Assembly (NCBI GenBank): GCA_934162425.1
Contig: CAKPIS010000001.1
Span: 158,034-222,033 of the forward strand
Reading direction: 5' to 3'
Length of the DNA stretch: 64,000 nucleotides
Source: an uncultured Bacilli bacterium
GTDB taxonomy: Bacteria > Bacillota_I > Bacilli_A > RF39 > UBA660
Position 1 is the stretch's first letter, and every line of letters starts with the position of its first letter. The position numbers and the translations under genes are program-made. Shown here piece after piece: positions 1-64,000 of this stretch. A model generated the notes under the pieces. That model saw nothing but the letters and a program-made list of their open reading frames with translations, did not search any database and was not told the DNA's origin.

Positions 1-480
1 AGTTCATTATCACTACTATCTTTAATAGAAAACGATATATCATATACGCCAGGCGTATTTACATCATAATTACCATTTACATTACAAGAAGGATTTCTAT
101 CATAATTATCTCCATAACTAATTAAAGAACACAAATTATTATCGTACCCTTTTTTAACTACGCGAGTAGATGATATAACAACTGGCTTTTCATTATCTAC
201 AACATTATACTTTATGTGATATAAGTAATTTTTTCTTTTAATTTTAAAGCGTAAATTATATATATTTTCTCCCAATTTATCAGTTTTAATAGAAACATTT
301 TTATTAATATCTAAATTTGTATTTTCTATTATATCTTTTAATAAAATATTATCATATACTAATATATCTTTTCGCTTAATATTTATATAGTATCCTTTTG
401 GAAGCTCATCAATAATTGTTTTTGAACAACCAGTTAAACAAATAAGTAAAAGTAAAATAAAAAATTTAAAATATTTCATA
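1..480 (-). CDS. Lipoprotein, 5' part only (C-terminus lies outside the window). It has a signal peptide with lipobox LTGC and a C-terminal region resembling a bacterial Ig-like (DUF5011-type) domain.
   Basis: Reverse-strand ATG at 478-480. Translation begins MRMKYFKFFILLLLICLTGCSK. The ORF runs off the window start. Confidence 0.45.
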
Positions 481-578
481 CGCATCACGAATATATTGTA
501 TCATAAAAAATTATAATAAAGAACCCCTTTTATGTATAACAGTAAATGCATGTACATATTATATATAAGAGGTGTCAT

Positions 579-1103
579 ATGAAATTAAAAATATTAAAAA
601 TATTTGGAATTATATTAGCGTTCTTCCTATGCTTCCCACTTCACTTTTTATACGATAGGCTTCCATGCTTTATAACAAGTATTATAGCTCCAGTTAATGA
701 AAGTATATGGGAACATATGAAAATATTATTTGGAAGTATAATAATATCTGGAGTAGTTCAAAAAATAATTATCAAATTAAAAAAAGAAACTTTTAAAAAT
801 GTATGTATATCAAATTATATAGCTGCTATAACATCTATTATAATATTTCTTATAATTTATCTTCCAATATATAATATAATAGGAGAAAAACTTATAATAA
901 CAATAATTATTATGCTTATAACTATTATCATTTCAGAAATAATTAGTTACTACATCATAAAACGTAATAAAGATTTAAAATTAGAAAATGTTTCTATATT
1001 ACTTGTATTATTTACCTACTTATTATTTGGTATATTAACATATTTTCCTATTAAAATAGATCTATTTAAAGATCCTATAAATTTAGTGTATGGAATTAAA
1101 TAA
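579..1103 (+). CDS. Polytopic integral membrane protein of unknown function.
   Basis: The ORF track begins at 546. ATG 579 is preferred because it follows an AGAGGTG RBS. The product is very hydrophobic with multiple predicted TM helices. Confidence 0.45.
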   Translation: MKLKILKIFGIILAFFLCFPLHFLYDRLPCFITSIIAPVNESIWEHMKILFGSIIISGVVQKIIIKLKKETFKNVCISNYIAAITSIIIFLIIYLPIYNIIGEKLIITIIIMLITIIISEIISYYIIKRNKDLKLENVSILLVLFTYLLFGILTYFPIKIDLFKDPINLVYGIK

Positions 1104-1132
1104 AGCCCTGATATAATCAAGGCTTTTTTTGT
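1103..1132. terminator. Bidirectional hairpin terminator between the convergent membrane-protein gene and the tRNA.
   Basis: AGCCCTGATATAATCAAGGCT stem-loop followed by TTTTTTTG. Confidence 0.5.
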
Positions 1133-1139
1133 TATATTA

Positions 1140-1216
1140 TGGCGTCCCCGATGCGATTTGAACGCATGACCCCTCGCTTAGGAGGCGAGTGCTCTATCCA
1201 GCTGAGCTACGAGGAC
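1140..1216 (-). tRNA. tRNA-Arg, anticodon CCU.
   Basis: The reverse complement folds as a canonical 77-nt cloverleaf: acceptor GTCCTCG/CGGGGAC, D-arm GCTC..GAGC, anticodon stem CTCGC/GCGAG with loop CTCCTAA, T-arm ATGCG-TTCAAAT-CGCAT, discriminator G and an encoded CCA. Confidence 0.85.
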
Positions 1217-1264
1217 ACAAACTAATTATAACAAATAAAATAAAAAAAATACATAAAAATGTAT

Positions 1265-1774
1265 TTATTTTACAAAATTAAATAGTACAACAAGCCACAT
1301 ACTAACTTGAGCCTTAGCACTACCAGCACCCTCAACTAAAGATACTAGTTTATCACAAAAATTTACCATCCAAGATTCTTTATATTTTGGCACTACATTT
1401 GACATAGGAAACATATGAGCTTCTATTATATTTTGTTCTTTTTCATTTACACCAAAATAAGTAATTGCATTTTCTTTAGCAATTGTAGGATGCTTAATAA
1501 ACATTTTTGTTTCAGTAATAATATTTTCATCATCTCTTACCAAAAAGAAATCATGAAGAGCACTAGCTCTTACTATAGACTTAGTATCTCCACCTATTAA
1601 TTTAGATAATTTATAAGAAAGATAAGCAACTCTAACAGAGTGATTATATCTTGTATTACCATGATGAACTATACTTTTAGTCTTTAAAAATTCTTTATGA
1701 AAAAGAATTGGTTGTGCTATTGTCATAAATTCTTTATCATCATATATCTTTTTCATTAAATTCAATGTAATCAA
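1265..1774 (-). CDS. HD-domain metal-dependent phosphohydrolase.
   Basis: H...HD signature (HHGNTRYNHSVRV...ALHDF). 169 aa. Confidence 0.55.
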   Translation of the reverse strand: MITLNLMKKIYDDKEFMTIAQPILFHKEFLKTKSIVHHGNTRYNHSVRVAYLSYKLSKLIGGDTKSIVRASALHDFFLVRDDENIITETKMFIKHPTIAKENAITYFGVNEKEQNIIEAHMFPMSNVVPKYKESWMVNFCDKLVSLVEGAGSAKAQVSMWLVVLFNFVK

Positions 1775-1931
1775 CCTCTTTACTTGATATTATTATATTC
1801 TTTATATATATATTATTAACGTTATTTTAACTAAAAATACTTTTTTTATAAAAGCCATATTAAGGTTATCATAATATTATATAAAAGTAAAGTATACAAA
1901 TGTTTGCTTAACAAATATTTTAAAAAGATTT

Positions 1932-2285
1932 TTAAAGTCCTCTTAAATTATGTTCTTTGATGCCCTCATTTAATTTATTAATCTCTGAGTCAGCATACTT
2001 TTGTCTTGCTTCAGCATTTTCATATAATTTATAAGCATTCCAGATAGTATATGAACCACTTGCTACTATAGCCCCTGTTAAAGCATAATATAAAGCTACT
2101 TCTATATTACCTGCTGCCATATCAATATATTTAGCTAAAAAATCACTTAATTCTTCTTTTGTTACTAGTGCTCTTAGAAAATAAAATAATGAAAGAGAAA
2201 GTACTCCTTTGCCACTTTTTTTAGCACTATTTTTAACATTCATATTATATTTTTTTATTTTTTCATCATAATTTAATCTTTTCAT
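1932..2285 (-). CDS. Small membrane-associated protein of unknown function.
   Basis: 117 aa. It has a central small-residue-rich hydrophobic segment (ALYYALTGAIVASGSY) flanked by charged helices. Confidence 0.3.
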   Translation of the reverse strand: MKRLNYDEKIKKYNMNVKNSAKKSGKGVLSLSLFYFLRALVTKEELSDFLAKYIDMAAGNIEVALYYALTGAIVASGSYTIWNAYKLYENAEARQKYADSEINKLNEGIKEHNLRGL

Positions 2286-2314
2286 AATATTTCCCCCTTT
2301 TTATATTATAAAAA

Positions 2315-2644
2315 TTATTTATGTAATTTACTTTCTGTATCTTTTATAAAATCTTTCATAGAATCATCTATATATTTTGTTAATTTTCCTTGTGTTTTAA
2401 AATAATTTATAATATTAGCTACTGAACATACAGAACTACTAATGCTAGTACAAGCCAAAACTGCACATAATATTCCAATTGTATCTTTTAAATCATATGT
2501 AGCATACTCACTTGTAATAGCACATCCAAGAGCTCCTGCACTAGATAGTGCTGAAAATAAGAAATAAGCCGAGCTTTTCATACTATAAGTATTTAAATCA
2601 TCAAGATATTTATCAAAATTATCACTAGTATTATTTTCTTTCAT
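2315..2644 (-). CDS. Small membrane-associated protein of unknown function, with architecture similar to the neighbouring small protein.
   Basis: 109 aa. Hydrophobic segment SALSSAGALGCAITS...ILCAVLACTSISS. Confidence 0.3.
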   Translation of the reverse strand: MKENNTSDNFDKYLDDLNTYSMKSSAYFLFSALSSAGALGCAITSEYATYDLKDTIGILCAVLACTSISSSVCSVANIINYFKTQGKLTKYIDDSMKDFIKDTESKLHK

Positions 2645-2749
2645 ATTAACAATCCCTTTTGATTAATGCTGCGTATTATACCACAAAATAAACAAAAAAG
2701 CAAGTTTTACTTATGCTTCCTCATATTTACAAGCAAAACTTACCTTAAA

Positions 2750-4777
2750 TTACTTTTTATAATCACATGAACTACACTTTATATTTTCATCTTTATCTAT
2801 AACCAAAAGACTATTACATTCTGGACATAAATCTCCAGTAGGCTTATCCCAAACAGCAACCTTGCATTTAGGAAAGTTACCACATCCATAGAATATTTTA
2901 CCCTTTTTAGTTTTTCTTTCAACTATTATTCCACCGCATTTAGGGCACTTACAAACCTCTATTAATGGGGCTTTTTCTTTAGGCTTTATGTATTTACACT
3001 CAGGATATCCAGAACATGCTTCAAATTTACCATACCTACCGTTTTTAATAACCATAGGTTTACCACAGTTAGGACATACTTCCCCCGTTACTTCATCTTC
3101 CTTTTTTTCCATCTTATCAAAAGCATTTTCTACTTCAGGTTCAAATTCCTTATAAAATGACTCTAGAATTTTATACCACACTTTCTTACCTTCTGCTATC
3201 TTATCTAAGTCTTCTTCCATCTTAGCAGTATATTCAACATTTATTAAATCACTAAAGAACTCTTGTAATTTATCTGTTGTAGTTATACCAATTTCAGTTG
3301 GATTAAGTTTTTTATCTATTATCTTTACATAACCTCTTTGTGTTAATGTTGAAATAGTCGAAGCATAAGTTGATGGTCTTCCTATCCCTAAATCTTCCAT
3401 AGCTTTAATTAATTTAGCTTCAGTATATCTAGCTGGTGGTTTAGTAAAATGTTGTTCTTTTAAAACTTCATTGCTAATTAATTTATCCCCAGCAGAATAT
3501 TTAGGAAGCACTTTATCTTCTGATGATTCAAATTTGCTATAAACTTTTAAATAACCATCAAACGAAAGTTGTTGACCAGTTGTTTTAAAACTAGTATTGT
3601 TATTATCTAAAGTTATCGTTGTTGCATTAACAAGTGCATCGCTCATAAGTGATGCAAGAGCTCTAGCATAAATAAGCTCATATAATTTATACTCATCTTT
3701 TGTCAAATATTCTTTTACACTTTCTGGTGTTCTATTAATACTTGATGGTCTAATTGCTTCATGAGCATCTTGTACGTTTTCTTTTTTCTTAGTCTTTTTA
3801 ACATGTCCAATATATTCTTTACCATAAGTGTTTTCTATATACGCATAACTTGATTTAATAAACTCATCAGATAATCTTACAGAATCAGTTCTCATGTATG
3901 TAATTAAACCTATAGTATCAGACTTTATATCTATACCTTCATATAACTTTTGAGCTACTTGCATAGTTTTTTTAGAAGAAAAACCAAGTTTTGATATAGC
4001 TTCTTGTTGCATAGTAGAAGTAATAAATGGATATTTTGATGACTTCTTCTTTGGTTTTGTTTCATAATTAGATACAATAAATTCTTTATTTAAGCTATTT
4101 ATTACATCATCTGCATCACTTTCACATTTTAACTCTGCCTTATTTCCATCAATTAAGTCTAAATCAGCATCTAAATCGTCAAATTTAGCTGTTACACTCC
4201 AGTATTCTTCTTCGTTAAATGCTTCTATTTCTCTTTCACGGTCAACTATTAGTTTAAGAGCAACTGATTGAACTCTTCCAGCAGATTTACCACCTGTTTT
4301 AGATTGCATAAGTTTGCTTAATCTAAAACCAATTATTCTATCTAGTATTCTTCTAGTTTCTTGTGAATGAACTAAGTCATCATCTATTTTTCTAGTATGA
4401 TTAAATGCATCTTTAACAACATTTTTTGTAATTTCATTAAATACTACTCTTTCATAATCATCATCTTTTAATTCTAAAGCATCTTTTAAATGCCAAGAAA
4501 TAGCTTCTCCCTCACGGTCAGGATCGGTTGCAAGATAAACTTTTTTTGATGCTTTTGCATCTTTTTTTAATGCTGTAATATCTTTTTTCTTACCTTTAAT
4601 AGGTTCATATGTAGGCTCAAAGTGATTTTCTATGTCAACTCCAAAGCCATACTTTCCTTTTGTTGCAAGATCCCTTATATGTCCTTTACTAGAAACAACT
4701 TTATAGTCACTGCCTAAGTATTTTTCAATTGCTTTAGTTTTAGTTGGAGACTCAACTATTACTAAGTTTTTGCTCAT
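2750..4777 (-). CDS. topA: DNA topoisomerase I.
   Basis: 675 aa. N-terminal TOPRIM (VIVESPTKTKAIEKYLG), catalytic-Tyr region (ITYMRTDS) and C-terminal Cys4 zinc ribbons (CPNCGKP..., CPKCGG..., CPECNS...). Confidence 0.95.
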   Translation of the reverse strand: MSKNLVIVESPTKTKAIEKYLGSDYKVVSSKGHIRDLATKGKYGFGVDIENHFEPTYEPIKGKKKDITALKKDAKASKKVYLATDPDREGEAISWHLKDALELKDDDYERVVFNEITKNVVKDAFNHTRKIDDDLVHSQETRRILDRIIGFRLSKLMQSKTGGKSAGRVQSVALKLIVDREREIEAFNEEEYWSVTAKFDDLDADLDLIDGNKAELKCESDADDVINSLNKEFIVSNYETKPKKKSSKYPFITSTMQQEAISKLGFSSKKTMQVAQKLYEGIDIKSDTIGLITYMRTDSVRLSDEFIKSSYAYIENTYGKEYIGHVKKTKKKENVQDAHEAIRPSSINRTPESVKEYLTKDEYKLYELIYARALASLMSDALVNATTITLDNNNTSFKTTGQQLSFDGYLKVYSKFESSEDKVLPKYSAGDKLISNEVLKEQHFTKPPARYTEAKLIKAMEDLGIGRPSTYASTISTLTQRGYVKIIDKKLNPTEIGITTTDKLQEFFSDLINVEYTAKMEEDLDKIAEGKKVWYKILESFYKEFEPEVENAFDKMEKKEDEVTGEVCPNCGKPMVIKNGRYGKFEACSGYPECKYIKPKEKAPLIEVCKCPKCGGIIVERKTKKGKIFYGCGNFPKCKVAVWDKPTGDLCPECNSLLVIDKDENIKCSSCDYKK

Positions 4778-4794
4778 ATATATGCCTCCTTATG

Positions 4795-5436
4795 TTATTG
4801 ATTTTTATCTAAATATTCTTTAACAGGCCCATATGTGTGCCTATATCCGTCAATTATACCATATTTATTTAAAAGTTCAATGTGTTTTTTTGTCGGATAT
4901 CCTTTATGTTTAGCAAAAAGATATTCTGGATGTTTTTTATCTATATCATACATTATTCTATCTCTAGTTACTTTAGCTATTACAGAAGCTGCTGCAATTG
5001 TAATACTTTTAGCATCTCCTTTAATTATTTTTTCATGAGGAATATCTATATAGCCATCAAGTGGCATAGCATCAGTTATTATATAATCAGGCTTTATATT
5101 TAAGCTATTTGTTGCTCTTATCATTCCTATTCTTGATGCTTCATATATGTTTATTTCATCAATTTCTTTTGCTGAAACAATTGATACTCCAACACTTAAT
5201 GCTTTTTCCATTATAATTGGATAGTATTCTTCTCTTTTCTTTTCAGTTAACTTTTTAGAGTCATTTAAGCCTTCTAAAACAAAATCATGAGGAAGTATCA
5301 CAGAAGCACAAACTACTGGACCAAAAAGAGGCCCACGACCTGCCTCATCACATCCTGCGATATTTTCATATCCTTTATTCCACAACTCTTTTTCATATTT
5401 ATATAGATCTGCCGTTTGTTTTAATTCTTTCTTCAT
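4795..5436 (-). CDS. rnhB: Ribonuclease HII.
   Basis: 213 aa. GCDEAGRGPLFGPVV active-site motif. Confidence 0.9.
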   Translation of the reverse strand: MKKELKQTADLYKYEKELWNKGYENIAGCDEAGRGPLFGPVVCASVILPHDFVLEGLNDSKKLTEKKREEYYPIIMEKALSVGVSIVSAKEIDEINIYEASRIGMIRATNSLNIKPDYIITDAMPLDGYIDIPHEKIIKGDAKSITIAAASVIAKVTRDRIMYDIDKKHPEYLFAKHKGYPTKKHIELLNKYGIIDGYRHTYGPVKEYLDKNQ

Positions 5437-6022
5437 TTTTCTTTTTTTCTCTTTCTTTTATTGTTTCACGTAAAAACCATCTTTTAGAATAAAAATCCAA
5501 GCGATATTCAATATTTTGTTTCTTTTCATCATATGTTTCACCTACACCATACACGCTAACTAGATTACTAAGAGTTGGAACAAAACGACTCTTTTGATAA
5601 TCTGGATAATAATCTTCTAAAAATTTAGCCTCATCAGCAGTAAGTGCATAAGAAGAAATCTTATGTTGTCTTTGCATAATGTTAGAATTTAAATACAAGT
5701 TTCTTAAAAAAACACTCATAATATTATCTAGTTTTAAACCATTTGTTTTTCTTGATATTTCACTAAGTAACCCAGTTTTATTCCAAACGTATGCAACAAC
5801 TGCAATATCTTCCTTTTTTCTTAAAATTATTGATCTGTTTTTTGAAATCAATTCATTAATTAAGTCTTTTGGGATGCCAGTATAAGAAAATGTTCTATAT
5901 ATAAATTCTATCTTATCTATAACTTCCTCATTAGGTACTTTTTCTCCTATAGCCTTGAAAGTTAATTGTAATAATCTTATTTGTTCTGCAGTAAATCCAT
6001 TATTTTCTAAATATTCTATCAT
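5399..6022 (-). CDS. Hypothetical protein (ORFan) between rbgA and rnhB.
   Basis: 207-aa ORF. Its 3' end overlaps the rnhB start by 38 nt. No recognisable motif. Confidence 0.35.
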   Translation of the reverse strand: MIEYLENNGFTAEQIRLLQLTFKAIGEKVPNEEVIDKIEFIYRTFSYTGIPKDLINELISKNRSIILRKKEDIAVVAYVWNKTGLLSEISRKTNGLKLDNIMSVFLRNLYLNSNIMQRQHKISSYALTADEAKFLEDYYPDYQKSRFVPTLSNLVSVYGVGETYDEKKQNIEYRLDFYSKRWFLRETIKEREKKKNEERIKTNGRSI

Positions 6023-6024
6023 TT

Positions 6025-6942
6025 TTATACCTCATCAAACGTAATACGTCCTATTCTTCCTTCTCTTAAATCTTTTATAATTAGATAAGATACTTTATCA
6101 TAGTCAACTTCGCCACCAGATATTAAGCATCCTCTTTTTCTTCCAATTATATCATACGAACTTATTATATCATCAGAATCAAAATTCTCAATACCAAATC
6201 TTTCTACTAGACACTTTTTATACTTTTTATTTAACATGTCAAGTATATAGCAAGCAACTTTACCTTTAGGTAATATTTCTTCTTTTATCGCAGAAAAGCA
6301 TGCCAAGTTATAGCTTTGAATTTCATTATCAAGTTTAGGCCATAATATTCCAGGTGAATCTAACAATTCTAAGTCTTTGTTAATTCTAATCCAAGATAAT
6401 TTCTTTGTAACACCAGGTTTATCTCCTGTAACAGTAGCATTTTTACCTACTAAACGGTTAATAAGTGTTGACTTACCAACATTTGGTATACCAACTATTA
6501 AAGCCCTATAAGCACGTTTTTTAAGTCCTTTAGCTAGTCTTTTATCATCTAATTCTTTTAATAATTCCTTAGTTTTAGTAAATATATCAGATATACCTTT
6601 ATTATTAGTTAAATCGGTTAAAACAACTTTATATCCTAAAGATTCATATTTTTTAGCACAAAGCTTTGTTTTTTCTATATCACATAAATCAATTTTAGTC
6701 ATAATTATTATTCTAGGTTTATTACTAATTAAATCATCTATGTCCTTTATTTTAGAAGAAAATGGTATCCTAGCATCAACCACTTCATAGACTATATCTA
6801 CCATATTTATATTTTCTTTAATAAGTCTTCTTGTTTTAGCCATATGGCCTGGGTACCAGTTGATACTCGTTGATGGTAAACTTTTTGTATCTTCGTTCAT
6901 TTTTTTATACTTTCTCATTTCTCTTTTTTGGTACATATCCAT
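6025..6942 (-). CDS. rbgA: Ribosome biogenesis GTPase A (YlqF/RbgA).
   Basis: Circularly permuted GTPase. Motifs present are WYPGHMAK, G4 (TKIDL) ahead of G1 (GIPNVGKST), and DSPG. Confidence 0.9.
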   Translation of the reverse strand: MDMYQKREMRKYKKMNEDTKSLPSTSINWYPGHMAKTRRLIKENINMVDIVYEVVDARIPFSSKIKDIDDLISNKPRIIIMTKIDLCDIEKTKLCAKKYESLGYKVVLTDLTNNKGISDIFTKTKELLKELDDKRLAKGLKKRAYRALIVGIPNVGKSTLINRLVGKNATVTGDKPGVTKKLSWIRINKDLELLDSPGILWPKLDNEIQSYNLACFSAIKEEILPKGKVACYILDMLNKKYKKCLVERFGIENFDSDDIISSYDIIGRKRGCLISGGEVDYDKVSYLIIKDLREGRIGRITFDEV

Positions 6943-7593
6943 TATTTATCACTTCCCTTTTAGTAAAAACTTTTTTATAACTATTTTTTATAATAATTTA
7001 ATTTCTCTTTACTTAAATATTTTTTAGTTATTACTACATCAGTTTCTAATATTTTTCCAAGATGTAAGTCCCATATTTTCTTTTTCTGAATCTGCTCTAT
7101 TATATATTATCTCTGCAGCAGTTTGGTGAGAAACCGCATAGTGCATTTTATTTTGTACTTTTTTACACTTAGTTCGTTAAACATACATTTTAATTAACCA
7201 CAATACACTTGGTTACACTTTAATTCACTATAAATAATTACAAATTAGTATCTAAATTGTATCTAAATGCTATTGTTAAATATTTCAAAATACTAGAATT
7301 TCTTATTTTATTAGATATTTTTTATATCTTACTTGTATGCCTTTGTCTTTTTTTAAGTTTGAATGTTATAAATTCTTCAGTGTCACTTCTAATTATTAAA
7401 TCTTTTAACAATTGCTATCATCTTCTTTGCCTGAAATATTAATTTTCCATAATTGATAATTATCCATTTTTAAATTAACACGATATCCAACTACAATTAT
7501 AATAATTATCTGACCATTTTAGATTTTTAGATCTTAGTTTTTTACCTTTTTTCTTCGTAATGAATATCTTCAAATCCAGCTACTATAATTCCT

Positions 7594-7920
7594 TTACTCA
7601 TTACTACTTACCTTGCTATCTAAACATTTTAAAATTCTAACTGCTTCTTTTCTATCCTTATTTTTTTCTTCTTCTGATAAATCATCATACTTGGTATTCA
7701 TTTGTTTTGTCCATCTATCTACAAATTCTTTAGGTATTGTTAGACTTCCATCGCTATTTGTCTTACATTTACTAAAAAGATGTTTTTGCCATCTTGACCA
7801 TCTGTCGTGCTCATAATCAGATAATTTTTCTATTATATCGTCGTTCTTCATTAATTTGCCTGTCCTCATTTTTTTACTTATTTTATTTAATTCTTCTTTT
7901 ACTTCTTCTAAATTAAGCAT
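7594..7920 (-). CDS. Hypothetical small protein in a decayed region.
   Basis: 108-aa ORF (DRWSRWQKHLF...). No homolog recognised. It may itself be a gene remnant. Confidence 0.2.
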   Translation of the reverse strand: MLNLEEVKEELNKISKKMRTGKLMKNDDIIEKLSDYEHDRWSRWQKHLFSKCKTNSDGSLTIPKEFVDRWTKQMNTKYDDLSEEEKNKDRKEAVRILKCLDSKVSSNE

Positions 7921-8009
7921 ATTTCTAATCTCCCTTTCATTTCATAATTTATCTGTTTCTTTTTCATCAATAAATTTTTTTCAGTCATTCTTACTATCAT
8001 CACTTTCTT

Positions 8010-8516
8010 TTAAATATCAGTTGAAGTTGCCATAAATAAATCTGTAATTTTTTGATAAGTCATTCTTTCACTTACCCTAATTGTTTTAATGCGTTCTAAT
8101 AATTCATCAAAATACTTAGAAACATATTTATTTTCTTTTATAAATCTTTCATCATTTAAAGCAAATTTCTTTATCATATATTCTTTTAATACTTTAGTAG
8201 CCCATATTCTAAACTCTGTTACTTTTTTTTGAATTAACATAATATACAACTACAATTATAGCATCTAAATTATAAATTATTGCATTATATTTTTTCCAGT
8301 ATCAGCAGTTAACGAGCATTTCTTGGCAACTGAATCTTTATTTAATTCATTATCTTGAAATATATGTTTTAAATGTAGGCTTATATTATCTGTTGAACAC
8401 TCGAAAACTTTTGACACTCCTTTTTCAGATAGTCATAATGTTTCTTCTTTGCATATTGCATCTACTATAATGGCGCTATCACTATTTTTATATATAATTA
8501 AGTTATTATCTTCCAT
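8010..8516 (-). pseudogene. RhuM-family (virulence-protein RhuM-like) gene disrupted by in-frame stops and frameshifts, and C-terminally truncated.
   Basis: Reverse-strand translation from ATG 8516 reads MEDNNLIIYKNSDSAIIVDAICKEETL*LSEKGVSKVFECSTDNISLHLKHIFQDNELNKDSVAKKCSLTADTGKNIMQ*... It resumes in the ORF at 8010-8249 (...TEFRIWATKVLKEYMIKKFALNDERFIK...YFDELLERIKTIRVSERMTYQKITDLF). This is collinear with RhuM N-terminal consensus blocks. Confidence 0.55.
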
Positions 8517-8578
8517 AATATATTTTTTATCATCAATATCACTTTTTGATATTTATTTTTTCTAACAGAATTTTTAAT

Positions 8579-8860
8579 TCATTCATCAAAATCTCTATCG
8601 CACTTTAATATTATTTCATTATCTTTTTTACTATATTTATATGAATAACACAAATCATAATCTCCTACTGCATTGCCTTCACTTGTATAATACGAAAAAT
8701 GTCCATCTTCACCAAAATAAATAGTTTCTACTACAGTATCTTCATTCCTAATCCAAGTTCCATTAAAATCATATTTATTTTTACAACCAGCTAATATAAG
8801 TATACTAAATACTATTACAATTATATAATTATCATATTTTTTATTAAACATATACTTCAT
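8579..8860 (-). CDS. Small lipoprotein.
   Basis: 93 aa. Signal peptide with lipobox ILAGC. Confidence 0.4.
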   Translation of the reverse strand: MKYMFNKKYDNYIIVIVFSILILAGCKNKYDFNGTWIRNEDTVVETIYFGEDGHFSYYTSEGNAVGDYDLCYSYKYSKKDNEIILKCDRDFDE

Positions 8861-8864
8861 TCAT

Positions 8865-9614
8865 TTATTTTTTCTTAATTTCAATAGCTAATACTCCATA
8901 TTTTTCTTGTTTTTCCTTAGAATAATATTTTTCCATATCATGATAGTTAGTTGTTTCATCTTTTTCATATCCCAAAGAAATATTATCAAAACATTTATAT
9001 AATTCTTCAAATGAATTGTAGTGATATAAGTTAATAACTTCACATTTTATCTTTTCATTATTTTTTATATTAGTAAATTCTATAATATCATTTATCTTGA
9101 TAGATTTTCTTTTCTCATCATATAATCTCATTTCAATAGTTTTAGTACCATTTTTTATTTTAACAAATGGTTCATCATGTAGTTTCATTTTGTGCATAGT
9201 ATAATTGCTTAATAAGTTATATAATTCTTTTTTATCATAATGCCAATAAATAGTTTTAACAAACTTATCAAGATTGCACCACTTATAATCAATGCTTTCT
9301 TCGTTTAGTATGATATCATTGTCATCTACATATGAGATAAATACATGTTCAGTGCATTTTTTTCCTAACGAATTATAATTAAAAGTTGTATTTAAATCAA
9401 CTATTTTATTTACTACTAAGTTAGTTTCTTCTTTAACTTCTCTTTTTACAGTACTATATAAATCATCGTCTATACTCTCTTTAGCACCTGTTACAGTATA
9501 CCAAAAAGATTTATGAAACTGTGGATCATTACTACTTCCAATTAGCAATAAAAGCTTATTATCTTTATTAATTATAAATGTTAATATTTTCTCCATATTA
9601 TTTAACTCTTCCAA
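8865..9614 (-). CDS. NUDIX hydrolase fused to a C-terminal ASCH (PUA-like) domain.
   Basis: Nudix box GAKESIDDDLYSTVKREVKEETNL. The C-terminal ~100 aa (FVKIKNGTKTIEMRLYDEKRKSIKINDIIEF...VLAIEIK) follows the ASCH/YqfB-like pattern. Confidence 0.5.
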   Translation of the reverse strand: MEELNNMEKILTFIINKDNKLLLLIGSSNDPQFHKSFWYTVTGAKESIDDDLYSTVKREVKEETNLVVNKIVDLNTTFNYNSLGKKCTEHVFISYVDDNDIILNEESIDYKWCNLDKFVKTIYWHYDKKELYNLLSNYTMHKMKLHDEPFVKIKNGTKTIEMRLYDEKRKSIKINDIIEFTNIKNNEKIKCEVINLYHYNSFEELYKCFDNISLGYEKDETTNYHDMEKYYSKEKQEKYGVLAIEIKKK

Positions 9615-10116
9615 TTTTAGTTAATGGAAATATTCTATATGATACACTTCCTAATATATCTTCTTTTTTAATTAAACCAAGTATTCTAGAGTCAGCTGAA
9701 TTACTTCTATTATCACCAACTACGAAATACATATCTCCTGGTATATTTAAATATCCAAGTGTTTCTAATTTAAAATCATCAGTACCAGTTTTGCCATAGG
9801 TATCTTCTATTAAAAAACCATCAATATATAAATTCCCATCTTTATATTCAACATGTTCTCCAGGAAGTCCAATTACTCTTTTAATAAGTTTTTCACCATT
9901 ATACTTAAGTACAACTACATCAAATCTTTTAATATCATTTAGTTTATAATCAAGTTTATTTAATATAACTACATTATTATTATAAAGTGTATCTTCCATT
10001 GATTGTCCATCAACTACAGCTGGAGTTACTATAAAGCTTCTAATTAATACAACTACTATAACTACTATAATATATGGATATATTTTTTTTATTAATTCTT
10101 TAGTTTTTCTACTCAT
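9598..10116 (-). CDS. lepB: Signal peptidase I.
   Basis: Start corrected to ATG 10116 (GGAGGT RBS 5 nt upstream); the track's earlier start (10188) adds 24 residues. TM anchor, catalytic Ser box (GQSMEDTL) and Lys box (KRVIGLPGE), and a GDNRSNSADSR motif. Confidence 0.85.
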   Translation of the reverse strand: MSRKTKELIKKIYPYIIVVIVVVLIRSFIVTPAVVDGQSMEDTLYNNNVVILNKLDYKLNDIKRFDVVVLKYNGEKLIKRVIGLPGEHVEYKDGNLYIDGFLIEDTYGKTGTDDFKLETLGYLNIPGDMYFVVGDNRSNSADSRILGLIKKEDILGSVSYRIFPLTKIGRVK

Positions 10117-10207
10117 ATTTGACCTCCAAATATTAAATATCATACTAATACTTATTTTATCACGCTGTAATTTTAATGTAAATACCAAAAAAACTAAAGC
10201 ATAAGCT

Positions 10208-10546
10208 CTAGTTTCTTTCTTTTAACTTAAATTGACCAACTACATCTCTTGCATAGTATAACTTAGCTCTTCTAGCTTTACCTTTTCTAGTTACTTTAAT
10301 AAAGTCTAGTTTTGGTGAATGAACTGGAAATGTTCTTTCAACACCAACACCACTAGATATTTTACGTACTGTAAAAGTTTCAGATATACCACTACCTTTA
10401 CGAGAAATAACTATTCCTTCGTAAGCTTGTACTCTTTCTTTTTTACCTTCAATAATCTTAACACCAACATTAACAGTGTCACCAACTCTAAATTCAGGTA
10501 TAGTTGGGTTTAGTTGTTCACTTGTAATTTTTTCAATTTTGTTCAT
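10208..10546 (-). CDS. rplS: 50S ribosomal protein L19.
   Basis: 112 aa. Typical L19 sequence ([11 protein letters not shown]...[12 protein letters not shown]). Confidence 0.95.
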
Positions 10547-10652
10547 AATTTTCTAGTCTCCCTTTCATATATATATAACCAGCAATCATGCATAAATAAT
10601 TTAAAAGTTTGTATCGGATTGCTTTTTGAACATTATGATTTTAACACAATAT

Positions 10653-11552
10653 TTATTTTTGTGCAAGTTTTATTTTACTTTCATTTAACTTTTTATCATC
10701 TTCATACCTTTTATTTTGATTTAGTCCAGATACTATTTTATTTATTAAAGATATTTTAAATGACTCACTCATATCATCTAATGATGATATAGCATATAAA
10801 AATTCTTCTGCTGTTTTAAATCTATTAATTAATGAAGCATCTATATCCGCTACTGCATGTAACATATAATATGCATCACCTAATTCAAAAATTTTATCAG
10901 TTAATTTAGCTATGTCTGCACCTATTATATCCTTAGCAAATAAATATATATAATGAGAATTATTAGTACTTATTAATTTTTCTTCTAACTTTTTAACGTC
11001 AAACGAATTACTTTTACTAGCATAATCATATATTAACTTAGCATCTAAACTTTCTAAAGCAACGTTTTGTATATATGATTCATTAACTATATTTGAATTA
11101 ACATAATTATAATGAACAAGCATTTTAACAAATGAAATTCTTCGTTCTTTAGATTTAGCAAGTTTATTTATAATGTATTCTTCATCTATTAAGTTCTTAT
11201 TATATAAGTAAATTATAACAGATGAATCATTATAATAATAATCAAAACACATATTTACTAATTTTTCTAATTTATCTTTTGATATACAAGATATAAATGA
11301 ATTAATATAAAGAAGTCTAGCTAAATAAGTAGTTGCGTTCTTTGATATAAAGTAATCTGCTATTTTATCTAAATTTTCTTTCTTAGAAAATAGAGGAACT
11401 GATGCAACTATAGTTTTTTTATTATATTTATTTAATAGTTCATCTAATAAATCATCTTCATCATATTTACCATTTAACTTATTTACTATTTCATCACAAC
11501 TTTTAGCTTTACATATTATTTTATTAATTATATATTTATCATGTTTATTCAT
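10653..11552 (-). CDS. Hypothetical helical protein (ORFan) inserted between trmD and rplS.
   Basis: 299-aa ORF. No motif recognised. Confidence 0.35.
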   Translation of the reverse strand: MNKHDKYIINKIICKAKSCDEIVNKLNGKYDEDDLLDELLNKYNKKTIVASVPLFSKKENLDKIADYFISKNATTYLARLLYINSFISCISKDKLEKLVNMCFDYYYNDSSVIIYLYNKNLIDEEYIINKLAKSKERRISFVKMLVHYNYVNSNIVNESYIQNVALESLDAKLIYDYASKSNSFDVKKLEEKLISTNNSHYIYLFAKDIIGADIAKLTDKIFELGDAYYMLHAVADIDASLINRFKTAEEFLYAISSLDDMSESFKISLINKIVSGLNQNKRYEDDKKLNESKIKLAQK

Positions 11553-11556
11553 AAAT

Positions 11557-12756
11557 CTACCTTCTCTTTGAATTTTCTATTTCATTTACAAGCATACTAT
11601 TTTGAACTGATTTTGCTTTAACAAATTCACTAACTAAAAGATTTATATTTTTAATTATTTTATCCAAATTTTCTTTACCTAAATGCATAGCATAAGTAGA
11701 TATAATAAATGATTTTAACATTTCTGCCTCTCCTAAAACTCTAGAAGTTGCTTCATCATCACTATCATTTAAAGCTAAATTAAATCTATAAGTTAATATA
11801 TTTATCTTCTTCATTATATTTTTAATAGCAGCTTTTTCTATAAATGATTCTTTAACAATTAAAATTCTACTAACAGATCCATCTTTATTTTTAGCTTTAA
11901 GCTTATAACCTGCTATATTTCTAGGTTTTAAAACGGTAACTGCTCTAGTTTTATCATCTTTAAATAAAACAAATTTACCAGTTTTTTTAACTTGTTTTTT
12001 TTCTTTTACTTCTACTACTTTAATATTTTTAATATCATCTGTTAATATTTCATTTCTGCTTCTTTTTAATCCCGTTTTATCAATCTTAGTTTTTTTTGCT
12101 AATAAATCTGGTCTTTTAATAGATGTAATATTTATTTGTTTTTCTTCTCTCCATTTTTTAATAGCAGCATGATTACCAGATAATAAAACATCTGGAACTT
12201 TCATTCCTTTATAATTTCTTGGTTTAGTATATGTTGGATAATCTAATAAATTATTATTAAAAGACTCTTTTAAATGTGATTCTTCTTCAATAACACCAGG
12301 AAGTAGTCTAGTTACTGAATCTGCAATTACCATAGCTGGAAGTTCTCCTCCAGTTAATACATAATCTCCAATAGATATTTCTTCATCACATATATTTTTT
12401 ATTCTCTCATCAAAGCCTTCATAATGACCACAAATAAGAATTAAATGTTCTTCTTTTGATAACTTATAGGCCATACTTTGATCATATTTCTTACCTTGTG
12501 GTGATAATAATATAACTTTAGAATTATCTTTTTTTATTTTTTCGACACAATCAAAGATAGGCTGACACATTAACACCATACCATTGCCACCACCGTATGG
12601 AGTATCATCTACCTTCTTATGTTTATTTAATGAATAATCTCTAAAATTATGCGTATTAATTTCTATTTTTTTGTTATCTATAGCCCTTTTTATTATTGAT
12701 TCACCTTTAAAACCATCAAACATTTCAGGAAAAAGTGTTAAAATATCTATCTTCAT
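11557..12756 (-). CDS. trmD: tRNA (guanine37-N1)-methyltransferase with an unusual ~150-aa C-terminal extension.
   Basis: The N-terminal ~240 aa are canonical TrmD (MKIDILTLFPEMF..., GGGNGMVL, ICGHYEGFDERI, SIGDYVLTGGELPAMV). The ORF continues uninterrupted for ~150 further residues of unknown affinity. Confidence 0.85.
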   Translation of the reverse strand: MKIDILTLFPEMFDGFKGESIIKRAIDNKKIEINTHNFRDYSLNKHKKVDDTPYGGGNGMVLMCQPIFDCVEKIKKDNSKVILLSPQGKKYDQSMAYKLSKEEHLILICGHYEGFDERIKNICDEEISIGDYVLTGGELPAMVIADSVTRLLPGVIEEESHLKESFNNNLLDYPTYTKPRNYKGMKVPDVLLSGNHAAIKKWREEKQINITSIKRPDLLAKKTKIDKTGLKRSRNEILTDDIKNIKVVEVKEKKQVKKTGKFVLFKDDKTRAVTVLKPRNIAGYKLKAKNKDGSVSRILIVKESFIEKAAIKNIMKKINILTYRFNLALNDSDDEATSRVLGEAEMLKSFIISTYAMHLGKENLDKIIKNINLLVSEFVKAKSVQNSMLVNEIENSKRR

Positions 12757-12806
12757 AAAATCACTCCAATTAACAATACAATTATAACACTAAATGCTTA
12801 TAATTC

Positions 12807-13757
12807 CTACTTATTTTTCTTATAATAAGCTATTTTATAAGTATCAATAATTGCTAATTTACTAGCTTTATCTATAGGATCTAATTTAGCATCAGAGTCT
12901 ATATAATTTCTTGTTTCATTCATAATACAAGCAAAATTTTCATCTTCAAAATTAGGAAATCTATCATAAGATAATTTATCTATACTATTTCTTGATATAT
13001 ATCTATTTAACTTTTTAGCTTTTTGATGAACTGGATTCTTTTCTACTTTTAAAATACTATTATATTCATCTATTTTTTCTTTTATTAAGTTAGATATATC
13101 TATCTTATCTCCTTCAATTGCATTTATATAATAATATAAACTTAAATAATTATAAAACTTTTCTTCATCATTTATTACAACATAATTCTTACTTTTAATA
13201 GATGATAAAATATTAGATAAACTATTATACATATAATCTGTTGGAATACTTCTTTTTTCATTATCTTTATATTTTGCAACTATTACATCTGATATAGCAG
13301 CTATAAAACCAGTTGCAGCATCTTTTGCTTTTCTAGATTTAAGTTTACTTTCTAAAACAGAAAAGCATTTATCTAATATGCTTAGTATATCATCTACATT
13401 ATTTAAACTACCAACCTTTTCGTATTTAGATAATTCTTGATAAAACAAAATAGGCATTAATAAATTACCATTAGGATTTAAGTATCCTACTTCTAAACAA
13501 TCTTTTATATATCCTCTTTTAGTATCATCTTTTAAACAATTATATAATCTACTTAAATTAACTCCCTGTTTAAGAATACTTGAATCATCTTTTATTTCAC
13601 CAATCCATTTAATATTTTCATCAATTACCATTAAAAATTTTTTATTAAGTTCACTTATTTTTCTTCCTTGATTAACAGTTAATTCTAAGCATAATTTTGT
13701 TAATTCACCAAGTTTATTTAACTCGTTTAAGTCAACCAATTTCTCATTCTTTTTCAT
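12807..13757 (-). CDS. Hypothetical protein (ORFan) inserted between rimM and trmD.
   Basis: 316-aa ORF with no recognisable motif. Confidence 0.35.
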   Translation of the reverse strand: MKKNEKLVDLNELNKLGELTKLCLELTVNQGRKISELNKKFLMVIDENIKWIGEIKDDSSILKQGVNLSRLYNCLKDDTKRGYIKDCLEVGYLNPNGNLLMPILFYQELSKYEKVGSLNNVDDILSILDKCFSVLESKLKSRKAKDAATGFIAAISDVIVAKYKDNEKRSIPTDYMYNSLSNILSSIKSKNYVVINDEEKFYNYLSLYYYINAIEGDKIDISNLIKEKIDEYNSILKVEKNPVHQKAKKLNRYISRNSIDKLSYDRFPNFEDENFACIMNETRNYIDSDAKLDPIDKASKLAIIDTYKIAYYKKNK

Positions 13758-13871
13758 ATAAAATCCCCCTATACAAGTTTGATATGTTAGCAGAAATACA
13801 TAAAAAAGTCAATTATTACGAAAAAAAACTATTAACAAAATTCATTTGCTAATAGTCTATAAATTTAAAAA

Positions 13872-14420
13872 TTACTTTCTAGTTTTCTTAAGTGTTTTAT
13901 CTTTAGTTTCATCTAAACTATAAGAAACTTCTTTATTATCACTATCATTAGTCTTTTCAAGTTCAAATAACATATCATTTAAAATTTTATCAATATCCAT
14001 CTCATTATTAGATTTTGCTTTTTGTATGGTATTATTTGTAATTGTTTTTACCTTATCTAATTCTTTTTCTTTTCCTTCTTCATCTAATTCTTCTAATCTT
14101 TTTAAAACCATGCCTTTTTTTTCTTTGTTTTCTATTAAGTTTTTAGCACAGTCATAACCAAATTTCATAGCAATTATAACAGTTGGAACTCCAATTATAC
14201 CCCACATTGCATTATTTGATAAATAAGGATTAAATCCTTTTGACAACCCTATATCAGTTAAAAGTGCAATAATTAAAATATATAATGTCACACAACCAAT
14301 ACTCAAAAACACCTCACGTAAATTTTTCGAATCATATGATTCTAACATCTCTTCTAATATCTTTCTACTCTCGGTTTTTTCTAATTCTTCTCTAAAAGAT
14401 CTTTTGTCCTTATTTTTCAT
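13872..14420 (-). CDS. Hypothetical membrane protein (two TM helices plus a charged coiled-coil tail) inserted between rimM and trmD.
   Basis: 182 aa. TM segments VFLSIGCVTLYILIIALL and MWGIIGVPTVIIAM. Confidence 0.35.
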   Translation of the reverse strand: MKNKDKRSFREELEKTESRKILEEMLESYDSKNLREVFLSIGCVTLYILIIALLTDIGLSKGFNPYLSNNAMWGIIGVPTVIIAMKFGYDCAKNLIENKEKKGMVLKRLEELDEEGKEKELDKVKTITNNTIQKAKSNNEMDIDKILNDMLFELEKTNDSDNKEVSYSLDETKDKTLKKTRK

Positions 14421-14536
14421 TAAAATCCCCTCATTTCGGCTATATATAATAGCATTTTTAACGTATTATGTCAAATTTAGCTATCAAACCATCAATAATA
14501 AAAGAAAAGTACTGATATTAAAAAATAACATAAATA

Positions 14537-15019
14537 TTATATAAGTCCTTTAATATTTTTTATAATAATAGTTTTTTTATTTGTGTTAATATTATCTATA
14601 AATTCTTTAACGTATGGTATCATTACATTATTATCTAATACCAAAACTTCATTAGCAGGAGTATCTAAAACTTCTTTTATAATGCCAATATTTTTATTAT
14701 CTATAATGACATTAAAACCAATTAAATCAATAGATAAAAAAGTATTATCATCTAAATGTAAATCATCTTTATTTATATATACTAAAGACCCTTTTAAATA
14801 TTCTACTTTATTTATATCGTAATTATCTTTAAATACTAACATATCAAAATTTTTATGTACTCTATATTTTTCTATTTCAAATTCTTCTTTATCTTTACCA
14901 ATATATACTTTAAACCCTTTAACAAACACTTTATCCTTATATCTAAACTTTGAAAGTAATCTAACTTCTCCTTTAATACCATGAGTATTAACAAGCTTTC
15001 CTATATACAAATAATTCAT
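14537..15019 (-). CDS. rimM: 16S rRNA processing protein RimM.
   Basis: 160 aa. N-terminal YIGKLVNTHGIKGEVRL signature and a PRC-barrel C-terminus. Confidence 0.85.
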   Translation of the reverse strand: MNYLYIGKLVNTHGIKGEVRLLSKFRYKDKVFVKGFKVYIGKDKEEFEIEKYRVHKNFDMLVFKDNYDINKVEYLKGSLVYINKDDLHLDDNTFLSIDLIGFNVIIDNKNIGIIKEVLDTPANEVLVLDNNVMIPYVKEFIDNINTNKKTIIIKNIKGLI

Positions 15020-15748
15020 TTAATTCCTCCTATTTATTTCATACATAATAATAGATGTTGCAACTGCTACATTTAAACTTTCACAATCTTCATTTATATC
15101 AATATATATATTTTTATCAATCATATTTTTAATAGATTTTTCTATTCCTTGACCTTCATTTCCCATTATAACAGCTAATTTACCTGTCTTTAAAACACTA
15201 TTTAAATTTATTCCATTATCTACGTCAGTACCATATACCATATAATTATTTTCTTTTAAATATGGAATAAATTCATTTAAATTTCTTACTATAACATTAA
15301 CTTTAAAAAGCATTCCTCTAGCACTTCTTATAACTTTTTCATTATACTTTTTAACAGAATTTAAACTAAGTACAATAGTATCTATATTAAATGCTTTAGC
15401 ACTTCTTATTATAGTACCTAAATTACCTGGATCTTGCACATCATCTAATATTATTACTTTATCACCTAAGTTTTCTTTTTCTTCTATAAATTTACATATT
15501 CCAACTATACTTGATTTAGATGGAAGAGTACTTATATATTGCATTATTTTATCCGATACTATGTTATTTTTAATATTATAATTAGTATCAAATGTAGAAA
15601 AAGTTTCAAGTAAAACACCAGAAAGAAAAGCTTCTTCAACTAAGTGTTTTCCTTCAATAACAAACTTTTTTTCTTGGTTCATATACTTAGTACTTCTTAA
15701 TTTATTTAAATATTTTATTTTACTATTTTCTTTAGAATCTATTATCAT
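15020..15748 (-). CDS. SpoU/TrmH-family RNA 2'-O-methyltransferase.
   Basis: SPOUT motifs (ILDDVQDPGNLGTIIRSA, VIMGNEGQGI, LNVAVATSIIMYE). Confidence 0.75.
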   Translation of the reverse strand: MIIDSKENSKIKYLNKLRSTKYMNQEKKFVIEGKHLVEEAFLSGVLLETFSTFDTNYNIKNNIVSDKIMQYISTLPSKSSIVGICKFIEEKENLGDKVIILDDVQDPGNLGTIIRSAKAFNIDTIVLSLNSVKKYNEKVIRSARGMLFKVNVIVRNLNEFIPYLKENNYMVYGTDVDNGINLNSVLKTGKLAVIMGNEGQGIEKSIKNMIDKNIYIDINEDCESLNVAVATSIIMYEINRRN

Positions 15749-15750
15749 AA

Positions 15751-16401
15751 CTACTCCTTTAATTCCTTTCTAACTATTTTATATTCAGGGCAATATTTAG
15801 AAACTGTTTGCCAAAATAATCTACTATGATCAAAATGAACAAAGTGAGATAATTCATGTACAATTACATAATTTAAATATTTATGATCTTTTTTTATAAG
15901 TTCTAAATTAAGTGTAACTGAATTATTCTTTCTATTACAAACACCCCATCTTGTCTTCATACTTCTTACCTTTAAATTTGGATAAGGTATTTTTTCATCA
16001 AATGCATAATATGCTTCATCTAAGTATAGTTTAAATACTTCATAAGCTTTTTTCTTATACCATTTTTCTTTCATATTAACATCTTTTACATAAAGTGTAT
16101 TATTATCATATATAGGCTTTTTAACACTACTATATATAACGGTAATATTTTTACCCAAAAGCATGTTTTCTTCTTCTAATTTCTTATCATTATTTTTTAG
16201 TCTTTTATCAATCATATTTTTTATGCTGATAATATTATCTTTTACTACTTTTTCTACCATTTTATTTGTATAAATATATGGACAACTAACATTAATATTT
16301 AAATCATCATCTACTCTAATATATAAATTTTTATTATTTTTTCTTGTTATACATATATCATAATATTTATCATCAATAAGTATATTCATATATATCACCA
16401 T
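15751..16401 (-). CDS. YgjP/DUF45-like zinc metallohydrolase.
   Basis: HEXXH motif in the context VIVHELSHFVHFDHSRLF near the C-terminus. Confidence 0.55.
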   Translation of the reverse strand: MVIYMNILIDDKYYDICITRKNNKNLYIRVDDDLNINVSCPYIYTNKMVEKVVKDNIISIKNMIDKRLKNNDKKLEEENMLLGKNITVIYSSVKKPIYDNNTLYVKDVNMKEKWYKKKAYEVFKLYLDEAYYAFDEKIPYPNLKVRSMKTRWGVCNRKNNSVTLNLELIKKDHKYLNYVIVHELSHFVHFDHSRLFWQTVSKYCPEYKIVRKELKE

Positions 16402-16449
16402 CTTTAATTAACATATTCATTATAATATAACTTTGTTATTTTTTAAAGA

Positions 16450-17005
16450 AAAAATCACTAATAGTGATTCTTAATTTCTAAAATACGGCGCATCACAAAA
16501 CATATTTGAATTAACATTATTATTAGTTCCATTACTAATTACAGTAACATAATTACTATCTAATTTTAAATTATTATAAGTTAATATATAATTAGAGTTT
16601 AATACAAAGTATTTATTTTGTTTTCTTATTGGCTTAAATCGTGAGCTCTGATTTTGATGAGGGGAGATGCTTCATTTAGATTAATTGTTAGCATATTAGT
16701 ATTGCAATCATAAGAATATTCTCCTTGCTGTGCTGCTTGTCCATTAATAGTAACACTTCCAGGTACAAATAAAGCAAGACTTGAATCTATTTGATCAGTT
16801 ATAATTGGATTTTTATATGTTTATCTGTTTGATTATCTAAAGTTATAGTATATGTAAGATTTCCACTACCCTAATTTTCCATACCAGCTTCTTTAATAAG
16901 AGAAATGTCATCAATAACGTTTACAACAGATGTATTAAAAGTTAGAATAGTAGGAATATCATTATAAGTACCAGATGTTTTTGATATATTACTTAATTCA
17001 TTCAT
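16450..17005 (-). pseudogene. Degraded gene remnant. A reverse-strand ATG at 17005 is followed by an ORF broken by several stops.
   Basis: Locally GC-richer stretch (gctgtgctgcttgtcc). The reverse translation MNELSNISKTSGTYNDIPTILTFNTSVVNVIDDISLIKEAGMEN*... is repeatedly interrupted. No intact ORF of 60 aa or more. Confidence 0.3.
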
Positions 17006-17055
17006 AGTAACTTCCTATATATAAATATGAAAATTAAAAAAATGTAGAAATTATT

Positions 17056-17400
17056 CTACATAAAAAATTGAATTACTTTATCTACGCCTATTAAATATAT
17101 AACTAAAGCTGCAATATCAAGTAAAAGTAAGAAAGATAATATAATTATTATAGGAGCTTTACTTCTAGTTTTAACAGGTTCTGTTGGAACATTATCAATA
17201 TTTAAATCAAGTTCTAAAGCTTCATTAGCATCATTATTATCAGTTTTAACATCTTCCATAACAAGCGTATCACTACCTACTTTAGAATTTTTATCATCTA
17301 CTGACACATCATTTTCACTTGTCAAATTAACACTAGGCTTAATATCACTTATTTCACTAACATCATTCATTTCATCTAATACTTCATCTTTATTTTCCAT
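17056..17400 (-). CDS. Acidic protein with a C-terminal transmembrane anchor.
   Basis: Start probably MENKDEVLDEMND at 17400; the track begins at 17433. D/E-rich N-terminus and a C-terminal TM (PIIIILSFLLLLDIAALVIYLIG). Confidence 0.3.
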   Translation of the reverse strand: MENKDEVLDEMNDVSEISDIKPSVNLTSENDVSVDDKNSKVGSDTLVMEDVKTDNNDANEALELDLNIDNVPTEPVKTRSKAPIIIILSFLLLLDIAALVIYLIGVDKVIQFFM

Positions 17401-17445
17401 GATAAGTCCTCCTACTATACTATTAGTATACATTACTTTAAAACT

Positions 17446-18531
17446 TTATTCAAGAACTTTTAATATAATTTCATTAGATACAAATAAATATTTTTTAGGA
17501 ATATATATATATTCTTTTGTTTCTTTTAAATATCCATCTTTAATTAAATCATTTAAATTATATAAATTGTTTATTTTTTTACCATATTTATTAAAAAAAT
17601 GCTTTTTATTTATTCCTGTAGTTTTTCTAAGATTAAGCATAACTTCATCATTAATTAACATATTTTCATCTAATTTTTCAGTATATGTTTTTGTTATTCC
17701 ATCTATATATTTAAATACACTTTTAGTATTATCATATCTAATATTATTAATAAAACCAGAAGCACCAGATCCAAAACCATAATAATTATCATTATTCCAA
17801 TAAGTTAAATTATGTTTAGATTCAAACCCTTTAAGAGCAAAATTACTTATTTCATACTGAGTAAATCCATTTTTCTCTAACTTATTTCTTATTAAATCAT
17901 ACATAGCACTTTGCATCTCGCTATCCACTTCTTTTATGTTTCTTATCTTAAGCATAGTATTATCTTCTATAATAAGTGCATATATACTAACATGTTTAAT
18001 ATCTAGATTACTAATTATATTTAAATCAGAAACTATATCTTCCATCGTTTGACCATATAGAGCATACATTAAATCTATATTTATATTATCAAAGTATTTC
18101 TTACACAAATTAATATTTTTTATCATTTCTTCTTTATCTATTTTTCTACCTAGAATATCTTCAAACTTTTTATTAAAACTTTCTATTCCAATACTTATTC
18201 TATTTACTTTATTTTCTTTTAATATTTTAAGCAGTTTCTCTGTTATATCATCATAGTTACACTCAAAAGTAAATTCATATCTACTTCTTAAATTTATCTT
18301 ATTAGTAATAGAAAATAAGCAATTTAAATTATCATAACTAAGGCAACTAGGAGTTCCACCACCAATATATACTGTCTTTATTTTTTCATTTTTATAATTA
18401 TTTAAAAACTCATTTTTCAATGCAACTAAATACTTACTTACAATATCTTCTTTATAATAATTTTTACAAAAATCGCAATACGAACATATCTTTTTACAAA
18501 AAGGTATATGAAAATAAATGCTTTCTATCAT
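17446..18531 (-). CDS. hemW: Radical-SAM heme chaperone HemW (coproporphyrinogen-III-oxidase-like).
   Basis: CX3CX2C radical-SAM motif (CKKICSYCDFC). 361 aa. It lies next to lepA, as is typical of Firmicutes. Confidence 0.85.
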   Translation of the reverse strand: MIESIYFHIPFCKKICSYCDFCKNYYKEDIVSKYLVALKNEFLNNYKNEKIKTVYIGGGTPSCLSYDNLNCLFSITNKINLRSRYEFTFECNYDDITEKLLKILKENKVNRISIGIESFNKKFEDILGRKIDKEEMIKNINLCKKYFDNINIDLMYALYGQTMEDIVSDLNIISNLDIKHVSIYALIIEDNTMLKIRNIKEVDSEMQSAMYDLIRNKLEKNGFTQYEISNFALKGFESKHNLTYWNNDNYYGFGSGASGFINNIRYDNTKSVFKYIDGITKTYTEKLDENMLINDEVMLNLRKTTGINKKHFFNKYGKKINNLYNLNDLIKDGYLKETKEYIYIPKKYLFVSNEIILKVLE

Positions 18532-19253
18532 GACATAAACCTTATTTTTTTAGAATTTACTAGTATATTTTCATTATAATCAGTAAATATATTATCACAA
18601 TATTTTTTTATTAAATGTTCATCTTTAATTATTTCATTATTTAAATATACAACTAATAAATCATTAATAACTACTTCGTTAGATAAGTTAAAGTTTTTAT
18701 CAAGAAATAATCTTAAAATCAAAGGATCACTATATTTATTATTACGTAATATATAAAATGCATCATAACTATCATCACAAGTTTCACTAAAATTTATAAA
18801 ATTATAATTTAAAGACAGATATTTATCATTACTTACATTATAAATCCTAGTACCATCTAATTCACATTCTATTATATTTTCATCATCTATAATAAAACAT
18901 GAATATATTTGTTTAATAGGATTTATTGGTATAAAATCATTTTCTTCTTTTCTAAATTTAACGTTATTTAAATCTATAACATAGTTTCTTTTATCTCTAG
19001 TTTCATATAATGCCTTATCATTATTAAAATATATTATATTAATATTATATGTGCAATCAATATAATCTTCTAATGTAACAATTTCTTTTCTAAAAGGTAT
19101 TACACCATTTTTATTACTATCACACGTACCTGTTATAACTTCTATTTTATCATCACTTAGTTTTCTTACATTATATACTTCATAAAATTTTTTATTACTA
19201 TCTATATCTATAAAAGCTAATATATCATTATTTTTAACTGATAATTTTTTCAT
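18528..19253 (-). CDS. Hypothetical protein (ORFan) inserted between lepA and hemW.
   Basis: 241-aa ORF. It overlaps the hemW start by 4 nt. Confidence 0.35.
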   Translation of the reverse strand: MKKLSVKNNDILAFIDIDSNKKFYEVYNVRKLSDDKIEVITGTCDSNKNGVIPFRKEIVTLEDYIDCTYNINIIYFNNDKALYETRDKRNYVIDLNNVKFRKEENDFIPINPIKQIYSCFIIDDENIIECELDGTRIYNVSNDKYLSLNYNFINFSETCDDSYDAFYILRNNKYSDPLILRLFLDKNFNLSNEVVINDLLVVYLNNEIIKDEHLIKKYCDNIFTDYNENILVNSKKIRFMS

Positions 19254-19280
19254 TTTTCCCCCTAAAAAATATATAAATAA

Positions 19281-21074
19281 TTATTCATCAACTTTTAAAA
19301 TTGATAAAAACGCTTCTTGAGGTATCTCAACGTTACCTACTCTTTTCATTCTTTTTTTACCTTCTTTTTGTTTATCTAAAAGCTTTCTTTTTCGAGTAAT
19401 ATCGCCACCATAACATTTTGCAAGTACATTCTTTTTTAATGCACTAATATCACTTCTTGCTATAGCTTTAGTACCTATTACAGCTTGTATTGGTACTTCA
19501 AATAACTGTCTTGGTATTAATTTCTTTAAGTTATCTACTATTAATTTACCTCTTTGATAAGCAAAATCTTTATGCACTATAACTGATAAAGCATCAACTA
19601 CTTCTTTATTAATTAATATATCCATCTTAACTAAGTTACTTTCTTTATATCCAATTACTTCATAATCAAAAGAAGCATACCCTTTAGTATAAGATTTTAA
19701 TTTATCAAAAAAGTCATATACTACCTCAGATAATGGCATTTCATAGTGAATATTTACCCTAGTTTTATTAATATAATCCATATTAATATAGTTACCTCTT
19801 TTATTCTGACACAGTTCCATAACACTACCTATATATTCAGTTGGAACAAATATATTAGTCTTAATATAAGGTTCACTAATAGAAGATATTTTAGTTCTAT
19901 CTGGCATTTCATTTGGATTATCAATCATAACTATATCACCAGATGTTAGTTTAGCTTCATATACAACTGATGGACTAGTAGCTATTATAGGAACATTAAA
20001 CTCACGCTCTATTCTCTCTTCTGTAACATCCATATGAAGCATTCCTAAAAAGCCACATCTAAAACCAAATCCTAGTGCGACTGATACCTCTGGTTCAAAC
20101 GTAAGTGAAGCATCATTTAATTTTAATTTTTCAAGTGCATCTTTAAGTTCATCATATTTATTAGTTTCAGTAGGATATAACCCGCAAAAAACCATAGGCT
20201 TCATTGGTTTATATCCCATAAGAAGAGGTGCTTCGTCATTTTTTAGAGTAATAGTATCTCCAACACGTACATCACTAACACTTTTAATAGATGCACATAA
20301 ATATCCTACCTCTCCTTCTTTTAATATAACCTTTTTAACCTCATACGGATTATGAACACCAAGTTCTACAACTTCATAACAAGTATCTGTTGTAATCATC
20401 TTAATGGTATCTCCAACACGCACACTACCACTAACTACTCTTATAAATATAATTGCACCCCTATAAGATTCATATAAACTATCAAATATTAAAGCTTGCA
20501 ATTTATTTGTATCACTTTTTTTAGGACAAGGAATTTTTTCTACTATTGCCTTTAATAATTCATCTATACCAACACCAGTTTTAGCAGATGTAAGAATTAT
20601 ATCTTCTTCGTTAAATCCAAATGTTTCTATTATTTCATTTTTTACCTTTTCTATATCTGCATTAGGTAAATCAATCTTATTAATAACTGGTATTATAGTT
20701 AAATTATTCTCCATTGCTAAATATAAATTTGCTAATGTCTGAGCTTCTATTCCTTGAGCAGCATCAACTACTAATATAGCTCCTTCACATGCTGCAAGCG
20801 ATCTAGATACTTCATATGAAAAGTCTACATGACCTGGAGTATCTATTAAATTAAGCATGTAATCTTCATTATTATAATGATAAGTTAAAGAAGCTTCATT
20901 AAGTTTAATTGTTATTCCTCTTTCTCTTTCTAAATCCATAGAATCAAGAAGTTGATCTTTTAATTCTCTTTTAGTAACAGCATTAGTTCTTTCTAAAATT
21001 CTATCAGCTAAAGTACTCTTACCATGATCTATATGTGCAATAATACTAAAATTTCTTATGTTTTCTCTTTTCAT
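19281..21074 (-). CDS. lepA: Elongation factor 4 (LepA).
   Basis: Start corrected to ATG 21074 ([26 protein letters not shown]-like RBS); the track's earlier start is 21101. G-domain motifs and the LepA-specific C-terminus are present. Confidence 0.95.
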
Positions 21075-21182
21075 ATTAACCACCAATAATAAGTATATCA
21101 TATAAGTAGCAATTTTTCTTAATACTTTTTTAACTTGATTGTAATAATTTTATATTTTATAATGTATGTAAGGTGATGAAAT

Positions 21183-21749
21183 TTGTATAAAATAATTAAC
21201 AATGTAAAAGATGAATTAATAATTAATAAATCAAAGTTCATATCTTTTGCAATCTATATAAGTAATGTTCAAATGGCTAATGAAGTATTAGATAAATTAA
21301 AAAAAGAATACAAAGATGCAACACACATATGTTATGCATATAAAATAGGAAATATTAAAAGATTTAATGATGATAATGAACCTAAAGGTACTGCTGGTAT
21401 GCCAATTTTAAACATAATAGAAAATAAGAAATTAGATAATATATTAATAGTTGTTGTAAGATATTTTGGTGGTATAAAACTTGGTGCTGGGGGACTTTTA
21501 AGAGCATACTCAAACGGTGCTAGTTTAGTAATTAGTGATGATAACTTAACTATTATTAAAAAGGAATACAAAGTTAAAATAGAGTTTATTTATAATAATC
21601 TAAATAAAATTAACTATATTTTAAAAGACTATAATATAACGTACAAAGAATTTGATAATAATGTAATTTATGAATTCATTATAAATGATGATAACTACCC
21701 AGAAGAAATAGATGGTTTAATACTTAAAAAAGAAATGTGCAAATTATAA
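21183..21749 (+). CDS. yigZ: YigZ/IMPACT-family protein.
   Basis: UPF0029 N-domain motifs (HICYAYKIG..., DDNEPKGTAGMPIL). Confidence 0.7.
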   Translation: MYKIINNVKDELIINKSKFISFAIYISNVQMANEVLDKLKKEYKDATHICYAYKIGNIKRFNDDNEPKGTAGMPILNIIENKKLDNILIVVVRYFGGIKLGAGGLLRAYSNGASLVISDDNLTIIKKEYKVKIEFIYNNLNKINYILKDYNITYKEFDNNVIYEFIINDDNYPEEIDGLILKKEMCKL

Positions 21750-21765
21750 TACACATTTCTTTTTA

Positions 21766-23034
21766 TTACTCTTTAAATTCAAATATTAAGTCCATTATCT
21801 GAACCTTATCACCATACTTAGCTCCCATTTCTAAAAGCTTATCATCAATTCCCATGGCACGAAGTTTTCTTGCAAAACGAAGAGCTCCTTCATCAGTAAA
21901 CTTAGTCATACGGAATAACTTTTCTATTTCTTTTCCTTTTATTACATAGATATCATTATCTCTTGTAATTGTAAATGGTTGTTCTTTTTTAAATTTGTAT
22001 AACACATGTGATTCAAATGAATCTTCATCAAATAATGGTTCTTCTTTTATTTTATCTAATTCATCAGCTATCTTGACTAATACTTTATCAATACCTTCAC
22101 CCGTTAGGGCACTAATCTCATAAACTGGTAATTTATATTTAGCTTTAAATCTTTCTAAGTTTTCTAAAGCACCATCTAAATCCATCTTATTTGCTATTAT
22201 AATCTGTGGCTTTAAAATAATTTTTTCATTAAAATCTTTAAGTTCTTTATTTATTACCTCATAATCATCTAATGGATCTCTTCCTTCGCATCCCGACATA
22301 TCTATGATATGTGCTATAACGCGAGTTCTTTCTATGTGTTTTAAAAACCTATCTCCAAGACCTTCACCAAGTGATGCACCCTTTATTAAACCAGGCAAAT
22401 CTGCTGCAACAAAACTTCTTCCATCAATTGTTTTTACAACTCCTAAATTAGGTACAAGCGTAGTAAAATGATACTCTGCTATTTTAGGCTTAGAAGCTGA
22501 TATTTTTGAAATAAGCGTTGATTTACCAACAGATGGCATTCCAACAAAACCTACGTCTGCAAGTAATCTAAGTTCAACTTTTAGTGTTTTTTCTTCTCCT
22601 GGCTCACCATGTTCTGAAAAGTTTGGAGCTGGATTAGTTGCTGTTGCAAAAGCAGTATTACCACGACCACCTCTACCACCACTAGCTACTATGCAGCTAT
22701 CACCTTCACGTGTTAAGTCAGCAATTATTAGTCCAGTATCCAAATCCTTAACAGTAGTTCCAATAGGTACTTTAATAACAACATCTTCTGCACCACGACC
22801 ATTTTTATTTTTACCAGACCCATTAGCACCCTTAGGTGCTTTAATTAACTTTTGATATCTTAAATCAAGAAGTGTTCTAAGTCCTAAATCTGTCTTAAAT
22901 ATAATGTTAGCACCCCTGCCACCATTACCACCAAATGGTCCTCCATCTGGAATATATTTTTCTCTTCTAAAAGCAGTGCAACCATCACCACCGTTTCCAG
23001 CTTTAACCTTTATTATAACCTCATCTACAAACAT
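21766..23034 (-). CDS. obg: GTPase Obg.
   Basis: Glycine-rich Obg fold (AGNGGDGC, GGNGGRGANI, GGRGGRGN), G1 (GMPSVGKST) and an OCT domain. Confidence 0.95.
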   Translation of the reverse strand: MFVDEVIIKVKAGNGGDGCTAFRREKYIPDGGPFGGNGGRGANIIFKTDLGLRTLLDLRYQKLIKAPKGANGSGKNKNGRGAEDVVIKVPIGTTVKDLDTGLIIADLTREGDSCIVASGGRGGRGNTAFATATNPAPNFSEHGEPGEEKTLKVELRLLADVGFVGMPSVGKSTLISKISASKPKIAEYHFTTLVPNLGVVKTIDGRSFVAADLPGLIKGASLGEGLGDRFLKHIERTRVIAHIIDMSGCEGRDPLDDYEVINKELKDFNEKIILKPQIIIANKMDLDGALENLERFKAKYKLPVYEISALTGEGIDKVLVKIADELDKIKEEPLFDEDSFESHVLYKFKKEQPFTITRDNDIYVIKGKEIEKLFRMTKFTDEGALRFARKLRAMGIDDKLLEMGAKYGDKVQIMDLIFEFKE

Positions 23035-23046
23035 AATAATCCCCCT

Positions 23047-23481
23047 TTATCTATTTATTAATTTTACTAAAGCTTTTTTAGCTTTAACAGGAATTCCTTT
23101 ATTTTCATTTATCATCTTTCTTAATACTTTAATAAGTCTTTCTTTATCAAAATCACTAATTTTTCCTACATTATTTACTATACTATCAGTAGTTACTCTT
23201 TCTATTCTATTAATATTACTATTTTCATCATAAAAATAAACATAAGAAAATCTACCACTGTTAAATAAGTATATTATATCTAAATTAATACCATCAAAAA
23301 ACAATTTATCTCCAAACTCATATAATTCTTCTTTATTTTTAACTAAATCTAAATCACTATAAGCTATCTTTGTATTTACATATTCTTCTTTTGATTTATA
23401 ATTTTCATAATAACTTGTATCAATATCATAATATCTTTCTCTAGAATCACTTAATACAATACCATAACTTTTATTTTTCAT
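23047..23481 (-). CDS. Hypothetical protein.
   Basis: 144-aa ORF. No motif recognised. Confidence 0.35.
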   Translation of the reverse strand: MKNKSYGIVLSDSRERYYDIDTSYYENYKSKEEYVNTKIAYSDLDLVKNKEELYEFGDKLFFDGINLDIIYLFNSGRFSYVYFYDENSNINRIERVTTDSIVNNVGKISDFDKERLIKVLRKMINENKGIPVKAKKALVKLINR

Positions 23482-23484
23482 ATT

Positions 23485-24123
23485 TTAACCCTTAAAAGAA
23501 GCTTCTAGATAATATATAGGTCTTCTTTCTTTAAAATATTGTTTTTCAAAATCAGTCATAACATTATCTATTCTTCTTTCATCATTATGTAAATCTAAAC
23601 TCACCTTATCAAATATGTACCAGTAATCACTTAAACTTTCTAGAGCTGATGCAAATAATATTTTATTGTCAGTTTTTAATATTATGTGTTTATTTTTCTT
23701 AAAAATTCTATCATATAATTTTAAATAATTAACATGAGTAAATCTTTTATTTGCATCATGTCTTTTTGGCCATGGCTCTGAAAATGTTAAATAAATAGTA
23801 TTTATTTCCTTTCCAAAAAAGTTTACTATATCATCTGCACTTGCACAAATTATTTTTAAGTTATTAATCTTTTGACTACCTATTGTTTTAACAGCATATG
23901 CTGTTTGATTTTTATCTAATTCTAAACCTATATAATTAATTTTAGGATTTTTCTTTGCCATTTCTATAATAAAACTACCACGTCCCATACCAAGTTCCAA
24001 ATTAATAGGATTATTGTTAGCAAATAAAGTATTCCATTTATTTTTATATTCACTAGGATTTTTTACTAAATATGTACTATTTTTTAAAATTTCATCTGCA
24101 TCTTTTACAATATTATAACGCAT
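23485..24123 (-). CDS. trmB: tRNA (guanine46-N7)-methyltransferase.
   Basis: Close match to Bacillus TrmB blocks (YKNKWNTLFANNNPINLELGMGRGSFIIEMAKKNPKINYIGLEL, FSEPWPKRH). Confidence 0.88.
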   Translation of the reverse strand: MRYNIVKDADEILKNSTYLVKNPSEYKNKWNTLFANNNPINLELGMGRGSFIIEMAKKNPKINYIGLELDKNQTAYAVKTIGSQKINNLKIICASADDIVNFFGKEINTIYLTFSEPWPKRHDANKRFTHVNYLKLYDRIFKKNKHIILKTDNKILFASALESLSDYWYIFDKVSLDLHNDERRIDNVMTDFEKQYFKERRPIYYLEASFKG

Positions 24124-24183
24124 AATAAATCACCTCTAACTAATTTTACCATATAAAATAAAATAATAAAATATATTAATTTA

Positions 24184-24212
24184 AAAAGTATGAAATTTAA
24201 TTCATACTCTTT
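24184..24212 (-). terminator. Intrinsic terminator of WG-repeat paralog 1. The hairpin overlaps the last codons.
   Basis: Reverse strand: GAGTATGAATTAAATTTCATACTTTTTAA. Confidence 0.6.
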
Positions 24213-25720
24213 TTATAACAATTATTAAGTTCTTTTTCTACATCATCTTTATAAGAATTATTTATTTTTAAGATATCTTTTTCATATTGCTTTTTTAATA
24301 ACTCAAAAATATTATTAACTTCATTGTCTTCTTCATTCTTCATTTGACTTCTTTTTTCAATATATAAACTTATAGCATTTAAAAATTCATCTGCTTTACT
24401 TTCATCAGAAAACTGCAATTTTATTGTTTTATCTTGTAAATCTACCAATACTTCATATGTAGGATTTTTAAGATCTATAATATAACAATTATCGTCTTTT
24501 TGAACAAATACAATTCCTTCTCCGAAGGTAAATAATGCATCATAAACCGGTTTTACTACTTCTTTTCCTTCTTTATCTATAAGGCCATATTTATCATATT
24601 TTTTAACTTCAGCTAAACCATTAGAGAAATTATCTACATCATCATAAATTGGTTTTATTACTTCTTCTCCTTTTTTATTTATATAGCCCCACTTATCATT
24701 CTTTCGTACACAAGCTAAACCTTCCTCGAATTTTGAAGAAAGGCTATCATAAATTGGTTTTACTACTTCTTTTCCTTCTTTGTTTATAAAACCATATTTA
24801 CCATTTTTCCTAACATAAGCTAATCCTTCTTCAAAATTTGAAGAAATATCACCATAAATTAGTCTTACTACCTCTTTTCCTTCTTTATTTATAAGACCCC
24901 ACTTATCATTTTTCTTAACACTGGCCAAGCCTTCAGAAAAACTGTTAACCGAGTCATAAACTGGTTCTACCACCGCTTCTCCTTTTTTATTTATAAAACC
25001 CCACTTACCATTTTTCTTAACACAAGCTAAATCTTCTTTAAAATTTTTAGCCCAATCATAAATTGGTTTTATGACTTCTTTTCCTTCTTTGTTTATAAAG
25101 CCATACTTACCATCTTTTTCTATGCGTGCTAATCCTTTACAAAAATCACTAGCACAATCATAAACCGGTTCTACTACCTCTTCTCCATTTTTATCTATAA
25201 AGCCCCAGTAACCATCCTCTTTCACGCTAGCTATACCCTCGGAGAAGCTATGAATGCAATCATAAACTGGTTTTACTATTTTATTTCCTTCTTTATTTAT
25301 GACGCCATACTTATTATCTTTAGTAACTATTGCTAAATCCTCAGAGAAGTCATAGGCCCAATCATAAATTGGTTTTATTACTTCTTTTCCTTCTTTATTT
25401 ATGAAACCCAATTTACGATTTCTTCCTACTATTTCTAAACCCTCAGAAAAACAAGAGACATAATCATAAATTGGTGCTACTACTTCTTTTCCTTCCTTAT
25501 TTATAAAACCCCACTTACCATTCTTTTGTACACTAGCTAATCCTTCATAAAAGTAGCAAACATTATCATAAATTGGTTTTATTACTTCTTCTCCTTCTTT
25601 ATTTATAAAACCATATTTGCCATCTTTTTGAACACACGCCAAAGACTCACTAAAATCCATAATTTTATCATAATTATTTAGTATTTTTTTACCAGTACGT
25701 TTTTTAACAGTTATTTCCAT
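24197..25720 (-). CDS. WG/KWG-type beta-repeat protein, paralog 1 of 4. Conserved N-terminal ~35 aa, about 11 repeats of 34-37 aa, and a conserved C-terminal ~110-aa module.
   Basis: Repeat consensus KDGKYGFINKEGKEVIKPIYDxxxxFSEGLAxV. C-terminal module ...YIIDLKNPTYEVLVDLQDKTIKLQFSDESKADEFLNAISLYIEKR...CYKKSMN. No signal peptide. Confidence 0.75.
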   Translation of the reverse strand: MEITVKKRTGKKILNNYDKIMDFSESLACVQKDGKYGFINKEGEEVIKPIYDNVCYFYEGLASVQKNGKWGFINKEGKEVVAPIYDYVSCFSEGLEIVGRNRKLGFINKEGKEVIKPIYDWAYDFSEDLAIVTKDNKYGVINKEGNKIVKPVYDCIHSFSEGIASVKEDGYWGFIDKNGEEVVEPVYDCASDFCKGLARIEKDGKYGFINKEGKEVIKPIYDWAKNFKEDLACVKKNGKWGFINKKGEAVVEPVYDSVNSFSEGLASVKKNDKWGLINKEGKEVVRLIYGDISSNFEEGLAYVRKNGKYGFINKEGKEVVKPIYDSLSSKFEEGLACVRKNDKWGYINKKGEEVIKPIYDDVDNFSNGLAEVKKYDKYGLIDKEGKEVVKPVYDALFTFGEGIVFVQKDDNCYIIDLKNPTYEVLVDLQDKTIKLQFSDESKADEFLNAISLYIEKRSQMKNEEDNEVNNIFELLKKQYEKDILKINNSYKDDVEKELNNCYKKSMN

Positions 25721-25811
25721 AATGTTCTCCTTTATATTTATATAATTATTATATTTATATGTAAATATTTGTCAACTTACACAATAATATACAAATTAAA
25801 AAGTATGAAAT
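25721..25811 (-). promoter_or_regulatory. Conserved intergenic cassette. It holds the terminator hairpin of paralog 2 (25796-25830), then a sigma-A-like promoter (-35 TTGACA at 25770-25775, -10 TATAAT at 25748-25753, 16-nt spacer), then an AAAGGAGAA RBS for paralog 1.
   Basis: The reverse strand reads TTGACAAATATTTACATATAAATATAATAATTATATAAATATAAAGGAGAACATTATG. The whole ~90-nt unit is repeated almost identically before paralogs 2 and 3. Confidence 0.6.
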
Positions 25812-27533
25812 TTAATTCATACTCTTTTTATAACAAGCATTAAATTCTTTTTCTACATCATCTTTATAAGAATTATTTATTTCTAAGATATCTTTTTCAT
25901 ATTGTTTTTTTAATAACTCAAAAATATTATTAACTTCGTTTTCTTTCTCATTCTTTATTTGACTTCTTTTTTCAATATATGAACTTATAGCATTTAAAAA
26001 TTCATCTGCTTTACTTTCATCAGAAAACTGTTTTTTTATTGCTTTATCTTGTAAATCTATCAATACTTCATATGTAGGATTTTTAAGATCTATAATATAC
26101 CAATTATCATCTTTTTGAACAAATACAATTTCATCATCAAAGTTAGATACTGCATCACAAATTGGTTTTACTACTTCTTCTCCTGTTTTGTTTATAAGAC
26201 CCCACTTACCATTTTTCATAACTTTTACTAATCCTCCAGAAAAATCATCAGCCCAATCATAAACAAGATTTATTACTTCTTTTCCTTTTTTATTTACGAA
26301 ACCATACTTATCATCTTTTTGAACAAGAACTAAACCTTTAAAAAAGAAAGAAACAACATCATAAACTGGTTTTAATATTTCTTTTCCCTTTTTATTTATA
26401 TAACCACACTTACCACCTTTTTCAATGCGTGCTAATCCGTTATAAAAATAATCAACATAATCATAAATTGGTCTTACTATTCTCTTGCCTTCTTTATTTA
26501 TAAGTCCCCATTTGTCATCTTTTCTAACTCTAGCTAATCCTTCAGAAAAATCATCGACCTCATCATAAATTGGTTTTACTACTTCTTTTCCTTCTTTATT
26601 TATAAATCCCCACTTACCATCTTTTCTAACTCTAGCTAATCCTTCAGAAAAGTAGCAAGCATTATCATAAATTGGTTTTACTATTTCTTTTCCTTCTTTA
26701 TTTATGAACACATGCTTCCAACCTTTCATAACCCAGGCTAAATCTTCTCTAAAACTTGAAGCAGCATCATAAACTAGTTTTATTATTTCTTTTCCTTCTT
26801 TATTTATAAAACCATACTTACCATTTTTTCTAACATAAGCTAATCCTTCAGAAAAGTTTCCAACCCAATCATAAATTGGTTTTATTACTTCTTCTCCTTC
26901 TTTATTTACAAAGCCCCACTTGCCATTTTTTCTAACTCCAGCCAGTCCTTTAGAAAAGTAGAAGGCAGCATCGTAAACTGGTTTTATTACCTCTTTTCCT
27001 TTTTTATTTACGAAACCATACTTATCATCTTTTTTAACACGAACTAACCCTTCAAAAAAATCATCGACTTCATCATAAATTGGTTTTACTACCTCTTCAC
27101 CCTTTTTATTTATATAGCCCCACTTATCATCTTTTTTAACACGAACTAACCCTTCAAAGAAATCATCGACTCCATCATAAATTGGTTTTACTACTTCTTT
27201 TCCTTCTTTATTTATAAAACCATATTTATTATTTTTTTCAACCAAAGCCAATTCTTCAGAAAAGTCATAAGCAAAGTCATAAATTGATTTTATTACTTCT
27301 TTTCCGTCTTTGTTTATAAAACCAAACTTACCATTTCTTTTAATTCTAGCTAATCCTTCTTTAAAGCTATCAGCAAAGTCATAAATGAGTTTTATTACTT
27401 CTTCTCCTTCTTTGTTTATAAAACCATATTTGTCATCTTTTCGAACACACGCCAAAGACTCACTAAAATCCATAATTTTATCATAGTTATTTGATATTTT
27501 TTTACCAGTACATTTTTTAACAGTTATATCCAT
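25812..27533 (-). CDS. WG/KWG-type beta-repeat protein, paralog 2 of 4 (573 aa, about 13 repeats).
   Basis: Same N- and C-terminal modules as paralog 1 with a different repeat count. Confidence 0.75.
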   Translation of the reverse strand: MDITVKKCTGKKISNNYDKIMDFSESLACVRKDDKYGFINKEGEEVIKLIYDFADSFKEGLARIKRNGKFGFINKDGKEVIKSIYDFAYDFSEELALVEKNNKYGFINKEGKEVVKPIYDGVDDFFEGLVRVKKDDKWGYINKKGEEVVKPIYDEVDDFFEGLVRVKKDDKYGFVNKKGKEVIKPVYDAAFYFSKGLAGVRKNGKWGFVNKEGEEVIKPIYDWVGNFSEGLAYVRKNGKYGFINKEGKEIIKLVYDAASSFREDLAWVMKGWKHVFINKEGKEIVKPIYDNACYFSEGLARVRKDGKWGFINKEGKEVVKPIYDEVDDFSEGLARVRKDDKWGLINKEGKRIVRPIYDYVDYFYNGLARIEKGGKCGYINKKGKEILKPVYDVVSFFFKGLVLVQKDDKYGFVNKKGKEVINLVYDWADDFSGGLVKVMKNGKWGLINKTGEEVVKPICDAVSNFDDEIVFVQKDDNWYIIDLKNPTYEVLIDLQDKAIKKQFSDESKADEFLNAISSYIEKRSQIKNEKENEVNNIFELLKKQYEKDILEINNSYKDDVEKEFNACYKKSMN

Positions 27534-27624
27534 AACATTCTCCTTCTACATAATATAATTATTATATTTATATGTAAATATTTGTCAACTTACACAATAA
27601 TATACAAATTAAAAAGTATGAAAT
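27534..27624 (-). promoter_or_regulatory. Second copy of the terminator-promoter-RBS cassette (-35 at 27583-27588, -10 at 27561-27566).
   Basis: Near-identical to 25721-25811. Confidence 0.6.
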
Positions 27625-29079
27625 TTAATTCATACTCTTTTTATAACAATTATTAAACTCTTTTTCTACATCATCTTTATAAGAATTATTTATTTTTAAG
27701 ATATCTTTTTCATATTGCTTTTTTAATAACTCAAAAATATTATTAACTTTGTTTTCTTCCTCATTCTTTATTTCATTTCTTTTTTTAATGTATGAACTTA
27801 TAGTATTTAAAAATTCATCTGCTTTGTTTTCATCAGAAAACTGCAATTTTATTGTTTTATCTTGTAAATCTACCAATACTTCATATGTAGGATTATTAAG
27901 ATTTGCAACATACCAACTATCATCTTTTCGAACAAATACAATGCCATCACCCATGTTAGACACGAGATCATAAACTGGCTTTATCACTTCTTTTCCTTCT
28001 TTGTCTATAAGGCCGAACTTTCCATCTTTTTCAACACAAGCTAACCCATCAAAGAAAAAATAAATCCAACTATAAATTGGCCTTACTACTTCTTCTCCTT
28101 CTTTATTTATAAGACCAAACTTACCACCTTTTTTAACTTCAGTTAAGCCTTCTTTAAAACTACCAACCGGCCAATAAACTGGTTTTATTAATTTTTTTCC
28201 TTCTTTATTTATAAAGCCATATTTGCCTTTTTTCATAACATTAGCTAAACCTTCAGAAAAGTCATAAGCAAAGTCATAAATTGGTTTTATTACTTTTTTT
28301 CCTTCTTTATTTATAAAACCATACTTACCCTTTTTTTCAACACGTGCTAAGCCTTCAGAAAAGTTTCCAACATCATCATAAACTGGTTTTACTACTTCTT
28401 CTCCATCTTTATTTATAAAACCATACTTATAATCTTTTTTAATTTTAGCTAAGCCTTCAGAAAAGTTATCTGCCCAATGATAAACTGGTTTGATTACCAC
28501 TTCTCCTTCTTTGTTTATAAAGCCATGCTTAGGTTCCCAATAATCGTCTTCCACAACACGTGCTAATCCTTCAGAAAAGTTTCCAACATCATCATAAACT
28601 GGTTTTACTACTTCTTCTCCATCTTTATTTATAAAACCATACTTATAATCTTTTTTAATTTTAGCTAAGCCTTCAGAAAAATCATAAGCAGAGTCATAAA
28701 TTGGTTCTACTATTTCTTCTCCTTCTTTGTTTATAAAACCATACTTATCATCTTTTTTAATACGAGCTAAGCCTTCAGAAAAATCATATGCAAAGTCATA
28801 AATTGGTTCTACTATTTCTTCTCCCTCTTTATTTATAAAACCATACTTATCATTATCTATAAAACCCCACTTACCATTTTTCTTAACACGTGCTAAGCCT
28901 TCTTTGAAATTTGAAGCGCCATCATAAATTCGTTTTATTACTTCTTTTCCTTCTTTGTTTATAAAACCATACTTACCATCTCTTACAACACATGCCAAAG
29001 ACTCGCTAGAATCTAAAATATAATCATAATTATTTAACAATTTCTTACCAATTATTTGTTTTCTAACTGTTATTTTCAT
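27625..29079 (-). CDS. WG/KWG-type beta-repeat protein, paralog 3 of 4.
   Basis: Start corrected to ATG 29079 (MKITVRK), which is preceded by an AAGGAGAA RBS at the same spacing as the other paralogs. The track's earlier start is 29097. Confidence 0.75.
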   Translation of the reverse strand: MKITVRKQIIGKKLLNNYDYILDSSESLACVVRDGKYGFINKEGKEVIKRIYDGASNFKEGLARVKKNGKWGFIDNDKYGFINKEGEEIVEPIYDFAYDFSEGLARIKKDDKYGFINKEGEEIVEPIYDSAYDFSEGLAKIKKDYKYGFINKDGEEVVKPVYDDVGNFSEGLARVVEDDYWEPKHGFINKEGEVVIKPVYHWADNFSEGLAKIKKDYKYGFINKDGEEVVKPVYDDVGNFSEGLARVEKKGKYGFINKEGKKVIKPIYDFAYDFSEGLANVMKKGKYGFINKEGKKLIKPVYWPVGSFKEGLTEVKKGGKFGLINKEGEEVVRPIYSWIYFFFDGLACVEKDGKFGLIDKEGKEVIKPVYDLVSNMGDGIVFVRKDDSWYVANLNNPTYEVLVDLQDKTIKLQFSDENKADEFLNTISSYIKKRNEIKNEEENKVNNIFELLKKQYEKDILKINNSYKDDVEKEFNNCYKKSMN

Positions 29080-29097
29080 TATATTCTCCTTCTTCAT

Positions 29098-29170
29098 AAT
29101 ATAATTATTATATTTATATGTAAATATTTGTCAATATACGAGTTAATATACAAATTAAAAAGTATGAAAA
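29098..29170 (-). promoter_or_regulatory. Third copy of the terminator-promoter cassette (-35 at 29129-29134, -10 at 29107-29112; terminator hairpin of paralog 4 at 29154-29190).
   Basis: Near-identical to the other two cassettes. Confidence 0.55.
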
Positions 29171-30172
29171 TTAATTCATATTCTTTTTATAACAATTATT
29201 AAATTCTTTTTCTATATTATCCATATAATGATTATTTATTTCTAATAGATCTTCCTCATATTGTTTTTCAAGTGCCATAAAAACCTCAGTAAGTTCATCT
29301 TCTTCTTTATCTTTTCTTTTTATTTGTTTATCAATATAAACTTTAATATAATCTTTAAATTCATCCGCTTCATTTTCATTAGAAAACTGTCTTTTTATTA
29401 TTCTATCTTGTGAATCTACTGATACCTCATATGTAGGAATATTAAGATCTACAATGTACAAACTATTATTTTTTTTAACTATTGCTATTTTTTCATCATA
29501 GACAATGTCATTATAAATTGGTTTTACTACTTCTTTTCCTTCTTTATTTACAAGACCATACTTACCAATTTTTTGAACACGAGCTAATCCATATTGAAAA
29601 TCACAAACATCATCATAAATTGGTTTTATTACTTCTTTTCCTTCTTTATTTACAAGACCATACTTACCAATTTTTTGAACACGAGCTAATCCATATTGAA
29701 AATCACAAACATCATCATAAATTGGTTTTATTACTTCTTCTCCATCTTTATTTATAAAGCCCCACTTATCATTTATTTCAACGCTAGCTAAACCTTCTTC
29801 AAAGTCATAGATATAGTCATAAATTGGTTTTACTACTTCTTCTCCTTTTTTATTTATAAGTCCACACTTATCATTTTTCTTAACTCTTGCTAAGCCTTCA
29901 GAAAAGTTTCCAACAAGATCATAAATTGGTTTTATTACTTCTTCTCCATCTTTATTTATAAAGCCCCACTTATCATTTATTTCAACGCGAGCTAGACCTT
30001 CAGAAAAGCAATGAGCATTATCATAAATTGGTTTTACTACTTCTTTCCCTTCTTCATTTATAAATCCCCAATTGCCATTTCTCCTGACACATACCAAAGA
30101 CTCACTAATTCCCCTAATGTCATCATAATTATTTAATTTTTTTCCAATATGTTTTTTAACAGTTATATCCAT
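29171..30172 (-). CDS. WG/KWG-type beta-repeat protein, paralog 4 of 4 (333 aa). It is the shortest and most diverged, and contains a 102-bp near-perfect tandem duplication.
   Basis: N-terminus MDITVKKHIGKK. C-terminal module diverged but alignable (...YIVDLNIPTYEVSVDSQDRIIKRQFSNENEADEF...CYKKNMN). Confidence 0.7.
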   Translation of the reverse strand: MDITVKKHIGKKLNNYDDIRGISESLVCVRRNGNWGFINEEGKEVVKPIYDNAHCFSEGLARVEINDKWGFINKDGEEVIKPIYDLVGNFSEGLARVKKNDKCGLINKKGEEVVKPIYDYIYDFEEGLASVEINDKWGFINKDGEEVIKPIYDDVCDFQYGLARVQKIGKYGLVNKEGKEVIKPIYDDVCDFQYGLARVQKIGKYGLVNKEGKEVVKPIYNDIVYDEKIAIVKKNNSLYIVDLNIPTYEVSVDSQDRIIKRQFSNENEADEFKDYIKVYIDKQIKRKDKEEDELTEVFMALEKQYEEDLLEINNHYMDNIEKEFNNCYKKNMN

Positions 30173-30198
30173 AACATTCTCCTTCTACATAATGCATT

Positions 30199-30252
30199 TA
30201 TTATATTTACTTACAAATATTTGTCAATATAATATTAAAAAAATACCATCTA
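30199..30252 (-). promoter_or_regulatory. rpmA terminator hairpin (ATCATCTTATAGATGGTA followed by a T-tract), then the sigma-A-like promoter of WG paralog 4 (-35 TTGACA at 30222-30227, -10 TATAAT at 30200-30205).
   Basis: Read directly from the reverse strand. Confidence 0.5.
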
Positions 30253-39190: not shown

Positions 39191-40586
39191 TCCTATTCTT
39201 TTTATTATGATTATACTTTCTTTTATTTTTTGTTTTATAATATTTTTTATTATTATTTTTCTTATTAGAATTCTTTTTCTGATTATTATTTGTTTTTGAA
39301 GCCGTTTTATTAGAAGATATAACCTTTTCTTCTATTTTATTTTTCTTATTATCTAACTTATCAAAATAACTACCAAGTAAATCATCTATTTCATTTTCTA
39401 CCAAAGCATCTTTTTTATTATTATTTAATTCTATGTTTTCTGACATTTTGTTTTGTGCTAGCGCCTTACCTTCCATAGCTTCTATCTTAGAAATAAGAAG
39501 ATTTAAATCAATTAAAGTCTCATCATCATTTTTTATCTCTTCATTAACTTTTTCGTATTCTTTAGCTGTTTTATTTTCATCTAAGTTTTCATGCAAGATA
39601 GTTTCTTCATCTATTTTATTTAAATAATTATTTAAAGTGCTACCCTGATTTGTAGAAATAGCTTCGTTATTTTCTTTTTCTTCTGTAATGTCATCTTCTT
39701 TTTTTGTTTTAAAACTAGTTAACACATACATTTTATCTCTTTTATTTTTACTAGAACTATTAGAAAATTCATCATATGTCATTAAGTAATCATACTTTTT
39801 ATCATATGTTCCGTTAGATAAAAATATTTCATTTAATTTAAGCGTTTTTCTAGAGAATTTAATAGCTAAATAAAATAATCCTATCATAATTAATAAAAGA
39901 GGTAGTGTTTGAAAGAAAAATACTCCAAGAAATGTCTTATTACCTACCGAAAAAGCACTAATTACAGTCATTAATAAATTAAATGTACCATGAACTAAAG
40001 ATGCAATAACACCTGCTAAGAAAAAGTTTTTAACCTTTTTATTTTTATCTTTACTAAAGTTTCCTAAAGATAAATAGTATGCAATAATAACACCACAAAT
40101 AACATGTAATGGTATTGTAGTAAAGTCTCTCATTAAAGCAAGTCCTATACTATTTGATACAGTACTTTCCGAAAAAGCATACATAATATTTTCAACACCT
40201 GCAAAAGAAAGTGCTATTAAAGTCATATAAACTATACTATCATATATTTCATCATAATATTTATTATCAAATATAAACATAAAGAATATTGCTATTTTAG
40301 ATAGTTCCTCTATTAATGCCCAAATATATGTTAATAAAACTTCATTTGTTATAAATTTTGCAGCAATTCCTTCTAAATAACTAGCTAGTGCAGTTGTAAG
40401 AATACCAGATAATAAACATATTATTATATTCTTAATAGGTTCTTTATTTTTTTTATCAGTATACAAAATAAAGCAAGCTAAAATTATAGTTGGAATTAAT
40501 GAAGCAGCTAAAACTAATAAACGTTCATAAAAATAATAGCTATCATTAAATAAATTAAATTCAAACTTAAAGTTTATCATATACAT
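39171..40586 (-). CDS. PrsW-like intramembrane protease homolog with a long K/N-rich low-complexity C-terminal tail.
   Basis: Polytopic N-terminal ~230 aa with an EExxK motif (ALIEELSKIA) and an HGTFN motif. The C-terminal ~200 aa are K/N/E-rich low complexity. Confidence 0.45.
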   Translation of the reverse strand: MYMINFKFEFNLFNDSYYFYERLLVLAASLIPTIILACFILYTDKKNKEPIKNIIICLLSGILTTALASYLEGIAAKFITNEVLLTYIWALIEELSKIAIFFMFIFDNKYYDEIYDSIVYMTLIALSFAGVENIMYAFSESTVSNSIGLALMRDFTTIPLHVICGVIIAYYLSLGNFSKDKNKKVKNFFLAGVIASLVHGTFNLLMTVISAFSVGNKTFLGVFFFQTLPLLLIMIGLFYLAIKFSRKTLKLNEIFLSNGTYDKKYDYLMTYDEFSNSSSKNKRDKMYVLTSFKTKKEDDITEEKENNEAISTNQGSTLNNYLNKIDEETILHENLDENKTAKEYEKVNEEIKNDDETLIDLNLLISKIEAMEGKALAQNKMSENIELNNNKKDALVENEIDDLLGSYFDKLDNKKNKIEEKVISSNKTASKTNNNQKKNSNKKNNNKKYYKTKNKRKYNHNKKNRNDKNAK

Positions 40587-40686
40587 ACCACCTTTTTATA
40601 TAGTAATTATTCTTTTATCCATACTTAAAATATTATATCATAATTTATATGTTTTTTTTCATATAATTTTGTAGGAGTGATAAATT

Positions 40687-41385
40687 TTGTTTTTAAGTAT
40701 TATTACAGAAATTGTAAAAGGTCTTCTTTTTGCAACTGGTAGTTATGGAAGTAAAACGTTTCCAGATCCTCTTTCTAAAGAAAAAGAAGAAAAACTTATT
40801 AAAAGGTTGTTAGAAAATGATAATGAAGCTAGAAATATTTTAATAGAACATAATCTAAGATTAGTTGCTCATATAGTTAAAAAGTATGATAATAATAAAG
40901 AAGATCTTGATGATTTAATTAGTATTGGCACTATAGGATTAATTAAGGGTATAGATACATTTTCAAATAAAAATGGTACAAGACTTACAACATATGCAGC
41001 TAGATGTATAGAAAATGAAATATTAATGTATTATAGATCTAATAAAAAGAATTCAAAAAACATTTCTATAAATGACTCTGTCGGATTTGATAAAGAAGGA
41101 AATGAAATATCTTTTTTAGACATACTAAAAACACCAAGTCCAGATTATATTGAAGATATAACTGTTCAAGATAACATAAAATTACTATATAAATATATAG
41201 ATATACTAAGTCCTAGAGAAAAAGAAATAATAATTAAAAGGTACGGATTATATAACACAAAAGAACAAACTCAAAAAGAAATAGCAAGTGAATTTAACAT
41301 ATCTAGAAGTTATGTATCTAGAATAGAAAAAAGAGCTTTAACTAAAATACTAAGGGAATTTATAAGAAATAAAAAGACAAATTAA
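40687..41385 (+). CDS. sigK: Sporulation sigma factor, pro-sigma-K type.
   Basis: Pro-sequence followed by FPDPLSKEKEEKLIKRLLENDNEARNILIEHNLRLVAHIVKKY...DLISIGTIGLIKGIDTF...TYAARCIENEILMYYR. This is near-collinear with Bacillus SigK; SigE is more distant. Confidence 0.8.
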   Translation: MFLSIITEIVKGLLFATGSYGSKTFPDPLSKEKEEKLIKRLLENDNEARNILIEHNLRLVAHIVKKYDNNKEDLDDLISIGTIGLIKGIDTFSNKNGTRLTTYAARCIENEILMYYRSNKKNSKNISINDSVGFDKEGNEISFLDILKTPSPDYIEDITVQDNIKLLYKYIDILSPREKEIIIKRYGLYNTKEQTQKEIASEFNISRSYVSRIEKRALTKILREFIRNKKTN

Positions 41386-41405
41386 AATAAGAGTTTTTAA
41401 AGCTC

Positions 41406-42530
41406 TTATTTTTTTGCAACATATACAATACCACCTATTAATCCAAACCCAATTAATGATAAGCCAATTATAATTAATGGATTTTTATTACTAGATACCG
41501 TAACAACTTTTTCAGTAGTACTAGTTTTCTTAGTTTTTATAACAGTAAATTTATATTCTCTTTTAGAACCATCTTCAGATGTAACAGTAAGTTTTACAAC
41601 ACTTCCATCTTTTAATTCATCATTACCTGATATTTCAACTGAAGACTTATCACTAGCTAAAGTATAATCAAACGTAAGCTTTTTAACAGATGAATCAACT
41701 TCCACGTTATAAGAAAATTTATCAGCTGTAAATTTAAATGAAGGATACTCTTTAATCTTTAAACTCTTTAAGGTAGCATCAGTTTCTAGTGCATCTCTTA
41801 AAACATTAATAGTATATGTATTTTTAGTTTGTCCATCTTCTGCTAAAACAGTAATTGTTATCTTATTATTTTCACCTGCAACTAACTCACTTTTAACATT
41901 ATCACTAATCACTAAAGTAGCATTAGAATCTTCTAAAGTAGCATTTATTATAACTCTGCTAATTGAACCATCTACATTTAATGAATACTCGTTTATAGAA
42001 CTACTAAATTTAGGTGTATATGAAAGTTCAACTTTATCTTCTGATGTAATTTTAAGTTCTTTTAACTTTGCATTATTAGATTTTGCTTTAGAAGTAGGTG
42101 TAGCAGTTTGAGTTGTTGTTGATGGTGATGTAGCTGTTGTAGTTGTGGTTGAAGTTGTAGTATTAGCCTTAACAGTTAACTTTTTAACCTCTGGAGTACT
42201 ACCTCCATCATCGGATAACTTAATTTCAATTTTTTTATTTTCTGTTAAACTTAAATTCTTTTTAGCTGTAAATACAATAGTACAACCATCTTTTACTTTA
42301 TTTTGCAGAACAAAATCAGAAGTACCACAGTTGTTTTTTGCCTCTAATATGCTTTTATCATAACTAATTTTATAATCACCAGTACGTGTTGGATTACTAA
42401 TAGTTAACGTAGAACTTTTCCCAACTTCAATTGTCTCCGGATCTAATTTCATATTAGTAGCATTAACACTTATCATACCAACAAACATAAAAATAAATAA
42501 TACTAATAAATAATTTAAAGTCTTCTTCAT
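41406..42530 (-). CDS. Cell-surface protein with a signal peptide, Ig-like beta domains, a Thr/Ser-rich linker and a C-terminal TM anchor followed by KK.
   Basis: Start corrected to ATG 42530 (MKKTLNYLLVLFIFMFVGMISVNA, GAGGTG RBS); the track's earlier start is 42611. Linker TTTSTTTTTATSPSTTTQTATPTSKAKS. C-terminal IIIGLSLIGFGLIGGIVYVAKK with no LPXTG. Confidence 0.45.
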   Translation of the reverse strand: MKKTLNYLLVLFIFMFVGMISVNATNMKLDPETIEVGKSSTLTISNPTRTGDYKISYDKSILEAKNNCGTSDFVLQNKVKDGCTIVFTAKKNLSLTENKKIEIKLSDDGGSTPEVKKLTVKANTTTSTTTTTATSPSTTTQTATPTSKAKSNNAKLKELKITSEDKVELSYTPKFSSSINEYSLNVDGSISRVIINATLEDSNATLVISDNVKSELVAGENNKITITVLAEDGQTKNTYTINVLRDALETDATLKSLKIKEYPSFKFTADKFSYNVEVDSSVKKLTFDYTLASDKSSVEISGNDELKDGSVVKLTVTSEDGSKREYKFTVIKTKKTSTTEKVVTVSSNKNPLIIIGLSLIGFGLIGGIVYVAKK

Positions 42531-42612
42531 TTTACACACCTCATCTATTCTATTATTAATTTTAATATAAATGATTTTATAAGTCAATTGAAATAAGAAA
42601 AAAGCCCTCAAA

Positions 42613-45600
42613 TTAGGCTTTTTCTACGTCAAGTTTAACATTAATACCATTTAAATCAAATTCTTCTGTTAAACCACTCTTCTTAACAATATTAATAGAT
42701 AAAGTTTCTTCTTTAATCATATCTTCAAAATCTTTTACTATCTTATCAAATTTATCTATAGCATCATAATATAAAGTAATTCTATCAGCAACATCAAAGT
42801 CTTTTACTTTTCTTAAGTTTTGCACCTTTGATATTAACTCTCTTGTAATACCTTCATTAATTAAATCTTCAGTTAAATTAGTATTCAATATAATGAAATT
42901 ACTTCCTTCTTTTTTAGCATCATAGCCTTCTTTTGCAGATACTCTAATATCAACCATATCTTCCGTAACATCAAATAATTCTCCATCTACTTTTATTGTT
43001 ACAGCTTCTCCATTTTGAATAAACTTTATATCTTCATTAGTAAACTTATTTATCTCTTCTTGATATAATTTTATTTTAGGACCAAATATTTTACCTACTA
43101 CTTTAAAGTTTGGTTTAACTTCAAAATTCATATAATTTGACAAATCAGGTATAAATGTAACTTTTTTAACATTTAACTCTTCTTTAATTAAATTAGTTAA
43201 ATCACCTATTAATTCTTTATTCTTACCATCTATTAAAACTTCACTAATAGGTTGTCTAACTTTTATCTTAACTTCTTCCCTAGCATTTCTACCAAGAGAT
43301 ATTAAATCACGAACTAAGTCCATTTTATTTTCTATTCTATCATCAACTAAATCTAAATTAGCTTTTGGAAAATCACATAAATGAACAGATTCATAATTAG
43401 TTAAAGATGTATATATCTCCTCAGCAGTAAATGATGCTATTGGTGCAATTAACTTACATAATCCAACTAATACTTCATAAGTAGTTTTATAAACTGCCTT
43501 TTTGCTATTATCTAAAGTACTTGACCAAAATCTTCTTCTATTTCTTCTAATGTACCAGTTAGATAAATCTTCTGACACAAAATAAGTTACTTCTTTTACA
43601 ACTTTATGTAAATCATATTCATCATAAGCTTTAGTTACATAATCAACTAATTTATTATATTTAGAAATTAACCATTTATCAATTTCTTCTCTATCTTCAT
43701 ACTTAACATCAAAACTTCTAGGATCTACGCTATCTGTATTAGCATATAAAGCAAAAAATGAGTAAGTGTTTCTAAATGTTGAGAAAAACTTAGAATATAC
43801 TTCTTTTAATCCTTCAATATCAAACTTAATTGGTGTCCAAACAGGTGATACATAAGGTAAGTACCATCTAATAGGATCAGCACCATTTTCTTTGATAAGA
43901 CCAAATGGATCTACTGCATTACCTCTTGATTTATGCATTTTTTGACCATTTTTATCTAGCAATAAGTCATTAACTAATACGTTTTTATATGGACTTTTAC
44001 CAGTTACAAAAGTACTAATTACCATAAGTGAGTAAAACCATCCTCTTGTTTGATCAATACCTTCTGCTATAAAATCAGCTGGAAATTGACTTTCCCATAA
44101 CTCTTTATTTTCAAATGGATAATGATATTGTGCAAATGGCATAGAACCAGAATCAAACCAGCAATCGATAACTTCTGAAGTTCTATTCATAACATTACCA
44201 CAGCAAGGACATTTAATGTGTACATCATCTACGTATGGTCTATGAAGTTCAATACCCTCATCTATTTTCTCTATTGCTTTTTCAACTAACTCTTTTCTTG
44301 AACCTATCATTTCCATATGACCACAAGAACATCTCCAAAGTGGAAGTGGTGTTCCCCAGTATCTATTTCTAGATATTGCCCAGTCCTTTAAGTCTAAAAG
44401 CCAGTTACCAAATCTTTTTTCTCCAACGTAAGATGGGTACCAATTAACTTTATTATTTTCTTCTATTATTTTATCTTTTAACTTAGTAATTTCAAGATAA
44501 TAAGATGGTCTTGAATAATATACTAACGAACTATCACATCTCCAGCAATGAGGATAATCATGCTTCATTTTTTGTTTCTTAAATAACTTATCATTTTCTT
44601 TTAAATATTTAATAACTTCTAAATCAGCATCAAATATATTCATGCCCTTCCATAATCCTTCAGTATATCTTGCATCTTCTCCAACTGGATTAACATAAGG
44701 TAATTTATATCTTTTACCAACATTTGCATCATCTTCACCAAATGCAGGAGCAATATGTACAACACCAGTACCATCAGTCATAGTAACATAACTATCACAT
44801 GTTACAAAAAACGCTTTACCATTTACATCAAGAGATGGAATTAATTGTTCATATTCTGTATATTCTAAAGATTTACCTTTAAATGTATCAAGTACTTTGT
44901 AATCATCGCCTAATACTTTACTAGCTAATTTTTCAGCTAATATAAATTTATAACCCTTAGATTCTACTTTTACATAATCTTCATCTGGATTAACACATAA
45001 TGCAACGTTAGCAATTAAAGTCCAAGGAGTTGTTGTCCAAACAAGAAAATAGCTATCTTCTTTTTTTAATTTAAATGGAACTATTACAGTATTAGCATCA
45101 ACTTCTTTATATCCTTGTGCAACTTCATGGGAAGCAAGTCCTGTACCACATCTTGGACACCAAGGCATAATTTTAACACCCTCATAGAATAAGTTTTCAT
45201 CAAAGAACTTCTTTAATATCCACCATTCTGTTTCTATATAATCATTTTTATAAGTTATATATGAATTTTTAGTATCAATAAATTGTCCCATTTCATCAGT
45301 AAGTCTTGTAAATGATTCTTCATTTTTCCATACAGCTTCACGGCACTTTTTATTAAATTTTTCAATACCATACTTTTCTATATCGCCTTTACCAGAAAAA
45401 CCAAGTTCTTTTTCAACTTGTACTTCAACGGGAAGTCCATGTGTATCCCATCCTATTTTTCTAAGTACTTTTTTGCCTTTCATTGTTTGATACTTACAAA
45501 ATGCATCTTTTAAGAATTTAGCTACCATATGATGTACTCCTGGATTACCATTAGCAGTTGCAGGTCCATCATAAAATACAAAGTTCTCATTATCTTTTCT

Positions 45601-45708
45601 ATTTTGTATTGTCTTATCTAAAATATCTTCACTCTTCCATTTTTCTAATATTTTTTGTTCTCTTTCATATTCACTATCCTTAGATAATTCATCAAATATC
45701 TTACTCAT
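42613..45708 (-). CDS. ileS: Isoleucyl-tRNA synthetase.
   Basis: Start corrected to ATG 45708 (MSKIFDELSKD, AAGGAGGA RBS). The 22 codons the track adds upstream (to 45774) lie in the T-box leader. HMGH-type motif PGVHHM and KMSKS as KMHKS. Confidence 0.95.
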   Translation of the reverse strand: MSKIFDELSKDSEYEREQKILEKWKSEDILDKTIQNRKDNENFVFYDGPATANGNPGVHHMVAKFLKDAFCKYQTMKGKKVLRKIGWDTHGLPVEVQVEKELGFSGKGDIEKYGIEKFNKKCREAVWKNEESFTRLTDEMGQFIDTKNSYITYKNDYIETEWWILKKFFDENLFYEGVKIMPWCPRCGTGLASHEVAQGYKEVDANTVIVPFKLKKEDSYFLVWTTTPWTLIANVALCVNPDEDYVKVESKGYKFILAEKLASKVLGDDYKVLDTFKGKSLEYTEYEQLIPSLDVNGKAFFVTCDSYVTMTDGTGVVHIAPAFGEDDANVGKRYKLPYVNPVGEDARYTEGLWKGMNIFDADLEVIKYLKENDKLFKKQKMKHDYPHCWRCDSSLVYYSRPSYYLEITKLKDKIIEENNKVNWYPSYVGEKRFGNWLLDLKDWAISRNRYWGTPLPLWRCSCGHMEMIGSRKELVEKAIEKIDEGIELHRPYVDDVHIKCPCCGNVMNRTSEVIDCWFDSGSMPFAQYHYPFENKELWESQFPADFIAEGIDQTRGWFYSLMVISTFVTGKSPYKNVLVNDLLLDKNGQKMHKSRGNAVDPFGLIKENGADPIRWYLPYVSPVWTPIKFDIEGLKEVYSKFFSTFRNTYSFFALYANTDSVDPRSFDVKYEDREEIDKWLISKYNKLVDYVTKAYDEYDLHKVVKEVTYFVSEDLSNWYIRRNRRRFWSSTLDNSKKAVYKTTYEVLVGLCKLIAPIASFTAEEIYTSLTNYESVHLCDFPKANLDLVDDRIENKMDLVRDLISLGRNAREEVKIKVRQPISEVLIDGKNKELIGDLTNLIKEELNVKKVTFIPDLSNYMNFEVKPNFKVVGKIFGPKIKLYQEEINKFTNEDIKFIQNGEAVTIKVDGELFDVTEDMVDIRVSAKEGYDAKKEGSNFIILNTNLTEDLINEGITRELISKVQNLRKVKDFDVADRITLYYDAIDKFDKIVKDFEDMIKEETLSINIVKKSGLTEEFDLNGINVKLDVEKA

Positions 45709-46040
45709 AATATCCTCCTTTAAAATATAAAAACTCATCCTAACAAAAGGATGAGTTATAACCCACGGTACCACCTTAATTCATATTATTAATTAATAAT
45801 ATGCACTTCTGTTTAGTTTTAACGCTAATCAAGCGATATATCCTAATATTATTTCAGACATACACAATTAGAAGTGATTTGCATAACTTATATTTAATTT
45901 ATCTTTCACCAAACGATAAACTCCCTAATAAATAACCATTATGCCGTCTTCCGCACTTGTTTTATGTATTAATTGTATCACAAAATAAGTATTTTGCAAT
46001 ACCAAATCATATAAAAAGACAAAACTAAATATTTTGCCTT
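45709..46040 (-). ncRNA. T-box riboswitch leader of ileS.
   Basis: Reverse-strand T-box sequence GGTGGTACCGTGGG (plus-strand ccacggtaccacc at 45763-45775). It overlaps the terminator hairpin AACTCATCCTTTTGTTAGGATGAGTT plus U-tract, immediately before the RBS. The upstream specifier region was not mapped. Confidence 0.7.
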
Positions 46041-46051
46041 AAATTATCAAT

Positions 46052-46450
46052 TTAAAAATCTTCTGAAATATTTTTTGTTCTACTTCTTTTAGGTTCATCT
46101 TCTTCAGTCATTTTACCTTGAACATTTATATTCTTTGGTGTACATAAAAAGATACCATCACCTAACTTTTGCATAGAACCACCTATAGCATATAAGCATC
46201 CACTAACAAAGTCTATTATTCTTTTTCCTTGATCTGGAGTTACTCTTTTTAAGTTTACAACAACAGTATTTCTCTTTTTTAAATAGTCTGCTATTTGTTG
46301 TGACTCTGAAAAAGCTCTTGGCTCAAGTAAAATCATTTTAGAGCCTTCCTGGGTTTCCTCTCTTGTTGCTTCTTCAACACTTAGTGTATAGTATTCATCT
46401 TCACTAGAAATATCATTACCACCCAATAATTTCTTTATACTAAAAGCCAT
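46052..46450 (-). CDS. sepF: Cell division protein SepF.
   Basis: Start at ATG 46450 (MAFSIKKLL, GGAGGG RBS); the track's earlier start is 46465. Conserved SepF core (QQIADYLKKRNTVVVNLKRV...IIDFVSGCLYAIGGSMQKLG). Confidence 0.8.
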   Translation of the reverse strand: MAFSIKKLLGGNDISSEDEYYTLSVEEATREETQEGSKMILLEPRAFSESQQIADYLKKRNTVVVNLKRVTPDQGKRIIDFVSGCLYAIGGSMQKLGDGIFLCTPKNINVQGKMTEEDEPKRSRTKNISEDF

Positions 46451-46580
46451 CTTAAATCCCTCCAATTATATTCTTTAAATATTACTTTACTTATCTTATA
46501 AAAATATTCTACCATAATTAGAAAAAAAATTAAATACCTATAACAAAGTTTTACATTTTTTTACAAAAAGAAAAAGAAGC

Positions 46581-47141
46581 TTACTTGCTTCTTGATACAT
46601 ACTTACCATCACTTGTTGATATTATAACTGATTCTCCTTCACTTATAAATAATGGTACCTTTATAGTCATACCATTTTCTAGTGTTGCATCTTTTAGAGC
46701 ACCTTGTGAAGTATTTCCTTTTACAGCTTGCTCTGTATGAGTTATAACATAATCAATTTTTTCAGGTAAATTAATACCTAATAATTCAGATTCACAATAA
46801 ATTAAGCTAACTTCTAAGTTTTCTTTTAAATATTTTACATCATCACCAATTTGATTACTTGTTAATTCAACTTGTTCATATGTATTCATATCCATAAAGC
46901 TATATGTATCTCCCGCTTGATATAAATATTGCATAGGTTTTCTTTGTACATGAGCTTTAGCTAACTTTACACTACTATTATATGTCTTTTCAACTATTGA
47001 ACCTGTTCTTAAATTCTTAAGCTTCATTTTAACAAATGCAGCACCTTTACCAGGTTTAACGTGAGAAAATTCTAATACTTGGTATAAATTACCTTCATCT
47101 TCAACAGTCATACCATTTTTAATGTCATTTACATTAATCAT
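46581..47141 (-). CDS. efp: Elongation factor P.
   Basis: 186 aa. KPGKGAAFVKMKLKNLRTG loop carrying the modified Lys. Confidence 0.95.
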   Translation of the reverse strand: MINVNDIKNGMTVEDEGNLYQVLEFSHVKPGKGAAFVKMKLKNLRTGSIVEKTYNSSVKLAKAHVQRKPMQYLYQAGDTYSFMDMNTYEQVELTSNQIGDDVKYLKENLEVSLIYCESELLGINLPEKIDYVITHTEQAVKGNTSQGALKDATLENGMTIKVPLFISEGESVIISTSDGKYVSRSK

Positions 47142-47162
47142 ATTTATTCTCCTTTCATAACT

Positions 47163-47188
47163 TTAAAAAATAAGCTTTAAGCTTATTA
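47163..47188 (-). terminator. Palindromic terminator between rpmG and efp.
   Basis: AATAAGCTTAAAGCTTATT followed by a T-run on the reverse strand. Confidence 0.45.
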
Positions 47189-47356
47189 ATTCTTTGTTTC
47201 TTTATGCATAGTATGTTTTCTACATACTGGACAATATCTACTAATTTCCATACGTTCTGGATCATTCTTCTTGTTTTTTTCTAGACGATAATTTTGATTA
47301 CCACAATCTGGGCATTTTAAAGTAATATTACCCCTGTTTTCATTTTTCTTTGCCAT
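47186..47356 (-). CDS. rpmG: 50S ribosomal protein L33 (zinc-ribbon form). It is absent from the ORF track because it is shorter than 60 aa.
   Basis: Reverse-strand ATG at 47356 after an AAGGAGGTAAAATT RBS. Translation [56 protein letters not shown]. Confidence 0.8.
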
Positions 47357-47399
47357 AATTTTACCTCCTTTTTCGGATAACTATAGGTATTATACCAAA

Positions 47400-49433
47400 T
47401 TATTTGTAAATTTCAAAGAAAATATTGCAAATTCTAGAAACAATTCTTTTATTTACACTACTAGTGTATGAAGAATAATTATTTTTATAGCTGACATGCG
47501 GTGAAATAGATACAATACTCATCATAGGATTATCATATGGTGCATACCCTATAAAAGACTTTGTATAAGTTTCTGTATCAACCACTCCATCTCCTGATGC
47601 ATCATAAAAAGTCTCTGATGTTCCTGTTTTTCCAGCTGGATTAGAAATACTTCCCATGTAATTTCTACCAAGTCCATCTTTCATAACACTTATAAATCCT
47701 TCTTTTACCCTTTTAAAATAAATGTTGTCTATGTTAGATGTATTTAAAACTTTTCTATCATATTTTTTTATTACATCTCCAAGTGTGCCATCATCTTTAG
47801 CTTTTCTTATTTCACTAACTAAGTTAAGTTTTAATCTTACTCCTTCATTTGCAATAGTATTTATATAACTAGAAAGCTGAAGAGGAGTATATGTATCATA
47901 CTGACCTATAGAATAGTTAAGTAAAAGTCCTGCATTTGATACTTTTCCCTTATAACCTTCTGTTTCATTTGGCAAATCTATTCCTGACTTTACTCCAAGA
48001 CCTAAACTATTAAATACGCTTCTATAAGTATTTAATGCACTATCATCTACTTTAATTGGCATATTATAATAATAATTAATACCAGCGACTTTTAAAGCCA
48101 CTTGAAATTGATAAGAGTTAGAAGATAAACTAAGTGCCCTAATGTCATTTAATGCTCCTAAATTTTTCCAGGAACACTTTTGAGGAGTATTTTTAAACTT
48201 AATACACTTATCATATAATACTTCTCCTATTTTTAAATTACCAGTAGAATAACCAACAAGCATAGATGCACCCTTAACTATAGAACCTGGAGTATCACTT
48301 CCAGTTAATATATTGGTAGTATAATCACTAACCTTATATCCATCTACTGTTTTATATATTTGTTTTGAAGCTAATGCTAAGACCTCACCAGTATTTGGAT
48401 TAGTAATAACAACTGACGTATGATCATAAAAGTTAGTATTAGCTTCTTCTTTAGCTTTTAAAAGTTCTTCTTCTATTATATTTTCTAATTCTTTTTGCAA
48501 GTCAATATCAATAGATAATACTATATCATTACCCTTACTACCTTTTTTGACTAAAGTCTTTTTACCATTAGTAATTCTATATTTATCTTTAATACCTCTT
48601 AAAGTATCTTCATAACTATATTCTAAATAACTAACTCCTACTCTATCATTAAGAGAATAACCTTTATTTAAATAATAGGCTTTTTCATCCTCTGGAACAC
48701 CACTATCACTAGATGATACATTTCCAAGAATTTGTCTTAAAGTATCTCCATAAGGATATATTCTCTTCCACGATGCTGATATACTAATTCCTTTTAAATT
48801 ATTTAAATTTTCAGCTACATAAGCATACTCTTTTTCACTAGCTTCATCTTTTATTACTTTCTCATCATAATAATATCCCTTATGCATTAAATAATATATA
48901 TAAGCTGCCTTTTTATCTTTATCAATATAATCTTTTAATTCTTCATCAGTTATTCTTTTTACTTTTAAATCTTCAAGCTGGCTTGATTTTAGCTTTCTTG
49001 TTTTATATAGTTCATATTCTTCTTCAGTTATTTTTTTATTTGCCTTATCTTTATTATTTGCTATCCAAAACTCTTTTAGTCCTCTTGGTTTTAAATTAGA
49101 ATAATCAATATCTAAATTATCAGCTAACGTATATGATAAATCTATTTCATCTTTTACTGTCATACCATTTTCTTTTTTATAACTTATTAGATATGTACCA
49201 ACATTATCTACTATCACATTATAATTTCTATCATATATTTTTCCCCTTGGCATTGAAGGACCATATACTTCTTTTGTTGATACTTTTTTTAATTCTTCTA
49301 GTGATGCTTTATTATTTGTAAGCTGCATATATGATAATTTAGTAATTAATACAGTAAAACAAATAATTGTAATAACAAAAACTATAAGCATTCTTCTTTT
49401 TGATATAACTTCTATATTTATATTATCCTTCAT
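47400..49433 (-). CDS. Penicillin-binding protein 2-type transpeptidase (class B PBP).
   Basis: N-terminal TM. SXXK (GSIVKG), SXN (SSN) and KTG (KTGTSE) motifs. Confidence 0.8.
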   Translation of the reverse strand: MKDNINIEVISKRRMLIVFVITIICFTVLITKLSYMQLTNNKASLEELKKVSTKEVYGPSMPRGKIYDRNYNVIVDNVGTYLISYKKENGMTVKDEIDLSYTLADNLDIDYSNLKPRGLKEFWIANNKDKANKKITEEEYELYKTRKLKSSQLEDLKVKRITDEELKDYIDKDKKAAYIYYLMHKGYYYDEKVIKDEASEKEYAYVAENLNNLKGISISASWKRIYPYGDTLRQILGNVSSSDSGVPEDEKAYYLNKGYSLNDRVGVSYLEYSYEDTLRGIKDKYRITNGKKTLVKKGSKGNDIVLSIDIDLQKELENIIEEELLKAKEEANTNFYDHTSVVITNPNTGEVLALASKQIYKTVDGYKVSDYTTNILTGSDTPGSIVKGASMLVGYSTGNLKIGEVLYDKCIKFKNTPQKCSWKNLGALNDIRALSLSSNSYQFQVALKVAGINYYYNMPIKVDDSALNTYRSVFNSLGLGVKSGIDLPNETEGYKGKVSNAGLLLNYSIGQYDTYTPLQLSSYINTIANEGVRLKLNLVSEIRKAKDDGTLGDVIKKYDRKVLNTSNIDNIYFKRVKEGFISVMKDGLGRNYMGSISNPAGKTGTSETFYDASGDGVVDTETYTKSFIGYAPYDNPMMSIVSISPHVSYKNNYSSYTSSVNKRIVSRICNIFFEIYK

Positions 49434-49507
49434 TTGTAAATCACCCTTTATTAATATGGAAAAAAATATACATGATATGCATATAATAAATAAGGAGATT
49501 AGATAAT

Positions 49508-49762
49508 ATGTATGAAATGTTAATAAAAGAATATTTAAAAAAATTATCTATCAACGATATAGATAATTTTGCTTTAAAAAATAATATTACGCTTAAATAT
49601 GGAGAAAATAAAATCATATATGATTTTATAAAACAAAGATGGATGGAAGTATATAGTGGAAATACATATGATGCATTTAATTATTTAAAAAACAATATAT
49701 CTAAAGAAACATATGATTTTATAATGAAACTATATAATGAATTTGTAAATAAAATCAAATAA
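49508..49762 (+). CDS. Small hypothetical protein.
   Basis: 84-aa ORF. Followed by the bidirectional terminator hairpin AAAAAGCCTAATTTTTTTAGGCTTTTTT at 49763-49790. Confidence 0.35.
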   Translation: MYEMLIKEYLKKLSINDIDNFALKNNITLKYGENKIIYDFIKQRWMEVYSGNTYDAFNYLKNNISKETYDFIMKLYNEFVNKIK

Positions 49763-49786
49763 AAAGCCTAATTTTTTTAGGCTTTT

Positions 49787-49987
49787 TTATTTACATGATC
49801 CTTCTCCAGGATTATCTCCTTTTACATAGCTTTGCCCTGATAATTCACAAGAAGCTTTAGTAATAGAATCTTTTATACTACCACCAAATATTTTTATTGC
49901 ACTTATTGCAATTACAGATACTAATGCAATTATAAGTACATATTCAATTAATGCTTGTCCTTTTTTATTTTTAATCATATTTAACAC
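49787..49987 (-). CDS. flp: Flp/Fap-family (Tad-type) pilin precursor.
   Basis: 66 aa. MLNMIKNKKGQALIEYVLIIALVSVIAISAIKIF fits the Flp motif G-XXXXEY followed by a hydrophobic helix. Confidence 0.55.
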   Translation of the reverse strand: MLNMIKNKKGQALIEYVLIIALVSVIAISAIKIFGGSIKDSITKASCELSGQSYVKGDNPGEGSCK

Positions 49988-50062
49988 CCTCTATCTAACT
50001 ATTAATAGTGTACCATTTTACTTAGTAGTTTGTCAATTACTCTGTTACATTTTTACTGTTTA

Positions 50063-52504
50063 CTAGACACTTTGTATTTCTATTGTTGCATTAGGTTTTA
50101 TTGCCTCCAGTAGTGTTTTACATTCACTATCTTTAACATAGAATGTTATATCTCCAACCTGATTAATCATATTTTTAAATATATCTTTTTCATAAATACT
50201 ACTATTTACACCACTTATATCTAAAGTCTTTAATGATGGGCAATTTTTAATCATATTACTAATATCAGTTGCACTTGCTAAATTAATATTATTAAAACTT
50301 AAATTTTCAAGTGAATTACAAAATTCAAACATTGAAGATAACAGTGTTACATTACTTGTATCAAAATTACTAACGTCTATATTCACTAATTTAGAACAAT
50401 AAAAGAACATACAATTCATATTAGTTACTTCACTAGTATCAAAGTTTGACACATCTAGGTTAGTTAAACTTGAACAATACTGAAACATTTTGTTCATATC
50501 TTTTACTTTACCTGTTTTAAATTTCGATAAATCTAAATTTGTTACTGATGAACAACCATTAAACATATTACTCATGTCTGTTACATTACTTGTATCAAAA
50601 TTACTTAAATCAAGTGTACCAGCTAATGATGAACACCCATAAAACATATTTGCAACATTAGTGGCAGAAGGTGCATTAAACCCTTCAATATTTAATTCTG
50701 TTAAGTTTGACTTACCATAAAACATTCTATAAAGATTTGTAACACTTGGTATATTCCAATTATTTATACTTATACTTTTTATGTTTGCAAGCCTACCATT
50801 ACCAAACATATCGGATACATCACTTAATTTAGGAGCATTAAAATTATTCATTTCGATAGAAGCCATTTTACACCATTGAAATATTTCATACACTTTTGTT
50901 AATTTAGGAGCTTCCCAATTATTTAATTTTAAGGTTGTTATCTTGCCATCATTCATAAACATCTGTTCTACTGATGTAACATTTTGCATATTAAAATGGC
51001 TTAAATCAATTTTTCCAGCAAGCCCTAAACATTCTCTAAACATATTTGACATATTAGTTACTTCACTAGTATCAAAGTTTGACACATCAATAACTGTTAA
51101 TTTTGAACACCCATAAAACATATAACTCATATTTGTTACATTACTTGTACTAAATTTACTCTTATTTATATCCGTTAATAAGCTACAATTATAAAACATA
51201 TAGCTCATATTTGCTACATTACTTGTATCAAAATTACTTAAATCAAGTGTACCAGCTAATGATGAACACCCATAAAACATATTTGCTACATTAGTGGCAG
51301 AAGGTGCATTAAACCCTTCAATATTTAATTCTGTTAATTTTGAACACCCATAAAACATTCTATAAAGATTTGTAACACTTGGTATATTCCAATTATTTAT
51401 ACTTATACTTTTTATGTTTGCAAGCCTACCATTACCAAACATATCGGATACATCACTTAATTTAGGAGCATTAAAATTATTCATTTCGATAGAAGCCATT
51501 TTACACCATTGAAATATTTCATACACTTTTGTTAATTTAGGAGCTTCCCAATTATTTAATTTTAAGGTTGTTATCTTGCCATCATTCATAAACATCTGTT
51601 CTACTGATGTAACATTTTGCATATTAAAATGGCTTAAATCAATTTCTCCAGCAAGTTTCGAGCAATTTCTAAACATATTTGACATTGTAGTCACATCAGA
51701 GGTATCAAGTAAGCTTAAAGATTCTAATGTTATCACGTTTGAAAAATCAATGAATAAATGGTAAGCTTCTGATAACTTTATCTCTCCATACCCTGCTATA
51801 TATAGTTCATATAAATCATTAGAATCATTATCTAATGTGTATGCCATAACAGATCCATCTTTATTTAATGATGCATCCCATGCTTCTATAGCAGAACTTG
51901 GTACTTCAATTGTAGGCATAAATTTAATACTTTCTACTTTACTTCTATCAAATGATGAATTATTTACAAATGAACTAGAACTTCCTTTAGCAAGCACAGA
52001 CTCTGCTTTTATAAAGTTAAATTTAATTACTGAATCGAGATTTTTATTTAAACCATTATAGCTATTCCATTTATATGTTATTTCTATACTTTTTTCTTCT
52101 CCTTTATTTATCATAAATGGTAATTTTTCATTTAACTCATATGTTATACCATCATTATTATAATTTATATTATTAAGAGAACTTAAATTCATTGGTACAT
52201 TACCTGTATTTGTTATTGTAACTTGGTATGTTATAGTTGAGTTAGTTTCATTTAAAGTTATACCTGTTTTTATTCTATCTTTAGAGTAACTACTATTATA
52301 GTTTTCAATACCATTAAAAGTACTTCCTACTAACTTTACATCTGTTATTCTTATACTTTCTTCTACTCTAAATACAGCTTCACTAGTTATATTTAATTCT
52401 TGGTTAAGTGAGCTATATCCTACACTTAAAAATACTACAAATAAAAAAATTAAAGGTAATAAAATATTTGCTTTAGAACTTTTATATCTTTTTCTAAGCT
52501 TCAT
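50063..52504 (-). CDS. Large secreted or surface protein with an N-terminal signal/TM and many DUF285/BspA-type leucine-rich repeats. It contains a ~0.63-kb internal tandem duplication.
   Basis: Repeats of the type LSNFDTSNVTNMSYMFYGCSKLT. A ~210-aa block (IDLSHFNMQNVTSVEQMF...NFDTSNV) occurs twice almost identically. Confidence 0.7.
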   Translation of the reverse strand: MKLRKRYKSSKANILLPLIFLFVVFLSVGYSSLNQELNITSEAVFRVEESIRITDVKLVGSTFNGIENYNSSYSKDRIKTGITLNETNSTITYQVTITNTGNVPMNLSSLNNINYNNDGITYELNEKLPFMINKGEEKSIEITYKWNSYNGLNKNLDSVIKFNFIKAESVLAKGSSSSFVNNSSFDRSKVESIKFMPTIEVPSSAIEAWDASLNKDGSVMAYTLDNDSNDLYELYIAGYGEIKLSEAYHLFIDFSNVITLESLSLLDTSDVTTMSNMFRNCSKLAGEIDLSHFNMQNVTSVEQMFMNDGKITTLKLNNWEAPKLTKVYEIFQWCKMASIEMNNFNAPKLSDVSDMFGNGRLANIKSISINNWNIPSVTNLYRMFYGCSKLTELNIEGFNAPSATNVANMFYGCSSLAGTLDLSNFDTSNVANMSYMFYNCSLLTDINKSKFSTSNVTNMSYMFYGCSKLTVIDVSNFDTSEVTNMSNMFRECLGLAGKIDLSHFNMQNVTSVEQMFMNDGKITTLKLNNWEAPKLTKVYEIFQWCKMASIEMNNFNAPKLSDVSDMFGNGRLANIKSISINNWNIPSVTNLYRMFYGKSNLTELNIEGFNAPSATNVANMFYGCSSLAGTLDLSNFDTSNVTDMSNMFNGCSSVTNLDLSKFKTGKVKDMNKMFQYCSSLTNLDVSNFDTSEVTNMNCMFFYCSKLVNIDVSNFDTSNVTLLSSMFEFCNSLENLSFNNINLASATDISNMIKNCPSLKTLDISGVNSSIYEKDIFKNMINQVGDITFYVKDSECKTLLEAIKPNATIEIQSV

Positions 52505-52649
52505 TTTATCACCTCTATTCTTTTATATTATATCCATATTTTAAAATTATATATACTATACGTATTAATTATAATATATGTATAACTTTAAGTCAATGTT
52601 TTGACTTGTTAAAAAGATAGTATTATGATACCATTTACTTGGTGATATT

Positions 52650-52922
52650 ATGCTTGAATTTAAAAATATACAAATAAATGAAGCCAAAAGTTTTAAAGAA
52701 AGACTTATTGGTTTAATGTTTAAAAAGAACATAACTTATGGATTATTATTTAAAAATTGTAGAAGTATTCATACGTTTTTCATGAAAGATAAAATAGATG
52801 TTATTGCAACAGATAAAGATGATAATATAATAAAAACATATAAATCTGTTAGCAAAAATAAAATTATAATTGCTCCAAAAAGCACAAAGAACATCTATGA
52901 ATTACCAAAAGGCACCATTTAG
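52650..52922 (+). CDS. DUF192 (COG1430) family protein.
   Basis: 90 aa. ERLIGLMFKKNITYGLLFKNCRSIHTFFMKDKIDVIATDKDDNII fits the DUF192 pattern. Confidence 0.45.
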   Translation: MLEFKNIQINEAKSFKERLIGLMFKKNITYGLLFKNCRSIHTFFMKDKIDVIATDKDDNIIKTYKSVSKNKIIIAPKSTKNIYELPKGTI

Positions 52923-52929
52923 TGCCCTT

Positions 52930-53541
52930 TTATTTTGCTTTAGCTTTTACATAATATCTTTCTTTACCACCTTTTGTACAAGTAACTAAAGTTATTATTT
53001 TCTCATCATTACTTACTGGTGCTTTTAAATACGTAGCATCATCAATTGTTGTTACACTATATTCATAAACATAGTAATTAATACTTCTACCAGTTAAATC
53101 AGTTATCGTTATAACATCATTATTTACTAACCCTTTAATTTTTATAAAGTATTTTCCTCTCATAAAATTATGAGCTCCTAAAACAACATTACCTTTGCTA
53201 TTTAGTTCTGGTCCATACATTTTAACTACTGCTGTATCATAAGCTAACTTTGTATTTTCTTTTAATATAGGTTCATAAAGATTTATCTTTTTAATTCTTA
53301 TTTTTCCTAAAACAGTATAATTTGTTTTATTATAAGAAATATTTTTTTCAGTATTACTTACCTCATCTTCTTTATTTTCTTTTATTTCTTTATCAATTAC
53401 ATCTATAATACCCTTAGACATTTCTTTTCTTTTTCTTTCTCTAAAATTAGTATATATCCACATAAATACAAATACATATAGTAAAATAACTATTATTAAT
53501 ATTAATATATCCATTATTATTTCTTTTACGTTCTTTTTCAT
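52930..53541 (-). CDS. Sortase-family transpeptidase.
   Basis: N-terminal TM. His motif VVLGAHNF, active-site ITLVTCT (TLXTC) and downstream Arg/Lys (YYVKAK). Confidence 0.7.
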   Translation of the reverse strand: MKKNVKEIIMDILILIIVILLYVFVFMWIYTNFRERKRKEMSKGIIDVIDKEIKENKEDEVSNTEKNISYNKTNYTVLGKIRIKKINLYEPILKENTKLAYDTAVVKMYGPELNSKGNVVLGAHNFMRGKYFIKIKGLVNNDVITITDLTGRSINYYVYEYSVTTIDDATYLKAPVSNDEKIITLVTCTKGGKERYYVKAKAK

Positions 53542-53709
53542 AATCTACACCTTAATATATGGCTTTAATAAGTCATATCCAAAAAAGTAAGTTAATAGTC
53601 CAAGTACAACTAAAATAATTAATAAAATTATTATTACTATCATAAATTTATCTTTCTTTTTTTCTATTTTATCATCAGATACATCAATAAATTCCATATC
53701 ATCCATATA

Positions 53710-55560
53710 TTATGCACCATCACTTTCTTTATAACTTCTATCAGTATATATTAATTTACCCTTATAATTATAATACTCATTTTTAATTATAATATAGTTT
53801 TCATATGCCTCATACTTAGTATTAAATGAAGTAATATTTATTTGTCTTTTATTTTCAGGTATTATTATTTGATCATTAGTATTAGATGATACTTTAAGTA
53901 TTGGATATGTTTCATCAAATATAACATCATTATAATACTTATCATTGTATTTATTTCCCTTTTTATTATAAAGTGCATATCTATTATCTTTTTTTACTGC
54001 ATAAAAAACATTATTAATATTACCAGAAGATTTCTTTTTTGCATCATCCCCTGCCATTTTAATATCTTTATTTTCAAATGGAATTATAATTTTACCATCT
54101 TTATTTATAACACCTAAGCCTTCTTCTGTCCCACAAATAGCTTCGCCGTACTTATCAAAATCATTTGCTATAGTATAGTGTTTATCACTAATTAAATTAC
54201 CATTAGTATCAATATATCCATATGTATTATCAGCATATTTTACTATAGCTACTTTGTTTAAAAATGGTTTATATATTTCAAAATCAGCATATAAACTATT
54301 ATATACTTCTCCATCTTTAATCATGTATATAACGTTTTTACCCTTCTTATAATCATAGTCTTTATACATAAATACACTATCACCATAATAAAAGCTATCA
54401 TCTGTTATATCTTTTTTAATAATACCTTTTGTCTTTGCACTTATTAAATCATATGATGCATCTTTAAGCCCTAAAATAACTCCAGTATCAATAGATAATA
54501 CAGATATACTTTTATAATCACTTGTTTCAAGTACAACACTATCATTATAAACATAAATATATGTTTTACCACTATTAGTAGTTTCTTCAAACACATTATT
54601 ATCTAAAGCTTTAATTTTATTTAAAGTTGGCTTTGTAATTTCTTTACCACTTTTTAAATTTATAATTTGAAATGATGAATTAATTGATAAAGCTGCATAC
54701 TTATCAGCTGATGTACTAGTTAATTTAGATGGATATATATTTATACTTTTATCAACATTATCAGTTAATTTATATTTATATATTTCTTTACCATTTTTAT
54801 TTATTAAACCAACAGTATTTTCTTTAACATAAGTATAAACATCATCATAATAATCTATAGTATCATAATCAAAATCTGCTATTACTTTTAAATCAGCATT
54901 TAAAATACCATATTTAAGTCCATCTTTAGCTAATTTAGAAGCTACTATGTTACTACCAGTTCTATTTAGTGAAAAATATTTTCCTTGTTTAACAACTTCT
55001 TTACTTCCTTTATCTATTATAAGAGGTAAATTAGATGAGTTTTTAACTATCGCATAATTACTATTAAATTCTTCAGCATAATCATATTTTGGATTTGATA
55101 ATACTTCTCCAGTATAATCTATATAACCATATTTATTATTTTGAGTTATTCTAATTGGTTTTGCATCCGATGCATATACTCTTAAGTTATTTAATATTTG
55201 ACCAGTTTTAGTTAAGAAAAATTCAAAACAAAATAGCATAACAATAATAGTATATAACATAACTTTTTTAACTATTTTTTTAGTCTTTAAACTCTTTATA
55301 TTAAAGTCTTTAATAGACGGAACATATTCATCTAATTTAGACTCTTTAACATCTATTTCTAATTTTTTTTCATCAGATACGTTTTCTAATAATTCGTCTA
55401 ACTTTTTTTCTTCTTCTATTTTATTTTTCTTAATGCTATCATCAAAAAAATCTAGCATTTCATCAATTTTATTTGATACTTCTTCATCTAAGGAGAGTGT
55501 TTCTATGTTATCATCAGAGTCAAAATCTAAAGTTTCTAAATCTTTATCTTCATCTTTCAT
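53710..55560 (-). CDS. Type-II membrane protein with an acidic N-terminal cytoplasmic region, one TM helix, and an extracytoplasmic domain of WG/KWG-like repeats.
   Basis: 616 aa. TM VMLYTIIVMLFCFEFFL. Repeats include NKYGYIDYTGEVLSNPKYDYAEEFNSNYAIVKN, GKYGILNADLKVIADFDYD, TVGLINKNGKEIYKY, NTYGYIDTNGNLISDKHYTIANDFDKYGEA and EGLGVINKDGKIIIPFENKDI. Confidence 0.55.
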   Translation of the reverse strand: MKDEDKDLETLDFDSDDNIETLSLDEEVSNKIDEMLDFFDDSIKKNKIEEEKKLDELLENVSDEKKLEIDVKESKLDEYVPSIKDFNIKSLKTKKIVKKVMLYTIIVMLFCFEFFLTKTGQILNNLRVYASDAKPIRITQNNKYGYIDYTGEVLSNPKYDYAEEFNSNYAIVKNSSNLPLIIDKGSKEVVKQGKYFSLNRTGSNIVASKLAKDGLKYGILNADLKVIADFDYDTIDYYDDVYTYVKENTVGLINKNGKEIYKYKLTDNVDKSINIYPSKLTSTSADKYAALSINSSFQIINLKSGKEITKPTLNKIKALDNNVFEETTNSGKTYIYVYNDSVVLETSDYKSISVLSIDTGVILGLKDASYDLISAKTKGIIKKDITDDSFYYGDSVFMYKDYDYKKGKNVIYMIKDGEVYNSLYADFEIYKPFLNKVAIVKYADNTYGYIDTNGNLISDKHYTIANDFDKYGEAICGTEEGLGVINKDGKIIIPFENKDIKMAGDDAKKKSSGNINNVFYAVKKDNRYALYNKKGNKYNDKYYNDVIFDETYPILKVSSNTNDQIIIPENKRQINITSFNTKYEAYENYIIIKNEYYNYKGKLIYTDRSYKESDGA

Positions 55561-55639
55561 ATTAAGACCTCCCTACTGTAATTTTATAATAAATGTAAAC
55601 AAAGTGCAAGAGCAATACACCTTTGGTGTAAATGCATAC

Positions 55640-56932
55640 TTATTCTTTTATTTTTCCTATTAATACTTTATCTTTATAATCTGTAATTTTTACGTTTACA
55701 CTTTTTCCAATTAAAGCTTCACAGCCCTTAAATGATACTAATAAATAGTTATCAGTATGTCCTTTTAAAGTGCCATCTAAATAGTTTTCTGGAATAACTT
55801 TCACTTCCTTTTTTATATGTTTTTTATAATATTCTTCTTCTAGATTATCAAACACATTAATTAGCATCTTACATCTATTATGTTTTTCAGCCTTAGTAAG
55901 CATTCCAGTCATTTTACTTGCTACAGTACCACTTCTAGGTGAAAATGGAAATACATGTCCTCCTGCAAAATTAACTTTTTTAACAAAGTCTATTGTTTCA
56001 TTAAAATCATCTATGCTTTCTTTTGGAAATCCAACTATAACATCTGTTGTAATAGCAATATCTGGTCTAATACTTCTTATTTCATTAATCTTATTTATAT
56101 AATAATCTTTATCGTATTTTCTATTCATTAATTTAAGTATATGATTACTTCCAGCTTGAAGTGGAATATGAATATGATTAGCTATTTTATCACATTTTTT
56201 TAAAGTATCTAAAAACTTATCATTTAACTCTGTTATTTCTACAGATGATATTCTAATTCTTTCAAGACCATTTATATTTTGTAATTCATTTAATAAATCA
56301 CTAAAATCATAATCTTTAAGATCAGAACCATAATGTCCAGTATGTATTCCCGTTAATACTACTTCTTTATAGCCATTATTTACAAGTCTTGTAACTTCTT
56401 CTATTACTTTTTCCTTTTTCTTACTTCTTACTTTTCCCCTAACGTACGGAATTATACAATATGAGCAAAAATTTTCACATCCATCTTCTATTTTAACTAA
56501 AGCTCTAGTTCTAGTATTAAAATAACTAATTTCCATATCATCAAAAGTAGCATCATCTATTTGTTCTATTTTTAATATTTTATTACGATTCTTAATATAA
56601 TCTTCTATTAAATCTACTATTTTACTCTTATCTTTATTTCCAATTACTACATCTACATAATCATAAATAGCATTATCATTATTTCTAATTTGTGTAAAGC
56701 AACCCATCGCTGCAACTATGCACCATTTATTTTTAGCTTTAGCTTGTCTTATCATTTTTCTTGATTTTTGATCACTTGTATTAGTTACAGTGCATGTATT
56801 TATAAGATATATATCTGCTGTATCATCATCAAATGAAGTAAGCTCATATCCCCTTTTTAAAAATTCTTTTATAACATATTCACTTTCATATGTATTAACC
56901 TTACAACCTAATGTATAAACTGCAATTTTCAT
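55640..56932 (-). CDS. mtaB: MiaB-like tRNA methylthiotransferase (MtaB/YqeV type).
   Basis: MTTase N-domain (YTLGCKVNTYESE), radical-SAM CxxxCxxC (CENFCSYC) and a TRAM C-terminus. Adjacent to rsmE as in Bacillus. Confidence 0.85.
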   Translation of the reverse strand: MKIAVYTLGCKVNTYESEYVIKEFLKRGYELTSFDDDTADIYLINTCTVTNTSDQKSRKMIRQAKAKNKWCIVAAMGCFTQIRNNDNAIYDYVDVVIGNKDKSKIVDLIEDYIKNRNKILKIEQIDDATFDDMEISYFNTRTRALVKIEDGCENFCSYCIIPYVRGKVRSKKKEKVIEEVTRLVNNGYKEVVLTGIHTGHYGSDLKDYDFSDLLNELQNINGLERIRISSVEITELNDKFLDTLKKCDKIANHIHIPLQAGSNHILKLMNRKYDKDYYINKINEIRSIRPDIAITTDVIVGFPKESIDDFNETIDFVKKVNFAGGHVFPFSPRSGTVASKMTGMLTKAEKHNRCKMLINVFDNLEEEYYKKHIKKEVKVIPENYLDGTLKGHTDNYLLVSFKGCEALIGKSVNVKITDYKDKVLIGKIKE

Positions 56933-56964
56933 AAGTCTGCCTCCTAAAAAAAGGCTTAACGCCT

Positions 56965-57582
56965 TTACTTGTTACTATCAGAAAAATCTTTTTTAATACC
57001 GTATACTGGTGATATAACTTGTGATACTTTAAATGCCTTAACTTCTTTTTCTTCTGTTTTCATAGTATCACTAACTACTTTATCAACTTCAGCTGGTTCT
57101 AAATTATACTTTTCAAGATAATTTACACCAGTATGTTCATCATCATCAATTAATTCTAATTCCTTAGCTTTTTCCATTAATTCATCAATAGATATAATAG
57201 CAGTTCTTTCTTGATCTTCTTCAAAATTAGTTAAAGTAATTGGATTATCTTCTTTTAGTGCCTCACTAACTCTTTGAGCTATATCTTCAACTTCTGTTTT
57301 TTCATTAGTATATAAAACTTCCGTCTTATCTTCATACTCTTTTTGTACTGCTTCTATTTTTTCTTCTTTTTTACTTTCTTTTATATCTTCTTTTTTATAT
57401 TTTTCTAAAGCTTTTTTATCCTTTATATGCTGAATTATATAAGATATTAATAAAAGCACACATAAAACTACTATTAAAAATACTATTGCTGAAAAAATTA
57501 TCTGACCTTCAGAGTTTAAATTACCATAAAAATTATTAAAAGAATAGGAAACTGATGCCAATAATTTTTTCACAATAATCAC
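56965..57582 (-). CDS. Hypothetical membrane-anchored acidic coiled-coil protein inserted between rsmE and mtaB.
   Basis: 205 aa. TM IIFSAIVFLIVVLCVLLLISYII followed by E/K-rich sequence. Confidence 0.35.
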   Translation of the reverse strand: MIIVKKLLASVSYSFNNFYGNLNSEGQIIFSAIVFLIVVLCVLLLISYIIQHIKDKKALEKYKKEDIKESKKEEKIEAVQKEYEDKTEVLYTNEKTEVEDIAQRVSEALKEDNPITLTNFEEDQERTAIISIDELMEKAKELELIDDDEHTGVNYLEKYNLEPAEVDKVVSDTMKTEEKEVKAFKVSQVISPVYGIKKDFSDSNK

Positions 57583-58277
57583 CTCATGTTTTCGTAATTT
57601 ATCATTGAAAGTGCAACAACAGGAGCTGTTTCTGCTCTTAATACAGTATTTCCAAGTGAAGCACTAATAAATCCATTATTAATTAATATTTCTTCTTCCG
57701 TTTTATCAAATCCACCTTCTGGACCCGTAACAATTAATATTGTATCATAATTTGTCTTATTTTGTAGTATTTTTTTTATATTTTTTGTTTTTTCATTTAA
57801 AGTACACAGTATCTTTAAATCATAATCTAATTTTGATATTTCTTTTATGTTAAAAATACCCAATATTGGTGGAATAGTTATTCTAAAACTTTGCTCTGAA
57901 GCTTCCTTGCAAATAGTCTCCCATCTAGTAATTTTTTTAAGAGATGATGGCTTATCTATTTTAACAACAGACCTTTTAGAATCAAATAAAATAAAGTTTT
58001 TAGCGCCAACTTCAGTTGCTTTTTGTAAAATATAATCTATCTTTTGTTCTTTTAATACAGGAAAGCAGATAGTTACATTAGGTAAATTATCTATCATTTT
58101 TTCTTCTTCTACTACCTTTATAAGTTTTTTATTAGGAAATACTTTACACTTATATACAAAGCTGTTGTAAACTACTTCTATTATATCCTCATCTTTCATT
58201 CTCATAACGTTTTTTATATGATGATAATCAGTTTGTCTTAAATTTAAGTCTTTATCTATCGCGAAATATCTCTGCAT
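57579..58277 (-). CDS. rsmE: 16S rRNA (uracil1498-N3)-methyltransferase.
   Basis: 232 aa. RsmE PUA-like N-terminus and SPOUT C-terminus (IVTGPEGGFDKTEEE). Confidence 0.85.
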   Translation of the reverse strand: MQRYFAIDKDLNLRQTDYHHIKNVMRMKDEDIIEVVYNSFVYKCKVFPNKKLIKVVEEEKMIDNLPNVTICFPVLKEQKIDYILQKATEVGAKNFILFDSKRSVVKIDKPSSLKKITRWETICKEASEQSFRITIPPILGIFNIKEISKLDYDLKILCTLNEKTKNIKKILQNKTNYDTILIVTGPEGGFDKTEEEILINNGFISASLGNTVLRAETAPVVALSMINYENMR

Positions 58278-58388
58278 AATATACCTCTTTTTTTCTTTAG
58301 TATAACAATATTTTTTATTTAAGTAAATAAATGCATTAAAAATTTATAATTTATCTGTTATAATGATATAAGAAGGAAGGTATAAGAT

Positions 58389-59417
58389 ATGGATGATATG
58401 TTTGAATTAATAGATGATGATACAGAAGAAACTTTGTTTCTAGATGATAATGATAATAAAAAAAGTACCAATAATACTGTGAATGATAATACTAAAGTAA
58501 AAAGAAGAAGTGTTTTAGAAAAGTATGGTGAAAACCTAAGTACTAAAAATTATATAACTAATCCTGCTATTGCAAGAGAAAATGAAATAGAAAAAACAAT
58601 ATTAACTATTTTAACTCCAGATAAATCAGCTATATTAGTTGGTAAAGCAGGTATTGGTAAAACAGCAATAGTTGAAGGTATTGCATATAAAATTCAAAAT
58701 AATGATGTACCAGATGCAATTAAAGGATATGACATAATTAAAGTTAATACCTCTTCTCTACTTGGAAAATATGTAACTGAAGATGGAAGTGAAGAACTTA
58801 AAATAAACGTACTTTTAAATGAATTATCAAAAGCAGAAAATACTATTTTATTTATAGATGAAATTCATACTCTTGTTATTGAATCTAGAAAAAGTAATAT
58901 TGACTTTTTAAATGCTATGAAACCAGCACTATCTAGAGGAGATATAAAAGTAATTGGTGCAACTACATTAGATGAATATAATCAGTATTTAATAAGAGAT
59001 AAAGCCTTTTTAAGACGTTTTGAAAAAATAGATGTTGCAGAGCCTGATGCCGAAACTACTGTTAAAATATTAATGGGTTCTTATCCTAAAATAGAAAAAA
59101 CAACTGGTGTTAAATTATCTTACTCCAACTTTGTTATAGAAAATATCATGAGATTTATAGTAGATATGACAAGTGAATATAAAAGAGTTTATGAACTAGG
59201 TTCTAGATATCCTGATAATGCACTAGCTCTTTTATCTAAAGCATTTTCATATGCTAAATTTGATAATAGCAAGTATGTTACTTTTAAACATATATATAAA
59301 GCCATTATGAATTGTCAAAGTGTATACTCTGATGTTGTAAAAAAAGAAGCTGAAAATTTTAAAGTTAAATTCAAAGAATTTATTGAAAAAGAAAACGTTG
59401 ATTTAAATGACTATTAA
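58389..59417 (+). CDS. Stand-alone Clp D1-like AAA+ ATPase domain protein. It has no N-domain, no second nucleotide-binding domain and no ClpP loop.
   Basis: Acidic N-terminus. Walker A LVGKAGIGKTAIVEGIAYKI (ClpA/B/C D1 type), Walker B ILFIDEIHTL and arginine-finger region LSRGDIKVIGATTLDEY. 342 aa. Confidence 0.55.
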   Translation: MDDMFELIDDDTEETLFLDDNDNKKSTNNTVNDNTKVKRRSVLEKYGENLSTKNYITNPAIARENEIEKTILTILTPDKSAILVGKAGIGKTAIVEGIAYKIQNNDVPDAIKGYDIIKVNTSSLLGKYVTEDGSEELKINVLLNELSKAENTILFIDEIHTLVIESRKSNIDFLNAMKPALSRGDIKVIGATTLDEYNQYLIRDKAFLRRFEKIDVAEPDAETTVKILMGSYPKIEKTTGVKLSYSNFVIENIMRFIVDMTSEYKRVYELGSRYPDNALALLSKAFSYAKFDNSKYVTFKHIYKAIMNCQSVYSDVVKKEAENFKVKFKEFIEKENVDLNDY

Positions 59418-59431
59418 AAAAAGATATGTGT

Positions 59432-64000: not shown

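Follow-up and report, generated by a model that had tools for sequence, protein, structure and literature searches.

A fusion of TrmD with a trmD-linked protein family, and candidate accessory genes, in the rimM-trmD-rplS cluster of an uncultured Bacilli lineage

The tRNA methyltransferase TrmD is essential in bacteria, is regarded as structurally uniform and is an antibiotic target. A 64,000-nt stretch of DNA from an uncultured gut lineage of Bacilli (GCA_934162425.1, contig CAKPIS010000001.1, positions 158,034-222,033 of the forward strand; hereafter the window) raises the question of how far this uniformity extends: its trmD gene encodes 399 aa, and three open reading frames (ORFs) lie between it and rimM or rplS. 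What is the additional part of TrmD, and do the three ORFs belong to the same machinery? The ORF list, together with Pfam and NCBIfam scans, gives the minus-strand order DUF45, SpoU, rimM, orf182, orf316, trmD, orf299, rplS, lepB, in agreement with the first-pass annotation, which had pointed out the two genes between rimM and trmD and the one between trmD and rplS. (All the features described below lie on the minus strand, and their positions are those of the window.) The DNA is very AT-rich (23% G+C). Since a random open frame of 300 codons has a probability of about 4e-13 at this G+C content, by a rough estimate from base composition, the ORFs are real genes.

The cluster begins with the gene for a DUF45/YgjP-like metallohydrolase (15751-16401; PF01863, E 3e-37), which is the first gene of a conserved DUF45-SpoU-rimM-trmD block and occupies the same position in loci L001-L029. 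It is followed by the gene for a SpoU-class RNA 2'-O-methyltransferase (15020-15748; PF00588, 1.7e-38, and PF22435), whose product combines an MRM3-like substrate-binding domain with a SpoU domain, and which stands directly 5' of rimM in the fused clade and in most loci of the split clades (both defined below). rimM itself (14537-15019; Pfam RimM and PRC_RimM) shares 95% identity with its L001 counterpart. On the other side of trmD, rplS (ribosomal protein L19; 10208-10546; PF01245, 3.7e-44) precedes lepB (signal peptidase I; 9598-10188; PF10502), which is the conserved gene 3' of rplS, the rplS-lepB pair being kept in most relatives. The statement that rpsP and the KH-protein gene are replaced 5' of rimM by the SpoU and DUF45 genes proved correct: no S16 or KH match was found anywhere within the 64-kb window, and the same queries located rpsP-KH immediately 5' of rimM in 18 Erysipelotrichaceae loci. 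Neither an L19 leader nor another Rfam family was detected in 8000-18000 at E-values up to 1. The rimM-trmD-rplS cluster has been rebuilt in the window's lineage into DUF45-SpoU-rimM-trmD-X-rplS-lepB, where X is the family described below.

The trmD ORF (11557-12756, 399 aa in the ORF list) starts with a recognizable catalytic part (aa 1-222; 12091-12756; TIGR00088, PF01746). Canonical TrmD, of the E. coli and H. influenzae type, is a homodimeric tRNA m1G37 methyltransferase of about 240-255 aa. The catalytic part of the window protein consists of the SPOUT domain and the usual C-terminal domain, whose last motif is RPDLL. Residues 1-224 scored 328.9 bits against TIGR00088 (cut-off 195) and 322 bits against NF000648 (cut-off 220), and matched PF01746 with an E-value of 4.6e-69; as these curated equivalog models were matched over their full length, residues 1-222 are assigned to TrmD. 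Among the conserved motifs, those of SAM binding and the knot (GHYEGFDER and SIGDYVLTGGE) occur in the window protein, whose catalytic part is 89% identical to that of L001. The general-base aspartate, which we take to be D169 in E. coli residue numbering, has a Glu as its equivalent in the window (KESF); Glu occupies this position in 26 of the 59 TrmDs from the split and fused clades, and all 18 canonical TrmDs have Asp there. An extended -10-like element, TGTTATAAT (12781-12789), can be read from the letters in the 50-nt spacer 5' of trmD.

The remaining residues (223-399) gave no match in Pfam or NCBIfam scans. That this C-terminal extension is continuous stands as first annotated, but its length is 177 aa instead of about 150 aa. 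Comparison of TrmD lengths separates three situations. In 19 Erysipelotrichaceae loci, TrmD is 239-240 aa long and has no partner. In the split clades, TrmD is 217-227 aa long and is accompanied by a separate ORF of 143-159 aa, which overlaps trmD or starts 1-25 nt after it. In the fused class (L001-L029, of which L026 is truncated at the contig end), TrmD reaches 358-408 aa. Over its entire length, the window extension can be aligned with 18 members, fused or stand-alone, of a family of about 147 aa, which we define here from alignments A1, A2 and A4 and call X, and whose members are either separate genes after trmD or fused to it. The end-to-end alignment with the separate ORFs delimits the X module of the window to aa 257-399 plus the stop codon (11557-11988). 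A profile of X matched an ORF fused or next to trmD in 60 of the 61 non-canonical loci, the single miss (L051) being a locus truncated at the contig end, and matched nothing in the canonical (Erysipelotrichaceae) loci. On L001-L029 the E-values ranged from 1e-17 to 1e-40, with the window protein belonging to the seed alignment; conversely, the three proteins retrieved by the X profile and looked up in their genomes all directly follow trmD.

The catalytic part and the X module are joined by a Lys-rich linker (aa 223-256; 11989-12090), which carries a motif, DDIKNIKV, conserved across the fused clade (alignment A1). Neither the short fusions L028/L029 nor the stand-alone X proteins have this segment. 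A quick neighbour-joining tree without support values, built from SpoU, RimM and TrmD, recovers the fused clade as monophyletic. As judged from these comparisons, the 399-aa TrmD is a genuine gene fusion of TrmD with X. The trmD stop codon was lost in one monophyletic subclade, which includes the window, so that X now forms the C-terminal 143 residues of TrmD; in L028/L029 the two parts are joined directly, and about 34-60 aa of conserved Lys-rich linker separate them in the remaining members.

The presence of both parts as separate genes in sister clades is also what one would see if a frameshift, a misassembly or a missed stop had merged two genes into the 399-aa ORF. However, two independent assemblies of the same species (L081 and L082) have a layout identical to that of the window, with an intact and identical 399-aa TrmD ORF in L081 (L082 is truncated inside trmD). 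Continuous TrmD ORFs of 358-408 aa are found in 28 further species-level genomes, which come from many studies, and the linker sequence is conserved. The chance of such an artefact is negligible: the frameshift that the first-pass annotation had envisaged, with TrmD actually ending at about 240 aa, was not found, and the extension turned out to be conserved in related taxa.

The X family, hitherto undescribed, comprises 202 members (sequence clusters) in 5.8 billion proteins, none of which is family-annotated for the X module, and has no relative in Pfam, NCBIfam or PDB. The proteins are basic and mostly helical: a small beta-rich region at the N terminus gives way to a helix, which an acidic loop connects to a long helix, and a basic tail ends the chain. 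For the 177-aa extension as a whole, a pI of 9.97 was obtained. In the AlphaFold2 model, pLDDT is 87-97 for the X helices, 50-60 for the N-terminal part of X and below 50 for the linker. The extension is under purifying selection, as indicated by a dN/dS of 0.15 for its whole length, compared to 0.06 for TrmD and 0.29 for SpoU.

Two candidate identities of X were rejected. The first is Pfam DUF356 (PF04009), weakly matched by 22 of 82 members with a best E-value of 0.0073: one member, scored singly, reached 13.5 bits against a cut-off of 29.9. The second is the C-Ala domain, i.e. the tRNA-binding and dimerisation module of AlaRS, whose helical subdomain in human mitochondrial AlaRS (PDB 6now) is the best Foldseek match of the stand-alone X model (84 columns, rmsd 2.0 Å, query TM-score 0.49, Foldseek probability 1.0). 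This match involves helices only, with 15% identity and an E-value of 0.36, which is not significant, and generic helical bundles score alike; moreover, no AlaRS was retrieved in a profile search of the PDB with X.

Adjacent co-transcribed genes can fuse without functional coupling. Our best guess is that X is an accessory subunit or domain of TrmD. X would work with the TrmD dimer, most likely by providing the tRNA substrate with an additional arm that binds RNA and/or braces the dimer, and may make up for a lost part of TrmD: the helix that follows RPDLL, which is the terminal helix of the canonical enzyme, is missing in every TrmD that has an X partner, split or fused. A further-reaching proposal, which we make tentatively and regard as plausible rather than probable, is that X is an obligate TrmD subunit in a large uncultured clade of low-G+C gut Bacilli (a fused domain in the window's subclade), where it replaces the lost helix and either aids tRNA recognition or tethers m1G37 methylation to a partner, e.g. 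the ribosome. If this is true, TrmD is a two-component enzyme there, with a substrate-binding architecture unlike that of every studied TrmD.

Alternatively, the fusion could be functionally meaningless, X having a job unrelated to TrmD (ribosome- or L19-associated, or other) and the loss of the stop codon being merely tolerated. Indeed, a single mutation could fuse trmD and X, because in the split clades the genes either overlap or leave 1-25 nt between them. In most genomes X is flanked by trmD and rplS, and its location 5' of rplS in many of them leaves room for a ribosome-related role; it has no sequence or structure link to any RNA-binding fold. By contrast, it is trmD, and not rplS, that X accompanies in L042, L045, L054, L055 and L061, where the 7 kb downstream hold no rplS; no fewer than 29 species-level genomes have retained the fused state, with a conserved motif in the linker and purifying selection on the extension; and the loss of the terminal helix of TrmD coincides exactly with the presence of X. 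We therefore consider a meaningless fusion unlikely. The idea that the locus encodes lineage-specific machinery, advanced in the first-pass annotation, is reasonable, in the sense of tRNA maturation, for the TrmD extension, which is conserved, under selection and always linked or fused to trmD; it is not supported for the three ORFs.

Among these, orf316 (12807-13757) belongs to a fast-evolving family of about 300-390 aa with nine representatives in 1.84 billion proteins, and the scan of relatives gave 25 ORF matches in 24 of 90 sequences, the window counted. The window, L001, L010, L083 and L089 have it between rimM and trmD; in L084/L085, where rimM is unconfirmed, it is found directly 5' of trmD or after a 161-aa ORF. 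In 15 other loci it is located 5' of DUF45, the usual place of the family being between polC and DUF45. By sequence, orf316 is a member of a family spread across the fused clade, and not an ORFan as initially annotated, and it is inherited vertically across that clade; it has moved from the polC-DUF45 gap to the rimM-trmD junction in the window's subclade. No Pfam or PDB match was obtained for orf316. That it keeps near the cluster in about 24 genomes, occupying one of two positions, could reflect a functional tie rather than a passenger.

orf182 (13872-14420 in the ORF list) encodes a small membrane protein with charged, Lys/Glu-rich ends. One of the two transmembrane segments first ascribed to it was recovered as a strong hydrophobic span (aa 37-59, Kyte-Doolittle 2.56); the other corresponds to a weaker segment averaging only about 1.1 by hand calculation. 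In the scan of relatives' ORFs, homologues were confined to the window, L081 and L001 (dN/dS 0.49 against L001). The gene has a strong Shine-Dalgarno sequence, AGGGGA, and is preceded by a promoter-like site (14446-14474: TTGACA, 17 nt, and TATTAT with TG in front), which is the best in 9500-17500 with 11 of 12 matches, regional site counts being at chance level; the motif, AAATTTGACATAATACG, is also present in the rimM-orf182 spacer of L001. Just past the stop codon lies an intrinsic-terminator-like hairpin (13821-13858) with a 14-bp stem and eight U, folding at -13.3 kcal/mol (z = -5.06; none of 200 shuffles as stable), which a consensus terminator scan overlooked because the stem is AT-rich. 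orf182, present in this species and its closest relative only, is a membrane-protein cassette that brings along a promoter-like site and a terminator of its own. Hitch-hiking on ribosomal promoters, as first suggested for the three ORFs, is not supported in view of these signals.

orf299 (10653-11552) starts 4 nt past the trmD stop codon, in a trmD-rplS slot that is variable: the slot is empty in 10 relatives and is occupied in others by unrelated genes, which fall into at least eight families. A profile search of 5.8 billion proteins with orf299 gave four matches, namely three homologues and the L011 slot protein, itself a seed. The L001 homologue is 37% identical, and comparison with the L004 slot protein gave an hhalign probability of 73% (E 3e-5); dN/dS reaches 0.66 in the comparison with L001 and 0.23 in that within the species. 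In this permissive slot, orf299 is one occupant among at least eight that are unrelated to one another. orf182 and orf299 are narrowly distributed.

Altogether, the description of orf182, orf316 and orf299 as accessory genes in operon gaps fits better than that of core machinery, because rimM and trmD mostly abut (a 2-5-nt gap in 22 of the 25 fused-TrmD relatives with rimM on the contig, by genome scan), the slot is variable and the ORFs evolve fast: their identity to the closest species is 37-51%, versus 89-96% for rimM, trmD and rplS. Dedicated, lineage-specific factors of ribosome or tRNA maturation, recruited for co-expression, would account for the operon-strand orientation and good Shine-Dalgarno sequences of all three ORFs, for the start of orf299 so close to the trmD stop and for the fact that the orf316 family is always found next to the DUF45-SpoU-rimM-trmD block, in one of two places. 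Such factors are improbable, given the restriction of orf182 and orf299 to one or two species-level lineages, the abutting rimM and trmD and the empty slots of the relatives, the dN/dS of 0.49-0.66 of the three ORFs and the properties of orf316, which is missing despite full upstream flanks in seven relatives (L002, L006, L011, L015, L019, L021 and L029) and whose alignment (A5) has neither an invariant column nor an enzyme-like motif.

The accessory part of the initial proposal of accessory or selfish insertions was retained, but not the selfish part. The many families in the trmD-rplS slot resemble an integration hot spot, orf182 is a self-contained cassette, and decayed genes are close by (a RhuM fragment and a DUF11-like remnant), as one would expect of selfish or mobile cargo such as a prophage remnant, an insertion sequence, a toxin-antitoxin system or a defence island. 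Yet PHROGs and PADLOC returned nothing below E 0.05 for the proteins tested, and tblastn with two of the three, orf299 and orf316, found no match in 50,697 phage records and 72,556 plasmids. There is no integrase or transposase ORF of at least 60 aa in 7000-18000, as far as the subset of ORFs covered by the Pfam scan goes, and no meaningful direct or inverted repeats flank the ORFs. Finally, the G+C content of the region is the same as that of its surroundings, and orf316 is vertically inherited. Mobile cargo is thus highly improbable.

We have moderate confidence in the reading as a whole, i.e. a TrmD-X fusion in which X partners TrmD, flanked by three accessory ORFs. The fusion provides a ready hypothesis, because it suggests that TrmD and X cooperate, and the 202 sequence clusters provide a defined family on which to test it. 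orf182 and orf299 illustrate how fast-evolving accessory genes may settle in the gaps of a highly conserved operon in small AT-rich genomes, and orf316, an "ORFan" that proved to be a clade-wide family after profile iteration, calls for caution in genome scans.

Three known systems can be compared with this locus. In the Firmicute rpsP-ylqC(KH)-ylqD-rimM-trmD-rplS operon, YlqD is, like X, a small uncharacterised companion of rimM and trmD in a translation-related setting; however, YlqD precedes rimM whereas X follows trmD, and rpsP and KH are missing from the window cluster. The Pfam YlqD model did not match any X member, and a search with an approximate YlqD sequence gave no hit. The second system is that of SPOUT enzymes with appended domains: in TrmJ, TrmH, RlmB and Trm10, SAM is bound by the knotted catalytic domain, and the substrate RNA by extensions at the N or C terminus (PMC9508554). 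By analogy, a basic module on TrmD would follow the same principle, although X could not be related to these extensions by sequence or fold and is a separate polypeptide in the sister clades. The same 2022 review lists TrmD with its standard C-terminal extension only, and the word 'fusion' is absent from it (PMC9508554). The third system is canonical TrmD, which the window protein resembles in the full-length match of residues 1-222, in the SAM and knot motifs and in the position of its gene after rimM, as in most bacteria, and from which it differs by lacking the helix after RPDLL, by carrying the 177-aa linker and module and by having Glu for the general-base Asp. A clade with a helix-less TrmD and a dedicated partner, split or fused, would be the first natural variation of the TrmD architecture.

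The genes of interest all lie on the minus strand, in the order DUF45/YgjP (16401–15751), SpoU-class methyltransferase (15748–15020), rimM (15019–14537), orf182 (14420–13872), orf316 (13757–12807), trmD (12756–11557, 399 aa), orf299 (11552–10653, starting 4 nt past the trmD stop), rplS (10546–10208) and lepB (10188–9598). The layout described in the first-pass annotation was thus borne out by the ORF list, together with Pfam and NCBIfam scans for all of these genes but the three designated orf. The G+C content of the region is 23%, the same as in the remainder of the window, and no Rfam match to an L19 leader or other RNA element was obtained around the operon (8000–18000). The whole 64 kb encodes neither an S16 nor a KH protein, as judged with the queries that detected rpsP and the KH gene directly 5' of rimM in 18 Erysipelotrichaceae loci; the observation that both are missing upstream of rimM is therefore correct.

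Gene remnants and variants were noted nearby. The 650-nt gap between orf125 and DUF45 (16402–17055, minus strand) probably represents a decayed gene. It contains no ORF of at least 60 aa, and its translation includes broken pieces similar to a DUF11/SpaA-type surface-protein repeat (GSGNLTYTITLDNQ..., VTINGQAAQQGEYSYD). A 79-aa ORF (8010–8249, minus strand), a fragment of a RhuM-family protein whose counterpart in L081, another assembly of the same species, is annotated PF13310, is a further remnant near the operon. Finally, a single 249-aa NUDIX-ASCH ORF (8865–9614, minus strand) begins with TTG and overlaps lepB. The annotation of L081 splits this region into a NUDIX gene (135 aa) and an ASCH gene (110 aa); one of these arrangements results from a frameshift or a fusion.

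The three ORFs are real, weakly constrained genes. They are intact frames of 180–316 codons in DNA rich in stop codons, each with a strong Shine–Dalgarno sequence; compared to the closest species (L001), they are 37–51% identical, versus 89–96% for rimM, trmD and rplS, with a between-species dN/dS of 0.49–0.66 (within species, 0.15 for orf316 and 0.23 for orf299). None matched Pfam, NCBIfam, PHROGs or PADLOC, and orf299 and orf316 had no match among phages or plasmids. No signature of a mobile element was detected, with neither flanking repeats nor a composition shift in the region, and no integrase- or transposase-like family among the ORFs scanned. Three such "ORFans" are nothing unusual in a genome that is small, AT-rich and fast-evolving, and further genes without family sit among housekeeping genes (e.g. 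18528–19253 and 17056–17433). A common origin of the proteins without family found upstream of DUF45 and in the trmD–rplS gap was rejected: an all-against-all hhalign comparison linked just two pairs, fam12 with fam23 (probability 80%) and orf299 with the L004 gap protein L004_328 (73%), and orf316 was unrelated to the others. Note that fam12 and fam23 (L007:3985–4989, L027:3827–4903 and relatives), which are remotely related subgroups of a 334–378-aa family of unknowns, occupy the gap between an orf316 member and DUF45, downstream of polC.

While orf316 had been taken for an ORFan, it belongs to a family with nine representatives in an exhaustive search, and its iterated profile matched 25 ORFs in 24 of 90 sequences, window included. 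The gene is located between rimM and trmD in the window, L001, L010, L083 and L089, and directly 5' of trmD or behind a 161-aa ORF in L084 and L085 (rimM being unconfirmed in both). A neighbour-joining tree, which among these loci covered the window, L001 and L010, groups the three in a single clade. In 15 other loci it is found upstream of DUF45, where the usual upstream gene is polC, and it is missing from seven relatives with full flanks. orf316 thus represents a dispensable family of clade-wide occurrence that has been relocated, and is no orphan insertion. No column of the family alignment is invariant, and searches of Pfam and the PDB gave no relative.

By profile scan, orf182 is confined to the window species and L001. 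Its product, initially described as a two-TM protein, has one clear transmembrane span, the second being a weaker hydrophobic segment. The gene is directly followed by a 14-bp hairpin and a run of eight U (z = -5.06). The region's best promoter-like site (11/12 matches) lies ahead of it; this is a lead at most, the scan having returned 76 sites versus 73 expected by chance. A repeat pair at 1776-nt spacing had prompted the idea that the 5' end of trmD was once duplicated and left a relic in the rimM–orf182 spacer; this was rejected, as local alignment did not support it (p ~0.09 in the window, nothing in L001, L010, L083 and L089).

The trmD–rplS gap, occupied by orf299 in the window, is empty in 10 relatives and filled with unrelated genes in others. 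The orf299 profile had four matches among 5.8 billion proteins, one of them the L011 gap protein from the seed alignment; a further homologue is encoded in L001, and the gap protein of L004 is a probable remote relative. Other occupants include a repeat protein, a WG-repeat protein, a DUF285 protein, several others and a 350-aa family devoid of Pfam, NCBIfam, PHROG or PADLOC matches, which is present in seven relatives (L005:3144–4205, L007:8196–9251, L008:8196–9254, L017, L019, L022 and L026) and decayed, in pieces, in L013 and L016. The gap takes large insertions too. In some genomes where trmD is short and its partner gene separate (see below), a multi-kb block separates that partner gene from rplS (L072:6910–13161, L094:4462–8441), with a tRNA_edit-domain gene, an alanine racemase, a 405-aa protein without assignment and an asparagine synthase (Pfam annotation, L094), and, in L072, a further 458-aa ORF that is Mur-ligase-like by eye. 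The lineage that comes next in relatedness encodes, behind the fused trmD, a 639-aa protein without Pfam match (L010:8222–10141, L083:5175–7094), and the trmD–rplS link is broken in L010, since no rplS is found in the 7 kb downstream.

The catalytic part of the long TrmD is a bona fide TrmD: residues 1–224 match the TrmD equivalog model with 329 bits (cut-off 195). The 399-aa frame is continuous as first reported, its C-terminal extension measuring 177 aa rather than about 150. Querying a single genome of each species with TrmD gave 80 loci, which belong to Erysipelotrichaceae and to uncultured gut Bacilli, among them Clostridium sp. CAG:594 and Candidatus Aphodocola. An unbroken TrmD ORF of 358–408 aa is present in L001–L029, except in L026, which is cut at a contig end. 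Moreover, two other assemblies of the window species (L081 and L082, traced via an orf299 protein look-up) show the same gene order as the window, and L081 encodes an intact 399-aa TrmD. These loci rule out an assembly artefact or a frameshift, including one ending TrmD at about 240 aa, which the first-pass annotation had considered. Within the catalytic part, the KESF segment (residues ~163–167; 12256–12270, minus strand) carries a Glu at the position corresponding to the proposed general-base Asp of E. coli TrmD; Glu is found there in 26 of 59 TrmDs with a fused or separate extension, and Asp in 18/18 canonical Erysipelotrichaceae TrmDs.

Comparison with sister clades shows that the extension arose by gene fusion. 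There, TrmD is 217–227 aa long and directly followed by a separate 143–159-aa ORF, hereafter X, which overlaps trmD or begins at most 25 nt past it and aligns with the window extension from the first strand through the basic C-terminal tail. Of 61 non-canonical loci, 60 were shown by a family profile to have a member fused to or directly behind trmD, and the remaining locus is cut by a contig end; the profile detected none in 19 Erysipelotrichaceae loci, where TrmD is 239–240 aa long and rplS lies ~115 nt further on. The trmD–X adjacency is kept in five loci with no rplS in the 7 kb downstream (L042, L045, L054, L055 and L061). Conversely, three of three proteins retrieved by the X profile, and not via TrmD, are encoded directly behind trmD. 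A neighbour-joining tree built from SpoU, RimM and TrmD (without support values) places the fused genomes in a single clade; L028 and L029 show a near-direct join (358–359 aa in total), and the other fused members have in common an additional Lys-rich linker in which the motif DDIKNIKV is conserved, consistent with a single fusion event that would have been followed by linker growth. All TrmDs with an X partner end 0–8 residues past RPDLL and lack the LSxEExxxLxEI helix of canonical TrmDs.

The X family comprises 202 clusters at E ≤0.001 in a large protein collection, none with a family annotation for the module and nearly all named ones "hypothetical". Assignment to a known family was rejected, as nothing significant was retrieved from Pfam, NCBIfam, PHROGs, PADLOC, a PDB profile search or two Foldseek searches; the best Foldseek hit in the PDB, the helical part of the alanyl-tRNA synthetase C-Ala domain, was not significant (E 0.36). 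The module and its stand-alone relatives constitute a family present in none of the libraries searched. A putative YlqD sequence used as a query matched no locus. A weak profile match to PDB "DNA ligase subunit B" (9hu3; E 0.0045, domain E 0.21) was taken as chance. So was the join that coincides with it in P0093, a 288-aa protein from one short (2.3-kb) ENA contig in which the first ~135 X-family residues precede a DNA-ligase OB-fold domain (PF14743), and which may be a chimera. AlphaFold2 models the helical part of X at pLDDT 82–97, as a helix followed by an acidic loop and a second, long helix in the window extension and as three helices in stand-alone X. The N-terminal 50 residues, which include the most conserved motif (GF-x-I-K-P-x-N-N-x-x-Y-x-G-x-E-V), are poorly modelled, a beta hairpin alone being suggested. 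The extension is basic (pI 9.97) and under purifying selection, its dN/dS relative to the closest species being 0.15 (TrmD core, 0.06; SpoU, 0.29).

What is new here is a clade-wide partner or domain of an essential, well-studied enzyme; we found no paper on a TrmD fusion or on a TrmD partner. X is strictly linked to trmD, is basic and under selection, its presence coincides with the loss of the TrmD terminal helix, and the fusion is maintained in at least 29 species; the tight spacing of the separate genes suggests translational coupling. The main rival reading of this adjacency is that two unrelated neighbours became fused and the fusion was tolerated, and we give roughly even chances to a direct functional partnership between X and TrmD. 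In such a partnership, X would work with the TrmD dimer, most likely by adding an RNA-binding surface and/or by bracing the dimer; a specific tRNA-binding role is less probable than the partnership itself. Domains appended to other SPOUT enzymes serve them in this manner (PMC9508554), and we propose that X on TrmD may act likewise. The X family offers tRNA-modification specialists a concrete, testable lead.
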